Source of the DNA: Thermoproteota archaeon
Lineage (GTDB): Archaea; Korarchaeota; Korarchaeia; Korarchaeales; Korarchaeaceae
NCBI GenBank assembly: GCA_027492205.1
Contig: JAOZFN010000002.1
Coordinates: 1-45,705 of the forward strand
Direction: 5' to 3'
DNA length: 45,705 nt
Shown here: in pieces, positions 1 through 45,705 of the stretch
Numbering within the stretch: position 1 is the first letter of the stretch
Layout of the letters: the number at the start of each line of letters is the position of its first letter
Position numbers and translations under genes: made by a program
Notes under the pieces: generated by a model
Databases searched by the model: none
What the model saw: the letters and a program-made list of their open reading frames with translations, nothing else
Told to the model about the DNA's origin: nothing

Positions 1-1
1 G

Positions 2-1318
2 AGGGCCAGGAGGCTCGCTCTCGCAGCGGCGGAGGCTGCCGTCAGGTCCGCCGACCCAAGGCTGGCCATTAGGAAGTGCTTTTCCGCCTCCGAGAGGTAT
101 GCGGAGGTGTCGGGAGTCCAGGTCGACCTCTCGGGCGCGGTCTACGTTCTGGGGGCCGGGAAGGCCACGGGCAGGATGGCCGAGGCGATTGAGGGTCTGC
201 TCGACGGGAAGATCGCGGCGGGTTCCATAAACGTCCTGAGGGGGACGGAGAGCGTCTTCTCCCTCCAGAGAATCGCGGCCCACCCTGCCGGTCACCCGAT
301 CCCCGACGAGGGGACCATCGAGGGGACCAAGAGGATACTCGAGTTGGCGGAGCGGGCCGGAGAGGGGGACGTCGTCTTTGCCCTCATATCGGGGGGCGGG
401 TCGGCCCTCATGGAACTCCCCCAGAGGGGCATCAGCCTGGAGGACCTCAAGAGAATGAACGACGTGTTGATCAGGTCCGGCGCGACCATCCAGGAGATCA
501 ACGCCGTCAGGAAGCACGTCTCCAGGGTCAAGGGAGGCCAGCTGGCCAGGGCGGCCAGGCCCGCCCAGGTGGTCGGCCTCATAGTCTCGGACATAGTCGG
601 CGACCCGGTGGACTCTATAGCGTCAGGCCCGACCGCTCCCGACCCCACGTCCTTCGAGGATGCCTGGGAGGTCCTGGAGAAGTACGACATGGTGGGCGAG
701 ATGCCGGAGTCTGTTGTGGAGGTCCTGAGGCGTGGCCTCCGGGGTGAGCTGCCTGAGACCCCGAAGCCGGGCGACGAGGTGTTTGAGGGAGTCCACAACG
801 TCGTCGTGGCCTCCAACTCGCACGCCGTCTCGGAGGCGGCGAGGGCCCTCGCCCAAGAGGGTGTGAGGGTGGTGAACCTGGGATCCTTCGTCGAGGGCGA
901 GGCCAGGCACGTCGGAAGGGTGCTGGCGGGCATCCTCCAGGCGGCGAAGATCCAGGGCGTGCCGGCTGAGCCTCCCGTCGCGATCGTCTCCGGGGGGGAG
1001 ACCACCGTCCGGGTCACGGGCTCTGGAAGGGGAGGGAGGAACCAGGAGCTGGTTCTCGGGGCCGTGGAGAAACTGTCCGACTTGGAGGGCGCCGCCCTGC
1101 TCTCGATCGGCACGGACGGGATAGACGGGGTCACGGACGCGGCCGGCGCGATAGCGGATGGTCGGACGCTCGACAGGGCCCTAGAAGCCGGTATGAGGCC
1201 GTCTAACTTCCTGAGAGACAACAACTCCTACGAGTTCTTCAGGAGGCTCGGAGACCTGGTCCTTACGGGTCCGACCTACACGAACGTGATGGACGTCCAG
1301 TTGGCGGTGGCTCTCTGA
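2..1318 (+). CDS. Glycerate 2-kinase (MOFRL/DUF4147 family), 5'-truncated by the window edge
   Basis: GAGKA, HPIPD, LISGGGSAL, VRKHVSRVKGG, SGPTAPD, GGETTV, GRGGRNQE, GTDGIDG, TNVMD motifs; the frame stays open from position 2 (RARRLALAAAEAAVRSADP). Confidence 0.93.
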   Translation, partial: RARRLALAAAEAAVRSADPRLAIRKCFSASERYAEVSGVQVDLSGAVYVLGAGKATGRMAEAIEGLLDGKIAAGSINVLRGTESVFSLQRIAAHPAGHPIPDEGTIEGTKRILELAERAGEGDVVFALISGGGSALMELPQRGISLEDLKRMNDVLIRSGATIQEINAVRKHVSRVKGGQLARAARPAQVVGLIVSDIVGDPVDSIASGPTAPDPTSFEDAWEVLEKYDMVGEMPESVVEVLRRGLRGELPETPKPGDEVFEGVHNVVVASNSHAVSEAARALAQEGVRVVNLGSFVEGEARHVGRVLAGILQAAKIQGVPAEPPVAIVSGGETTVRVTGSGRGGRNQELVLGAVEKLSDLEGAALLSIGTDGIDGVTDAAGAIADGRTLDRALEAGMRPSNFLRDNNSYEFFRRLGDLVLTGPTYTNVMDVQLAVAL

Positions 1319-1376
1319 CCGGACATCTTCCTTTATATTTCGGACCGGACAGGTCCCCCGGCGACGAGGGTCTCTG

Positions 1377-1682
1377 ATGCCAAGGAAGAACCCGAAGGGC
1401 GGCAGCACCGCCCAGAGTGGATGGAAGGGACGCCTGGGACGCAAGAGGAGGATAGACATATACGCCCCGAGGGCCGGAGCGACGCAGTTTGGCAGGGAGT
1501 CCCCGCTGAAGGTGGGCGACGTCATCGAACTCCTGATAACCGACGTCACCAGGAGGGGCGAGGGGATCGGCCAGTACAGGGGCAGGACGGTCATAGTGAG
1601 GGGGGCGGCGGACCCTGGAGAGGTCGTCACCGCGGTGATTAAGAGGATAACCAGGGATGGCGTGTTCGCCGAGGTGGCCTGA
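1377..1682 (+). CDS. TRAM domain (RNA-binding) protein
   Basis: PLKVGDVIELLITDVTRRGEGIG...VIVRGAADPGEVVTAVIKRI...FAEV is a typical single TRAM domain; TTTATA upstream near 1332. Confidence 0.85.
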   Translation: MPRKNPKGGSTAQSGWKGRLGRKRRIDIYAPRAGATQFGRESPLKVGDVIELLITDVTRRGEGIGQYRGRTVIVRGAADPGEVVTAVIKRITRDGVFAEVA

Positions 1683-1685
1683 GCC

Positions 1686-2378
1686 CTGAGGAGGCGAGAG
1701 GACGGGCGCGGTGCGGGGGACCTGCTGAGGGCACTCGGCCTAACCAAGTCGGAGGCGGAGAGCCTCCTCTGTCTGCTGGAGACGGGCGTGGGGCTCACTG
1801 CCGATCAGGTCTCGCGCGAGACGGGGCTCCCACTGTCCACAGCATACAGGGCGCTGAACTCGCTCCACGCCAAGGGGCTGGTGGATGTCGCGCCTGGAAG
1901 GCCCATGACGTTCAGGTCCAAGCCGGCCGCGGACGTAATCTCCTCCGCCCTCAGTCTGGCGATGGAGACGGCCATAGAGGCCGCCGCGGGGCTGGCCAGC
2001 CTCCTCCCGTCGAGCTCGGACCCGCCCCACGTGGAGTTTGAGGTCTCCACGGGCGCCTGGCTCGTCCCCCTGAGGGGGGCCCGGGCCCTCGAGGCCGCCG
2101 CCTCAGCCCTGATCCGATCCGCCAGCGAAAGACTCATTCTCTGCCCCGGAGATCCACGGCCGCCCTTCTGGAGCAGGATACTGAGGCTGGCGGAGTCGAG
2201 GCGGGGCATCGAGCTGGACCTGACGGTGGAGCTGTCCGGCGGCGTAGGGGGCGCGTGCTCCTCATCCCCCCGCGCGGCGGTGACGTGGGAGCATGACGAA
2301 TCCGCCGGGTGGGTTGGGATTTACACGAGCCTCGACGGGCTCACGGAGGCGATCTGCAGCCGAATCTCTGGGGGGTGA
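1686..2378 (+). CDS. TrmB-family wHTH transcriptional regulator (start uncertain)
   Basis: LRALGLTKSEAESLLCLL...TADQVSRETGLPLSTAYRALNSLHAKGLV...GRPMTF; homology starts upstream of the first canonical start (1788). Confidence 0.75.
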   Translation: MRRREDGRGAGDLLRALGLTKSEAESLLCLLETGVGLTADQVSRETGLPLSTAYRALNSLHAKGLVDVAPGRPMTFRSKPAADVISSALSLAMETAIEAAAGLASLLPSSSDPPHVEFEVSTGAWLVPLRGARALEAAASALIRSASERLILCPGDPRPPFWSRILRLAESRRGIELDLTVELSGGVGGACSSSPRAAVTWEHDESAGWVGIYTSLDGLTEAICSRISGG

Positions 2379-3640
2379 GGGGGACGATCCTGAGGGCGGA
2401 CCTCCACATCCACTCGAGGTACAGCCGCGCCACCAGCCCCAGGATGGACATCCCACACCTGGTCTCGGCGGCCAGGCTCAAGGGGGTGGACCTGCTCGGC
2501 ACCGGTGACTTCACCCACCCGGGCTGGATGAGGGAACTCAGGTCTTGGCTCTCGAGAGGCGAATCGGGAGATCTCTACGAGTACGGCGGCGTCCTCTTCC
2601 TTCCGCAGACCGAGGTCAACCTTCAGTTCAGGAGGAGCGAGAAGATCCACCGAATTCACGTTGTGGTCCTCGCCCCGAGCCTCGAGGCGGCGGAGCAGGC
2701 CTCGGAGGTCGCGTCCAGGTGGGGTGACCTCGCCGTGGACGGGAGGCCGACCCTCTCCGTGGAGCCGGCCGAGTTCGTGGAGGCGATCGCGGAGGTGGAT
2801 CCTTGGATCGAGGTGATCCCCGCCCACGCTTGGACGCCATGGTACTCCGTATTCGGAAGCAGGAGCGGGTTCGACTCCCTTGAGGAGGCCTTCGGGGATC
2901 AGGTCATGAGGATACACGCCATAGAGACTGGCCTCTCCTCGGACCCCCCGATGAACTGGAGGCTGAGCTCCCTCGACCGGTACTCGCTGGTCAGCTTCTC
3001 CGACGCGCACTCCCCGAACCCCCTGAGGTTGGGGAGGGAACTCACGGCCTTTGAGGTCAGGGCCCCGGAGTACAGGGAGATAGTAAGGGCGATCCGCGGC
3101 GAGGGGACTTCGAGGATAGCCTACACAGTCGAGGTCCCGCCGGAGTACGGAAAGTACCACTACGATGGGCACAGGGACTGCGGGGTCAGGCTCCACCCGA
3201 GGGAGGCCACGAGTAGGGGGAACACCTGCCCGGTGTGCGGCAGGCCCCTGACACTCGGGGTGCTGCACAGGGTGGAGGAGCTGGCCGACAGGCCCGAGGG
3301 GTACAGGCCGCCCGGGGCCAGGCCGTTCTACAGCCTCATCCCGCTCGAGGAACTTCTGGCCATGGCCAACTCAAGGAGGGCGCTTCCCGACAAGCCGCAG
3401 GTCGTCTACGAGGCCTTGATTCGGGAGTTCGGATCCGAACTCGAGGCGCTCATGTCCGGCGACCTGGAGAGGCTGCGGAGCATTGCCGGCGACCTGGTGG
3501 CGCAGTCCGTGCGCGCCATGCGTGAGGGTAGCCTGAGGATAGAACCCGGCTACGACGGTGTGTACGGAGATATCATCCCTCCCGGGGAGACGTCCAGAGA
3601 CCCACCCGACTTCGAAGACCTCACGGACTACCTCTCTTGA
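2375..3640 (+). CDS. Endonuclease Q family (PHP domain plus Zn finger, TIGR00375-like)
   Basis: ADLHIHSRYSRATS, GTGDFTHP, PAHAWTPW, IETGLSSD, SFSDAHS, GKYHYDGHRDC, CPVCG..LTLGVLHRVEELAD, PGYDGVYG; GTGA overlap with the upstream stop. Confidence 0.9.
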   Translation: MRGTILRADLHIHSRYSRATSPRMDIPHLVSAARLKGVDLLGTGDFTHPGWMRELRSWLSRGESGDLYEYGGVLFLPQTEVNLQFRRSEKIHRIHVVVLAPSLEAAEQASEVASRWGDLAVDGRPTLSVEPAEFVEAIAEVDPWIEVIPAHAWTPWYSVFGSRSGFDSLEEAFGDQVMRIHAIETGLSSDPPMNWRLSSLDRYSLVSFSDAHSPNPLRLGRELTAFEVRAPEYREIVRAIRGEGTSRIAYTVEVPPEYGKYHYDGHRDCGVRLHPREATSRGNTCPVCGRPLTLGVLHRVEELADRPEGYRPPGARPFYSLIPLEELLAMANSRRALPDKPQVVYEALIREFGSELEALMSGDLERLRSIAGDLVAQSVRAMREGSLRIEPGYDGVYGDIIPPGETSRDPPDFEDLTDYLS

Positions 3641-3662
3641 CTCGATTAGGCGCCCAGCCGAG

Positions 3663-4457
3663 CTACTCGGCTTCCCCTTGGGACCCATCTGCCTGGCTGA
3701 TGGTGCGCCTAATCTCCCTGGGAGAGAAGACCCCCAGCGGCGCCCCGGGGAGGTGCGGGCCGACGGCCGGCACAAGGCCCCTGGCCTGGGTGTCGGCCTT
3801 GCAGACTAGGGCGTGACAGAGGAAGGCGAGCCTCTCAATCCTTATCACGTCCACTGCGTGTCCGGTCTTCCTGAGAGCCCTCCTTATCTCCCTGGCCGTG
3901 TAGCCAGACACCACGAGCACGTCGAGGCCCCTCCTGATCCACCTCTGGAACTCTGCCGCCTGCCTCGGGGCTATGGACGCGTCGACGGTCCCATTTTTCC
4001 TCCTCTCTACCACGATCCTCAGGGGCATCCGCTCCACGAACCCGAAGAGCCTCGCAATCAGCCTGGCTGGGAGCTTCTTCCCGCCTACCAGAGATCTCCT
4101 CAGCTCGTACAGGGGCACGAGGGCGTCTTTGTCCTCCACGAAGGCGTCGACGTACACCCCGTAGCCCACCCTGCCGAGGTCCGTGATGAAGCCCCTGAGC
4201 TCCTCTCCTTCCGACACCTCCTCCATGCTCTTCACCTCGCCGTACCTCAACCTCAGAAGGTTGGCCACCGCGACCTCGTCCCTGCCCTCGACCGTGGCGA
4301 GCACCCAGTCCTTATCGACGACGTCCAGATCGAGACCTTCGACGTCCATCTCCTCGATCTGCGACATGATCTCCCAGCCAAATTCCTCGAGCCTCCTGTC
4401 CAGAGACCTTCCGTAGATCTTCTCGGCGAGCAGTACCCTCTGAACCAGGGCTATCAC
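3663..4457 (-). CDS. DUF2110 family protein
   Basis: KIYG, GRVGYGVYVD, GHAVDVIRIERL, KADTQARGLVPAVG motifs; lies directly downstream of tfe. Confidence 0.75.
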   Translation of the reverse strand: MIALVQRVLLAEKIYGRSLDRRLEEFGWEIMSQIEEMDVEGLDLDVVDKDWVLATVEGRDEVAVANLLRLRYGEVKSMEEVSEGEELRGFITDLGRVGYGVYVDAFVEDKDALVPLYELRRSLVGGKKLPARLIARLFGFVERMPLRIVVERRKNGTVDASIAPRQAAEFQRWIRRGLDVLVVSGYTAREIRRALRKTGHAVDVIRIERLAFLCHALVCKADTQARGLVPAVGPHLPGAPLGVFSPREIRRTISQADGSQGEAE

Positions 4458-4987
4458 CCCAGCAGCCTGAGCACCTCGTCTATGGCCTCAACGAGCCCGT
4501 CTATCTTAGACAGCATGGCCTCCCTGTTTTCGGGCTCTAAGGAGGCTCCGCACACCGGGCAGGTGACCTCCCCGCCGTCCATGAGCATCGGGAGGATGTC
4601 GTCCGACCTCACCCTGTGGTGGCTTGGGTCGTTGGCGCACACGTAGAACTCGCTGAACTCCTCCAACCTCCGCCGACCAATAAGGAGATCCCGGATCCTC
4701 TTCAGCCTTGACCTCAGGAAGTCTCTTGAGTTGGCGAGATTCAGCCTCCAGTAGACCCTCCTCCCTCCTTCCTCCAGCTCCTCGGTCCTGAGCTGGTGGG
4801 CGAGGTTCGCGTCCTGGAGGGCGTAGAGTATCCTCCTGACCTCCTGCTGGGTCATATCGAGCCTCTGCGCCAGCTCCACCTCGTAAAACTCCTCGACGGA
4901 GGCTAACTCCAGCAGCGACTTCGCAATCTCAACGTCGCCGACGGCTGCGGCGACCGCGGCGAGCGCCAAGTCCCTCTCTTCCATCAC
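4454..4987 (-). CDS. tfe: Transcription factor E (TFE alpha)
   Basis: wHTH (ELAQRLDMTQQEVRRILYAL, YWRL) plus Zn ribbon FYVC...CPVCGASL followed by a helix. Confidence 0.8.
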   Translation of the reverse strand: MMEERDLALAAVAAAVGDVEIAKSLLELASVEEFYEVELAQRLDMTQQEVRRILYALQDANLAHQLRTEELEEGGRRVYWRLNLANSRDFLRSRLKRIRDLLIGRRRLEEFSEFYVCANDPSHHRVRSDDILPMLMDGGEVTCPVCGASLEPENREAMLSKIDGLVEAIDEVLRLLG

Positions 4988-5015
4988 TACCTCTTCGGTA
5001 ATGTTCCCGCAGGAA

Positions 5016-5022
5016 TTTTATA
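5016..5022 (+). promoter_or_regulatory. TATA box for tRNA-Thr
   Basis: TTTTATA about 25 nt upstream of the tRNA in a GC-rich context. Confidence 0.55.
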
Positions 5023-5046
5023 GAGCCTACGGAGCAGAGTCAGCGA

Positions 5047-5123
5047 GCCCCGGTAGCTCAGCTCGGCAGAGCGGCCGCCTCGTAAGCGGCAGGTCGCGGG
5101 TTCGAGTCCCGCCCGGGGCTCCA
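5047..5123 (+). tRNA. tRNA-Thr(CGU)
   Basis: Cloverleaf GCCCCGG...; anticodon arm GCCGC-CTCGTAA-GCGGC; GTTCGAGTC T-loop; encoded CCA. Confidence 0.95.
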
Positions 5124-5187
5124 CCCACCTCGACTCCTCGCCCGCTGGACGTCCAACCCCGGCGAGTCGGCGACCAGCCGCGCATTT

Positions 5188-6158
5188 TTGGGCAGGCTGA
5201 CGGTTCGGCGCGAGGTGCGCGCGGAACTCTCGCGGAGCGATTGGGTTGCTCTAGCTCTCTTCGGGCTGACGGCGTCTATATTCGCCGAGATCTCATGGAC
5301 TCCGGGGGTAGCCGCAGGCAGGTTGGCGGTCAGAACCGCGGCCTTTGCCGCGACGGTCGGGCCGTTCATACTCCTAGGCTCTCCCACGGCCAGACGCCTC
5401 CTCAGTCGCACCCTCGTGGCGGCGACCGTCGTCTGGCTGCCCCCGATGGTTCACGTCGCCTTCATGACGGCGGGGTGGACCGACGAGAGCCCCGTTGGAC
5501 TGGCGGCGTACTCCGCCGCCCTGACGGCGCTGGCCCTCCCCCTCAGGGGGAAGAGGCTAGACCTCTGGGACGTCCCGCTCATTTTGGCGGCCTGGCTGCC
5601 CGCCGAATTCGGTCTGCTCAGCGGCGCCGACCTGACCTCGGGCCTCTCGCTCTCCACCCTGGCCCCGATGACCTCCGGGGCCGGTTTCATCATGCTCCTC
5701 CGGGGCCTAGAAGTGAGGGTGGACCACGGCCTGAGGCGCGGGGGCGTCGTGGCGTCCGTGAGGGAGTTCGCCCTGGCGGCCGCAATCCTCGTCCCAGGCG
5801 GTCTCGCTCTAGACTTCATCCGCCCCGGGCCAAGGGATCTCGAGCTCCTTCCCCTGAGCCTGCTAGTCATATACGTTGGGACCGGCCTCCCCGAGGAGAT
5901 CCTGTTCAGGGGGGTGATCCACGAGCTGTGCGAGGTCAGGCTGGGGCCCGGCAGGCTGGCAATCCTCGCATCTTCTCTGATCTTCGGGGCGGCTCACCTG
6001 AACAACGGGCCTGTCCCGAACGTCAAGTACGCCGCGCTGGCGACGGCGGCGGGTTACTTCTACGCAGGGCTTGCCTATTCTCGGGCAGGAACGTGTCCGC
6101 CGCCGCGCTGACGCACGCCCTCGTGGACGCCGTCTGGTCTCACTTCTTCTCCGGCTGA
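5188..6158 (+). CDS. CPBP (Abi/CAAX) intramembrane metalloprotease with an apparent 1-nt frameshift near 6090
   Basis: EEILFRG and FGAAH motifs in one frame; the final motif THALVD (HxxxN/D) is in another frame ending at 6158. Confidence 0.8.
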
Positions 6159-6231
6159 GGTTCCCCCGCGCCACGGGCCCCCACACCGGCCCCCGCTCAA
6201 ACTTTAGTAGGAGGGCGCCTCACCACGGCCA

Positions 6232-6297
6232 CGGGCGATGATGCCGGGAGGGGACAACGGACCCCAGGGATGACGGCCCACCCCTCGGGCTGAGCCG
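6232..6297 (+). ncRNA. Candidate box C/D guide sRNA
   Basis: C-like GCGATGA (6235-6241), D' CGGA (6258-6261), C' GGGATGA (6267-6273), D CTGA (6290-6293); two 16-nt guides; TATA-like TTTAGTA at about 6202. Confidence 0.55.
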
Positions 6298-6313
6298 CCC
6301 CGGGTGACCCCTC

Positions 6314-7273
6314 ATGCCAGCCCTGGTGTTCCTGCTGCTGTCGGGCGCTCTCACGACCTACATAGCCTGGTCCATCGGGACGAACGACGAGACCATGGCC
6401 GCGGTCGGCGGGAGCAGGATCCTGAGGATGGGCCAGGCCGCCCTGCTCGGCGCCGCCCTAGACTTCGTGGGCGCGACCCTGCTCAGCTCCAACGTCGAGG
6501 AGACGCTCGGTCAGGATCTGGTACCCGGCATAGGGCTGGCGGAGGCGGCGATAATCTCGCTGGCCGTTGCGACTTGGCTGGTGGCGGCCTCGTCTTGGGG
6601 CTGGCCGGTCTCGACCACCCACGCGGCGGTCGGCGCGGCCGTGGGGCTGGGCCTGGCCGCGGGGAGGGGGGTGAACTACGGCGTGCTGGGCGAGGTGGCC
6701 CTGGGGTGGGTCGCTTCACCCGCCCTCGGGGCCGCAGGATCGTGGCTGGCGTACTCGACCTTTCGCCGATTCGTGCTGAGCAGGGCGAGGGGGCTGTACT
6801 CCAGGTGCAGGGTCGAGTACTACTCCTCCTACGTTCTCCTGCTCGCCTCGTCCCTGACGGCACTCTCCCGGGGTGGGAACGACGTCGCAAACGCAACCGC
6901 TTTCCTCAAGGCCGCCCTAGGCGGTTCGACGATGGTCACGGTGCTCGGAGGGGTCGGCATGGCCTTGGGCCTGGCGACCCTGGGGAGGAGGGTCCTGGAG
7001 TCGGTCGGGGGAAGGCTCGTGGACCTGACCCCGACGTCGGCCATGGTTGCCCAGCTCTCGACGGCCTCCGTGATGTTCGTGGGAACTCTCCTGGGTCTCC
7101 CTCTCTCCGGAACGCACATCCTGGTCTCCTCCCTGGTGGGAATAGCCGCCGCAAAGGGATCTCCAGTGAACGTGTCCGAACTCGCCTCGGTCGCGTTCGC
7201 CTGGATCGTGACGTTCCCCGCGGCCGGCGCGCTCGCCTTCGCCCTCACGCGTGCCTACCTATACCTCGCCTGA
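6314..7273 (+). CDS. Inorganic phosphate transporter (PiT family)
   Basis: Duplicated PiT signatures IGTND / GGNDVANA, GWPVSTTHA, GLPLSGTH; many TM helices. Confidence 0.9.
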   Translation: MPALVFLLLSGALTTYIAWSIGTNDETMAAVGGSRILRMGQAALLGAALDFVGATLLSSNVEETLGQDLVPGIGLAEAAIISLAVATWLVAASSWGWPVSTTHAAVGAAVGLGLAAGRGVNYGVLGEVALGWVASPALGAAGSWLAYSTFRRFVLSRARGLYSRCRVEYYSSYVLLLASSLTALSRGGNDVANATAFLKAALGGSTMVTVLGGVGMALGLATLGRRVLESVGGRLVDLTPTSAMVAQLSTASVMFVGTLLGLPLSGTHILVSSLVGIAAAKGSPVNVSELASVAFAWIVTFPAAGALAFALTRAYLYLA

Positions 7274-7288
7274 GGTCCTCCCCGCCTA

Positions 7289-7948
7289 TCACCCCTGCAT
7301 CCTGACCACGATGGCCCTGAGAACGTCTGAGGCGTCCTCACAGAAGTCTGCTATGCTTTCCAGCTCCTCTATGAGTTCGGCCACCACCGACGCCAGCCCG
7401 GACGGGGGGTTCATGCCGGAGAAGGTCCGCAGGGCCCTCATGTGGAGGGAGTCGCACAGCCTCTCCCCCTCCTCCACCTCGTCGCAGTGTCTGGAGCACG
7501 ACTCGTAGTCGGACCCTATGGAGTCTATCGCCCTCCTCAGGGACTTGACGGTCTCCAGGTCTGCCTCGGCCATCTTCACGAGATCCTCGGCGAGCACGCT
7601 TAGCTCACCGTGAAACCTCACGTGAGTCAGGTACCTCGCGGCGTCCATCGCGCTGTCGGCTATGCGGTCCAGCCTCCTGACCAGGTGGATGACGTCCTGC
7701 CTGCTGAGGGGTGGGAGCACCCCCTTGCCTAGAGAGGCAACGACCTCCCTTCGCTTCGAGTCCGCGGCCTCCTCGGAAGCCCTGACCTCCCCTATCACCC
7801 TGAGGGCCTCGGCATCCCTCCCCTCGGCCTTCGCCCTCAGCGCCCTGACCAGCTCCGAGACGGTCTCCTCGACGAGGGCGGCGTGCTCCCTGACGAGTTC
7901 GAAGCTTGACCTCCACATACGGTCCCTGAAGCCTAGGCTGAGGGGCAC
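7289..7948 (-). CDS. DUF47 / TIGR00153 phosphate transport regulator
   Basis: EEAADSKRRE, PPLSRQD, LDRIAD, IADFCEDASD; adjacent to PiT. Confidence 0.88.
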   Translation of the reverse strand: MPLSLGFRDRMWRSSFELVREHAALVEETVSELVRALRAKAEGRDAEALRVIGEVRASEEAADSKRREVVASLGKGVLPPLSRQDVIHLVRRLDRIADSAMDAARYLTHVRFHGELSVLAEDLVKMAEADLETVKSLRRAIDSIGSDYESCSRHCDEVEEGERLCDSLHMRALRTFSGMNPPSGLASVVAELIEELESIADFCEDASDVLRAIVVRMQG

Positions 7949-8160
7949 TCTCCTCTCAAGCTCCCCCTCCCATAAAACGGTGTGGTGTACCGCAGATCCG
8001 CGAGCGCCTCCCGTGATTTCCTCTCCAACCGCGTCTGGAACGGCCTTGAGCGAGGACTCTTGCGAGGTGAGACTCGCATGGGCCTAACTCCGCGCAGGAA
8101 GACCGCGGCGTCCGCGGGATCCCCGCCTCCCACCCTACGGTCCTACTTTTTTACAAACTC

Positions 8161-8190
8161 TTTTATAAAGTAGTACTACAAAGTACAACT
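8161..8190 (+). promoter_or_regulatory. TATA box plus palindromic operator of the vapBC pair
   Basis: TTTTATAAA followed by the perfect palindrome GTAGTACTAC (8170-8179). Confidence 0.55.
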
Positions 8191-8191
8191 A

Positions 8192-8416
8192 ATGCCAATT
8201 TCGCTGAAGGTGACCAGGAAGGGCCAGGTAACCATCCCGAAGAAGTTCAGGGAGATGCTGGGGATAGAGGAAGGCGATCTGATATACACGGAGATCGAGG
8301 GAGACAGGATAGTGCTGTGGAAGCCCGGGCTTCCGGAGCCGGGAGAGGCGGTGGGCGAGGAGGAGTACCTCAAGATCCTGTCCGACCTCGAGGAGGAGAG
8401 GGCGCGTTGGCGCTGA
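8192..8416 (+). CDS. AbrB/MazE/SpoVT-type antitoxin
   Basis: KVTRKGQVTIPKKFREMLGIEEGD. Confidence 0.9.
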   Translation: MPISLKVTRKGQVTIPKKFREMLGIEEGDLIYTEIEGDRIVLWKPGLPEPGEAVGEEEYLKILSDLEEERARWR

Positions 8417-8798
8417 TACTCGACACCCGCTTCTTCATAGCCCACACCTTCCCGCCCACAGAGCGGGATAGAGAGAGGCTCAGGGAGTTCGTCGTCAGAA
8501 GGGCGGGAGAGGGCTTCGTCATACCGGCCGTCGTCGTCGCCGAGTTCATCAAAGTCGCGGGGAGGAGGCTCGGCTCCGAGGCGGCTGAGGTGAGGCTAAA
8601 GGTCTGGATCTCGAGCGGAGCCAAGGTGGCGCCGATAGACGAGCGCGTGGCCCTCGAGGCGGGGAGGATGGCACTGGCCAGGGGAGTCCCCCTGGCCGAC
8701 GCCCTCGTGGCGGCCGTGGCCAAGTCCACGAGAGGGATAGTGGTCAGCGACGACCCCACTTCCGGGTGTTAGGCGTCAAGGCGACTTGGTACAAGTAG
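8407..8798 (+). CDS. VapC PIN-domain toxin with an apparent frameshift at the C4 run 8754-8757
   Basis: ILDTRFF, VVAEF, LADALVAAVA, VVSDD; adding one C restores the PIN-like tail PHFRVLGVKATWYK*. Confidence 0.8.
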
Positions 8799-9041
8799 GG
8801 AATTGGCTCAGGCGGTCTCTATGAACTGGCATTCTGGAGCCGACTCCGCGCGCGAGGGAGTAGCAAGTAGATCGATGCTTACCCAGATCGCTAATGGTAG
8901 AGCCGAAAAGAGGTTGGATCAGCTGCTTGTCGACCTATTGAGGAGGATCAGGGATCAGCGACCCGCAGGTTATATGAACCCTCGGCTCGATCCCTTTGGC
9001 TTCCTATACTTGAGAGGCCACCGCGTCCCTCCAGATTCCCT

Positions 9042-10189
9042 CTAGGGTCTCCCAGCAAAGTGCTGCGTCGCGTCCTCGTCGCACGCAAAGCAGTAGTCGC
9101 CGCAGTGGGTGTTGCAGTAGTACCTCGGAGGGTGGCAGCAATAGAGCACGTAGTAGCAATTGTGGCGGATGTAGTACCAGCCAGACGAGGGGGTAGTGGT
9201 CTCGTAGGGCTCACCGTACGTGTACCACTCCGCACTGGAGTCCTTGTTCCCCTCTCATATGACGTCGTGTCTCCAACCGTATGGACTCAGCGCTAAAGCC
9301 CTGTGGAACCACTTGATCTGGATGGACCTCAGTAGGCTTGAATCGCAGTATCGACTTGCCTCTTGCCAGTAGTAGTCCATGTCGGTGGTGCAGGTGGTCG
9401 TGCAGGTCTCTCCGATGAGGGCGTACCTCTGAGGGGTGGGCGAGCTGTAGCAGCCCACCCAGACCAGGCACCCAGCCCTGTCGAAGTTGTAGAGATATCT
9501 CCAGCCCGTCGGAAATGAGGCGCGCGGGGGTCGCAGGCTGTTAGTACGTACTCCCTCCCAAGCGACAGCTCATAAAGGACGAACAGCGCCCCCTCCCTGA
9601 ACCTGTCCACGGACAGGTTCCTGATCAGGCCGTGAATGAGCTTGAGCGTTTCGTTGATCATCCCCCTGTTTGACAGCCCCTCCCTCTCCCACCCGACCAC
9701 GTCCCAGAGGTAAGAAGCGCCCCGACCCATCTCGGCCATGTCCAGGCTCCGCCTGAATTCCTCGCCGTACTGTCCCTCGAACTCCATCCTCAACAGTTCA
9801 GACAGGACATACATCCTCTGGCTGAGCTCCTCGGCCCCCATCTCCGAGGCCACGGCCGCGGCCCTCCACTCGAGGAGGAGGTCGATATCCTCTGGGACGT
9901 ACACCGTTGCATTTCCAACCTCATACGCCCTATGCGCGCTGACATTACTCTTCCTGGACAGGACGCATAGGTGAGTTGCATTCATCAGAGATCGGCCCGT
10001 GGGATGCGGGCTCTGGCGGCTAGATAACGAGCTGTTGAGAGTTCGTCTCTCAGAGGTCTCAAGCGAGTAAGGCACCTCCGGTGATCCGTGCGGTATTCCC
10101 CCAGATGATAGGGCCGCAGTTAGCGCGATCAGAAGAACAGCTGCAACGAAGAATGCGGCTGACCGAATCTTGCCAGGCACCGCTATCAC
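9042..10189 (-). pseudogene. Secreted protein with a Cys/Tyr-rich C-terminus, interrupted by a frameshift (9526-9530) and an in-frame TGA (9255-9257)
   Basis: N-terminal signal/TM segment; the reading continues after a one-base shift and past the TGA to a TAG at 9042-9044. Confidence 0.55.
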
Positions 10190-10349
10190 CGCTATAAAAG
10201 GAAAACCCTAAGAAGAATAAACACACCATCAGGTTCCGATCTGATCTTGATCGAGTCGGCCTGTGGATAGTAGAATGTACGGGTCAGGAGGCCTGCGTGA
10301 ACTAACGAGGGAGCAGGAGGATCTAGACGGCTGAATCACGGGCGAGAGA

Positions 10350-10426
10350 TGGTGGGGCCGGTGGGATTCGAACCCACGACCACCGGCTCCCAAGGCCGGC
10401 ATCCTACCAAGCTAGACCACGGCCCC
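10350..10426 (-). tRNA. tRNA-Pro(UGG)
   Basis: Reverse complement GGGGCCGTGGTCTAGCTTGGTAGGATG-CCGGC-CTTGGGA-GCCGG...GTTCGAATC...CGGCCCCACCA. Confidence 0.95.
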
Positions 10427-10456
10427 TCGCAGCCTCAATGCCATCTGGAAATTTAA

Positions 10457-11023
10457 CTATTGACTCGACTCCACCATGCGGGCCAGCCTCCTAAGCGAGC
10501 CCTCGACGTCCCTCCAGTCCCACTCCAGAATCGGTACGTCCAAGACGCGGGCGAGTTCCTCCACGAACACTCCGGGTCCCGTGGCCCTTCGGTACTCCCC
10601 GGCCGCCCTGGGGTCCCCCATCCAGTCCCCGCTGCCGTGCTCGCTCACCCCGCAGGAGGGGCTCCCGTTCACGCCGACGAAGCCCAGCACCTCGTAGCCG
10701 TTCCTGAGGTACTCCCCGACCACCTCGGCGACCTCGGAGGCTATCCTGCGGCAGTGGGCCCTGAATCCGGGGTTGTCGAACTGCTCCTTGACTGCCCAGA
10801 ACCTCCTGAGCCCGTAGTGGGTGAGCTCGGGGCAGGGGAGCTGCACCATGCCCACACCCTCATCGACGAGGAGTTTCACGAGCTCCCCGACCGGTCCGGG
10901 CCTCCTGGCCTTGCCGAAGACCACGGAGTTCTGGTTGAGCAGGCAGTGAGCGAGCAGGATCACCCTCTTGGACCTTCTGTCCTTATAGCTTCGATCCAAC
11001 CCTTCCTCCCCCCTTATTCCCAC
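10457..11023 (-). CDS. TudS-related (DUF523/CD3072-like) Fe-S desulfidase
   Basis: RSKRVILLAHCLLNQNS, QLPCPE, GVNGSPSCGV, GVFVEEL. Confidence 0.8.
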   Translation of the reverse strand: MGIRGEEGLDRSYKDRRSKRVILLAHCLLNQNSVVFGKARRPGPVGELVKLLVDEGVGMVQLPCPELTHYGLRRFWAVKEQFDNPGFRAHCRRIASEVAEVVGEYLRNGYEVLGFVGVNGSPSCGVSEHGSGDWMGDPRAAGEYRRATGPGVFVEELARVLDVPILEWDWRDVEGSLRRLARMVESSQ

Positions 11024-11082
11024 TTAAAGTCCCCAAGTATCTGCTCAGCAGCGGCTCCGTTTCTCGATCGAGGAGATATTTT

Positions 11083-13128
11083 TCACTCTAGCAAGGTTAT
11101 GTTCTCCTGGCTAATAGCTTCTCTTCCTTCAGTGAAGGGTTCCAACCTTGAGACGATTATGATTTCATTTCTCTTGGAGGCTTCTTCATGTAATTTTTTC
11201 AGGAGTCTATGCACTCTAGTGTCATCTAGAAGTTCAGATATGGTATCTATGGTAAAGAGCGGTAAGTCCGGTACGATGACCTTTTTGATGACGTACGAGA
11301 GGATTACTGCCAGGACGCCTTTCTCGGCGTCTGACAAGGCTGTAAGAGGCGTAGGTGTTGTTGCGTTGGGCCTTAGGAGGATAAGTTCCCTAGTGGACAG
11401 ATCTAGCCTCATGTCTTCAAACTCAGCTAATTGTAGGAGATTAAAGTATTCCTTTAACTTTCTATTGATCTCATTCACTAACTCTATCCTAACAAGCTCA
11501 GTTCTGCGCTTGAAGTAATCTGCAAGGGACTGAGCCAGCTTTACTTTCTTTTCGAGCTGGATAAGCTCCTTCTCCTGATCCGCAAGTTGCTCAATTCTTG
11601 CTCTGATGGTAAGTAATTGCTCGTCAAGAGCCGACCTTCTTCTTTCTAGCTCATTGATTCGCTTTCTAACATTCTCGAGCCTCACGGCTTTTTCCTGTGG
11701 AATTTGCTTGAATAACTCTTCCATTATAGCTTCCTCTTTTTCATCAAGTTCCTTTAGTTCGTTATCAGTACTTCTGATTTCATTGTCAAGCTGATCAAGC
11801 TTCTTCTCTAGTACCCTCAGCTCACGCTCCTTCGTTTTAATATCTCTCTCTGTCCGTGTTAATTCTGTGTAATATTTACTCAATTCTTTTTTAAGACCCT
11901 CCTTTAGATAGCTTAATTCGGCCATAATTCGTCTTTTTTCCGACTCATAGAGAGCTTTCTCAGACGATAATTTCTTGTGTAAGGACTCCAATTTCCTGAG
12001 TTCTTCCTCGAGGTCCTCAACTTCGTGTTCAACAAACTCAGCTAAAGAGAATTCGTGTCCACAATTTGGACATTTTACTCTTCCTCTAATTGGCAGACCA
12101 CACCATTCGCATTTCGGCTGCTCCAGCTCCCTCTTCCTTCTACTAAGTATGTCTGATACCTCCGCCATTCTATCCCTTATCCCGGGTATCTTGATCCTAC
12201 CGTGCGGAGAGTCCTCCAGGTAACCATTCAATTCCCGCTCTATCTCTCTAATCTTACTTTGAATTTCAGAGTATTGTCTCTCTAAACTCTCGATTCTATG
12301 CTTAGAAGCTTCCTCCTCTTTTTTCACTCTCTCAACGGACCTCTCTAATTGGGTCTTCTTGGCTTTCAGATCTCCTATTTCTGCGCTCAGCGAGGCGTAT
12401 CGGGTCTGGATTTTACTTAACTCAGTTATCAGATTTCTTCGGATTCCCCTAAGCCTATTCCTATTTTCTCTAATTTGTGCTAACCTCTCTTCCTGTCGCC
12501 TAGCAAGCTCCTCGTAAGCGGCAAAATCGGGATCGGAAAGAAGTCTCGACTGTTCCTCATCGATCGATCTGATTTGTTCCTGAAGATCCTTTTCCAACTC
12601 TAAGTAGCTTTTCTGTCGTTCTCTAAATCTAGATACTGCAGACTCGTATGTAAAAGTTAAGTCCCGTGCGATATCCTCCGCAACCTTACTAATTAAATCT
12701 AGTTCTTTGACTTTTGAAAGACCCTCAATCCATTGAATGAGCCTATTAATGTCACCCGATACAATAGACTGAAAGATCGGAGACTCAAGCTCTAGAAAAG
12801 CTACGGAGGCAGCTTCTTTGCCCATGTAGAGATCGGTAATCAGCGCGGTTCCATTTGCTCTGACCTCGCTACCAACCCGAATCAGCTTTACAGAAGCCTC
12901 TCTTCCATCCATTTCCATTTCTACATGACCCGTCCTTTCGTACTCATTGAGCAGCCTGGACAGTTCTCCTTCATTAAGGGCCATTGTTGAACCTAACTTG
13001 ATAGCTTTTATGAGACTCGTTTTCCCAGACGCGTTAGGTCCGGATATTATATTTACTCCAGATGCGAATGAAAAGTCCCTCTGCCCTCGGAATATCCCAA
13101 TGTTACTAACTTCAACCTTTAACCTTAT
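11083..13128 (-). CDS. Archaea-specific SMC-related ATPase (Sph/ClsN-like), about 681 aa
   Basis: In-frame extension upstream of 12984 encodes RLKVEVSNIGIFRG...GVNIISGPNASGKTSLIKAI (Walker A); long coiled coils; central CEWC/CPNC; C-terminal LSDAEK signature and LFTIDTISE Walker-B-like motif. Confidence 0.85.
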   Translation of the reverse strand: MRLKVEVSNIGIFRGQRDFSFASGVNIISGPNASGKTSLIKAIKLGSTMALNEGELSRLLNEYERTGHVEMEMDGREASVKLIRVGSEVRANGTALITDLYMGKEAASVAFLELESPIFQSIVSGDINRLIQWIEGLSKVKELDLISKVAEDIARDLTFTYESAVSRFRERQKSYLELEKDLQEQIRSIDEEQSRLLSDPDFAAYEELARRQEERLAQIRENRNRLRGIRRNLITELSKIQTRYASLSAEIGDLKAKKTQLERSVERVKKEEEASKHRIESLERQYSEIQSKIREIERELNGYLEDSPHGRIKIPGIRDRMAEVSDILSRRKRELEQPKCEWCGLPIRGRVKCPNCGHEFSLAEFVEHEVEDLEEELRKLESLHKKLSSEKALYESEKRRIMAELSYLKEGLKKELSKYYTELTRTERDIKTKERELRVLEKKLDQLDNEIRSTDNELKELDEKEEAIMEELFKQIPQEKAVRLENVRKRINELERRRSALDEQLLTIRARIEQLADQEKELIQLEKKVKLAQSLADYFKRRTELVRIELVNEINRKLKEYFNLLQLAEFEDMRLDLSTRELILLRPNATTPTPLTALSDAEKGVLAVILSYVIKKVIVPDLPLFTIDTISELLDDTRVHRLLKKLHEEASKRNEIIIVSRLEPFTEGREAISQENITLLE

Positions 13129-13261
13129 TTTCTATCACCTCCCTAAGTCTCTTCTCGATGATTTCAGACACTCTTATGCTCTTTCCCGCGTAAGCCTTCA
13201 AGAGTTTTAAAAGTTCTTTCTCCAGCTCATCTAGTTCTTGTTCCTTAAACTCAATATTCAT
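13112..13261 (-). CDS. Small 49-aa helical protein, not in the ORF track
   Basis: ATG preceded by GGAGGTG; MNIEFKEQELDELEKELLKLLKAYAGKSIRVSEIIEKRLREVIENKVKG; overlaps both neighbouring genes. Confidence 0.65.
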   Translation of the reverse strand: MNIEFKEQELDELEKELLKLLKAYAGKSIRVSEIIEKRLREVIENKVKG

Positions 13262-13592
13262 TCAGGAACACCTCCAGTATCCTTTCATATCCTTCGTCCT
13301 CAGGATCGTCTGGAAGGGACCAGAGGCGAGCAGGCAGATCTCCCTTTAAAAGTTGTCTTAAGCAATAAACCTCAATTAGCGGGTGATACGTATCGAAGAA
13401 TTTCCTTAACGCCCACAAGCCTCGTCCTGTGAGTTCTAGGCCTATGTAGACCTCCCCAAACTTTGGAATCCTGTCTCCGCCGCACAGAATTTTGCATGAG
13501 TCTTTACATCTATTTAGGATACTTTTAAGCTTTTTCTTATCTTCTTCATCCCTTAGGTAGATTTCTACTAGTATTCCAATCAACTCGAGCAC
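13251..13592 (-). CDS. Hypothetical protein (113 aa) of the island operon
   Basis: ORF tightly packed between the AAA gene and the 49-aa gene, with island codon usage. Confidence 0.7.
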   Translation of the reverse strand: MLELIGILVEIYLRDEEDKKKLKSILNRCKDSCKILCGGDRIPKFGEVYIGLELTGRGLWALRKFFDTYHPLIEVYCLRQLLKGDLPARLWSLPDDPEDEGYERILEVFLNEY

Positions 13593-13620
13593 CTCTCAGG
13601 TCCTACCAATAGCTTTTACC

Positions 13621-14424
13621 TCAAAGAGTTCGATTTGAAGAAGCCGTTATATATTCAATATACCTCTCTGTTATGTATCTTCTGACATACCTAAATGTTC
13701 TCTTCGTTTCTTGGATTGAATCCAGATCATCTTTAAGATTAATGAGTATCTCGTTCGTAGTATTCGGATCGATTGACCATCGCCTGCATAACTCCCTTGC
13801 AAAACTTAAAAGAGCTTCTTTGTCTGGATTAGGAAACTTAACAAGATAAAATCTATCTAGCAAGGCCTCGTCAAGTAGATCTTCGCGATTAGTAATCAGT
13901 ATCGCTGCCTGGTTTGAAGTGTCTAATTGATCGATTTCGTGGAAGAAAACGTTCAGTTGAGTTATATACCATGTATCGAGCTTAACACCAAAGCTTCTTG
14001 TTAGGAATAAACCTTCCGCATCATCAAAGACGTATAAGACTCCGTAGCTTATGTTAATCCTTTTGATCTCTTCCGCTAACCGGCGGCCCCTTAAAAAAAG
14101 ACTTCTAATTTGCTTCTCAGTCTCGCCATATTTAGGAAATGCCAGATCGGCACAATCTCTATATATCACATACTCTTCTCCAGATCTTCTGGAGTACTCT
14201 AAGATCCCCAGCTCATTAGCTATTTGCCAGGCCATCCACGTCTTCCCGACCCCCGGTGGCCCACTGAAAACAAACCCCTTTATTCCGTCTTTTATTCCTT
14301 TTCTCCACTGATATTGTATAATTGAAGTTAACTTTATTAGCATTTTCCTGTGCCACTTTCCAGTGAATATCTGAAGAGCGTCTTTCGTCGGATATATGTT
14401 TAAACTTCCTCTATCTTCAGCCAT
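13621..14424 (-). CDS. Single-domain classical AAA+ ATPase
   Basis: Walker A GPPGVGKT, pore-loop-like FPKYGETE, Walker B VLYVFDDAE, SRH TNREDLLDEALLDRF. Confidence 0.88.
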   Translation of the reverse strand: MAEDRGSLNIYPTKDALQIFTGKWHRKMLIKLTSIIQYQWRKGIKDGIKGFVFSGPPGVGKTWMAWQIANELGILEYSRRSGEEYVIYRDCADLAFPKYGETEKQIRSLFLRGRRLAEEIKRINISYGVLYVFDDAEGLFLTRSFGVKLDTWYITQLNVFFHEIDQLDTSNQAAILITNREDLLDEALLDRFYLVKFPNPDKEALLSFARELCRRWSIDPNTTNEILINLKDDLDSIQETKRTFRYVRRYITERYIEYITASSNRTL

Positions 14425-14488
14425 AACGTCCCCCTTTCCAAAGCAACTTTCAGATATAATTTAAGTTCTAGTCAATAAGGTCTTCATT

Positions 14489-15523
14489 CTATCCGATCTC
14501 CCATCTTCCTCTTACTCTCTCTCTTAGTCTCTCTTTCAACCTATAGGCGAACTTGATCCATGGATCGGCAACATAATATACCATCCTCCCACCATGCTCT
14601 TTGTCATAAAACTTAGGTCTAGTCTTGTCCTTTGGTTTTAGAATTTTCATTAAATCTAACTTTTCATATATAAATCTCAGATTAGAGCTGCGCTTCGGTC
14701 TAATTTTTCTTGCCGCTTCGAAAATTACTCGAATGGGGAGTATAGGCCTAACATCTTCTACAATTTCAACTAACTCATTGAATAATCGGTCTGGATTTTC
14801 TATATTATGGTCTGACTTCAAGTGTTCTAAGAGTAGCTTTTTCTCATGGAGCCCATAGATCATGGAAGAGTCTCCACATAACCTGCATCTGTAGCCAGCG
14901 AGTTCGCGATAAAGATATGCGGGAAAAATATTTCCAGAGTCGTCTATAATGTCCATTAACGCCCTTATGAGAATTGTAAAATCCCTGATGTCAAAGTTAC
15001 GCGTTTTATAAATCGCCGCCAAGAGCTTACCAACAGACCTTTCCCCCCCAGCCTCCAAATCATCCCTAAGTTCTTGGGTACATTCAATAATGGTGACAAA
15101 TTCCTCACTATTCTCGTCATAACGCGAGTGGATGTGGATTAGTCCAGCCTCCTGAAAAGTTTCTAGAGCCTCTGATAGAGAGACGCCTTTGATCCCCTTC
15201 CACACACTCAATTCAATAGTTTCTATAGGTATTTCGTCAGAATGGCTGCACTGCAAATTTAGAAAATGGAGCAGCCGCATGTAAGGTGCCAACATCGGGT
15301 GACCCGGAGCCAATAGTGCGATGGACTTCATGATGATCTCCGCATCCTCGCTCGAGAAGTTGCCTTCAGACCCCTCTATAGCATCATACAAAACCTGATA
15401 GGTTGCATTCGCTATAGCACAACTTAGACACATATCTTTATCATCAAATATTACAAACTCACTCATCCGGACCTTTCTACCACATTGGGGACAGATTACT
15501 ACTTCCTCCCCTCCTTTTGTCAC
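14489..15523 (-). CDS. Hypothetical Zn-finger / wHTH-like protein (344 aa)
   Basis: N-terminal CPQC...CLSC; LSEALETFQEAGLIHI (wHTH-like); CRLC...HLKSDH (C2H2-like). Confidence 0.7.
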   Translation of the reverse strand: MTKGGEEVVICPQCGRKVRMSEFVIFDDKDMCLSCAIANATYQVLYDAIEGSEGNFSSEDAEIIMKSIALLAPGHPMLAPYMRLLHFLNLQCSHSDEIPIETIELSVWKGIKGVSLSEALETFQEAGLIHIHSRYDENSEEFVTIIECTQELRDDLEAGGERSVGKLLAAIYKTRNFDIRDFTILIRALMDIIDDSGNIFPAYLYRELAGYRCRLCGDSSMIYGLHEKKLLLEHLKSDHNIENPDRLFNELVEIVEDVRPILPIRVIFEAARKIRPKRSSNLRFIYEKLDLMKILKPKDKTRPKFYDKEHGGRMVYYVADPWIKFAYRLKERLRERVRGRWEIG

Positions 15524-15583
15524 GAGACAGTCGATATCAGACTTTTATTTATCCTCTGCTGTAGTGAACCATGTCACCAAGAA

Positions 15584-16549
15584 ATGATAAGACAAGTTCC
15601 AAAAACTTTCACATATTATGTGAGGAAATTAGATAAGTTATCCTTTAGACCACGTTCTGTTAAGAAATATTTCGTTGGAGCTGGAAAGAGCCGATTTGAT
15701 CCACTGATACTGGTTTTTTCAAAACTGGAGTTGAGCCGTCCTAAGTGGGTACGAAGGGTTATTCTAGACGCGGAGCAAGACGCCCTCGGGTTTGTGGAGT
15801 ACCCTCCCGCTCTAGCCCTTTCTCCTCGTATTAGGACGCTACGAAGGGCTATTTGGCAGCTGAAACAAGATGGAATCATCAACTCTGTTAAACTTGAGCC
15901 CCCCTCACAGGATTTAAAGCTTTACAAAACAATTAGAAGCCTAAAAATCCGCTTTTACAGAGAAGAAAAAAGGGAAATCGCTTTTGAAAGCTATAAATTC
16001 GTTCTCATCGACCCTCTCCAGTTAGTGGAGACTCAGGACGAATACTCATGCATAGCACTCGGAGTCTTAATGATTTTAGACTTTATTTTATGGAAGGGAG
16101 GAAGAATTCTGACGCAGGATATTGCTAACAAACTTGGGCTGAATGCAGATTTTGTAAACGCCGCTTTAGACCTTCTCTACAGCTTGGGTTTGACTTATTC
16201 TACTGCAAGTAGAGTTACGGTTAAGATCAGATTAGAGAATAAAAGTAAAATCGATGAGTATTTAAATGCGTATAAAGTAAAAATTGAGAAGATAGCCGAG
16301 TTCCTCAGAGAACAGTTTTATTACTACGCAAGCCTAGCTGGACTTTTAATAAATCAAAAAGTTCCATTATATGACGCAACAGGCTTTGCATCCTATTATG
16401 ATGAGGACTTGGACCTGGACCAAAAAATTCTGCTTAGATGTGTTAGAAAGTTTCCGGCAATAGTGAAAATGTTAATTGAAAGACATAATTTACTTCAAAG
16501 TCATCATGCGTTGCTATTACAAGACTTTGGAATACTAAAAGGACTTTGA
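15584..16549 (+). CDS. Hypothetical wHTH-containing protein divergent from the island operon
   Basis: ATG at 15584 after TTTTATTTA; LTQDIANKLGLNADFVNAALDLLYSLGL and LRRAIWQLKQDGII are wHTH-like. Confidence 0.65.
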   Translation: MIRQVPKTFTYYVRKLDKLSFRPRSVKKYFVGAGKSRFDPLILVFSKLELSRPKWVRRVILDAEQDALGFVEYPPALALSPRIRTLRRAIWQLKQDGIINSVKLEPPSQDLKLYKTIRSLKIRFYREEKREIAFESYKFVLIDPLQLVETQDEYSCIALGVLMILDFILWKGGRILTQDIANKLGLNADFVNAALDLLYSLGLTYSTASRVTVKIRLENKSKIDEYLNAYKVKIEKIAEFLREQFYYYASLAGLLINQKVPLYDATGFASYYDEDLDLDQKILLRCVRKFPAIVKMLIERHNLLQSHHALLLQDFGILKGL

Positions 16550-17135
16550 CGACACCATAGGTAATTAGAATTTATAAATTTCTTCTAATTTAATAAATAC
16601 ATATATATGTGAGAATTATGGACGCCTTTCTCAACGAAGGAACAGGGTAGTTGATGGAGGCCCTATTCCAAACTAAATATCGCCCGCGAAATATCATGTG
16701 ACGCGCAGCATATTTTCTGATCTCATGCGCCGCGAGGCCCTACCCCCCCCACCTTAACTCTGAACTCTGATTTACCTCTATCCTTCGTCTCTGGCCGATG
16801 CTTAGAGGATAGCAAGGGCCCCTACCTCCTGAGCCCTATTTTGGCTGAGATATTGTCGCAATTCCTGCCTGACATTAGCCAAACTTACGTGGCTGTGCAT
16901 TCAAGAGATGAAGGATATGGTGCCATGTGACCTAGCCTGGACTCCTCATTACCGCAACGGAGTAGCTCACCATCTCAAAGGCATACCCGGTGTCTTCGCA
17001 ATCTTACGCATGTTTATCGGGGCGGCCCCCGTCTTCTCAACTTGTTATGCCTACAAGACGGCGAAAAAGCTCAAAATAGGCATCAGGGCGGCCCCTCATC
17101 CTCTCAAAGTTATTTCAGACGCAGCAACAGTATGG

Positions 17136-17257
17136 TGGTGGGGCCGCAGGGACTTCCATCCGAACCTCGTTCGCAACCCAAACATATGAGGTTCGGATTT
17201 TGAACCCTGGCCAAGGGCTCCCGAAGCCCTCATCCTGCCAAGCTAGACCACGGCCCC
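17136..17257 (-). tRNA. tRNA-Pro(CGG) with a 46-nt T-loop (59/60) intron at 17153-17198
   Basis: Anticodon arm AGGGC-TTCGGGA-GCCCT; full BHB motif (TTCA/TGGA helix, AAA and AGT bulges, TCCGAACCTC/GAGGTTCGGA); splicing yields T-loop TTCAAAT; encoded CCA. Confidence 0.9.
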
Positions 17258-17589
17258 ACCGGTCGGGTCATGCCGGCATCCACTACTTAAAGCTTGAGTC
17301 GGGCATCGTGAGGATGCCCCGGTGCTAGTGTACTGCTGTCGCCTATGAGAGCCGCTCCCGCCACTTTGACATCCGGGGGTGGAACTGAAACTCAGCGGAA
17401 AGAGCATAAGAGGCGAGGAACAGCGCATATCTCCTAGAGGTAGATGGGAACCCGAACGTAGTTGAGAGGCGGCTGAAAGGGTAGAGATTGTTCTAGTAAC
17501 GTGCGAAGGGGAGGTCCCCCTCTTTTGGCTGAGCAAACTCGCGCGCTACAGCTACCCCAGGCAGCCGGGTCCGCCACGGTTCCAGCCAG

Positions 17590-18075
17590 ACTGGGTTCTA
17601 CTGCTGCGTGGCCGACCCGGTAAACCTGCTGTGGGAGAAGTCCGGCGGGGACCTGTACCCCTGCGCGGTTCACACGACCCTCGTTGGCCACGGGTGGGAC
17701 CACGCCTCTGGCAACCCGAACTACGTCTACGACCCCATATGCGGGTGGAGGCCCGGGGGCGTACTCGCTGGGAAAGGACTACCTTGGAATTTGCTACCTG
17801 ACAAGCGATTACGATAGGTACCACGTGAGGCTCTGGAAGGTCCATAAGGGCGGGTACGGCGGGGTCGATGTCGTGGGGAGGTCCACGGCGGACACTTGGC
17901 TACACGAGGCAGTCCTCTACGAGGAGGCTGAAGGCGAGGCGTCCGACGCCTTCTGGGGCTGGGACTACGCCGGGCAGGTCTACCTGCACAACGCCGAGGG
18001 GAGCCCCGGGGACCCAGAGCACTACAACGACGGCTGGGCGCCGAAGTTGCCCTACCCCCCGGGCCGACTCCCGCC
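17590..18075 (+). pseudogene. Degraded/frameshifted LssY-C-like extracellular domain
   Basis: DPVNLLWE in one frame and DRYHVRLW...HEAVLYEEAE...YNDGWA in another, joined at the G run 17755-17759; no clean start. Confidence 0.45.
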
Positions 18076-18082
18076 CCTCGAC

Positions 18083-18090
18083 TTTTTTTT
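18083..18090 (+). terminator. Oligo(T) terminator candidate
   Basis: T8 run in a GC-rich context between two genes. Confidence 0.35.
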
Positions 18091-18113
18091 GGGATGCCGG
18101 TGGGCTGGCCAAC

Positions 18114-18608
18114 GTGCCCGAAGAGCGGAGATCGGGCCGCCTGCCCGCAGCCTGGGCGCTCACGATCCTGCTCCCTCCCCTGGTTTGGGCCCTGGCCTGC
18201 CCGGGCGAGGGCTGCCCGTTTTTCCTCGTGGAGCTGGGGATGGGCATCCAGCCCATACTGGGCCTGATCTGGCTAGAGGCCCTGTTGGCGGTCTCCTCGG
18301 AGTGGTTGCGGGGGAGGCCAGCCCTGGCCTTCCTCCTGGGATCGCTCGGCGTGTTCTCCACGCTCACGTCACCCTACCTGGCCCCCGCTCTCCCCCTCGT
18401 CCCGGCCCTGGGGCCAGCCGAGTTCCTGCGGGATCTCCTGGGCACTCCGCTCCTCCTCCCGCCCGCCCTCCTCTCCTTCTCCTGGGGCTTCGGGGCGGCC
18501 GTGGCAGCCGGCCTGATGGGCGAGGGAAGGAGGGAGGCGGGCTACGTCCTGACGGCCCTGGTCGCGCTTGCCGGCGGCCTGTTCAACCTCGCGCTCGTTG
18601 TGGACTGA
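18114..18608 (+). CDS. Hypothetical membrane protein
   Basis: Several hydrophobic helices; host-like codon usage; GTG start inferred. Confidence 0.6.
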   Translation: MPEERRSGRLPAAWALTILLPPLVWALACPGEGCPFFLVELGMGIQPILGLIWLEALLAVSSEWLRGRPALAFLLGSLGVFSTLTSPYLAPALPLVPALGPAEFLRDLLGTPLLLPPALLSFSWGFGAAVAAGLMGEGRREAGYVLTALVALAGGLFNLALVVD

Positions 18609-18972
18609 CCCCCAGCCGGGCCCCGCAGCGGCCGCCATGGGGGCGCCTCCACGACAGGTACCACGTTAGGCCCTTCCTGATGGTGGACCGAGGGCGGGAT
18701 GTTCAGCACACCGCACGCGCTACTCACCTCCCTGATCGCCCCTCTGTGAAAACTCCTGAGGTCTCCAACCTACCTCCCGGAACGCGTGTGGCCGGCGCGT
18801 GGGTAAGGCGGCGCGTTGCCCACGGCCCTTGACATCCAAATCAGCACGCAGCAAGCCAACCAACGGCCCACCCGCGAGGGTCGACGCGGGGGCCGCTCAG
18901 AGTTGGGCCTCGGTGTGTGAGGGGTCCATCGTCTGATGATTAATTTTAAAATCACTGAATTCACGAATTCTT

Positions 18973-19215
18973 GTGAGCAGGACAACCATAACCGTCAGCG
19001 AGGATCTGAAGAGGAGGCTCGCGGCCCTTAAGGGCGAGAAGACCTGGGACGAGTTCCTGTCGGAGCTGGTCGAGGAGGCCCTGGCGCGGAGGATAGAGGC
19101 GGTCGAGGCCTTTCTCAGGGAGACCTCGGACAGGAGGGACCTATCCTTTGAGAGGGTTCGGCTGAGGCTGATGGACGATGAGGCGGGTGATGATCGACAC
19201 AGACGTCCTCATTGA
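18973..19215 (+). CDS. VapB-type antitoxin (RHH-like)
   Basis: MSRTTITVSEDLKRRLAALKGEKTWDEFL; overlaps the PIN gene. Confidence 0.85.
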   Translation: MSRTTITVSEDLKRRLAALKGEKTWDEFLSELVEEALARRIEAVEAFLRETSDRRDLSFERVRLRLMDDEAGDDRHRRPH

Positions 19216-19543
19216 CGTGGAGAAGGGGAAGAGAGATCTCCCCAGGGCCCACCTCTTCATATCCTGGATCTCCCTGTACGAGTTCCTGAGGGGGAGGGAG
19301 GACTACGGGGAGGCCAAGGAGATCGTCGAGAGGGTGTTCAAGGTCGTCTACCCCTCCAACGAGGTCTTGAGGATCGCCGCGGAGATCTACAGGGATTTAA
19401 GGAGGCGAGGGGAGCCCGTGGAGGAGAGGGACGTGATAATAGCCGCCTCCGCCATCGCCCACGACTTCCCCCTGATGACCAGAAACAGGGAGCACTATGA
19501 GAGGCTCGTCAGGTATGGATTGAGGCTCACGCCCACGGACTGA
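19178..19543 (+). CDS. VapC PIN-domain toxin
   Basis: MIDTDVLID, SLYEFLRG, ERDVIIAASAIAH, LMTRNREHYER. Confidence 0.92.
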   Translation: MRRVMIDTDVLIDVEKGKRDLPRAHLFISWISLYEFLRGREDYGEAKEIVERVFKVVYPSNEVLRIAAEIYRDLRRRGEPVEERDVIIAASAIAHDFPLMTRNREHYERLVRYGLRLTPTD

Positions 19544-19590
19544 GACCGACCGGGCGTCAACACCCCCGAACTAAGATCCCCCGCCGCGCC

Positions 19591-20079
19591 TCAGGTCCTT
19601 TCAATCGCGGCCTTGAGTTCCTCGTAGACCCTCTCGAGCGACTCGCTTATCACCTTGGTCTCGGCTATGACGGGCATGAAGTTGGTGTCCCCGTTCCACC
19701 TTGGGACCACGTGAACGTGCACGTGACCCTCGAAGCCAGCCCCTGCGACCCTGCCCACGTTCACGCCTATGTTGAACCCGTGGGGAGAGAAGGCCTCCCT
19801 CAGCGCCCTCATGGACTTCACAGTCAGCTCCCACACCTCGAGGGCCTCCTCCGGGGTCAGGTCCTCTAGGGAGGGGACGTGCCTGTAGGGGGCGACCATG
19901 AGGTGGCCGGGGTTGTAGGGGAAGCGGTTCAGCAGGACGAAGGCCCTCTCTCCGCGGAGGAGAATGAGACTCTCCCTATCGTCACTCCTCTTGGGCAGCT
20001 CGCAGAATATGCACCCCATATCTTCCCGAGCCGCGACCTTCACGTATTCAGCCCGCCAGAAGGCCCAGAGCCGCTCCAT
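19591..20079 (-). CDS. HIT family hydrolase (Ap4A phosphorylase/FHIT-like)
   Basis: MERLWAFWRAEY, CIFC, LNRFPYNPGHLMVAP, HVHVHVVPRWNGD. Confidence 0.92.
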   Translation of the reverse strand: MERLWAFWRAEYVKVAAREDMGCIFCELPKRSDDRESLILLRGERAFVLLNRFPYNPGHLMVAPYRHVPSLEDLTPEEALEVWELTVKSMRALREAFSPHGFNIGVNVGRVAGAGFEGHVHVHVVPRWNGDTNFMPVIAETKVISESLERVYEELKAAIERT

Positions 20080-20217
20080 GAGCGCTCGGAGGTCGCGGCA
20101 TCGGGCTGTTATTATCACTTTCCCATCCGCGGCCAGGCAGGTTGATCTCCCAGCGCGCCTCCCGGGGTTACCCTGATCCGTCGCCTCATCCACAGGTCCG
20201 CTCGCTCATGAGCTCGG

Positions 20218-21081
20218 TCAGCCCCCTGGGGGTCCAATGCTCTCCGCAACTTTGAGCAGGGTGTCGGCGTCAAACCACCCGGAGACCCTGTACTCACACC
20301 ACAACCCCTCGCAGGGTATTATCAGCGTCACGGATCCAGCCAGAGGCCCCGGCTTGCACCCGGCGTATATCGCGCCGGGCCTCTCTCCCCTCCTCCATAT
20401 GATCGGGACGTACTCCCAGCGCGGCTTCACCAGAGCCCATGCATTCAGCTTATTGACTCCGACAAGCTTTGCCGGGCTTAGGTCAACGCCACAGGCTAGT
20501 TTAGCTACCTCTACCACGAACTGGGTCTCATTCGACAAGGAATTCAGCACGCGCTGGGGATCGTACTCCCCCTCTCTCGAGGGGGAGGCGCTTAGGCAAG
20601 ATATGGAGATCACTAGAATTGGTCTATCTGGGTTTTCTAGAGCAGATTCGATCGAGTTGTAGAACAAAAGCGCAGCTGTATCCTGCCTCAGCGTTAGGTT
20701 GTAGACAGAGACCTCCTCGGGAATTTCCTTGGGAATTGGGACTGCCACGCCACAAACTGAGATAAACTGTGGGAGATCGCTGATTTTGGCTAGATCTGCC
20801 GCTTTAAGCCTGATAGGCTGCGAGGGAGGGGGTGAAGTAAGACCTTCGATGAGACCGAGGTACTCCTCGGGAATTGCGTAGACCCTCACACCATCCACCA
20901 TTCCCAAGAAACCTTGTTGGCCGGTGAATATTTCAGGGTGCGCTCCAACGACCGCTTCGGCTTTCTCCTGAGCCGAGTTGGGCGAGCCGCTGAATGTGGT
21001 GCCGATGAGCAGCGAACCTACTAGGAGAAGACCCGCTACCGCAATTGTGTCACGATACCCCCGTGCTTTGAGGAGAAACAT
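20218..21081 (-). CDS. Hypothetical exported/membrane-anchored protein
   Basis: N-terminal hydrophobic helix; C-terminal YRVSGWFDADTLLKVAESI (DUF4367-like); lower GC than its neighbours. Confidence 0.6.
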   Translation of the reverse strand: MFLLKARGYRDTIAVAGLLLVGSLLIGTTFSGSPNSAQEKAEAVVGAHPEIFTGQQGFLGMVDGVRVYAIPEEYLGLIEGLTSPPPSQPIRLKAADLAKISDLPQFISVCGVAVPIPKEIPEEVSVYNLTLRQDTAALLFYNSIESALENPDRPILVISISCLSASPSREGEYDPQRVLNSLSNETQFVVEVAKLACGVDLSPAKLVGVNKLNAWALVKPRWEYVPIIWRRGERPGAIYAGCKPGPLAGSVTLIIPCEGLWCEYRVSGWFDADTLLKVAESIGPPGG

Positions 21082-21158
21082 TGCCCACCACGACGCCGCT
21101 GCCTAGAACCCCAAGCCCTTAATACCCATCCGCCAGCATGCCCGTCTGGAGGGTAGCC

Positions 21159-21776
21159 TTGTCTCAGGTCTACGTCTGCGAGATCTGCGGCGGCACGTTC
21201 GTCGGGAGGCCTGTGGTGATCGACCTGGGCGGATACAAGGCTACGGTCTGCCCCTCCTGCGCCAGGAAGATACAGGCCAGCAGGAGGGCCGCCGCTAAGG
21301 GCAGGGAGAAGGTTCCCCTGCCCAGGAAGCCCGTCAGGGCCCCTCTGGCTGAGGCCCCCGAGAAGGTCCGACCCCTCAAGGGCGCGGGGGCCAAGCCGAA
21401 GGTCGAGGCCCCAAAGCCCAGGAGGAGGGCCAGGAGGGAGCCGGGCCCCGGGGAGTTCACCCTCGTGGAGAACTACGGGCAGGTGCTCAGGAGGGCCAGG
21501 CAGGAGCTCGGCCTCACGGTCGAGTGGGTCGCAGAGGCCGCCAACATCAAGGCCTCGCTCCTCAGGAACATCGAGGCCCAGAAGATCGCGCCCAGCTACA
21601 GGGTCGCCCGGACGCTGGAGAGAATTCTGGAGGTAAGGATAATCTCGAGGGGTCCCCCGCCTGAGGAGGAGGCGCCCAGCTACGCCCCGCCTCAGCCCGA
21701 CAGGCCCCTGACGCTGGGAGAGGTCCTCAACATCAAGAAGAAGGGAGAGAGGGATAAGGGAAGGGGGGTGGGCTGA
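21159..21776 (+). CDS. Archaeal multiprotein bridging factor 1 (aMBF1)
   Basis: CEICG...VCPSCA Zn ribbon, LVENYGQVLRRAR HTH, LTLGE tail. Confidence 0.9.
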   Translation: MSQVYVCEICGGTFVGRPVVIDLGGYKATVCPSCARKIQASRRAAAKGREKVPLPRKPVRAPLAEAPEKVRPLKGAGAKPKVEAPKPRRRARREPGPGEFTLVENYGQVLRRARQELGLTVEWVAEAANIKASLLRNIEAQKIAPSYRVARTLERILEVRIISRGPPPEEEAPSYAPPQPDRPLTLGEVLNIKKKGERDKGRGVG

Positions 21777-21778
21777 GG

Positions 21779-22939
21779 TTGCCCACCAACATACCGCCCG
21801 AGGCCTGGGCGAAGTTCGAAGAATACAGGAGGGCTAAGACTCCGGAGGAGAAGCTGAGGAAGCTCCAAGAGTTCATGGCCCTCATGCCCAAGCACAAGGG
21901 CACGGAGAAGATGGAGAAGTTCCTCAGGAGGAAGATGGCCGAGCTCAGAGAGGAGATCGAGCGCAAAAGGGCGAGGAAGGCAAGGCGCGGGGGCCCGGGG
22001 ATATTCGTCGAGAAGAAGGGGGCGGCCCAAGTCGTGCTCCTGGGGTTCACCAACTCGGGCAGGAGCACCGTGCTGAGCGTGCTGACCAACGCGAGGCCCG
22101 AGGTATCCCCCGCCCCATTCACGACCGTCGGCAGGCCCGAGGAGGGAATGATGGAGTTCAGGGGCGCCCAGATACACTTCGTTGAGGCTCCACCCGTCCT
22201 GAGAGAGGGTGGGCACCTCACTAGACTGGCCCTCGGGCTCGCTGGAAACGCCGACGCGATAGGGTTCGTGGTCGATGGCTCCAGAGACCCGGTCGGCGAC
22301 CTGAGGGACCTCCTGGCAATAGTGGAGTCCGCCGGCATAAAGGTCGGGAGGCCCGAGGGGCGCGTGAGGATAGTCAGGTCCAGGGGCGTGGACAGCGTCA
22401 TCGTCAGGAGGAGGGGGGTCATAGTCGACGGGACCGAGGCGGACGTTCGCCAGCTCCTAGAGTCCTACGGGATGGACAGGGTCATCGTGGAGATAGACGG
22501 TAGGGTCCACCTGTCGGACGTGGAGGAGGCCCTGCTTGGAGAGAAGAGGTACAAGCCAGCCCTGGTCTTCGTCACCAGGTGCGACCTCACCACCGAGGGG
22601 CTCGAGAGGGTTAGGAGTGAGTTTGGGGACGTCATGCCCGTGGTCCCCATCTCCCCCAGAGAGCCCCCGGACACGGAGAAGCTGGGCGAGCTGGTCCTGA
22701 AGCTCACGGGCGTCATAAGGATATTCACGAAACCCGTCGGGAGGAGGGAACCCTCGGAGAGGGCCCTCATCCTGGAGAGGGGGTCCACGGTCGCCGACGC
22801 GGCGAGGGCCATACACGAGCACCTGTACAGGCAATTCAAGTACGCCAAGGTCTGGAGTTCCAGGCTGCCCTACAGCCCCATGAGGGTCGGGGCGGACTTC
22901 GAGCTCGAGGACGGAGACGTAATAGAGATCCACGCCTGA
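21779..22939 (+). CDS. DRG/OBG-family GTPase with a TGS domain
   Basis: MPTNIPPEA, PKHKGTEK, GFTNSGRST, PFTT, IRIFTKP, FKYAKVW, LEDGDVIEIH. Confidence 0.88.
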   Translation: MPTNIPPEAWAKFEEYRRAKTPEEKLRKLQEFMALMPKHKGTEKMEKFLRRKMAELREEIERKRARKARRGGPGIFVEKKGAAQVVLLGFTNSGRSTVLSVLTNARPEVSPAPFTTVGRPEEGMMEFRGAQIHFVEAPPVLREGGHLTRLALGLAGNADAIGFVVDGSRDPVGDLRDLLAIVESAGIKVGRPEGRVRIVRSRGVDSVIVRRRGVIVDGTEADVRQLLESYGMDRVIVEIDGRVHLSDVEEALLGEKRYKPALVFVTRCDLTTEGLERVRSEFGDVMPVVPISPREPPDTEKLGELVLKLTGVIRIFTKPVGRREPSERALILERGSTVADAARAIHEHLYRQFKYAKVWSSRLPYSPMRVGADFELEDGDVIEIHA

Positions 22940-22954
22940 TTGGGGTGACCGGCC

Positions 22955-23644
22955 ATGACGACGGTCGAGGAGGAGAAGGCGCTGGCCGCCAGGCACGCCC
23001 TCGAGAGGATTCCCCCAGACGCCAGGGTGGTCGGACTGGGGAGCGGCAGCACGGTCGAGGCCTTCGTCAGGGAGCTCAAGAGGTCCGACCTATCCAAGAG
23101 GCTTAGGTTCGTGCCCTCCTCCAGCCAGATAGAGGAGGCGGCCCTGCGGGCTGGCCTGGAGCTGGTGGACATAGACCACGTGGAGACCGTCGACTTCACC
23201 GTCGACGGGGCCGACGAGATCGATCCCAACCTGAACCTCCTGAAGGGTGGTGGAGGGGCCCTGACCAGGGAGAAGGTCCTGGCCGTGAACTCCGACGTCT
23301 ACGTGATCATAGCGGACCACAGGAAGGTGGTGAGGTCCCTCTGCTCCACCCACGCCCTCCCCGTCGAGGTCCTCCGATACGGGAGGACCCACGTGGCCAG
23401 GCTGATAGCCGAGGCGGTCAACGGGATACCCGAGCTCAGGCTCACCAGGTTCGGCATCCCCTTTACCACGGACAACGGGAACTACGTGCTGGACGTGACC
23501 ATGCCGGAGCCCCTCGAGGACCCAGAGGCGACGCTCACCCAGCTGAAGCTCATCCCGGGCGTGGTCGAGGTGGGTCTGTTCGTGGGGCTCGCCGACGAGG
23601 CGTACGTCGCCGAGGGAGGAGAGGTCAGGGTTATCTCCTCGTAG
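22955..23644 (+). CDS. rpiA: Ribose-5-phosphate isomerase A
   Basis: GLGSGST, DGADEID, KGGGGALTREK, TDNGNY, GVVEVGLF. Confidence 0.95.
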   Translation: MTTVEEEKALAARHALERIPPDARVVGLGSGSTVEAFVRELKRSDLSKRLRFVPSSSQIEEAALRAGLELVDIDHVETVDFTVDGADEIDPNLNLLKGGGGALTREKVLAVNSDVYVIIADHRKVVRSLCSTHALPVEVLRYGRTHVARLIAEAVNGIPELRLTRFGIPFTTDNGNYVLDVTMPEPLEDPEATLTQLKLIPGVVEVGLFVGLADEAYVAEGGEVRVISS

Positions 23645-23915
23645 GAAGGCGCCTGCCAGTGAGCTTGGCCAAGGCCCTGGCCTCGTGGATCCTCCTGCTC
23701 TCCAGCATCCACTCCAGGGCCTCGTCCACGTGCTCGGGCGGGAGGGGGTTCAGCCTCATGTATTCCCCCAGCCCCTCCCTGATGAGCTGGTACCTCTGCC
23801 CGTCGCTGAGCCTCCTAAAGCCACGGAAGTATCCGTGTCTGACCAGGTAGGCGTGGGCTTTTCTGGCCCACCTGGCGCCCTCGCGTCCCTCGGGCTGGCG
23901 AAGGGGTGCCCCCAA
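23631..23915 (-). CDS. Hypothetical protein
   Basis: ORF with host codon bias, 3 nt downstream of the preceding gene. Confidence 0.55.
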   Translation of the reverse strand: MGAPLRQPEGREGARWARKAHAYLVRHGYFRGFRRLSDGQRYQLIREGLGEYMRLNPLPPEHVDEALEWMLESRRIHEARALAKLTGRRLPTRR

Positions 23916-23918
23916 CGG

Positions 23919-24968
23919 TCAACCCCCCTTCAAGACGATCAGGTAGGCTAGGAGGCCGAAGGTGAGTTGGTTCAGCAGCGTGATCACGTCCGACGCCACC
24001 AGGATCAGGGCTGCGGCCATCTCTCTCGTGAGGCCAAGCGCCTCGAGGAGGCCGACGCTCGCCCACTCCCTCAGACCGAGGTTCCCGCCGGGTATGCCGA
24101 GCGGAAGGCGGAGCAATATGATGTTGACCGAGTATACCAGGACACCGGCCAGGAGGGGGAAGTCCGGCTTCAGGGCGTGGAGCAAGATGAGAATGGGCGT
24201 CATGTCCATCAGCCACCCGCCAAGTGATATCGCGACCACTTTTACCATCAGGGGGAGGTTCTCTCGGAGCCGGGCGTATCCCTCCAGGTAGTCGTCTGCT
24301 ATCGCCCTCACCGCGGATATGTCCCGCCTCGTGAGCCTCTCCGCCATCCTGAGTATTCCCCCAAGGACGCGCTCGCTGGTGGTCGCAAGAAGACCCACGA
24401 TGACGAGCACCCCGCTCGCTCCCGCGAGCATGAGGGCCCTGGCCCCGGCCTCAGAGCCCTCCATCCCTGAGAGCAGGAGGTATGCCGACCCCCCTCCCAC
24501 GTACACCACGAAGGGCATCAGCATGGTTATCCTGTGTGCGGTTATCGAGGACGCCGCCTCGCCTATGCTCAGCCCTCCCCTCTTGTGGGCCAGGTAGGTC
24601 CTCGTGGCGTCCGCGGATAGGGGGCCCGCCGGGATTATGAGGCTGGCCAGGGTGCCGACCCACGAGATCAGGTATGCGTCCCTGAAGGAAAGCTTCCCCT
24701 CCAGCAGGACGTACCACCCGAGGGTGTACAGCAGGAACCCGGCGTGGAAGGAGAGAAGGGAGAGGAAGACGGGCCTCCACCCTATCCTCGAAACCGCATC
24801 CGCCAGGAGCTGGGGATCGGCTCCCCTGAAGAGCAGAACGAGGGCGGCCAGGCCGGCTATGCCAAGCACCACGGTGGTTACCCTGGCCTTGAGGGTTCCC
24901 AGCCCCGCCAGCAGTTCATCCTGAAGGGTGCTCTCGTCGTCGACCCCCTCTCTCCGCAAGCCACTCAC
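23919..24968 (-). CDS. UPF0104 / lysylphosphatidylglycerol-synthase TM (flippase-like) protein
   Basis: Multi-TM; IIPAGPLSADATR and LPLGIPGGNLGLRE motifs. Confidence 0.8.
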   Translation of the reverse strand: MSGLRREGVDDESTLQDELLAGLGTLKARVTTVVLGIAGLAALVLLFRGADPQLLADAVSRIGWRPVFLSLLSFHAGFLLYTLGWYVLLEGKLSFRDAYLISWVGTLASLIIPAGPLSADATRTYLAHKRGGLSIGEAASSITAHRITMLMPFVVYVGGGSAYLLLSGMEGSEAGARALMLAGASGVLVIVGLLATTSERVLGGILRMAERLTRRDISAVRAIADDYLEGYARLRENLPLMVKVVAISLGGWLMDMTPILILLHALKPDFPLLAGVLVYSVNIILLRLPLGIPGGNLGLREWASVGLLEALGLTREMAAALILVASDVITLLNQLTFGLLAYLIVLKGG

Positions 24969-25081
24969 CGAGTCACGCCACGCTCCGAAGCCCTTGGGGC
25001 GATCTTACATGAACGTTGCGGCCGGCGCCGGGGACGCGGCGAACTTTAATTTTCCCGGACTCGTAGGTCCCCGGGATCGGT

Positions 25082-25198
25082 GCCGGGGTAGCTCAGACTG
25101 GTCAGAGCGCCGGACTCATAACTGGGTCAAGCGCGGCGGCTCCCGGCGCTCGGTGGGAGATCCGGAGGTCGCGGGTTCAAGTCCCGCCCCCGGCACCA
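25082..25198 (+). tRNA. tRNA-Met(CAU), elongator type, with a 39-nt intron (25121-25159) at 37/38
   Basis: GCCGGGGTAGCTCAG..., CCGGA-CTCATA|intron|A-TCCGG, BHB (CTCA/TGGG), encoded CCA. Confidence 0.9.
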
Positions 25199-25539
25199 CC
25201 GACTGATCTTCCCCGCGGAACTAAATGATCCCCTCGACGCATGCTGCGAAGATGCGCTGGGGGGTAGGAACTATTGAAGGACCCCTCTCAAGAGGGGCCT
25301 GAAACTGGAGTGGCAGTCATATCAGCTTGGCGGAAGGCGCCGGCCGGATCACCCTGCCGCGATGGAACTCAAAGACCTCAATTTACCCCAATCGACGCGT
25401 GGGCGACGTGGAAACATCTGAACGCAGCTTGCCAGTTCCGTGGGTGTTCCCCGAGCCCTGGCCGGAGACCCTTGATCTTCGTGGGGGCAACCTTTTATCC
25501 CACCAAGAGGCGGCAGGCGCGGGGTCTTTCGTCCCCAGT

Positions 25540-25627
25540 GCCGGGGTGCCCTAGCCTGGTAGGGGGCGGGCCTGCTAAGCCCGTGGCCCATCGGGCCGCG
25601 TGGGTTCAAATCCCACCCCCGGCGCCA
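25540..25627 (+). tRNA. tRNA-Ser(GCU)
   Basis: Anticodon arm CGGGC-CTGCTAA-GCCCG; long variable arm; G discriminator plus CCA. Confidence 0.95.
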
Positions 25628-25691
25628 CGCTAATCGGTCCTCTCGCGGGTCGGAGCCAACGGTTAAATAGGGGGAGCCGCACGCCCACCTG

Positions 25692-26165
25692 ATGGAGGGA
25701 GAAGGTGCAGCCAAATTGGAGCAGCGGGAGATCCTGAAGAGGCTGAGGCTCGCTGGGACCACCCTGGAGGGCGACAAGCCGGTCGTCATAGCCCTGACCT
25801 ACATAAAGGGGGTGAGCCACACCCTGGCTAACGCCATCGCAGAGAAGGCCGGCGTGGACAAGTGGGCCCTCCTGGGCACACTCAGCGACGAGCAACTTGC
25901 GAAGATAGAGGAGGTCATGAGAGATCCAGCCAAGTTTGGCATCCCCTGGTGGATGCTCAACAGGCAGAGGGACCCTGAGGACGGCGTGTCCAAGCACATC
26001 ATAGGGGACGACTTGGACTTCGTGGTGAGGCAGGACATCGACAAGATGAAGAAGATGAAGAGCTGGAAGGGCATAAGGCACGCCCTCGGGCTCAAGGTGA
26101 GGGGGCAGAGGACCAAGACCACCGGCAGGGTGGGCAGGACGGTCGGCTACCAGAGGAAGAAGTGA
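25692..26165 (+). CDS. rps13: 30S ribosomal protein S13
   Basis: ALTYIKGV, WMLNRQRD, SWKGIRHALGLKVRGQRTKTTGR; TTAAATA at 25663. Confidence 0.96.
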   Translation: MEGEGAAKLEQREILKRLRLAGTTLEGDKPVVIALTYIKGVSHTLANAIAEKAGVDKWALLGTLSDEQLAKIEEVMRDPAKFGIPWWMLNRQRDPEDGVSKHIIGDDLDFVVRQDIDKMKKMKSWKGIRHALGLKVRGQRTKTTGRVGRTVGYQRKK

Positions 26166-26175
26166 GGTGGGACCC

Positions 26176-26751
26176 ATGGGCGACCCCAAGAGGCCGCGGA
26201 AGAAGTACGAGAGGCCCCTAAAGCCCTGGGACAGGGCGGTCCTCGAGGAGTCCAACAGGCTCGCCGGCATGTATGGCCTGAGGAACAAGAGGGAGCTCTG
26301 GAGGGCCGAGTACATGGCCAGGAAGTACAGGAGGATGGTCAGGGAGGCGCTGGCCCTGCACCCGGAGGAGGCGGCGCAGATCCTGAAGCCGGCGATCCAG
26401 CGCCTCCAGAAGCTCGGCATACTCGGACCAGACGCCACTCCGGACGACATGCTCGACATCACCGCCAAGGACTTCCTCGAGAGGAGGCTCCAGACCCTGG
26501 TCTGGAAGAAGGGACTCGCCAAGTCCCCCTTCCAGGCCAGGCAGTGGATAGTCCACGGGCACGTCTGGGTCGCCGGCCGGAGGATCAGGTCTCCCGGGTA
26601 CCTGGTCCCGGTGAGCGAGGAGGACGCGATAGAGTGCACCCACCCGGAGTACCTGAGAGTCCAGTCGGGCGAGGAGGCCCCCCAGGCCGAGGCGCCCTCA
26701 GAGGCGCCAGCCGAGGCTCAGCCCGAGTCCCCGGAGGGAGGTGAGTCGTGA
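26176..26751 (+). CDS. rps4: 30S ribosomal protein S4
   Basis: [38 protein letters not shown]. Confidence 0.96.
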
Positions 26752-27155
26752 TGTCGGCGGAGACCAAGAAGAAGGGCAAGATAGCCGTCGCCCACATCTA
26801 CTCGTCCTTCAACGACACGATAGTACACGTAACGGACATCACCGGCGCCGAGACCCTCGCCACCTACAGCGGCGGGATGTTCGTCGACGCCGACAGGCTG
26901 GAGGGGTCTCCTTACGCGGCGCTCAAGGCTGCCATGGCGGCGGCCAGGGACCTCAAGAGGAAGGGCATCACCCAGCTGGTGGTCAAGGTCAGGGCGCCCG
27001 GCGGCATCAAGAGCAGGATCCCCGGCCCCGGGGCAACGGCGGCCATAAGGGGTCTTGCCAGGAGCGGCCTGCTCCTGCTCAGGGTAGAGGACGTCACCCC
27101 GATACCGCACGACGGCTGCAGGAAGCCCCACGGCAGGAGGGGCAGGAGGGTCTGA
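26748..27155 (+). CDS. rps11: 30S ribosomal protein S11
   Basis: [33 protein letters not shown]. Confidence 0.96.
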
Positions 27156-27205
27156 GGGCCTGCCTTAAATAGCTCGGACCCGCATCCCCCCTCCACAGGG
27201 CCCCT

Positions 27206-28270
27206 GTGATGGAGCGCACCTGGGTGGACCTGCTCATCTCTCAGATGTACAGGCACGCCTCCGCGCGGCCACTGGGGCCCCCCTCTTCCGACGGCCAGGC
27301 GGCCGTCCTCGAGCTGAAGGTCCGCGGCAGGCCCATCCGGGTCCTCGTGGCGGTGTACGACGGACCCGACGAGCCATCCCACCTACCGAGGTGGATCGAC
27401 AGGCTCGTGTCGGAATACCTCGGAGGTTGGGCCGAGCTGAGGAGGATCGGAGTCACGAGGATAGACCTCTGGATCCCCCACGGGCTCTTGGACGCCTTCC
27501 AGTCCGGTGCCCCGGAGTCCGTTAGGGGGATCTCGATAGCCCTGAGAGACATACAGGACCTCCAGCTGCCGATGGAGGATGTCGAGACCGCGACCCGCTC
27601 GGTGATCGAGGCCGTCGGAGAGGTGGACGTCGGGGAGCTCGGGCCACCCGGGTCGGAGGGAGCGGAGGTCGGCGCGGTCGCTACATCCCGCGGCTCCGCC
27701 GGGAGGGCACGCGCCAGAGCTGAGCTGGAGCTCGAGTCCAGGGGCAGCAGGCTCGAGGAGCTGATCGAGGAACTCCTGGCTGAGCTGAGGGCCGGCGGGA
27801 GGGTCGAGCGCGACGACGCCAAGATAGCAGAGCTTGAGGAGGCCCTTCGCGAACTCTCACGCGAGGTCAAGGAGCTGAAGAGCTCGAGGGGAGGCGAGTC
27901 GAGGAGGATCGAGTCGCTGGAGAAGAGGGTCGACGAGCTGTCGAGGTCCATAGACATGCTGCTGATGCTGGTCAAGTTCCTGACCTCAGGCGCCACGGTC
28001 TCGCCGCCGTCTTGGCCCACTCCGCCGCCCCCAACCCGCGGGCCTGCGGGGCTGGAGGGGGGGTCAAAGACGCCTCGGCCGGCCGGGGCGCCGGGCGCGC
28101 CCGAGCCGCGGGAGACCGAAACCGTTAAGGACATCAAGCCGCGTCCGGCCCCGGAGACCCGCCCCGCCCCGGGGGAGGGTGCCTCCCTCGAACTCCTAGA
28201 GGAGTTCGCGAGGGACAACCCCTGGGCCGACGTCCTCTCGAAGAAGGGTGTGAAGGGAAATGAGGGTTAG
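27206..28270 (+). CDS. Hypothetical coiled-coil protein inserted between rps11 and rpoD
   Basis: Host codon bias; own TTAAATA at 27165; coiled coil, Pro-rich linker, DNPWADVL tail; overlaps the rpoD start. Confidence 0.75.
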   Translation: MMERTWVDLLISQMYRHASARPLGPPSSDGQAAVLELKVRGRPIRVLVAVYDGPDEPSHLPRWIDRLVSEYLGGWAELRRIGVTRIDLWIPHGLLDAFQSGAPESVRGISIALRDIQDLQLPMEDVETATRSVIEAVGEVDVGELGPPGSEGAEVGAVATSRGSAGRARARAELELESRGSRLEELIEELLAELRAGGRVERDDAKIAELEEALRELSREVKELKSSRGGESRRIESLEKRVDELSRSIDMLLMLVKFLTSGATVSPPSWPTPPPPTRGPAGLEGGSKTPRPAGAPGAPEPRETETVKDIKPRPAPETRPAPGEGASLELLEEFARDNPWADVLSKKGVKGNEG

Positions 28271-29060
28271 GATAGTGGACTACGATCCCCCGTCCGTGAG
28301 GATCGTTGTCGAGGACGCGAACCCGTCCTACGCCAACGCGCTCAGGCGGGCCCTCCTGTCCGAGGTGCCCGTGATGGCGGTGGACGAGGTGATCTTCTAC
28401 GCCAACACGACGGCGTTCCTCGACGAGGAGATAGCCCACAGGCTGGCGATGGTCCCCATAAGGACGGACCTCAAGACCTACTCCATCGGGGACGGGGCGG
28501 TCGTCACGCTGAAGCTGGACAGGACGGCCTCGGAGGATGTGGAGATGGTCTACGCCGGCGAACTAGAGCCCTCCGACCCGGTGATAGTCCCGGTGAGGCC
28601 GAAGATCCCGCTGGTGAAGATGGCCAAGGGGGACAGGCTCAGGTTCGACGCCATCGTCAGGATGGGCAAGGGCAAGTGGCACGCAAAGTGGCAGGCCGTG
28701 AGCGGCCTCGGCTACTCCTACTACCCCATCTACAGCCTCGCCCCAGAGGCGGCGGAGAGGTGCGCCGACGCCCTCAGGTCGTGCCCCGAGGGGGCGGTGG
28801 AGAGGGAGGAGGACGGCTCGGTGATCGTGAGGGACTACCTCTCCTGCAGGGGACTGGAGGGGTGCATCGACGAGATAAGGAGGGAGAGGCCGGAGCTAGT
28901 CAGGATCGTCGAGTGGGACGACACGCGCTTCATAATCAAGTTCGAGTCCACCGGCGCGCTGACAGTGCCCGAGATACTCAGGGCGGCGGTCGACGAGCTG
29001 CTGAAGAAGTTCGACAGGTTCGAGCAGGAGCTCAAGGCGGCCGTCGAGGGGTCGGCCTGA
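28260..29060 (+). CDS. rpoD: RNA polymerase subunit D (Rpo3)
   Basis: ANALRRALLSEVP, DEEIAHRLAMVP, GKGKWHAKWQ, FESTGAL. Confidence 0.95.
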   Translation: MRVRIVDYDPPSVRIVVEDANPSYANALRRALLSEVPVMAVDEVIFYANTTAFLDEEIAHRLAMVPIRTDLKTYSIGDGAVVTLKLDRTASEDVEMVYAGELEPSDPVIVPVRPKIPLVKMAKGDRLRFDAIVRMGKGKWHAKWQAVSGLGYSYYPIYSLAPEAAERCADALRSCPEGAVEREEDGSVIVRDYLSCRGLEGCIDEIRRERPELVRIVEWDDTRFIIKFESTGALTVPEILRAAVDELLKKFDRFEQELKAAVEGSA

Positions 29061-29108
29061 GTCGGCCGTTAGACTTTTTATCGCGGACCCACCCACTCTT
29101 CGGCGCGG

Positions 29109-29197
29109 GCGGGGGTAGCCAAGCCTGGTCCAAGGCGCCCGCTTGAGGGGCGGGTGGGCGTAGGCCCGCGTGGGTTCAAATCCCACCCCCCGCACCA
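29109..29197 (+). tRNA. tRNA-Leu(GAG)
   Basis: GCGGGGG acceptor; anticodon arm CCCGC-TTGAGGG-GCGGG; long variable arm; A discriminator plus CCA. Confidence 0.9.
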
Positions 29198-29476
29198 CCC
29201 AAATCTCCCCATTCTGGTTTGCCGCCGATCGCGGAGCGCCCGGGGGCACTCCGTCATCGCTCGGACCGGCGACGGCCCCAAGGCAGAAGGGATAGAAAAT
29301 CAGACGGCCTAGTTCAGCCCACCTCGGCCGGCCAGATCTTCCAAAGAGGCCTCAGATCGTCTCAGCCGTTCGAGGATCTTTCAATTCGCCTTGGACTGGT
29401 ACTCTGGCTCCACCCCACCCAGGAGGCCACGTTTATTAACGCAGGTGGGCAGCGTGCCCGGAAGGTGCGAGCCGAT

Positions 29477-29842
29477 ATGCCGAGGCCAACGGGCCCAACG
29501 AACCCCCAGACCATACGGACGATCAACGCCCTAGAGAGAGCCTCGAGGCTCGCCGGCTCTCGGATATGGGCCGACGTGGCTGAGAGGCTGAGGAAGCCCA
29601 CCAGGAGAAGGATAGAGGTGAACCTTTGGAAGATAGACAAGTACACCGGTCCCGGCGACGTCGTCGTGGTTCCCGGCAAGGTGCTGGGCGAGGGGAGGAT
29701 AACTAAGTCGGTGACCGTTGCGGCGCTGTCCTTCTCCGAGTCCGCCAGGAGAAAGATCTCCGAGGCCGGCGGGAAGGCTGTGTCACTCGTGGAGCTTGCT
29801 CAGGAGAACCCCAAGGGGTCGGGGGTCAAGATACTGGCGTGA
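29477..29842 (+). CDS. rpl18e: 50S ribosomal protein L18e
   Basis: TGPTNP, IWADVAERL, VVVVPGKVLG, NPKGSGV. Confidence 0.95.
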   Translation: MPRPTGPTNPQTIRTINALERASRLAGSRIWADVAERLRKPTRRRIEVNLWKIDKYTGPGDVVVVPGKVLGEGRITKSVTVAALSFSESARRKISEAGGKAVSLVELAQENPKGSGVKILA

Positions 29843-29846
29843 GGTG

Positions 29847-30314
29847 ATGGGCTTGACCAACTTCGACGTAGTCGTCGACGCCGATGGGAAGATCCTCGGC
29901 AGGATGGCCAGCTACGTGGCCAAGCAGCTCCTCCAGGGTAGGAGGGTGGCCATAGTCAACGCGGAGAGGGCGGTCATAACGGGCAACCCGTCCACGGTCC
30001 TCTCCAAGTACCTGAAGAGGATGGCAATCCAGGGCAAGCCCAAGCCAGAGAGGGGCCCGGTTCAGCCTCGGACTCCTGACAGGATCGTCTGGCGGACCGT
30101 CCGTGGCATGCTGCCCATGAAGAAGGCCAAGGGCAGGGAGGCCCTCCGGAGGCTGAGGGTCTACATCGGCGTCCCGCCGGAGCTGAAGAATGCCCAGCCG
30201 GTCGAGCTAGGCGAGAAGTACACCGTCGAGCACCTGAGGCCCAAGCCGGGCGTCAAGAGCGTCACGGTCCTGTGGCTCGCGAAGCAGCTGGGCTGGGGGG
30301 GTGAGGTGGCATGA
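29847..30314 (+). CDS. rpl13: 50S ribosomal protein L13
   Basis: DADGKILGRMASYVAKQLL, RTVRGMLP, RLRVYIGVP. Confidence 0.95.
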   Translation: MGLTNFDVVVDADGKILGRMASYVAKQLLQGRRVAIVNAERAVITGNPSTVLSKYLKRMAIQGKPKPERGPVQPRTPDRIVWRTVRGMLPMKKAKGREALRRLRVYIGVPPELKNAQPVELGEKYTVEHLRPKPGVKSVTVLWLAKQLGWGGEVA

Positions 30315-30745
30315 GCGGGCAGGCTCAGCAGAAGGTGGGAGAGGTCCTGGCGCACGCCTCCGCCTCCCGAAAGACCGCCAGGGCCTTCGCGGTCATCAGG
30401 AGGGGCAGCGGGAGGCTGTACATCAACGGCTTCCCGGTGGAGGTGTACGCCCCCAACGAGTTCGTGAGGATGAAGATCCTCGAGCCGCTCTGGCTTGCAG
30501 GGGAGGAGGTCTATGGGAGCCTGGACGTCTTCGTCAGGGTGAGGGGAGGCGGGTTCATGGCCCAGGCCGACGCCGCCAGGATGGCCATAGGGAGGGCCCT
30601 CGTCAGGTACACCGGGTCCAAGCGCCTGGAGGAGCTCTACAGGGAGTACGACAGGACGATCCTCGCGGGCGACCCCAGGCAGAGGGAACCCAAGAAGTTC
30701 GGAGGGAGGCGCGCCAGGGCCAGGTTCCAGAAGTCCTACAGGTGA
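30311..30745 (+). CDS. rps9: 30S ribosomal protein S9
   Basis: RKTARA, GGGFMAQADA, EPKKFGGRRARARFQKSYR. Confidence 0.96.
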   Translation: MSGQAQQKVGEVLAHASASRKTARAFAVIRRGSGRLYINGFPVEVYAPNEFVRMKILEPLWLAGEEVYGSLDVFVRVRGGGFMAQADAARMAIGRALVRYTGSKRLEELYREYDRTILAGDPRQREPKKFGGRRARARFQKSYR

Positions 30746-30785
30746 GCTTTTAATCGGAGCCCCCGGGGCCAGCCTGGTGAGCTAG

Positions 30786-31193
30786 ATGGGAGTTACTCAC
30801 GGTTCCGCCGGCGACCTCAAGAAGGGCAGCTACGTCGTCATCAACGGTGAGCCGTGCGTCGTCCTCACCGTTGCGAAGTCCAAGCCAGGGAAGCACGGCG
30901 CCGCGAAGGTGAGGGTCGAGGCCAGGGGGCTGTTCGATGGAACCCGGAGGTCCAAGATCTTCCCGGCGGACGCGGACGTCGAGATCCCCATAATCTCCAA
31001 GAGGTCCGCCCAGGTCCTGGCGGTCATGGGCGACACGATACAGCTTATGGACCTCGAGACCTACGAGACCTTCGAACTCCCCATGTCCGCGGTAGACGAG
31101 GAGGAGCGGTCCAAGGTCGAGTCCGGGGCAGAGGTGGAGTACTGGGAGGCTCTGGGTAAGAAGAAGGTGATGAAGGTCAAGGGCCCGAGCTGA
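30786..31193 (+). CDS. eif5a: Translation factor aIF5A
   Basis: Hypusine motif SKPGKHGAAK; QLMDLETYETF. Confidence 0.95.
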   Translation: MGVTHGSAGDLKKGSYVVINGEPCVVLTVAKSKPGKHGAAKVRVEARGLFDGTRRSKIFPADADVEIPIISKRSAQVLAVMGDTIQLMDLETYETFELPMSAVDEEERSKVESGAEVEYWEALGKKKVMKVKGPS

Positions 31194-31234
31194 GGTTTCA
31201 GAGCTTTTGGCGCCCCCGGGAGAGTACGGCAGAG

Positions 31235-32503
31235 TTGCCCAGGCTCGCAGCCGAGAAGAGGTCGCTGGAGAGGTTCCTCGGCCTACTCTTGGAGAGGGAG
31301 GTCTGCCCCTACTGCGCCGGCAGCCTCCTCTCATCCCTCGACAGGAGGGTCAGCTCTTGGATACTGGGGCACGCCGTTCTGGCGCTCGAGGCTGAGGCCG
31401 GAGGGGAGAGGGGGAAGAAGGCCTCCTCCGGACTACGGGGTTCCTGCTTCGTCTGCGGGGGCGAGGTGCCCTCGGCGCTCCCCGAGCTGGTCTCCGACCT
31501 GCTGCAGGGGCTGTCGGAGTACGAGTTCGAGACCTTCAAGGGAGGCGCAGTCCTCCCGCCGCACGTCCACGAGGCGCACGACGAGGTCAGGGCCAGCCTT
31601 GGGATCTGGACAGCCGAGTCCCCCAAGGTCACCCTCTCCCGGCTGGCGGACGACGTCGTCTCCACGGTCACGGGAGCCAGGATAGATCCCGTGAGGCCCG
31701 ACTTGGTCGGCCTGCTGGACCTCTGGAGGGGAGAGGTGAGAATCACGGTAAACCCCGTCTACCTGGCCGGGAGGTACCTGAAGCTGGCCAGGGGGATATC
31801 TCAGGCCAGGTGGCTCTGCCCCAGCTGCGGGGGCAGGGGATGCGAGGAGTGCGGCTGGACGGGGTACAGGTATGCCGACTCTGTGGAGGCCCTCATAGGA
31901 GAGGTCGCCAAGAGGGCCTTTCAAGCGGAGGACTACCACATCCACGCGGCCGGGAGGGAGGACGTGGACGCCAGGATGCTGGGCACCGGCAGGCCCTTCG
32001 TCCTAGAGGTCGTCAGGCCGAGGAAGAGGAGGGTGGACCTGGCGGAACTCCAGGAGGAGATCAACAGGTCCGCCGAGGGGAAGGTCGCCGTGGTGGGGCT
32101 GAGGTACGCGGAGCCCTCGCTCATCAGGACCCTGAAGGAGGGCGCCCCCGAGACGCGGAAGGTCTACAGGGCGCTGGTGGAGGTCGAGGGCGGCGTGACC
32201 GACGACGAGCTCAAGAGACTCGAGGCCGAGCTGGAGGGCGCCACGATAGACCAGAGGACCCCCACGAGGGTGCTCAGGCGCAGGAGCGACCTGCTCAGGC
32301 GAAAGAGGGTCTACGGGGTGGCGACTCGCAGGATCGACGATCGGACCTTCGAGATGATCGTCGAGTGTGACGGCGGCCTGTACGTGAAGGAACTGGTCTC
32401 GGGGGACGAGGGAAGGACCAGGCCGAGCGTCGCCTCGATACTGGGGAAAAAAGCTTTTTGTAGGGAGCTCGACGTAATGGCCGTGCTGACCCCGAGGGCT
32501 TGA
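31235..32503 (+). CDS. pus10: tRNA pseudouridine(54/55) synthase Pus10
   Basis: GRYLKLARGISQARW, HAAGREDVDARMLGTGRPF, QRTPTRV, GLYVKELVSGDEGRT. Confidence 0.93.
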   Translation: MPRLAAEKRSLERFLGLLLEREVCPYCAGSLLSSLDRRVSSWILGHAVLALEAEAGGERGKKASSGLRGSCFVCGGEVPSALPELVSDLLQGLSEYEFETFKGGAVLPPHVHEAHDEVRASLGIWTAESPKVTLSRLADDVVSTVTGARIDPVRPDLVGLLDLWRGEVRITVNPVYLAGRYLKLARGISQARWLCPSCGGRGCEECGWTGYRYADSVEALIGEVAKRAFQAEDYHIHAAGREDVDARMLGTGRPFVLEVVRPRKRRVDLAELQEEINRSAEGKVAVVGLRYAEPSLIRTLKEGAPETRKVYRALVEVEGGVTDDELKRLEAELEGATIDQRTPTRVLRRRSDLLRRKRVYGVATRRIDDRTFEMIVECDGGLYVKELVSGDEGRTRPSVASILGKKAFCRELDVMAVLTPRA

Positions 32504-32525
32504 GCTGGATGGAAGGTGATTTGAA

Positions 32526-32843
32526 TTGACGAGAAAGTCGAAGGGATACCTACACGGGTCCAGGGACTTCCTGCGGAAGAGTCCCAGAGAGAGAGGACTG
32601 CCTCCGCTGTCGAGGTTCTTCCAGGAGTTCAAGGTGGGCCAGAAGGTGGTCATAGACGTGGTGCCGTCCGAGAGGGAGGGCATACCGCACAGGAGGTACC
32701 AGGGGAAGGTCGGCGTGGTCGTGGGGAAGAGGGGCAGGGCCTACCTCGTCGACGTGAGGGTGGGGGGCAAGGTCAAGCACCTGATAGTGCCGCCCGTTCA
32801 CCTGAAGCCACACTCCGAGCCCGCCCCGGGTTCGGGAGGATGA
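32526..32843 (+). CDS. rpl21e: 50S ribosomal protein L21e
   Basis: SKGY, PHRRYQGKVG, PVHLKP. Confidence 0.93.
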   Translation: MTRKSKGYLHGSRDFLRKSPRERGLPPLSRFFQEFKVGQKVVIDVVPSEREGIPHRRYQGKVGVVVGKRGRAYLVDVRVGGKVKHLIVPPVHLKPHSEPAPGSGG

Positions 32844-32849
32844 GGCGGC

Positions 32850-33317
32850 TTGGAGAAGAAGCCGCTGACGCTCGCCGAGGTCAGGGACCTCATATTCGAG
32901 AGGTGGGCCAGGGACCAGTCTGCCCTAACCCCGGACCAGAGGAGGCTCTTCGAGTACCTGGCGAAGTTCACGAAGGTCAGGGACCCTAAGGCCGCCAGGA
33001 GGGCGGTCGAGGTCCTGATGAGCGAGTTTGACCTGTCGGAGGAGGACGCGATCCAGCTGGTCAACGTGCTCCCCAGGACGCCTGACGAGCTCAGGCCCTT
33101 CCTCTTCCGCTCCTACCCGCTCCTGGACGAGAAGGCTTACAGGGGCATTCTCGAGGTGCTGGAGGGTCTGGAGGAGGGCGAGGCGATGGTGGAGGCGAAG
33201 GCCGAGACTGAGGCCGGGGGGGCTGGAGAGGAGGGGGTCCAGGCCCAGCCTGAGGCGGCCCAGGCGGAGGGCGAGGAGGCGCGGGAAAGCCCGGAGGAGG
33301 GGGAGGATTCCGAGTAG
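32850..33317 (+). CDS. rpoF: RNA polymerase subunit F (Rpo4) with an acidic tail
   Basis: LTLAEV, EYLAKF, QLVNVLPRTPDELR; conserved position between L21e and DUF655. Confidence 0.85.
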   Translation: MEKKPLTLAEVRDLIFERWARDQSALTPDQRRLFEYLAKFTKVRDPKAARRAVEVLMSEFDLSEEDAIQLVNVLPRTPDELRPFLFRSYPLLDEKAYRGILEVLEGLEEGEAMVEAKAETEAGGAGEEGVQAQPEAAQAEGEEARESPEEGEDSE

Positions 33318-33327
33318 GCCGCCCGAG

Positions 33328-33912
33328 GTGTCCGACTTGTGGAGGTACGTTCCGGGTAGGAGGAAGCCGCACGACAGCTGGGCCTACGTGCTCGACGTTT
33401 ACGGGGAGCCTTCAAGGAGGGCCCAGGTCCTCGGGGACAGGTACTTCATCCTGATGGAGTTCGCGGTGAGGCCGGGCGTCCAGGTGGAGCCCGGGATGAA
33501 GGTCTACGTCGGGAAGGGCCAGAGGGACCACGTCAGCAGGTTCCTTAGGTACCTCTCCTACCCGGAGCTCAGGGGGCCCGCCCAGGGGCGCCTCGAGGAC
33601 ACGGTGAGGAGCGCCGTGGTGGAGGGGGAGGAGTTCTTCGTTCAGTTCTTCAACGAGGCCCGTCCCGTCACTACCCGCCTCCACCAGCTGGAACTCCTGC
33701 CGGGGGTCGGGAAGAAGCTGATGCTGAAGATCCTGGAGGAGAGGAGGAAGAGGCCCTTCAAGTCGTTCTCGGACGTGGAGGAGAGGACCGGCCTGAGAGA
33801 CCCTCCCGGGGCGATCAGGGACAGGGTGATGGAGGAGCTCACCGGAGACGAGAGGTACCTCGTCTTCGTGGCCCACAAGAGGATATTCGAGGAGGGCGAG
33901 CTGCTGGTCTGA
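33328..33912 (+). CDS. DUF655 family RNA-binding protein
   Basis: AYVLD, AQVLGDRYFILME, FFNEARPVTTRLHQLELLPGVGKK. Confidence 0.9.
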   Translation: MSDLWRYVPGRRKPHDSWAYVLDVYGEPSRRAQVLGDRYFILMEFAVRPGVQVEPGMKVYVGKGQRDHVSRFLRYLSYPELRGPAQGRLEDTVRSAVVEGEEFFVQFFNEARPVTTRLHQLELLPGVGKKLMLKILEERRKRPFKSFSDVEERTGLRDPPGAIRDRVMEELTGDERYLVFVAHKRIFEEGELLV

Positions 33913-33980
33913 GTGAACCACCTCGCTTTATTTCTGGAGACCCCTCGCGTAACCCTGAAGGTGGAGAGTGAAGTAGTGGT

Positions 33981-35573
33981 ATGGGCGGAGCCGTGAGTTC
34001 CTACGTGATAGACGAGCAGGTGCTCATTCAGGGCCTCCTGAGGGATGAGAGGCTCTGGAGCAGGGTGAGGGGGGCGAAGATAATTGTCCCCAAGGGCCTA
34101 GTCAGGTGGCTCGAGAGGGGCGCCTCTCGGGGCGACAGGACCCACCTGGCGGCGCTGGCCGAGCTGGCCAGGCTCAGGGAGCTGGAGAAGGCCGGCGAGA
34201 TATCCGCCCTGGAGCTGGCGGAGCACGCCAAGGGCGGGGTGGACGCTCTGGAGGAGCTTGCCAAGCCTCACGGGGCCACGGTCCTGACCGGGGACTCGAT
34301 AAGGGCGGTCTCCCTGAGGCTGAGGGGGGTAAGGGTCGAGTACGTCGGTCCCAAAGGGGACAGGCTCGCCATAGAGGAGTTCTTCACGGAGGACACCATG
34401 AGCGTCCACCTCAAGGAGGGCGCCCCGCCGATGGCCAAGAGGGGCAGGCCCGGGGAGTTCAGGCTCGTGAAGCTGAGGGAAGAGCCGCTCACCACGCAGG
34501 AGCTCCAGAAGATGGCCTACGAGGTCATCGAGCTCGCCAAGATAGACCCGGGCGCCTTCGTGGAGGTCAGGAAGAAGGGGGCCTACGTGATCCAGTTCGG
34601 GGAGTACAGGGTGCTGGTGGCCCTTCCCCCGTTCTCCGACGGGATCGAGATCACGGCCGTCAGGCCGGTGGTGAGGGTCACTCTGGACGACTACGAGCTG
34701 AGCGAGAGGCTCAAGGAGAGGCTCGCGGAGAGGGCGGAGGGCGTGGTCATAGCCGGCCCCCCGGGGGCCGGGAAGACGACGTTCGCCAGCGCCTTGGCGG
34801 ATTTCTACAGGTCGCTGGGGAAGATAGTGAAGACCCTGGAGTCGCCCAGGGACCTCATGGTCGGCCCCGAGATCACCCAGTACGGCAAGCTCGGCCCGAG
34901 CTTCGAGGGCACGGCCGACCTGCTCCTCCTGGTCCGGCCGGACTACGTCATCTTCGACGAGATGAGGAAGACCGACGACTTCAACGTGTTCACGGACATG
35001 AGGCTCGCGGGCATAGGCATGGTCGGCGTGGTCCACTGCGGGGCGCCGATCGAGGCGGTGCAGAGGTTCATCGGTCGGGTGGACCTGGGCCTGCTCCCGC
35101 ACGTGGTCGACACGGTGATCTTCATCAGGGACGGCAGGGTCGTGAAGGTCTACAGCCTGAGGATAACCGTGAAGCTCCCGACGGGCATGCAGGACACCTC
35201 TCTCGCCAGGCCCGTCGTGCTGGTCAGCGACTTCGAGACGGGCGTGCCGGAGTACGAGATCTACACCTTCGGCGACGAGGTCGTGGTGATGCCCCTGAGG
35301 CCCGGCGCCGCCGCGAGGGCCAGGGCCAGGCGCGAGAGGGCGGAGGAGAGCCTCAGGTACAGGCTCATCAGGAGGAAGCACACCGTGGTGCTCGACCTGG
35401 GCCCGGAGAGGGCGGACCAGGAGGTCATCATAACGGTGGACGGCAGGGAGTTCGTCAGGCTCACCACCGACTCCAGGGGGAGGATAACCCTGGCCAGGAA
35501 CAGCCCGGCCGGGAGGAGGATACTCGAGGCGGCCCGGAGGGACAGGCTGGGCGTCCTGCCGAGCGAGGAGTGA
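33981..35573 (+). CDS. PIN-domain ATPase (PINA family)
   Basis: N-terminal PIN-like domain, TMSVHLKEG, GPPGAGKTTF, RPDYVIFDEMR, DMRLAGIGMVGVVH, YEIYTFGDEVVV. Confidence 0.9.
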   Translation: MGGAVSSYVIDEQVLIQGLLRDERLWSRVRGAKIIVPKGLVRWLERGASRGDRTHLAALAELARLRELEKAGEISALELAEHAKGGVDALEELAKPHGATVLTGDSIRAVSLRLRGVRVEYVGPKGDRLAIEEFFTEDTMSVHLKEGAPPMAKRGRPGEFRLVKLREEPLTTQELQKMAYEVIELAKIDPGAFVEVRKKGAYVIQFGEYRVLVALPPFSDGIEITAVRPVVRVTLDDYELSERLKERLAERAEGVVIAGPPGAGKTTFASALADFYRSLGKIVKTLESPRDLMVGPEITQYGKLGPSFEGTADLLLLVRPDYVIFDEMRKTDDFNVFTDMRLAGIGMVGVVHCGAPIEAVQRFIGRVDLGLLPHVVDTVIFIRDGRVVKVYSLRITVKLPTGMQDTSLARPVVLVSDFETGVPEYEIYTFGDEVVVMPLRPGAAARARARRERAEESLRYRLIRRKHTVVLDLGPERADQEVIITVDGREFVRLTTDSRGRITLARNSPAGRRILEAARRDRLGVLPSEE

Positions 35574-35591
35574 TCCTCTCCCAGCCCCACG

Positions 35592-36152
35592 TCACGCGGG
35601 CCGGTTTCCCGATATCGAGCGCATGCGGGCCTCGAACCCCACCTCGTCGAGGAACTGGGCCACCGGCCTGGGCACGAGCTGCCTCCAGAGACGGTCCCCC
35701 TTGGCGGCCATCTCCCTGATGTGGGTGGCCTGGAAGAGGTCCCTCCTGTAGAAGGGGATGGGCCTGACCTCTATCCCCACCCTCGAGAGGTCCTCCTGGG
35801 TCTCCCTGTCGTTTGAGAATGCCACGTCCACCCTCGGCACCCTGTCCAGCACTATCCGGCCCCAGTCCTCCTCCGGCGACTCCGTGTCCGGGATGGGGGA
35901 GAAGTAGAACTTGCCGAGGGGGAGCCCCTCGGCCCTCAGGGTCCTGACGATCATCTCGTAACGCTCGTCCACCGTCAGGGGGTTCCTGAGGGTGAAGGCT
36001 ATCTGAGAGGAGCCGAGCCCGATGACTATCTCATCAGCGTGCTTCATGGCGTACCTTATCGCGTGCAGGTGCCCGAAGTGGAAGGGCTGGAACCTCCCCA
36101 CCACAAGGGCCCTGGAGGGCCTCGCGCGGCTCACGCGCCTCGCGCGCGACAC
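35592..36152 (-). CDS. nadM: Nicotinamide-nucleotide adenylyltransferase
   Basis: VGRFQPFHFGH, GSSQ, NPLTVDERYEMI, ATHIRE, WRQLVP. Confidence 0.9.
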   Translation of the reverse strand: MSRARRVSRARPSRALVVGRFQPFHFGHLHAIRYAMKHADEIVIGLGSSQIAFTLRNPLTVDERYEMIVRTLRAEGLPLGKFYFSPIPDTESPEEDWGRIVLDRVPRVDVAFSNDRETQEDLSRVGIEVRPIPFYRRDLFQATHIREMAAKGDRLWRQLVPRPVAQFLDEVGFEARMRSISGNRPA

Positions 36153-36465
36153 CGACCGTTTAATCCTTTTCCACGGCCGCCCAGCCCCAGGCGGCGGGGG
36201 CAGGGCCGCCCGACTACAGGTCTTCTTCAGGACTGGAGGCGAGCCTTAGGGAAGAAAACTGGCCGCTTGGGCAAAGGACAACGTCGGAGGGCTTCCCTCC
36301 TCCCCCTCGTTGTTTCGCGAAATGTTTGTTTCACGACGCGGGGTCGGCGGCCCCGAGGCTGGGGACGGCGGAGTTTGAGTACCCAACCGATTCCCACCAG
36401 CCAGGTCGGCCCAGAAGATCGGTCGACGCCCCCGACGCGTTACCCTGGGAGGGCACCCGAAGCCT

Positions 36466-37860
36466 TCATATCAGCAGGAAGAGCCAGAGGGGGATGAAGA
36501 GCACGTCTCCCTCGAGCCTTAGCCCCCTTCCGTGGACCACTATCCTCCTCCCCCGAGCCCGCGACACGGCCCCCCTCTCCTTCCTCCCGACCCCGACCTC
36601 GACGAGCATCCTCCGCCCGCCCATGCCCTCTAGGACGAAGTCGACCTCCCCGTCGGTCGGCAGGTACCCGACTCCTCCGAAGCCCCCCCTCCCCAGGAAG
36701 GCGGCCTTCCTCAGGGAGGCGGCCACGGCCTCCTCAGCCAGCAGCCCCAGGCTGTCCGTCTGAAACCCGGCCTCCCTCCTGATCGCCACCCTGAGGGTCG
36801 GGGTGGCGAAGTACGCCTTGTGGACCCTGACCCTGGCGGCTCGCTCTCCGGCGGAGCGGACCCTGAAGATGAGCTCACACTTCTCGAGCGCGTCCACGAC
36901 TTTCAGTAGAGTCTTCTTGTCCATCCCTATCTCCCCGGCCAGCCTGGCCAGGTTCACGGCAGCCCCCTGAGACAGAGCGAGGGAGTAGACCAGCCTTTTC
37001 GCCTTGACCACCGTCTCCTGGTTGAAGGAGCTGACTCCCCGGAGGTCCACGTCCACCGCCCTCTGGACGGTGTCCACCACCTGCCTCCAGGCCACCAGCC
37101 TGTCGTCCGCCAGGGCCGAGAACGGGAGGCCGCCGACCTCGAGGAATTCCCTCAGGTCCCTGTCTGGCTTGAAGCCCCTGCTGGCAGAGATAACGTCCTC
37201 CTCCACCTTCCTGAGCTTCTCCAGCGCCTCCCCGGGCGGCAGCGAGTAGACGGCCGCCTCCAGGTCCCTGGCCACCCTGACGGGACCCAGGGACCCCCTC
37301 ACGCCGAGGTACTCACCAAAGCTCATGGGGAAGAGTGGCTCAACGACCGCTCTCCTGGCCAGATCCGCGCTCTCCGCCACCCTGAGGTGGAGGGAGGACG
37401 AGCCTACCACGACGAAGGCTATGTCCGGATCCCTATCGTAGAGTACCTTCAGCTCGAGGGGCCACCTGCCGGAGTAGGTTATCTCGTCGACGAGCATGAC
37501 CCGCCTGCCCCTGGAGTGCAGGGAGAAGGCCTCGTAGGCTTCCAGCACGCTGTCGCTACCCGTGTAGGCGAGCATCTGATCGACGGGGAGATGGAGAACC
37601 CTGCCGGGGTCCATCCCCTCCTCCAGCAGGGCCCCGTAGATCTGCCACAGGACCGTGCTCTTCCCGACCCCCCTCAGCCCCGGCACTATGACAAGCCTAG
37701 TCTTTCCGCCGGCGAGGAATCTCCTGAGGATCGACCTGAGTCTGTAGAAGATCCACCTCCTGAACTTACCCCCGACGAGCCTCCTCCACTCTCCGGGGGC
37801 CGAGGCCAGCCTGTTGGCCACGAACCCCTCCACGGTCATCATGGGTGGATTATATTCCAC
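36466..37860 (-). CDS. AAA_14 plus DUF4143 ATP-binding protein
   Basis: GLRGVGKST, LVDEI, VGSSS, LFPMSFGEY, GGLP, EVDFV, IPLWLFL. Confidence 0.85.
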   Translation of the reverse strand: MEYNPPMMTVEGFVANRLASAPGEWRRLVGGKFRRWIFYRLRSILRRFLAGGKTRLVIVPGLRGVGKSTVLWQIYGALLEEGMDPGRVLHLPVDQMLAYTGSDSVLEAYEAFSLHSRGRRVMLVDEITYSGRWPLELKVLYDRDPDIAFVVVGSSSLHLRVAESADLARRAVVEPLFPMSFGEYLGVRGSLGPVRVARDLEAAVYSLPPGEALEKLRKVEEDVISASRGFKPDRDLREFLEVGGLPFSALADDRLVAWRQVVDTVQRAVDVDLRGVSSFNQETVVKAKRLVYSLALSQGAAVNLARLAGEIGMDKKTLLKVVDALEKCELIFRVRSAGERAARVRVHKAYFATPTLRVAIRREAGFQTDSLGLLAEEAVAASLRKAAFLGRGGFGGVGYLPTDGEVDFVLEGMGGRRMLVEVGVGRKERGAVSRARGRRIVVHGRGLRLEGDVLFIPLWLFLLI

Positions 37861-37900
37861 CCATATTATATAAAGATGGGTGGAATCGAATCCACCTATC

Positions 37901-38401
37901 TTAGTGGCCGGCTGCGAGGAGGTAGGCCAGCAGGATGGCCGACCCTCCCGACGCCGCGAGGGCGGCGAAGTGGGCGGCCGCCTCCATGGGCCTCGGAACC
38001 CCAGCCCCGGAGGAAGTGGCGATCGCGCAGAGCAGGGAGGCGACGAGGAACGCGCCGCTCCAGAAGTTCAGGCTGAACACGACCCCCAGGCCGGCGGAGA
38101 CGGTGAGCTCGGCGACCCTCGCGGGGCTGACCCTCCACAGCAGGGCCCCCGCCAAGGCCGCCGACGCGAGGGAGCCGGCTAGTAGCCCCGCGAGCAGAAG
38201 CCTGGCCAGCCTCAGCCTGCGCTCTGGATCGAGCCTCCGCTCCAGCCTGAAGTGGAGATAGGCCACGCCCGTCGGCACCGCGAGGGCCAGGAGGAACGAG
38301 TAGGCGAGGTGGCCGGACTCGACCAGCGCGCTCATCGGAGGTATGAGGGCTGGCCACGCGATCAGGCCGAGCGACGCGTGGAGCAGAGCCTCCCTGTCCA
38401 C
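37901..38401 (-). CDS. Hypothetical membrane protein
   Basis: Mostly hydrophobic helices. Confidence 0.55.
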   Translation of the reverse strand: MDREALLHASLGLIAWPALIPPMSALVESGHLAYSFLLALAVPTGVAYLHFRLERRLDPERRLRLARLLLAGLLAGSLASAALAGALLWRVSPARVAELTVSAGLGVVFSLNFWSGAFLVASLLCAIATSSGAGVPRPMEAAAHFAALAASGGSAILLAYLLAAGH

Positions 38402-38519
38402 GGCGCGGCCAGGGAGCCCCCTTCGAAATTAACGCATCGCTTCAACCTCTGAGGCGGACCGGAGGGGGCGAACCCAGGGCAGGGGTCTGCGCGCCGCCAG
38501 CTGAAAACGAGGAGGGGAG

Positions 38520-38597
38520 TGGTAGCCCCGCCCGGATTCGAACCGGGGTCGCCGGGTCCAGAGCCCGGCGTGCTTGACCTGGCTACACCACGGGGCT
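38520..38597 (-). tRNA. tRNA-Gln(CUG)
   Basis: Reverse complement AGCCCCGTGGTGTAGC...CCGGG-CTCTGGA-CCCGG...GTTCGAATC...CGGGGCTACCA. Confidence 0.95.
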
Positions 38598-38686
38598 CCG
38601 CCGGATGGATCGGGCGGCGGCGATATAACCCTTTCCACCCACCCCGCCCCTCGAGCTATATATCGATCCCTCCGCGCGGCAGGCCC

Positions 38687-39277
38687 GTGGGCCTCAAGCT
38701 CGTCGCGTTCGACCTGGACGGGACCCTGGCAAACCTTCCAATAGACTGGGACGCCCTGCGCGCGAGAGTCAGGGAGTTCATGGGCACGGACCACCCGCTC
38801 AAGCCCCTCGGCCCGAGCATCCCCGTCGCGGCCGGGGGGGACAGAGAGCTGGAGGAGGAAGCCTTCAGGATCGTGGAGGAGGCCGAGCTCGAGGCGGCCA
38901 GGCAGGCGAGGCCGGACCCGGAGCTCAGGAGGGCCCTGGAGGCGCTGAGGTCCAAGGGCGTCAAGATAGCCCTGGTGACGCTGCAGGCCAGGAGGCCCGC
39001 CCTCACCGCCCTGGAGGGCCTCGGTGTCAGGGACCTGTTCGACGTCGTCGTGACCAGGGAGAACGGAATGTCAAGGGACGTCCAGCTGGCTACGGCCATG
39101 CGCGAGGCCGGGGCGGGGCCGGGGGAGACCGCCCTGGTGGGGGACATGCCCTGGGACGCCGAGGCCGGCAGGAGGCTGGGAGTCTTCACGGTGATCGTGG
39201 GCGAGAAGGCCCGGGGGGACAGGAACGCCTCGTCGGCGGCGGAGGCCGCCAGGCTGCTGTTGGAGATGGACCCCTGA
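38687..39277 (+). CDS. HAD-superfamily hydrolase
   Basis: FDLDGTL, ALVT, VGDMPWDAEAG. Confidence 0.88.
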   Translation: MGLKLVAFDLDGTLANLPIDWDALRARVREFMGTDHPLKPLGPSIPVAAGGDRELEEEAFRIVEEAELEAARQARPDPELRRALEALRSKGVKIALVTLQARRPALTALEGLGVRDLFDVVVTRENGMSRDVQLATAMREAGAGPGETALVGDMPWDAEAGRRLGVFTVIVGEKARGDRNASSAAEAARLLLEMDP

Positions 39278-39351
39278 GCCTGCGGAATCGGTTCGCGCCT
39301 CCGCCGCGGGCCACGGAAACCTTAAGGGGTCAGATCGCTCGGAATTGTCTG

Positions 39352-39588
39352 ATGAATCAGACGACTACGACCATTCGGGTCGGGAGGAGGTACGCCCTGT
39401 ACATTCCCAAGAGGGTTGTCGAGGCTCTCGGGATTGAGGAGGGAGACCTCGTCGCCATTGAGGTGAGGGATGGGGAAATCAGGCTCAGGCCGGTGAAGAG
39501 GCCCAAGCCCGGAGAGTACTGGGCGGAGGTCGGTCCGGAGGAGGTCGAGGAGGTTGGCGAGGAGCTCTCGAGGGGGGCGATCGGGTGA
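39352..39588 (+). CDS. AbrB/MazE/SpoVT-type antitoxin
   Basis: RVGRRYALYIPKRVVEALGIEEGD; inverted repeat GTCTGAT-GA-ATCAGAC over the start codon. Confidence 0.88.
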   Translation: MNQTTTTIRVGRRYALYIPKRVVEALGIEEGDLVAIEVRDGEIRLRPVKRPKPGEYWAEVGPEEVEEVGEELSRGAIG

Positions 39589-40027
39589 GCTCCTGCTGGA
39601 CACGACGTACCTCCTCCCCTACCTCGGCATAAGGGTGAGGGGGGTGGAGCCGACTCGCTTGGACATGATCCTCAGGTCCCACCGGCCCCTCTACCCGGCG
39701 GTGATGCTGGCTGAACTCGAGGGCGTGCTTTACAAGGTGGGCAGGGAGAGGGGAATGGACAGACTGCCCAGGGCGGCCCTCGACGGGTTCAACTCCGTGG
39801 TCCACGGGGCGCTGGTGGAGCTGGTCCCCCCAACAGACGAAGATCTGGAGATCGCATATCGCGTGATCTCCGCCGGGTGGAGCGACCTGTTCGACGCGGC
39901 CCTCTACGCGACTGCCGAGAGGCTCGACGCGCCGGCCCTCACCCTCGACGGCCGATTCAAGGAGTTCTTGAGGAGGAGGGGATTCAATCACCGCAGGCTC
40001 GTCAGTCACAGGGAGCTTACGAGGTAA
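39554..40027 (+). CDS. VapC PIN-domain toxin
   Basis: LLDTTYLLP, LAEL, DLFDAALYATA, LTLD. Confidence 0.85.
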   Translation: MARSSRGGRSGELLLDTTYLLPYLGIRVRGVEPTRLDMILRSHRPLYPAVMLAELEGVLYKVGRERGMDRLPRAALDGFNSVVHGALVELVPPTDEDLEIAYRVISAGWSDLFDAALYATAERLDAPALTLDGRFKEFLRRRGFNHRRLVSHRELTR

Positions 40028-40141
40028 GCCCCAGGAGTGGCCTGGTTCCACGAAGCCCCACGCTGAACTCAGTGGGCGACCGGAACCCACTTAGCGGCGA
40101 CGGAGGCCCCGCCCGCGACTTCCTCCGCCCACCACAGCCCC

Positions 40142-40609
40142 TCAGGGGATGACCTCGAGCCCGGGCACCCTCCTGAAGTCAGAGTCGAACGTCGCCATCT
40201 TGAGCCCGAGCCTGAGGCTCACCGACGCGTGCACGGCGTCCGCTGGGAGCAGGCCCGCCCTCCGCACCAGGTCCAGCGCGACCTCCCAGTCGACCGGGAG
40301 AATCTTCACCCACGAGAGCCCGCCCATGCCCCTCAGGTAGCGACTGAACTCCTCGACCGGCTCGAGGCACCTCTCCCTGAACTCTCCGTCCCTGAGAAGC
40401 CTCCTCCTCAGCTCCAGGGGTCCAGCGACCCCGAGCTCCGAGGCCTTGGCCGCCAGGAGCTTGTAGGCCACCTCCTCCGCGACCATCGCGGTGACGCCGG
40501 CCTCCTCCTCTCCCTCCTCCACCGCGCTCAAGATCTCCTCGGCCTCGTCGGCCCGGGGCCCGTCGAGCAGGAGGTGCAGGAAGACCGAGGAGTCAAGGAA
40601 GATCCTCAA
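40142..40609 (-). CDS. VapC PIN-domain toxin
   Basis: IFLDSSVF, VAEEV, LLPADAVHA, ATFDSDFRRV. Confidence 0.9.
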   Translation of the reverse strand: MRIFLDSSVFLHLLLDGPRADEAEEILSAVEEGEEEAGVTAMVAEEVAYKLLAAKASELGVAGPLELRRRLLRDGEFRERCLEPVEEFSRYLRGMGGLSWVKILPVDWEVALDLVRRAGLLPADAVHASVSLRLGLKMATFDSDFRRVPGLEVIP

Positions 40610-40833
40610 CGGGCGCCCTCCCAGTAGAGCTCCTCCAGCTCCTCCATGGAGAGCCTGGGCCTGACTATGCCCCTCATCCTCCTGGTCATCCTCCCCCTCT
40701 CCCTGGCCAGGTACATCCTGAGAGCCCTCCTCACGACCTCGGCCCTGGAGACGCCGAGGCTTCGGGCCACCCTGTCTAGGAGCCTGCCCGTCTCCTCGTC
40801 GAGCCTGACGAGCACCTGCATCTTCGATATCAT
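40606..40833 (-). CDS. CopG/RHH antitoxin
   Basis: VLVRLDEETGRLLDRVARSLGVSRAEVVRRAL; GATATC-like repeats over the promoter. Confidence 0.85.
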   Translation of the reverse strand: MISKMQVLVRLDEETGRLLDRVARSLGVSRAEVVRRALRMYLARERGRMTRRMRGIVRPRLSMEELEELYWEGAR

Positions 40834-40916
40834 TGAAAGATATCTGATATAATAAGTTGATACCACACTGCGGGCCCGGCCCACGCGGACGGCGGTGGCC
40901 TCGGCTCGCCCACGGC

Positions 40917-42002
40917 TCACCCCCCGCCGGCGCACGCCCGGCCCACGGGAACCGACTCGGCTGGCCAGGGCCACAGGATCACGACGATCGGGATCCGGCT
41001 CAGGGGCGGCGCGGCCTTGGGAGGCGGGCACGAACCTGGGCCCTCTGGCACTTCGACGACGCTGGCCACGACCACCGCCTGGAACTCTCGACCGCATACC
41101 CTCGAGGGGTCGTAGAACGCCACCGCAGAGTCCCTCGGCACCCTGACTATTCTGGTGGGGTCCGCCAGGGCAACGGCCGCCATGAGGGTGCCGTACCTGT
41201 CGTCCCCGGCCACCACGAGTAAGTGATTCTCCCTCTCCCCCCACGGGTCCCCCCTGGCGTACTGGATCACCCCGATCCCCCTCACGTGGCCGCACGCCAT
41301 CTGGGGCACGACCTGGACGACATCCTCGAGTTTCAAATATCCCACTCCCCCTCCGGCGCCGCCGGCGCAGTACCCGGAGTCGTAAATCGTGTCTCCGACG
41401 AAGGGGATCCACAGGAGGCCTGAGTCGTTCAGGTAGTCCACGAGACGGTTCGCCCTGGGGCCTCCGACCAGTATCAGCTCCCTGTCCAGCAGGCCCAGCT
41501 CCCGGGCCGCCTGAGTGGGCTCGTAGTTCTCATCGAGTATCTCGACGTCCGACCAGACCAACGGCGCCCTGACGAAGCTGAAGACGTCCTCGCCCTCGTA
41601 GATCAGGTCCACCTCTCCCGGGGGAGTCGCGTCCCCGTTCCGGGGGTCGAGCAGCCTGGTCCCCCTCCACTCGCCCGTGAGGTTCGCGTAAGAGTCCCAG
41701 AGGCGCGCGAGGTAGAGGTGCGACCCGACCTTCGCGCCCAGGAGCACGGCGGCCTTCAGGTCCTCCGGCGCCACCCAGGAGCCTCCGTGGGTGCCCACGA
41801 CTATGGCGACGTCTGGGGAGCCGTCCCAGTCGTAGTCCACCGTCCCAGCCCTGACGAACGGACGAGGGAACTCCCTCAGGCTCGGGTACTCGCCTAGCTC
41901 CCCAGGTGGGGCCTGAAGGTCGAAGGCCTCGGGGGGCCTCCCCGAGGAGACCATCAGAAGCGCCGTCAGGGTCAACAGGAGGAGGGCCCCTCTCCACTCC
42001 AT
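40917..42002 (-). CDS. S-layer-family (S_layer_C-like) exported protein
   Basis: Signal peptide; AIVVG..APEDLKAA, ELILVGGPRANRLV, LLVVAGDDRYGTLMAA. Confidence 0.7.
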   Translation of the reverse strand: MEWRGALLLLTLTALLMVSSGRPPEAFDLQAPPGELGEYPSLREFPRPFVRAGTVDYDWDGSPDVAIVVGTHGGSWVAPEDLKAAVLLGAKVGSHLYLARLWDSYANLTGEWRGTRLLDPRNGDATPPGEVDLIYEGEDVFSFVRAPLVWSDVEILDENYEPTQAARELGLLDRELILVGGPRANRLVDYLNDSGLLWIPFVGDTIYDSGYCAGGAGGGVGYLKLEDVVQVVPQMACGHVRGIGVIQYARGDPWGERENHLLVVAGDDRYGTLMAAVALADPTRIVRVPRDSAVAFYDPSRVCGREFQAVVVASVVEVPEGPGSCPPPKAAPPLSRIPIVVILWPWPAESVPVGRACAGGG

Positions 42003-42210
42003 CCCCCATCCGCCCCACATAGGGGGGTCACGTAATAGGACTCCACTCCTACCGGACCCAAAGATCGTCGGATGTTCGCGCCGCCCACTTCACCCCCCGT
42101 CGCTCGAGGACCTCCGTAAGTCCCCTGCTCTCCACGATGCTCCGGAAGTAGGGCCCGAGCTCAACCTTTCTATGCTCCAGTCCGTGTGAGGGGCCGCACG
42201 GGGGGCGGGC

Positions 42211-42855
42211 GTGGAGAAAGAAAAGATATTAGAAGTTTACACGAGAGTTTTCTTGAATCTTGTTGAAATGTGCCACTCTAAGTCAACTTTTGACACGCCA
42301 GAGTGCAGGGAGCCCGACAACGTCTCCTATTTCAGCGACCTGGCGAGGGTCACGGCCACCACCGTCGTGTCGCTTGGGGCGGCCGGTTGGTCGGTGGAGG
42401 AGAGGGGCCTGCTAGACCTTGTCCGGATCTGGGGCGCAGACCCCGTCTGGTACGTCTGGTCGGGCCCGGTCGCAACGAGGTACGGGCCGTTCTTCTTCTC
42501 CCTGTGGAGACCCCTCTACGACTTCGAGGAAAACGACAGCAAGATCCCGGGAATGGAGAAAGTCATCCCGGATCTTCTGGGAGACCCATCGGCGTGGGAG
42601 GAGTTTGAACTGGAGTATCCGGAGGCTGCTAGATACCTTTCAGGCGCGCTGAGGGTCTTCTCTGCGGCGACCCGCCGATTCGAGACCCTGGTCACGCTGA
42701 AATTCGGGGACTTGGACGTTGAGGCTTCGCTGAATTACGTCGCCATACTCCCGGGGGGATTCGATGAGGAGGACATTTTGGGAGCGATCGACGCCATGGA
42801 GTGGGTGTACGCCAGGCTTCTTGAGATGGGGGTTCCCCCTGTACCGCGTGGATAG
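42211..42855 (+). CDS. Hypothetical protein, paralog of 43022..43657 (putative orphan immunity protein)
   Basis: Shares DPVW, WE.F..EYPEA.RYL..AL, AAT.RF and F.EED.L.A..AMEW with the convergent gene. Confidence 0.7.
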   Translation: MEKEKILEVYTRVFLNLVEMCHSKSTFDTPECREPDNVSYFSDLARVTATTVVSLGAAGWSVEERGLLDLVRIWGADPVWYVWSGPVATRYGPFFFSLWRPLYDFEENDSKIPGMEKVIPDLLGDPSAWEEFELEYPEAARYLSGALRVFSAATRRFETLVTLKFGDLDVEASLNYVAILPGGFDEEDILGAIDAMEWVYARLLEMGVPPVPRG

Positions 42856-43021
42856 AGAGTACTCGATCAGGGACTCAGAGTCGTGGCCGTGACTTGTGGA
42901 GCCTAATTCCCCACCAGACTGAAGATCTAGGGCTTTGATTCCCAGATTTAACTTCTGCCACTTCGTAGGGGAACCCAGCCTCCTCCGAGAGGCCCGCGCC
43001 GGTCGGGGGGAGAGGGGAGGG

Positions 43022-43657
43022 TTACACCATCAGGGGGAAGTCGGTCCGCCTCAGCTGCTCCAGCATCCACTCCATCGCCTCCAGCGACTTCAGGACATCC
43101 TCGTCCCTGAAGTCGTCGATGGGCAGGAGGACCCGATAGGCTAGAGGGGGCCGCCACCCTCTCACCACGAGCACGGGCAGGTTGAACCTGTGGGTCGCGG
43201 CCCAGGCGAGCTTCAGCGCCGTCTCCAGGTGCCTGACCGCCTCAGGGTGCTCGGAGGCGTATTTCTCCCACGAGGCCGCGTCCAGCTCTGCCGGGGAGAC
43301 CTGCTCCAGCCCGGGCACGTCGAACGGCACGTACTCCCTCCCCTCGGCATACAGCCCCCGGCTCAGGACGACGTAGGTGGGGCCCGGCCTCGGAAGCACC
43401 GCTCCGTCTATTCGTACGGTCCACACCGGATCCACATCCGGGAGCGCCACAAGCGCGCCTCCGTACTTCACGAACCACTCCTCAGACCCGTAGACGGCTA
43501 TCACGATGGCCGAGGCCCTCGCGAGCCTTCTAAACTCCGTCCTGAGCCTATCGCTCATTCTCTCTTTGGCAGACCCGTACTCGCTGAGGATGGCGTCAAG
43601 AACCTCTTTCTCGAGCCTCTCGATCCCCTCAATGTTCCTCCTGGGCATTGCCCTCAC
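43022..43657 (-). CDS. Hypothetical protein, putative cognate immunity protein
   Basis: Overlaps the stop codon of the nuclease-tipped gene; paralog of 42211..42855. Confidence 0.7.
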   Translation of the reverse strand: MRAMPRRNIEGIERLEKEVLDAILSEYGSAKERMSDRLRTEFRRLARASAIVIAVYGSEEWFVKYGGALVALPDVDPVWTVRIDGAVLPRPGPTYVVLSRGLYAEGREYVPFDVPGLEQVSPAELDAASWEKYASEHPEAVRHLETALKLAWAATHRFNLPVLVVRGWRPPLAYRVLLPIDDFRDEDVLKSLEAMEWMLEQLRRTDFPLMV

Positions 43658-45705
43658 CTCGGTATCCTCCCGGGCAGGTAGGTCCTGCCCGGCGGACGCG
43701 TCGGTGGACGGGCGCTGGCGGTTCTTCTGAATGGGTTCACGGCCTTCCTTATGAGTATGAGCAGCCTCCCACTCTCGTATTTCACCGCCACGGCGTATCC
43801 GTACGGTACCTCAGGGTGGCTCCTGAAGTACTTGTAGAGCGCGCCGCCTCTAACTTCCCCGTTAGACCTCACATCCCCCCTTATGGCCCTGCGGATCAGC
43901 GTTGAGAAGTCGACAACGGCAGAGGTCTTGACCTCTACGGGGATCCTTATCCCATTCTCTATTACAAAACCATCAACTGGGGAAGTAGGTTTTCCGTGCT
44001 TCTCGAACTCAAACCCCTTCAGCTCAAAGTATTTTTTGGTCACTTTCTCTCCAAGTTTGCCCAGTTCCGCCTGAAAAGTGCCCTCCTCTCCGCCCTTTAG
44101 AGAGTTCACATACTCTGAGATCCCTGCCTGAATCTCGGGACTTTCTAGAATCTCGTCGGGCACGGCTATCGGGCCGCTCAGAGTGAGATCTCCCTCGACC
44201 GTGGAGAGTACGGCTCTCACCCCTCTGCCGAGTGAGATCTCGCCCAGCCCGGTTACGATGGACACTTCGCTGCCCGCGACCCTGACCCTCTCGACCTCGA
44301 CCCACCTCTTGGAGACCCTGACCCTCACATCTCCATCCGCCTCTAGGGCGAACTCGACGCCGTCGACGCTGAACAGGAGCCTCAGCTCACCGGTGTAGGG
44401 GTCCAGCTCCGGCCTCACCCCCTCGGCTAGCGTCAGGGGCCCACCGCCCGCCCCGGCCGCGACCCTGATGGACAGAGTATCGCTGGCGTACTCCAGCGTG
44501 AGGCCCGGCACCGGCTCGGACGGGAAGACCTCACCAAGCCCCGCCCGCTCGATCCTGATCACGTGGTGCTCCGCCGTCACGTCCCTCGGCAGGGTGAGCG
44601 TGAAGTCGTCCCCGGACCTCCTCAGGATCGCGTAGTACTTGCGGCCGTCCACCTCCACCCGGACCAGCTGGTCCGGCGCCAGCTCGTCCCCCAGGGAGGC
44701 CTTCATCCTGACGTACTCCGGGCTCACCTTGAGCTTCCTGTACCCCCTGTCGTCCGTGACCTGCATCAGCCACCCGACGTCCCTCGGCGGCCTCACCTCG
44801 ATCTCCACCAGCTGCTCGCCCAGCTCCGGGTGCAGCTCGGAGAAGTAGGGGAGGGCCACCTCCATCTTCCCGTTGCTCATCGCCTTCGGCACCTTCAGGC
44901 TGAGCTCGAAGGTCCTGCCGTCGGCGGTCCTGAACACGAGGTTCGCGTACTCTTCGGATTTGAGGCCGAGCCTCTTGATCTCGTCGAAGCTCAGCTTGAG
45001 GTAGATCCTCTCGACGATGCGGTCTCCGACCTTCCTCTTCTTCACTAGCAGCCTCACGAAGTTGGCGTCGCCCCTGAGGTACCTGACCGCGTCCTCCTCC
45101 CCGAACAGCTCAGCGACCTCGACGGCCCTCCTCTTGATGGCGCCGGCCTTTCTGCCACCCAGCTCCGCCCTGATCTCCTCCAGGAGGGCCCTGGCCTCCG
45201 GGTTCGACTCAAGCCTGGAGTCCCTCCTGCCCGCCGTCGCGGCCGCCAGGAGGGCCAGCCCTGTGAGGGTGCCGGCGGCCCTGGCCCTCTCCCTCCAGCT
45301 CCTCCCCGGGCCGACGGCCTCCTCGAGCAGCCCCAGGATCTGGCCGGGGAAGGTCTGGGTGTACAGCTCCTCCTTGAGGGCCTCTCCGAGCCCCCGGCCT
45401 TCCTCGGCGCCCGCCCCCGCCAGGGCGTCCCTCACGGCGTCGAGGAAGCCGAACGAGAGGAAGTTAGCGGCCTCCAGGAGTCCGGCTAGCTGGCAGGCCG
45501 CGCCCGCGCGCATCGAGGAGTCGAGGGCCGCGCCGAACTCCACGAGGTCGGCCAGCGGTTCCGGCAGGTTCTCCTCCGCCCAACTCGCAAGCCAGGCGTC
45601 CAGGCCCGACAGGACCTCCGCCACCCTGGCGGTGATCTGATACCACCCCTCGGACCCGACCGCGAAGCCGAGGGCGGTTCCGCCGGGGGCCCCGACTATC
45701 GCCTC
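43654..45705 (-). CDS. Large multidomain protein with a C-terminal PD-(D/E)xK nuclease (polymorphic-toxin-like), 5'-truncated
   Basis: Frame open to the window end; LGKLGEKVTKKYFELKGF...PVDGFV...IPVEVKTS at the C-terminus. Confidence 0.75.
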   Translation of the reverse strand, partial: EAIVGAPGGTALGFAVGSEGWYQITARVAEVLSGLDAWLASWAEENLPEPLADLVEFGAALDSSMRAGAACQLAGLLEAANFLSFGFLDAVRDALAGAGAEEGRGLGEALKEELYTQTFPGQILGLLEEAVGPGRSWRERARAAGTLTGLALLAAATAGRRDSRLESNPEARALLEEIRAELGGRKAGAIKRRAVEVAELFGEEDAVRYLRGDANFVRLLVKKRKVGDRIVERIYLKLSFDEIKRLGLKSEEYANLVFRTADGRTFELSLKVPKAMSNGKMEVALPYFSELHPELGEQLVEIEVRPPRDVGWLMQVTDDRGYRKLKVSPEYVRMKASLGDELAPDQLVRVEVDGRKYYAILRRSGDDFTLTLPRDVTAEHHVIRIERAGLGEVFPSEPVPGLTLEYASDTLSIRVAAGAGGGPLTLAEGVRPELDPYTGELRLLFSVDGVEFALEADGDVRVRVSKRWVEVERVRVAGSEVSIVTGLGEISLGRGVRAVLSTVEGDLTLSGPIAVPDEILESPEIQAGISEYVNSLKGGEEGTFQAELGKLGEKVTKKYFELKGFEFEKHGKPTSPVDGFVIENGIRIPVEVKTSAVVDFSTLIRRAIRGDVRSNGEVRGGALYKYFRSHPEVPYGYAVAVKYESGRLLILIRKAVNPFRRTASARPPTRPPGRTYLPGRIPR

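Follow-up and report, generated by a model that had tools for sequence, protein, structure and literature searches.

Next to the tRNA-Pro(CGG) gene in the window (the whole 45,705-nt stretch of DNA analysed here), we found an AT-rich island of ~6.1 kb (~42% GC, in the 63% GC genome of a heat-loving archaeon) that carries five minus-strand genes and one divergent open reading frame (ORF). In the order 5' to 3', the five genes encode proteins of 344 aa, 267 aa (an AAA+ ATPase), 113 aa, 49 aa and 681 aa (an SMC-like ATPase), and they are spaced, in that order, by gaps of 64 and 28 nt and overlaps of 11 and 17 nt. The preliminary description had called these five genes co-oriented and tightly packed, and all of its ORFs are present at the sizes it gave. 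The features of the locus are:

10457..11023, minus strand: left-flank host gene, 188 aa, GC-rich; its 5' end is the left island border
11006..17133, no strand: AT-rich island, delimited by breaks in same-genus homology and a drop in GC
11083..13128, minus strand: SMC-like ABC ATPase of ASRP type; the stop-to-stop frame spans 681 codons
13112..13261, minus strand: p49, 49-aa helical protein; its stop overlaps the ASRP start region
13251..13592, minus strand: p113, 113-aa alpha/beta protein (alignment A4), of a ~110-aa family encoded upstream of the small ORF
13621..14424, minus strand: stand-alone classical-type AAA+ ATPase, 267 aa (Pfam PF00004)
14489..15523, minus strand: ZnA-type protein, 344 aa (alignment A3 and AF2 model)
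15584..16549, plus strand: divergent ORF, 321 aa from the first ATG, outside the conserved operon
16550..17135, no strand: spacer at the right island end; intermediate GC, non-coding, no conserved ORF
17136..17259, minus strand: host tRNA-Pro(CGG) with a ~45-nt T-loop insert; its 3' end adjoins the island

Across the island (11001–17000), GC content in 1-kb windows is 39–45%, whereas most of the window has 60–70% and the genome averages 63.3% (sd 3.6 for 2-kb windows), which bears out the earlier remark that the genes are AT-rich relative to the host; the island is the longest and lowest of the five genomic stretches below 50% GC. When we compared four genomes of the same genus, homology ended at 10975–11005, up to which point the left-flank host gene shares 77–95% DNA identity with them, and restarted at 17126–17134. 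This host gene has a weak, sub-cut-off Pfam match to 2-thiouracil desulfurase (17.7 bits). In place of the island, G004 has 203 bp and G001 has an unrelated 1181-bp segment with a gene pair that weakly matches VapC and AbrB/MazE. The spacer at the right end (16550..17135) has no homology to the spacers of G001 or G004 and no Rfam match except the tRNA. The two island ends share no repeat, direct or inverted, of at least 9 nt, and the island has no integrase or att repeats. The site is thus empty or differently filled in the same genus, and the family of the 344-aa protein (Zn family) occurs in 1 of the 43 genomes of the phylum, the window's own (G000); the 6.1-kb region is horizontally acquired, as had been proposed.

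The SMC-like protein matches the NCBIfam ASRP model (NF045487) from end to end (236.4 bits, E 6e-70, model positions 1–592 of 593; 235.7 bits in the genome search), and all 10 of its aligned relatives match this model as well. SMC family models reach at most 52 bits (cut-offs 567–729) and Rad50 models 30–46 bits (cut-offs 700–1087). Its Walker A motif (GPNASGKT, residues 30–37 of the 681-aa reading) is N-terminal, the signature (LSDAEK) and Walker B (hhhhD, then D-loop LLDD-R) are C-terminal, and a zinc hook (CEWCG) lies at the apex of a coiled coil of ~400 residues, with coiled-coil Pfam and PDB matches on both sides of the hook. Hook residues C340, C343 and G344 are invariant in 10/10 aligned ASRP sequences. 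These features, together with archaeal origin and patchy distribution, are those of ASRPs (ClsN, Sph1/2/3). In contrast to them, the window protein has a second CxxC past the hook (CPNCG), and its Walker B ends in IDT, with Thr in place of the catalytic Glu; this position is Thr or Ser in the window clade, Gln in one Haloarcula ASRP and Glu in type-2 ASRPs. It also sits in a conserved operon, whereas section 7 of the ASRP paper reports no consensus of flanking genes (PMC9389158). The score misses the curated cut-off of 300 bits, and for this reason we file the protein as a divergent relative or subfamily of the ASRPs (ClsN/Sph). An SMC-like ATPase had been proposed from the start and is confirmed; ASRPs, then cited as mere background, are the family with which we group it. 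The same-genus genomes have only weak ASRP matches (best E 1e-19 to 4e-21), of which at least 13 are partial and lie in ORFs of 578–922 aa.

The 681-aa size given for this protein corresponds to a real open frame, but one with no canonical start ahead of Walker A. The first ATG, GTG or TTG in frame is at 12984, downstream of Walker A, and gives 633 aa; full length would need an ATA start at 13126–13128, where eight metagenome homologues have ATG. The annotated start of one homologue, P0002 (62% identical), is internal too, which hints at a non-canonical start common to both.

The AAA+ ATPase scores 50 bits on PF00004 (cut-off 21.2) and its PDB matches are VAT, Cdc48, Mpa and NSF. It has the hallmarks of a classical AAA protein, with Walker A GPPGVGKT, pore-loop Tyr99-Gly, sensor-1 Asn179 and Arg191; however, its Walker B is FDDAE, with Asp135 at the position of the catalytic Glu, and this Asp-Asp is invariant in the family. 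In the alignment with VAT, Lys or Leu takes the place of the first Arg of RPGRF. Since both ATPases of the operon carry non-canonical catalytic residues, the AAA+ part of the earlier label "AAA+ unfoldase" stands and "unfoldase" is insecure.

By sequence, the only recognised domain of the 344-aa protein is a C2H2 finger. Its AF2 model (pLDDT 77.3) and alignment A3 together indicate, from N to C terminus, a C4 zinc ribbon, a winged helix (WH), the C2H2 finger, another WH-like domain and lastly a basic helix. The invariant residues C11, C14, C32, C35, C213, C216, H234 and H239 and the predicted winged helix agree with its original description as a Zn-finger/wHTH protein. The first WH domain (residues 71–165) matches many WH proteins with VIA Z of 8–9. 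The AF2 model of p113 (pLDDT 82.8) has a predicted ferredoxin-like fold, for which the best VIA match (Z 9.9) is generic, and p113 has no sequence match in Pfam, NCBIfam, PHROG, PADLOC or PDB. p49 corresponds in position, and weakly in sequence, to 51–57-aa ORFs found in the same place at eight loci (alignment A5; 24–33% identity, four invariant columns).

The divergent ORF, which could also start at a TTG (354 aa, 15485–16549), returned itself alone in a word-based search of 5.8 billion proteins and has no family or PDB match. There are faint hints of RPA_C (Pfam, E 0.061) and LmuC (PADLOC, E 0.0099), and the wHTH label it had been given is unconfirmed. We also considered it as a relative of the Zn family, and hhalign finds no relation.

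The gene order of the operon repeats in eight metagenome contigs. In the conserved layout, genes for a ~50-aa and a ~110-aa protein always stand upstream of the ASRP gene, and further upstream are those for the AAA+ ATPase and for one or two proteins with a Zn ribbon, winged helix and C2H2 finger. Of the 11 loci in the ASRP clade (L014–L024), 10 are informative for the AAA+ gene, and nine of these have it upstream of the ASRP gene; L015 is truncated, and the exception is L024, where AAA+ is missing. Seven loci are informative for the Zn family, and six of them encode it (L015, L018, L021 and L024 are uninformative); at L020, non-homologous proteins of 278 and 296 aa take its place. This order is kept even though identity to the window proteins falls to 27–30% for the ASRP and 46–51% for the AAA+ ATPase. 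In a related genome, G014, we found a variant order (283 aa, 297 aa, AAA+, 121 aa, ASRP) whose ASRP is bona fide (398.6 bits on NF045487, over the cut-off). Flanks usable for a GC comparison are available at nine clade loci, and at five of them the operon departs from its flanks; the difference is at least 10 points at the window, L017, L018, L019 and L022, and 8–17 points at L023. The co-occurrence and conserved order across loci support the functional linkage of the SMC-like, AAA+ and Zn genes that had been suggested; the refuting outcome named in the preliminary description, genes that fail to co-occur elsewhere, did not arise. We are highly confident that this is a real, mobile and conserved ASRP-AAA+ operon. 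From the homologues that sequence searches return, the gene set is rare and occurs in a handful of other microbes; the Zn family, made up of new zinc-finger proteins, is very rare, and we found no description of the ASRP, AAA+ and Zn-protein combination in the literature.

We compared the operon with the systems it most resembles. Lamassu/ABC-3C shares with it a ~650-aa zinc-hook coiled-coil ABC ATPase whose Walker-B Glu is lost (described for LmuB in PMC10586767), small "middle" proteins encoded directly upstream, and carriage on mobile islands. In contrast to Lamassu, it has no LmuA-type effector, its upstream partners are AAA+ and Zn/WH proteins, and its ATPase resembles ASRPs much more than LmuB. 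The PADLOC LmuB model (PDLC03859) gives a weak match over residues 225–611, much of it coiled coil, at 50.2 bits (E 5.9e-14), well short of the ASRP match. PADLOC, Pfam and NCBIfam find no LmuA or other effector domain (such as a nuclease or protease) among the island genes. Dnd/CxC-ABC systems (DndD-DndE; PbeABCD) likewise combine a coiled-coil ABC ATPase with a ~110–125-aa partner, a fast-evolving small protein and variable genes; however, the window hook is CxxC, not CxC, p113 has no recognisable double RHH, and HKD-helicase, DndA and DndC are missing. PADLOC DndD and PbeC match the window ASRP at 26–29 bits, and p113 has no sequence match to DndE, although comparison of its predicted fold is compatible with RHH too. 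Rad50-Mre11/SbcCD has the same CxxCG dimerisation motif, ABC head and Rad50-like D-loop region, but the window coiled coil is half as long and an Mre11/SbcD nuclease is absent nearby (no phosphoesterase match in the island genes in Pfam). A single-domain AAA+ serves as dedicated partner of a sensor-type protein in TRIP13-HORMA (CBASS) and IetA-IetS as well, whereas the window AAA+ is nearest to Cdc48/VAT/Mpa classical AAA and has the Asp-Asp Walker B; matches to IetA and TRIP13 are weak (32–33 bits), and PADLOC finds no HORMA, cyclase or IetS protease. Canonical SMC-ScpAB was rejected because there is a zinc hook instead of a hinge and no ScpA or ScpB family match, and Wadjet (JetABCD) because JetC matches the coiled coil at 36 bits or less and JetA, JetB and JetD give none in PADLOC. 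Across the island, PADLOC returns weak generic matches only. The early statement that Mre11, kleisin/ScpAB, JetD and a Lamassu effector are absent holds in Pfam, PADLOC and NCBIfam, and the conserved operon genes include no nuclease, protease or NADase effector recognisable in these or in PDB.

Taken together, these data suggest that the module probably watches over or organises DNA. The preliminary description had offered "defence or DNA organisation"; the DNA-related role is kept, and we weigh the two as separate readings. The one that we prefer, with confidence that is about evenly balanced, is a mobile Lamassu-/Dnd-like module for DNA surveillance; a defence-type function as such is plausible at slightly under even confidence. 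Such a module would work like the SMC-like conflict systems, that is, Lamassu/ABC-3C or Dnd/CxC-ABC with DndE and a small protein. The ASRP dimer, joined through the zinc hook, would bind ATP with hardly any hydrolysis because its Walker B is Asp-Thr, and would for that reason clamp or mark particular DNA. p113 and p49 would be "middle components" seated on the ASRP heads, and the Zn/WH proteins would provide DNA recognition. The AAA+ ring, with its pore-loop Tyr kept and its Walker B Asp-Asp, might be the output or a reset device that dismantles the locked complex. The likeliest purpose would be surveillance of foreign DNA, in defence or in conflict between elements. The LmuB-like traits of the ASRP named above (length, zinc hook, lost Walker-B Glu) fit this reading. 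Among the 11 clade loci, one (L023) has a defence neighbour, a Type IIG restriction-modification gene (362 bits) at a distance of 3.1 kb from the operon. Further such neighbours are at the locus of a second G014 ASRP, which follows PAPS-reductase and DndB-like genes and lies beside a DUF1156 DNA methylase gene; most contigs are too short for judging. Against a defence role stand the small number of such loci, the lack of a recognisable effector in the conserved genes and the weak, generic PADLOC matches.

Characterised ASRPs act otherwise than in surveillance: the role of ClsN is in chromosome organisation and that of Sph3 in the control of cell shape (as described in PMC11344861 and PMC10869688). 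The operon might serve DNA organisation or partition: a ClsN-like ASRP complex would compact, bridge or segregate the host chromosome or the carrier element, the Zn/WH proteins would load it or adapt it to specific sites, and the AAA+ ATPase would unload it. This is a possibility to which we give limited weight. ASRP is by far the best family match, no toxic effector is encoded, and one review proposes that ClsN originated in an integrated extrachromosomal element, to which patchy ASRP distribution also points (PMC11344861). The WH domain of the 344-aa protein resembles kleisin/kite WH domains (Z 8.6 for Scc1-C, 8.0–8.3 for JetA, 7.8 for Nse1-3-4) about as well as transcription factors, but this similarity is generic. 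The gene set is moreover accessory: its presence in 1 of 43 phylum genomes and its absence from the four same-genus genomes indicate that it is dispensable for the chromosome biology of the lineage, and no replication, partition or integrase genes lie beside the operon at any locus examined. It is rather unlikely that the island is a decaying passenger, the remnant of a once-functional module with no working expression in this genome. The ATA codon fits decay, and translation from the first canonical start codon would leave out Walker A. So does the absence of a second Zn paralogue (ZnB), which is present in 5 of the 6 other Zn-bearing loci, and the remainder of the island consists of ~590 non-coding bp and the divergent ORF, which has no detectable relatives. 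However, none of the five frames is interrupted, one of them running to 681 codons in DNA of 42% GC, the Zn, AAA+ and ASRP proteins retain every invariant residue of their families, L017 also lacks ZnB, and P0002 hints at a shared non-canonical start. This copy, with ATA for ATG and a single Zn paralogue, may be attenuated; its activity is uncertain because of the missing canonical ASRP start, the absent ZnB and the Asp-Asp Walker B of the AAA+ ATPase.

Two further readings are very improbable. One is a cytoskeletal or cell-shape role, as for haloarchaeal Sph3-RdfA or arcadin-4-crenactin. The ASRP-type protein Sph3 is needed for rod shape and its gene is usually beside that of RdfA (according to PMC10869688), and on a Haloarcula plasmid we found RdfA immediately upstream of an ASRP. 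Yet hhalign relates RdfA to neither p113 nor the Zn family (probability <1%), the arcadin-4 model scores 26.9 bits (cut-off 860), the island has no actin or tubulin homologue, and the Zn ribbon, WH and C2H2 finger are suggestive of a protein that binds nucleic acids. The other, to which we give hardly any credence, is Dnd-like DNA modification, in which a dyad of ASRP and small protein would scan DNA for a modification enzyme. Upstream of the second G014 ASRP (380 bits) are genes for a PAPS reductase (DndC-like; 95.5 bits) and a DndB-like protein (55.2 bits), as well as ORFs of 123 and 45 aa, and DndD/CxC-ABC ATPases are described as always paired with a ~110–125-aa DndE, often with a small fast-evolving protein (PMC10853773). 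Against this, no DndA, DndC or methylase gene lies within the operon (island and eight Zn-type loci), the DndD model TIGR03185 scores 27.4 bits (cut-off 245.85), the predicted fold of p113 is ferredoxin-like and not two RHH repeats, and hhalign finds the small G014 ORFs unrelated to p113 or p49.

At the right border of the island, a tRNA 3' end does adjoin the genes as originally reported, with corrected coordinates. The ARAGORN call (17185–17259) is only the 5' part of an intron-containing tRNA-Pro(CGG), whose true 3' end, CCA included, is at 17136. The 3' exon (17136–17152) matches the 3' end of tRNA-Pro(TGG) (repeat D10), and the tRNA is predicted to fold into a cloverleaf that has one additional hairpin (–66.7 kcal/mol, z –4.9).

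The preliminary description had listed five co-oriented ORFs and a divergent one, and we found all of them in place, the five on the minus strand. Their spacing is operon-like: 64 and 28 nt separate the first three genes, and the junctions that follow overlap by 11 and 17 nt. The composition of the island is foreign. GC content is 39-45% in 1-kb windows from 11001 to 17000 as compared to 60-70% over most of the window, which agrees with the AT-richness first noticed; across the 1.94-Mb host genome G000 (mean GC 63.3%, sd 3.6, 2-kb windows), just five stretches drop below 50% GC, and none is longer (7 kb) or lower (40.1% GC) than the island. The second most AT-rich spot of this genome (G000:C17:75500-77300, 37-43% GC) contains just one ORF, of 524 aa, which resembles a membrane protein and is unrelated to the island.

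To four genomes of the same genus that yield the flanking DNA, homology ends at window positions 10975-11005 and restarts at 17126-17134. Between the flank homology limits, G004 has 203 bp, G001 has 1181 bp at 58% GC with two overlapping ORFs (locus L039 2208-3388, G001:C30), and G003 has about 1.5 kb, as estimated from match coordinates. By PDB sequence search, one of the G001 ORFs comes closest to VapC26 (E 0.021, over nearly its full length) and the other to AbrB/MazE/SpoVT proteins (E 0.2-0.7), which weakly suggests a VapBC-type toxin-antitoxin pair. This tRNA-adjoining site is thus a variable hotspot for accessory genes, and the 6.1 kb in G000 represent an acquisition. The break of flank homology at the island borders and the deviant GC content support the horizontal acquisition proposed at the outset. 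The two island ends share no repeat of at least 9 nt, whether a direct copy of the tRNA 3' end of att type or a terminal inverted repeat, and the island ORFs checked against family models and PDB sequences gave no integrase family match.

The island does adjoin a tRNA 3' end, as originally noted; the coordinates of the tRNA had to be corrected, and its 3' end with CCA is at 17136:

17136-17259, minus strand, tRNA-Pro(CGG); the ARAGORN call (17185-17259) covers the 5' part, and the 3' acceptor strand, CCA included, occupies 17136-17152 (repeat D10)

The Rfam tRNA model at its gathering threshold misses this gene. All 124 nt together fold into a cloverleaf that has an additional T-loop hairpin (-66.7 kcal/mol, z -4.9); the hairpin belongs to a T-loop insert of about 45 nt, which we take to be an archaeal-type intron. 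We read the fold as a probable intron-bearing tRNA-Pro(CGG) whose 3' end touches the island. Adjacency to a tRNA is not a general feature of the operon, with a tRNA beside it in 0/11 related loci. In one of these, L023, a single ARAGORN tRNA call lies 2.4 kb from the operon, within an ORF that matches F420 ligase.

Among the branches of the SMC superfamily, the SMC-related proteins specific to archaea (ASRPs) are the least well understood. Conventional ABC/AAA ATPase motifs are LSGGQ, hhhhDE and RPGRFD, and the Rad50 hook has a usual consensus that we used in reading the hook motif. The SMC-like protein matches the NCBIfam ASRP model NF045487 over positions 1-592 of 593 with 236.4 bits (E 6e-70), which is below the curated cut-off of 300 bits, as compared to at most 52 bits for SMC and Rad50 models. 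It has a Walker A motif (GPNASGKT), a signature motif (LSDAEK), a Rad50-like D-loop and a CxxCG zinc hook in the middle of the coil that is invariant in aligned relatives. Yoshinaga et al. took Walker A and B motifs together with a zinc hook and a coiled coil as the defining traits of the ASRP family (PMC9389158). Judged by sequence, the window protein belongs with the ASRPs. In the alignment, a Thr follows its Walker B Asp; throughout the window's clade this position is Thr or Ser, a Haloarcula ASRP has Gln there, and 'type-2' ASRPs have Glu.

The gene had been described as encoding about 681 aa, and 681 codons are indeed open, but the first ATG/GTG/TTG is at 12984 and would give a 633-aa protein that lacks the Walker A loop. 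The N-terminal Met of eight metagenome homologues falls on an ATA codon at 13126-13128. Around it (13112-13131, minus strand), the frame is open for just 3 codons ahead of the ATA, and the next 48 codons contain no ATG/GTG/TTG. The annotation of P0002, a 62% identical homologue, likewise begins at an internal position, and the two genes may share a non-canonical or re-initiation start.

The 267-aa AAA+ protein has a single classical-type AAA domain (PF00004, 50 bits), and among solved structures it comes closest to VAT, Cdc48, Mpa and NSF. The Walker B motif is FDDAE in 7/7 family members, and alignment with VAT places Asp135 at the catalytic Glu position and Tyr99 at the pore loop. The preliminary description's AAA+ ATPase therefore stands by PF00004, but because the Asp-Asp Walker B argues for slow turnover, we treat 'unfoldase' as a hypothesis. 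Zn344, the 344-aa protein, begins with a C4 zinc ribbon and also contains a C2H2 finger; the eight ligand residues of ribbon and finger are all invariant in 12 sequences. Sequence searches recognise the C2H2 finger alone; an AF2 model (pLDDT 77) predicts winged-helix domains in addition, so that alignment and model together agree with the Zn-finger/wHTH reading. The winged helix at residues 71-165 gives generic matches by VIA-align, with Z scores of 8-9 to MarR/SarA regulators as well as to the winged-helix domains of kleisins and JetA, and Foldseek of the model against the PDB returned nothing at E ≤0.001. The small protein p113 is modelled as a ferredoxin-like domain with helices (pLDDT 83), and p49 aligns weakly with ORFs of 51-57 aa at the equivalent position in other loci. 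By hhalign, RdfA shows no kinship with p113 or the Zn proteins (probability <1%). For the divergent 321-aa ORF, Pfam, NCBIfam, the PDB, hhalign and a word-based search of 5.8 billion proteins detected no relative or family, and the idea that it is an inverted copy of ZnB, a second Zn paralogue missing from the window, was rejected (hhalign probability 0.3%).

Homologues are scarce. From 5.8 billion proteins, the word-based search retrieved six ASRP-clade and six Zn-family proteins, the window's own included in each, and among 43 genomes of the phylum the Zn family is found in one, G000 itself. When 1.84 billion representatives were scanned in full with an HMM of the Zn family, 18 of the best 150 hits listed were single-stretch matches of the family type; nearly all others among these were multi-finger C2H2 arrays. 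A metagenome scan yielded 20 loci, 11 of which (L014-L024) bear ASRPs of the window's clade, drawn from a few sample series and so possibly not independent. In L014, L016, L019, L022 and L023 the order is ZnA (the Zn344 type), ZnB, AAA+, an ORF of about 110 aa, one of about 52 aa, and the ASRP; L017 lacks ZnB, like the window, and the contigs of L015 and L018 end upstream and keep the operon order in the remaining part. The SMC-like, AAA+ and Zn-finger genes thus co-occur in order in other loci, the neighbourhood conservation that the earlier proposal called for. The AAA+ proteins share 46-51% identity with that of the window, the ASRPs 27-30% and the Zn proteins 17-26%, and because order is kept at such low identities, it has outlived long divergence. 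The sole informative locus to break the association is L024, with no AAA+ gene within 2.4 kb; there (1-2635), a clade ASRP starts at the contig end, and upstream are an amidoligase-like gene and three unknown ORFs.

Operon GC content ranges from 34% to 52% across loci. In the window, L017 (where the operon is GC-richer), L018, L019 and L022 it is at least 10 points away from that of the flanks; for L023 the difference is 8-17 points. Such mismatches fit what repeated horizontal transfer would produce. In L023, the operon is embedded in AT-rich DNA on a contig with ordinary metabolic genes as well, and a Type IIG restriction-modification gene (PADLOC 362 bits) is 3.1 kb away from it. Related contigs are mostly short, which makes statistics on operon context thin. 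A virus or plasmid origin of the island was not backed by the collections searched, and absence is meant for those collections only: tblastn with the AAA+ protein against 50,697 phage records gave no match, no relative was confirmed by pattern scans of IMG/VR based on the AAA+ and ASRP alignments, and plasmid matches of the ASRP were confined to the N-termini of three haloarchaeal plasmid ASRPs, one directly preceded by rdfA.

ASRPs also occur in two other arrangements, both represented in G014, from the taxonomic family to which G000 belongs:

L020 308-6886; L021; L062 1555-6771 (G014:C47): variant operon with a pair of proteins of some 280-300 aa that lack Zn motifs, AAA+, a product of some 120 aa and an ASRP
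L063 7285-11667 (G014:C11): second G014 ASRP, likewise bona fide (380 bits), preceded by PAPS-reductase (DndC-like), DndB-like, 123-aa and 45-aa genes

The AAA+ protein of the variant operon is 33-42% identical to the Zn type, and its ASRP has a canonical Asp-Glu Walker B. L020 and L021 have no small ORF of about 52 aa and add a second, Asp-Thr-type ASRP in tandem; the two larger proteins there are unrelated to those of the Zn-type operon, and the 278- and 296-aa proteins were rejected as Zn-family members (hhalign probability <1%). Because the variant ASRP of G014 scores 398.6 bits on NF045487, over the cut-off, the AAA+ partnership is tied to bona fide ASRPs. A divergent cluster with a DUF1156 DNA methylase adjoins the second G014 ASRP, and this locus might encode a Dnd-like system that uses an ASRP in place of DndD. 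Its 123- and 45-aa ORFs showed no hhalign relation to p113 and p49, in a low-sensitivity test with a single sequence on one side.

That no named system had been recognised in the island agrees with our searches: Pfam, PADLOC and NCBIfam found among its genes none of the defining partners of Lamassu, Wadjet, Rad50-Mre11, SMC-ScpAB, IetAS or CBASS, and it therefore fails membership in each. The layout resembles that of two groups of systems, both SMC-like and active in conflict. One is Lamassu, in which LmuB is also zinc-hooked and about 650 aa long, is preceded by a gene for a small middle component, and usually has Gln in place of the Walker B Glu (PMC10586767). It also resembles Dnd and CxC-ABC systems in having small proteins beside a coiled-coil ABC ATPase; those ATPases come with an obligate small DNA-binding DndE and often a fast-evolving small protein (PMC10853773). 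For ASRPs, PMC9389158 reports no consensus among flanking genes. In the literature searched, RdfA next to haloarchaeal Sph proteins is the sole conserved ASRP partner described, and no operon of an ASRP with AAA+ or Zn-finger genes is, a claim on which Supplementary Table 1 of PMC9389158 (ASRP neighbours) may bear.

We propose that a hook-joined ASRP dimer would bind ATP and engage its heads on DNA, and that lack of the catalytic base would keep the heads engaged. p113 and p49, translationally coupled to the ASRP, would decorate the heads, and the Zn/winged-helix proteins would bind DNA or bridge to it. The AAA+ ring might dismantle the locked complex, or act on a target once the complex has formed. 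A role in defence or conflict, which we put a little short of an even chance, is favoured by mobility, rarity, fast-evolving partners, and restriction-modification and Dnd-like neighbours. ClsN is essential in Sulfolobales, where it shapes chromosome compartments (PMC11344861), and a DNA-organising role like that of ClsN is the main rival, though an unlikely one. Another ASRP, Sph3, controls cell shape (PMC10869688). The G000 copy may be attenuated, because of its ATA start and missing ZnB.

A broader and rather doubtful reading is that these operons form an undescribed SMC-like class, in which a naturally hydrolysis-deficient, zinc-hooked ABC clamp holding target DNA is combined with AAA+ readout or recycling and Zn/winged-helix/C2H2 targeting, and which could be a mobile stock for domesticated ASRPs (coalescin). 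If so, such operons, moving among thermophilic archaea, could have supplied chromosomal ASRPs such as coalescin; a hydrolysis-poor SMC-like clamp and an AAA+ remodeller, if a natural pair, would be a new design among SMC-based immunity systems. The island offers defined, conserved candidate partners for one ASRP clade (AAA+, two small proteins and one or two Zn/winged-helix proteins) and ties this set to mobile DNA. With a handful of genes, both the binding partners of ASRPs and the descent of chromosomal ASRPs from mobile conflict systems become testable.

The window contains two further tRNA genes, both probably intron-containing:

25082-25195, long tRNA, a 114-nt Rfam tRNA match
40585-40676, tRNA-Pro(AGG), a 92-nt ARAGORN call not reported by Rfam

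To the right of the tRNA beside the island, on its 5' side, no convincing long ORF is evident at 17260-17700, and Rfam at E ≤1 over 16500-18000 gave a tRNA-like hit alone. Identity to G001 at 17260-17700 is 92-95%, as compared to 89-95% for the protein-coding left flank.

Follow-up and report, generated by a model that had tools for sequence, protein, structure and literature searches.

A candidate toxin and immunity locus of polymorphic-toxin-like organisation in an uncultured archaeal genus

Among polymorphic toxins, export by a signal peptide is one of the routes listed in the excerpted text of PMC3482391. In archaea, polymorphic toxin systems whose tips are DNases or RNases were predicted and untested as of 2021, according to an excerpt of PMC8416519; the same excerpt, citing Makarova et al. 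2019, describes some effectors with Ig domains and arrays that hold tip homologs together with immunity genes. Here we describe a locus at the end of a 45,705-nucleotide archaeal stretch (the window, meaning the whole of the DNA analysed) in which a large gene is followed by two related small genes, imm1 and imm2 (Table 1). The first-pass annotation had read this arrangement as a toxin with immunity genes, a reading that as a whole is partly supported by our results. We consider it somewhat probable that the locus encodes the toxin and immunity proteins of a polymorphic-toxin-like system, in an archaeal genus that is uncultured. If so, it would be a strain-versus-strain toxin and antidote system made from protein families without an earlier description.

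Table 1. Positions of the features in the window (E553, D578, E591 and K593 are numbered on the 683-aa window piece)
Feature	Position	Strand	Basis
Large gene, 3' 683 codons and stop	43654..45705	-	ORF list; frame open at window edge
Ala/Gly-rich helical region, window part (residues 1-165 of 683)	45211..45705	-	Sequence
Middle region (residues 166-485)	44251..45210	-	Between helical region and tip
Tip, low-GC3 C-terminal domain (residues 486-656)	43738..44250	-	GC/GC3, AF2 model, structure matches
Predicted PD-(D/E)xK core of tip	43738-44061	-	Predicted fold
Candidate catalytic residue E553	44047-44049	-	Model helix 55-68 (first core helix)
Candidate catalytic residue D578	43972-43974	-	Just before model strand 85-89, start of second strand
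Candidate catalytic residue E591	43933-43935	-	Model strand 92-101 (third strand)
Candidate catalytic residue K593	43927-43929	-	Model strand 92-101 (third strand)
C-terminal tail, Arg/Pro-rich (residues 657-683)	43657..43737	-	Runs into start of next gene
imm1, immunity candidate, 211 aa (208 aa from ATG)	43022..43657	-	ORF list; GTGA overlap
imm2, 214-aa diverged paralog, subtype d	42211..42855	+	BLASTP; inverted relative to putative toxin gene
imm2/imm1 spacer between convergent stops	42856..43021	.	Sequence, locus comparison

The large gene had been noted as longer than 680 codons and open to the window edge, and this is what we found. Beyond a run of 128 N on the contig (45706-45833) its frame resumes, with a start at about contig position 46594 and a full length of about 954 codons. 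The gap-free ortholog in the sister genome G001 has 954 aa and is 98% identical across the 683 residues; the gap-free orthologs of the large protein are 954 and 932 aa long. The N-terminus is signal-peptide-like: residues 8-26, preceded by a basic n-region, are the sole strongly hydrophobic segment of the protein and are kept in a second genome, G003. Judging by this N-terminus the large protein is probably exported. Behind it lie a possible Ig-like domain, an Ala/Gly-rich helical region, a middle region and a C-terminal nuclease-like domain. Delivery domains had been suggested as something to look for upstream; the signal-peptide-like N-terminus answers to that suggestion in part, but no known trafficking domain was recognised in the 954-aa ortholog, in which trafficking, repeat and pre-toxin modules (RHS, FilH, LXG, WXG, MafB-N, PrsW, HINT and others) had no match. 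In Pfam searches at E up to 10 this ortholog had nothing but a stray Big_7 match (E 1.1), the 683-aa piece had zero families at E up to 1, and at cut-off Pfam, NCBIfam and PADLOC assigned no family to the large protein, imm1 or imm2. Dedicated secretion system genes were not seen around the locus.

The helical region comprises about 310 residues with three conserved, weakly hydrophobic segments. Within the window it includes AIVGAPGGTALGFAVGS and AAGTLTGLALLAAATAG, conserved segments without charge that are both kept in G003 although the flanking sequence diverges. These had been described as small-residue hydrophobic helices. The quoted segments exist, but their hydrophobicity is far under that of the signal sequence and of the membrane helices of neighbouring proteins, and by uncharged stretches, Kyte-Doolittle values and Hessa-type sums the internal segments are well below membrane-helix grade. 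On the Hessa-type scale the internal segments gave sums of +4.4 to +8.5, compared to +2.1 to +2.9 for the signal sequence; for four membrane proteins encoded nearby, the best four segments of each gave -1.7 to +5.0. These sums speak against the large protein being a membrane-embedded sensor-nuclease for defence or suicide, with the Ig-like part outside, three spans and a cytoplasmic nuclease held in check by imm1 until a signal (for example a virus) arrives. Such an arrangement is suggested by three conserved uncharged segments between an outer domain and the C-terminal part, an odd number of which, as spans, would place the tip inside the cell, and by the position of the gene in a variable island near toxin-antitoxin pairs. 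Yet the large protein matched no PADLOC defence family at E up to 1, and a sensor-nuclease would leave the spare inhibitor paralogs and the tip remnant described below unexplained; we regard it as highly unlikely. For the middle region that follows, searches of Pfam, NCBIfam and PDB sequences gave no match and the Atlas no usable one; a 91-aa fragment, P0007, is homologous to it.

The protein ends in a domain, hereafter the tip, for which a terminal PD-(D/E)xK motif (GE...VD...VEVK) had been proposed. The four residues of the motif are in place (E553, D578, E591 and K593), and the domain models as a nuclease fold. The AF2 model of the tip, which rests on 6 rows, has a pLDDT of 73.8 and the element order H H E E E H H E E; the C-terminal tail is of low confidence (pLDDT <50 at model residues 169-189). 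Foldseek searches with this model placed SPARDA, LHK-Exo, a splicing endonuclease, I-Ssp6803I and Hjc in the top rows, the best at E 4.1e-3 and none at E 0.001 or better. A wide VIA search listed 50 rows (Z 6.7-4.2), 36 of which are titled nuclease, resolvase or restriction enzyme, with I-Ssp6803I (Z 6.7, 98 aligned) and Hjc (Z 6.6, 93 aligned) on top, each at rmsd 3.4, and a CdiA-CT toxin also among the matches (Z 4.5); all of these lie below Z 8, where the tool warns of a mere common arrangement. The tip is predicted, with middling scores, to have the PD-(D/E)xK core fold, alpha-beta-beta-beta-alpha-beta. In the model the residues are placed as that fold requires, with the first acidic one on helix 1, the D where strand 2 starts and ExK on strand 3, and they are conserved in every tip sequence that covers the position (all 3 for E, all 4 for D and all 5 for ExK). 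The spacing of the E...D...ExK set is one that we take to be Hjc-like. We infer from the model that the tip may have nuclease activity.

Sequence comparison found no match of the tip to any nuclease family. The Pfam profiles Tox-REase-1 to -10 were not matched, and the 189-aa tip hit zero Pfam families at E up to 10. Among language-model clusters the nearest were MafB and Tox-REase-3/-5 toxins, with scores of 0.76-0.79 that fall short of the 0.9 threshold and serve as a lead only. The middling fold scores and the missing family match would suit a tip that is a non-catalytic or non-nuclease domain, such as an adhesion or binding module, in a variable surface-protein island with no toxin, as would the S-layer-like neighbour and the many secreted and membrane proteins of the island. 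An adhesin would not be expected to have a coupled cytoplasmic partner, however, nor to keep the full E...D...ExK set on the expected elements, with its Hjc-like spacing, in all covering variants. We find this account quite improbable.

As the first-pass annotation had observed, the tip is AT-rich relative to the rest of the gene. In 300-nt windows GC is 0.50-0.57 over 43700-44299 compared to 0.62-0.74 elsewhere in the large gene, and GC3 is 0.63 at residues 501-650 compared to 0.93 at residues 1-480; a GC3 that low was found in only 3% of 6772 coding windows of this genome (150 codons each). G003 has the same pattern (tip 0.64, body 0.91), and therefore the low GC3 does not point to a recent private acquisition.

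The 211-aa imm1 gene lies directly downstream of the large gene, as in the definition of polymorphic toxins (Zhang et al. 2012), and corresponds to the gene of about 210 aa that had been noticed overlapping the stop codon. Its GTG start overlaps that stop as GTGA, and an alternative ATG start at 43646-43648 has GAGGTG ahead of it. From this coupled start and stop, imm1 is apparently translationally coupled to the large gene. The protein has no signal sequence or strongly hydrophobic segment. The family had been described as unrecognised, and the searches agree: no immunity family (Imm1-Imm74, SUKH, SuFu and others) in Pfam or NCBIfam matched the small proteins, Pfam at E up to 1 gave zero families for imm1 and imm2, the paralog imm_b gave zero at E up to 10, and P0005 had stray Pfam matches only. 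PADLOC returned one stray match to imm1 (E 0.0043).

The AF2 model of imm1 (pLDDT 87.5) models as a type III secretion chaperone/YbjN-like fold, alpha-beta-beta-beta-alpha-beta-beta-alpha. The top three VIA rows have Z scores of 9.0, 8.7 and 8.1, followed by 7.7 to 6.7 through row 19, and these first 19 rows are all chaperones, YbjN-like proteins or uncharacterised proteins of that shape, 13 of them type III secretion chaperones (SycN-YscB, Z 9.0; the AvrPphF chaperone, Z 8.7; also SpcU, Spa15, ExsC and others) and the rest YbjN-like. Foldseek agrees weakly (best E 3.1e-2). On this ground the 211-aa proteins might be export or holding chaperones of the large protein, with the paralogs serving other cargo and none having a role in immunity. 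To our knowledge archaea have no type III secretion system, though, and the large protein carries an ordinary signal sequence. Paralogs also occur without a cargo gene nearby and in genomes without a detected large gene, and one sits behind a tip remnant, as cassettes of toxin and immunity genes would be expected to show. A common fold proves no function, and the uncharacterised archaeal proteins 3cxj and 1yb3 share this one in the VIA comparison. A chaperone role without immunity thus described seems to us improbable to a considerable degree.

Binding of imm1 to the tip was assessed by the complex prediction that had been proposed at the outset. The score was 0.35, compared to 0.01 for the best of 3 controls, a weak pass in which one of the three runs gave 0.01 and the score falls in the range (0.60 or less) that holds only 18 of 157 solved complexes and both of the passing mismatches; of the 157 solved complexes 116 reach the mark itself, as do 2 of the 215 mismatched pairs. 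Contact agreement between runs was at least 57% and partner pLDDT at least 72. These models lend weak support to binding between tip and imm1.

A diverged paralog facing imm1 had also been reported, and imm2 answers to it, with 35% identity to imm1 over 190 residues (BLASTP, E 1e-23). Its ortholog in G001 is 95% identical; when the 3' ends of the two are aligned as DNA, imm2 shows one extra G in the run 42828-42832, which alters about the final 8 codons. The imm family comprises 13 sequences in about six subtypes. In G001 the order is imm_a, a 67-codon remnant of the 3' end of a diverged tip, imm_b, imm_c and an inverted imm_d, so that where the window has the spacer, G001 has the tip remnant and another two paralogs. 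Identity between remnant and tip is 42% (tblastn, E 4e-7; E 1e-9 with the remnant as query). A search of the spacer in the window for such a remnant found none. The locus of G003 has imm_a alone, and on a 5-kb metagenome contig two paralogs follow each other in tandem. Sister loci carry 0, 1, 2 or 3 extra paralogs, one of them behind a displaced tip remnant; orphan immunity genes had been named at the outset as a mark of polymorphic toxin systems. The sample is about six related, non-independent loci of one genus.

Exchange of tips between relatives, another mark named there, is only indirectly supported, because 3 of 3 complete homologs have the same tip. A profile search for longer proteins with this tip found only 2 orthologs, and homologs that share the N-terminus and differ in the tip were not found; the C-termini are invariant among the 3 full-length homologs, an outcome named beforehand as refuting the proposal. 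Between G001 and G003 the tip is 68-93% identical per 40-residue window, a divergence no greater than that of the body, and the most variable part of the large protein is residues 117-270. On the other side stand the remnant, two diverged tip fragments (P0008 with 66% and P0009 with 55% identity to it) and contigs of relatives in public runs that match the body with few differences and then continue unlike the window. Record 15 of X2 (565 letters) lies on 44330-44638 with 240 loose letters before 44330, only letters 873-1593 of record 20 of X4 (1593 letters) fall on 44342-45065, and contigs in X2, X4 and X5 diverge just below the imm1 stop, at 43028; all are metagenome contigs at 80% likeness, whose unlike parts are not readable.

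The distribution of the locus is patchy. The large gene was found in 3 and the imm family in all 5 of the 5 genomes of the genus, which is known from metagenome assemblies alone. The imm family was not found in 56 other genomes searched, nor the large gene or its tip when 38 other genomes of the phylum were searched for the latter, and across these genomes the locus is confined to one genus. Big protein collections hold 4 clusters for the tip, 4 for the body and 8 for the immunity family. The locus itself sits in a variable island with toxin-antitoxin pairs nearby; a neighbouring gene encodes an S-layer-like protein, and secreted and membrane proteins fill the island.

Secreted nucleases that are kept harmless at home by an intracellular inhibitor are known, barnase with barstar and NucA with NuiA being the model. 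By analogy, the large protein could be a nuclease, exported or placed at the surface, with which the cell feeds on extracellular DNA or remodels it, with imm1 as its intracellular safety inhibitor and no killing involved. This would account equally for the signal sequence, the nuclease-like tip and the coupled cytoplasmic partner, and the single tip type of the complete homologs and the lack of apparent delivery machinery are in its favour. It leaves unexplained, however, why the inhibitor should exist in six diverged subtypes and in arrays of 0-3 extra copies, why a displaced tip remnant precedes one imm copy, why genomes without a detected nuclease gene carry inhibitor genes and why the protein has a helical region of about 310 residues with weakly hydrophobic segments. 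We think this explanation unlikely.

Under the toxin and immunity reading, the protein of about 954 aa would be exported by its N-terminal signal sequence, and the C-terminal PD-(D/E)xK domain, displayed or released, would damage the nucleic acid of neighbours that lack a matching inhibitor. Co-translated imm1 would stay in the cytoplasm of the producer and its kin, where it would bind and block the nuclease, and imm2 and the extra paralogs of sister genomes might be spare immunity genes, each directed at tip variants other than this one that occur in the population. No route is known by which such a protein could be delivered into an archaeal cell; the Ala/Gly-rich helical region, with its three weakly hydrophobic segments, would be the best candidate for passage of the tip across the single membrane of the target. 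Toxicity, inhibition by imm1, entry into target cells and a role in competition are what we infer on this basis.

Compared to bacterial polymorphic toxins with restriction-endonuclease-fold tips (Tox-REase, MafB and EC869-type CdiA-CT), as excerpted in PMC3482391 (Zhang et al. 2012), the locus shares a large multi-domain protein that is apparently exported and ends in a PD-(D/E)xK-type domain, an immunity-like gene immediately behind it, additional diverged paralogs of that gene, a displaced tip remnant and a composition break at the tip. It differs in having no sequence match to the Tox-REase, MafB, RHS, filamentous-haemagglutinin, LXG or Imm families, in its archaeal host, in that dedicated secretion genes were not seen and in the one tip of all complete homologs. 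With the predicted archaeal polymorphic toxins, compared through the citation in the excerpt of PMC8416519, it has in common the nuclease-like tip, the possible Ig-like domain and the imm array.

The best structural matches to the tip core are the minimal PD-(D/E)xK enzymes Hjc and I-Ssp6803I (Z 6.7-6.0, rmsd 2.9-3.4, 90-98 residues), in which the catalytic residues follow the same order over helix 1, strand 2 and strand 3. Similarity to them at the sequence level was not detected, and whereas these are small cytoplasmic dimeric enzymes the tip ends a 954-aa protein that is probably exported. Residues of about 40-208 of imm1 are predicted to have the fold of type III class I chaperones and YbjN-like proteins (SycN-YscB, SpcU, Spa15, ExsC and AmyR/YbjN; Z 9.0-6.7, 104-131 aligned), unlike which imm1 has no Pfam sequence match and carries an added N-terminal helical extension; in contrast to the chaperones it lies next to a nuclease-tipped gene, and its archaeal host has no type III secretion. 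A narrow full-text literature search returned no paper describing an immunity protein with an imm1-type fold. The VARTIG modules of Thermococcales, as excerpted in PMC8416519, are similar in that a large secreted archaeal Ig protein heads a variable downstream array in a polymorphic-toxin-like organisation. VARTIG proteins end in a hypervariable Ig domain with no recognisable toxin in that account, whereas the large protein described here ends in a nuclease-like domain and the genes downstream of it belong to a single paralogous family.

We favour, with slightly better than even confidence, the reading of this locus as a polymorphic-toxin-like system. The large, presumably exported and nuclease-tipped protein would be the toxin, the coupled cytoplasmic product of imm1 would be its inhibitor, and spare inhibitor genes would act against other variants of the tip. 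The features discussed are collected in the table.

Features of the locus and of the large protein (nucleotide positions refer to the window; residues refer to the complete ortholog in genome G001)
Feature	Position or extent	Strand	Remarks
Large gene, window part	stop 43654-43656 to window edge	-	683 codons, open frame
Signal-like segment	residues 8-26		
Ig-like-looking stretch	~110 residues		Big_7 match at E 1.1 and sequence look only
Gly/Ser linker	after Ig-like-looking stretch		
Ala/Gly-rich helical region	~310 residues		
Middle region	~300 residues		without family assignment
C-terminal domain (tip)	~170 residues		
Arg/Pro-rich tail	27 residues, protein end		
imm1	43022..43657	-	211 codons; GTG start overlaps large-gene stop (GTGA)
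imm2	42211..42855	+	diverged paralog of imm1
S-layer-like gene	40917-42020	-	367-aa secreted protein with S-layer outer domain (S_layer_C, E 4.6e-19)
tRNA-Pro (agg) call	40585-40676	-	92 nt; overlaps protein-coding frames
Two toxin-antitoxin-like pairs	39352-40830		between HAD-type and S-layer-like genes; named by sequence look
tRNA-Gln gene	38520-38597	-	~3.5 kb from locus

The large gene runs past the window, which covers the first 45,705 of the 102,959 bases of its contig (C12, in a 1.94-Mb genome that is 96% complete). A run of 128 N at contig positions 45706-45833, just past the window end, interrupts the gene, and beyond it the frame goes on to a start near position 46594. Because the matching stretch in G001, a second genome of the genus, is only about 18 codons, the length of the N run is not the true size of the gap. 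The G001 ortholog is uninterrupted (954 codons) and 98% identical over 683 residues, and the ortholog in G003, another genome of the genus, has 932 codons and about 72% identity. With a basic start, a single strongly hydrophobic stretch and a small-residue end, the N-terminus resembles a signal peptide. The most variable part of the protein between G001 and G003 is residues 117-270. Here, in the linker and first helical part, the G003 protein (locus L015, contig C11 of G003) is strikingly Arg-rich and can hardly be aligned with G001 (13-43% identity per 40-residue window); the three weakly hydrophobic segments stay conserved.

The small-residue hydrophobic helices quoted in the first-pass annotation do exist and are conserved in G003 although their flanks diverge. 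In hydrophobicity they fall far short of the signal segment and of the true membrane helices encoded by neighbouring genes. On this ground we rejected them as membrane helices and regard them as helices that are buried or that insert conditionally, and not as fixed membrane spans. The middle region gave no usable match in an Atlas search; the idea of AbrB-like domains there gained no support, BLASTP against the window's own AbrB-type protein reaching only E 36.

The tip (residues 486-656 of the window's 683-residue piece) was assigned to no family by any sequence method (Pfam, NCBIfam, PDB by sequence), and neither the tip nor the ortholog alignment drew more than chance-level rows from the PDB by sequence. 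An AlphaFold2 model of the tip, for which the alignment had six rows, reaches a mean pLDDT of 73.8. Foldseek found nothing for this model at E 0.001 or better, although the best rows were PD-(D/E)xK nucleases (best E 4.1e-3). VIA, a structure aligner independent of Foldseek, gave Z scores of 6.7 to 4.2, values below 8 that can reflect no more than a common arrangement; 36 of the 50 listed rows were titled nuclease, resolvase or restriction enzyme. The list was led by I-Ssp6803I and archaeal Hjc and also contained a CdiA-CT toxin (Z 4.5). In the model, the candidate catalytic residues would fall on the elements expected of such a nuclease: the first core helix carries E553, D578 opens the second strand, and the third strand bears both E591 and K593. 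Their placement adds weight to the PD-(D/E)xK reading despite the middling fold scores. All four are kept in every tip variant that covers them. The tip is thus very probably of predicted PD-(D/E)xK fold with an intact active site, and this motif is what speaks against the alternative that the tip is a non-catalytic surface module, to which we give little credence. A language-model neighbour search placed MafB and Tox-REase clusters at 0.76-0.79, which we take as a lead only.

The first-pass description of the tip as AT-rich holds, with GC falling to 0.50-0.57 over the tip. GC at third codon positions drops from 0.93 (residues 1-480) to 0.63 (residues 501-650), beginning at about residue 485-495, and this drop is independent of amino-acid content. 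Of 6772 coding windows, each of 150 codons, in the source genome, just 3% have values as low. The same break is present in G003 (body 0.91, tip 0.64), so the foreign-looking tip is older than the split of these species.

The gene of about 210 codons said to overlap the large-gene stop was borne out by the GTGA overlap; an alternative ATG start lies nine bases on, behind GAGGTG, and imm1 is coupled to the large gene with either start. Its product has no signal sequence. The facing gene, imm2, is its diverged paralog as proposed (35% identity, E 1e-23), and neither protein has a match in Pfam, NCBIfam or PADLOC; in scans of these three libraries with the large protein, the tip, imm1, imm2, imm_b (a G001 paralog) and P0005 (a homologous protein), nothing came at or near cut-off. 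Near its 3' end (42828-42832) imm2 has five G where its G001 ortholog has four, which puts the last eight or so codons out of frame and removes the FPL motif conserved at the C-terminus of the family; either a mistake in the assembly or a genuine late frameshift may account for the extra G.

The imm1 model is confident (pLDDT 87.5), and from about residue 40 on its predicted fold is shared with the class I chaperones of type III secretion and with YbjN-like proteins. With VIA the top three Z scores were 9.0, 8.7 and 8.1 and such chaperones made up 13 of the first 19 rows; Foldseek agrees weakly. That the small proteins work as chaperones and not as inhibitors is nevertheless, for reasons given with the gene arrays below, a reading we hold to be very unlikely. 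The pairing of tip and imm1 that had been put forward for complex prediction gained weak support: the complex scored 0.35 against 0.01 for the best control, with contact agreement of at least 57% and partner pLDDT of at least 72, but one of three runs scored 0.01. Among solved complexes, 116 of 157 reach the mark for this score, as do 2 of 215 mismatched pairs, and scores of 0.60 or below were seen for only 18 of those 157 solved complexes and for both passing mismatches.

The imm family is present in all five genomes of the genus and in none of 56 other genomes searched. The large gene was found in three of the five, the two in which it was not found being 72% and 95% complete, and the tip occurs in the same three and in none of 38 other genomes of the phylum. 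The stretch between imm1 and the conserved S-layer-like gene differs from genome to genome. In G003 nothing further follows the imm1-type gene; in the window it is followed by the inverted imm2; in G001 it is followed by a 67-codon remnant of the 3' end of a diverged tip, then imm_b, imm_c and an inverted imm_d. L020, a 5-kb metagenome contig, carries two tandem paralogs before the S-layer-like gene and stops short of the toxin end. The remnant matches the tip at E 4e-7 by tblastn (E 1e-9 with the remnant as query); its match to profile A1 is circular, as A1 includes it. Searches of the window spacer, of the sequence upstream of imm2 and of the beginning of L020 found no tip remnant. G001, G002 and G004 have a second locus with a further imm subtype, truncated or cut by the contig end, and the family comprises 13 sequences in about six subtypes. 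Within the source genome only imm1 and imm2 match each other, and there is no second large gene or tip.

These paralog arrays, the remnant and the candidate inhibitor genes in genomes where the large gene was not found weigh most against the chaperone reading and against two others. One, which we consider unlikely, is that the nuclease is exported but kills no neighbours, imm1 being a safety inhibitor; the other, the least probable of all, makes the large protein a membrane sensor-nuclease for defence.

As to exchange of tips, the expected homologs with different tips were not seen among complete genes, all three complete homologs sharing one tip; among complete genes the C-terminus is therefore invariant, an outcome named beforehand as counting against the proposal. 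When G001 is compared with G003, divergence is no greater in the tip than in the body. Relatives are few: the 683-residue piece has four clusters, an ortholog plus three fragments, in a collection of 1.84 billion representatives, the imm profile has eight among 5.8 billion sequences, and plasmid and phage collections gave no tblastn match to the piece. A profile search for other long tip-carrying proteins returned only two orthologs, and a null there is weak evidence. Tip fragments at 66% and 55% identity occur in other assemblies. In public sequencing runs, contigs of close relatives follow the body with about 6% differences and are then unlike the window from 44330 (run X2) and 44342 (run X4), and other contigs in X2, X4 and X5 diverge just below the imm1 stop, at 43028. 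Read by eye, the loose letters at 44330 are in frame with a pattern resembling the window's residues there, which would suggest that the C-terminal part in these relatives is a diverged homolog and not unrelated sequence. In X2, X4 and X5 there is no or little read cover over 43612-44231, whereas body and imm1 are covered; this is not evidence by itself. The case for exchange would therefore rest on fragments, one remnant, composition and contigs with parts unlike the window, within a sample of one genus and about six related loci. No RNA data for the locus are listed among the public runs.

The S-layer-like gene borders the variable imm array in every locus seen; the genome also encodes, at another site, a paralog of about 890 aa, of which this product is a short form, and in G001 the gene is seemingly split in two. 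Beyond it, the first toxin-antitoxin-like pair (plus strand) consists of AbrB-like 78-aa and PIN-like 157-aa genes and the second (minus strand) of PIN-like 155-aa and ribbon-helix-helix-like genes; L020 lacks most of this stretch. The tRNA-Gln gene could mark an integration hot spot, and the tRNA-Pro call may be a false positive. On the other side, the 12 kb or so directly upstream of the toxin gene (C12 ~46.7-58.5 kb; L003 4600-17000; also loci L025, L026 and L017) hold repeated cassettes without Pfam match, in each of which a multi-pass membrane protein of about 155-165 aa comes after a secreted one of about 330 aa. The region also encodes secreted paralogs, 183, 296 and 392 aa long, with a common conserved C-terminal block. 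Copy number and order are not the same in G000 (the source genome), G001 and G003. Some pieces turn up again next to the second imm locus of G001, and the region could be a wider conflict island. The TM190 gene adjoining the toxin gene was rejected as a marker of toxin genomes because it is found in all five.

A more far-reaching joint claim, which we regard as doubtful, is that of a self-delivering archaeal toxin, combining machine-free nuclease entry, chaperone-fold immunity and trade of cassettes within the genus. The protein would be Sec-exported; its Ala/Gly-rich amphipathic helical region, with the three conserved weakly hydrophobic segments, would insert in the single membrane of a neighbouring S-layer archaeon and carry the PD-(D/E)xK nuclease across without an injection machine, much as the translocation domains of colicin or diphtheria toxin do. 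Neutralisation would fall to a new immunity family on the type III chaperone/YbjN fold, and tips and immunity genes would be swapped as cassettes.

To our knowledge, warfare among archaeal cells is almost unstudied. In this locus, a tip of some 170 residues and a candidate inhibitor of some 210 make up a small pair that lends itself to testing. The lineage is little known and uncultured, and none of the family libraries searched contains the tip, body or immunity family. Should the pair work as proposed, it would add a new family of nuclease toxins; the immunity family would have a secretion-chaperone fold, of which a narrow full-text literature search found none described; and the protein would be a candidate for entering, without an injection machine, cells bounded by just an S-layer and one membrane. 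Should it not, the locus would remain a clear case of a surface-protein island in rapid change.

Bacterial polymorphic toxins whose tips have a restriction-endonuclease fold, and their export by signal peptide, are well documented (PMC3482391). The same paper reports classical polymorphic systems from only about 15 of more than 225 archaeal genomes and gives most immunity superfamilies as absent from archaea. A 2019 survey, as cited in PMC8416519, predicted polymorphic toxin systems for many archaea, the commonest tips being DNases and RNases; PMC8416519 itself describes the archaeal systems as genome predictions only, with no experimental test as of 2021. The present locus fits this kind of system but matches none of its described families, and the trafficking and repeat modules known from such systems are all missing from the large protein, in which Pfam matched none.
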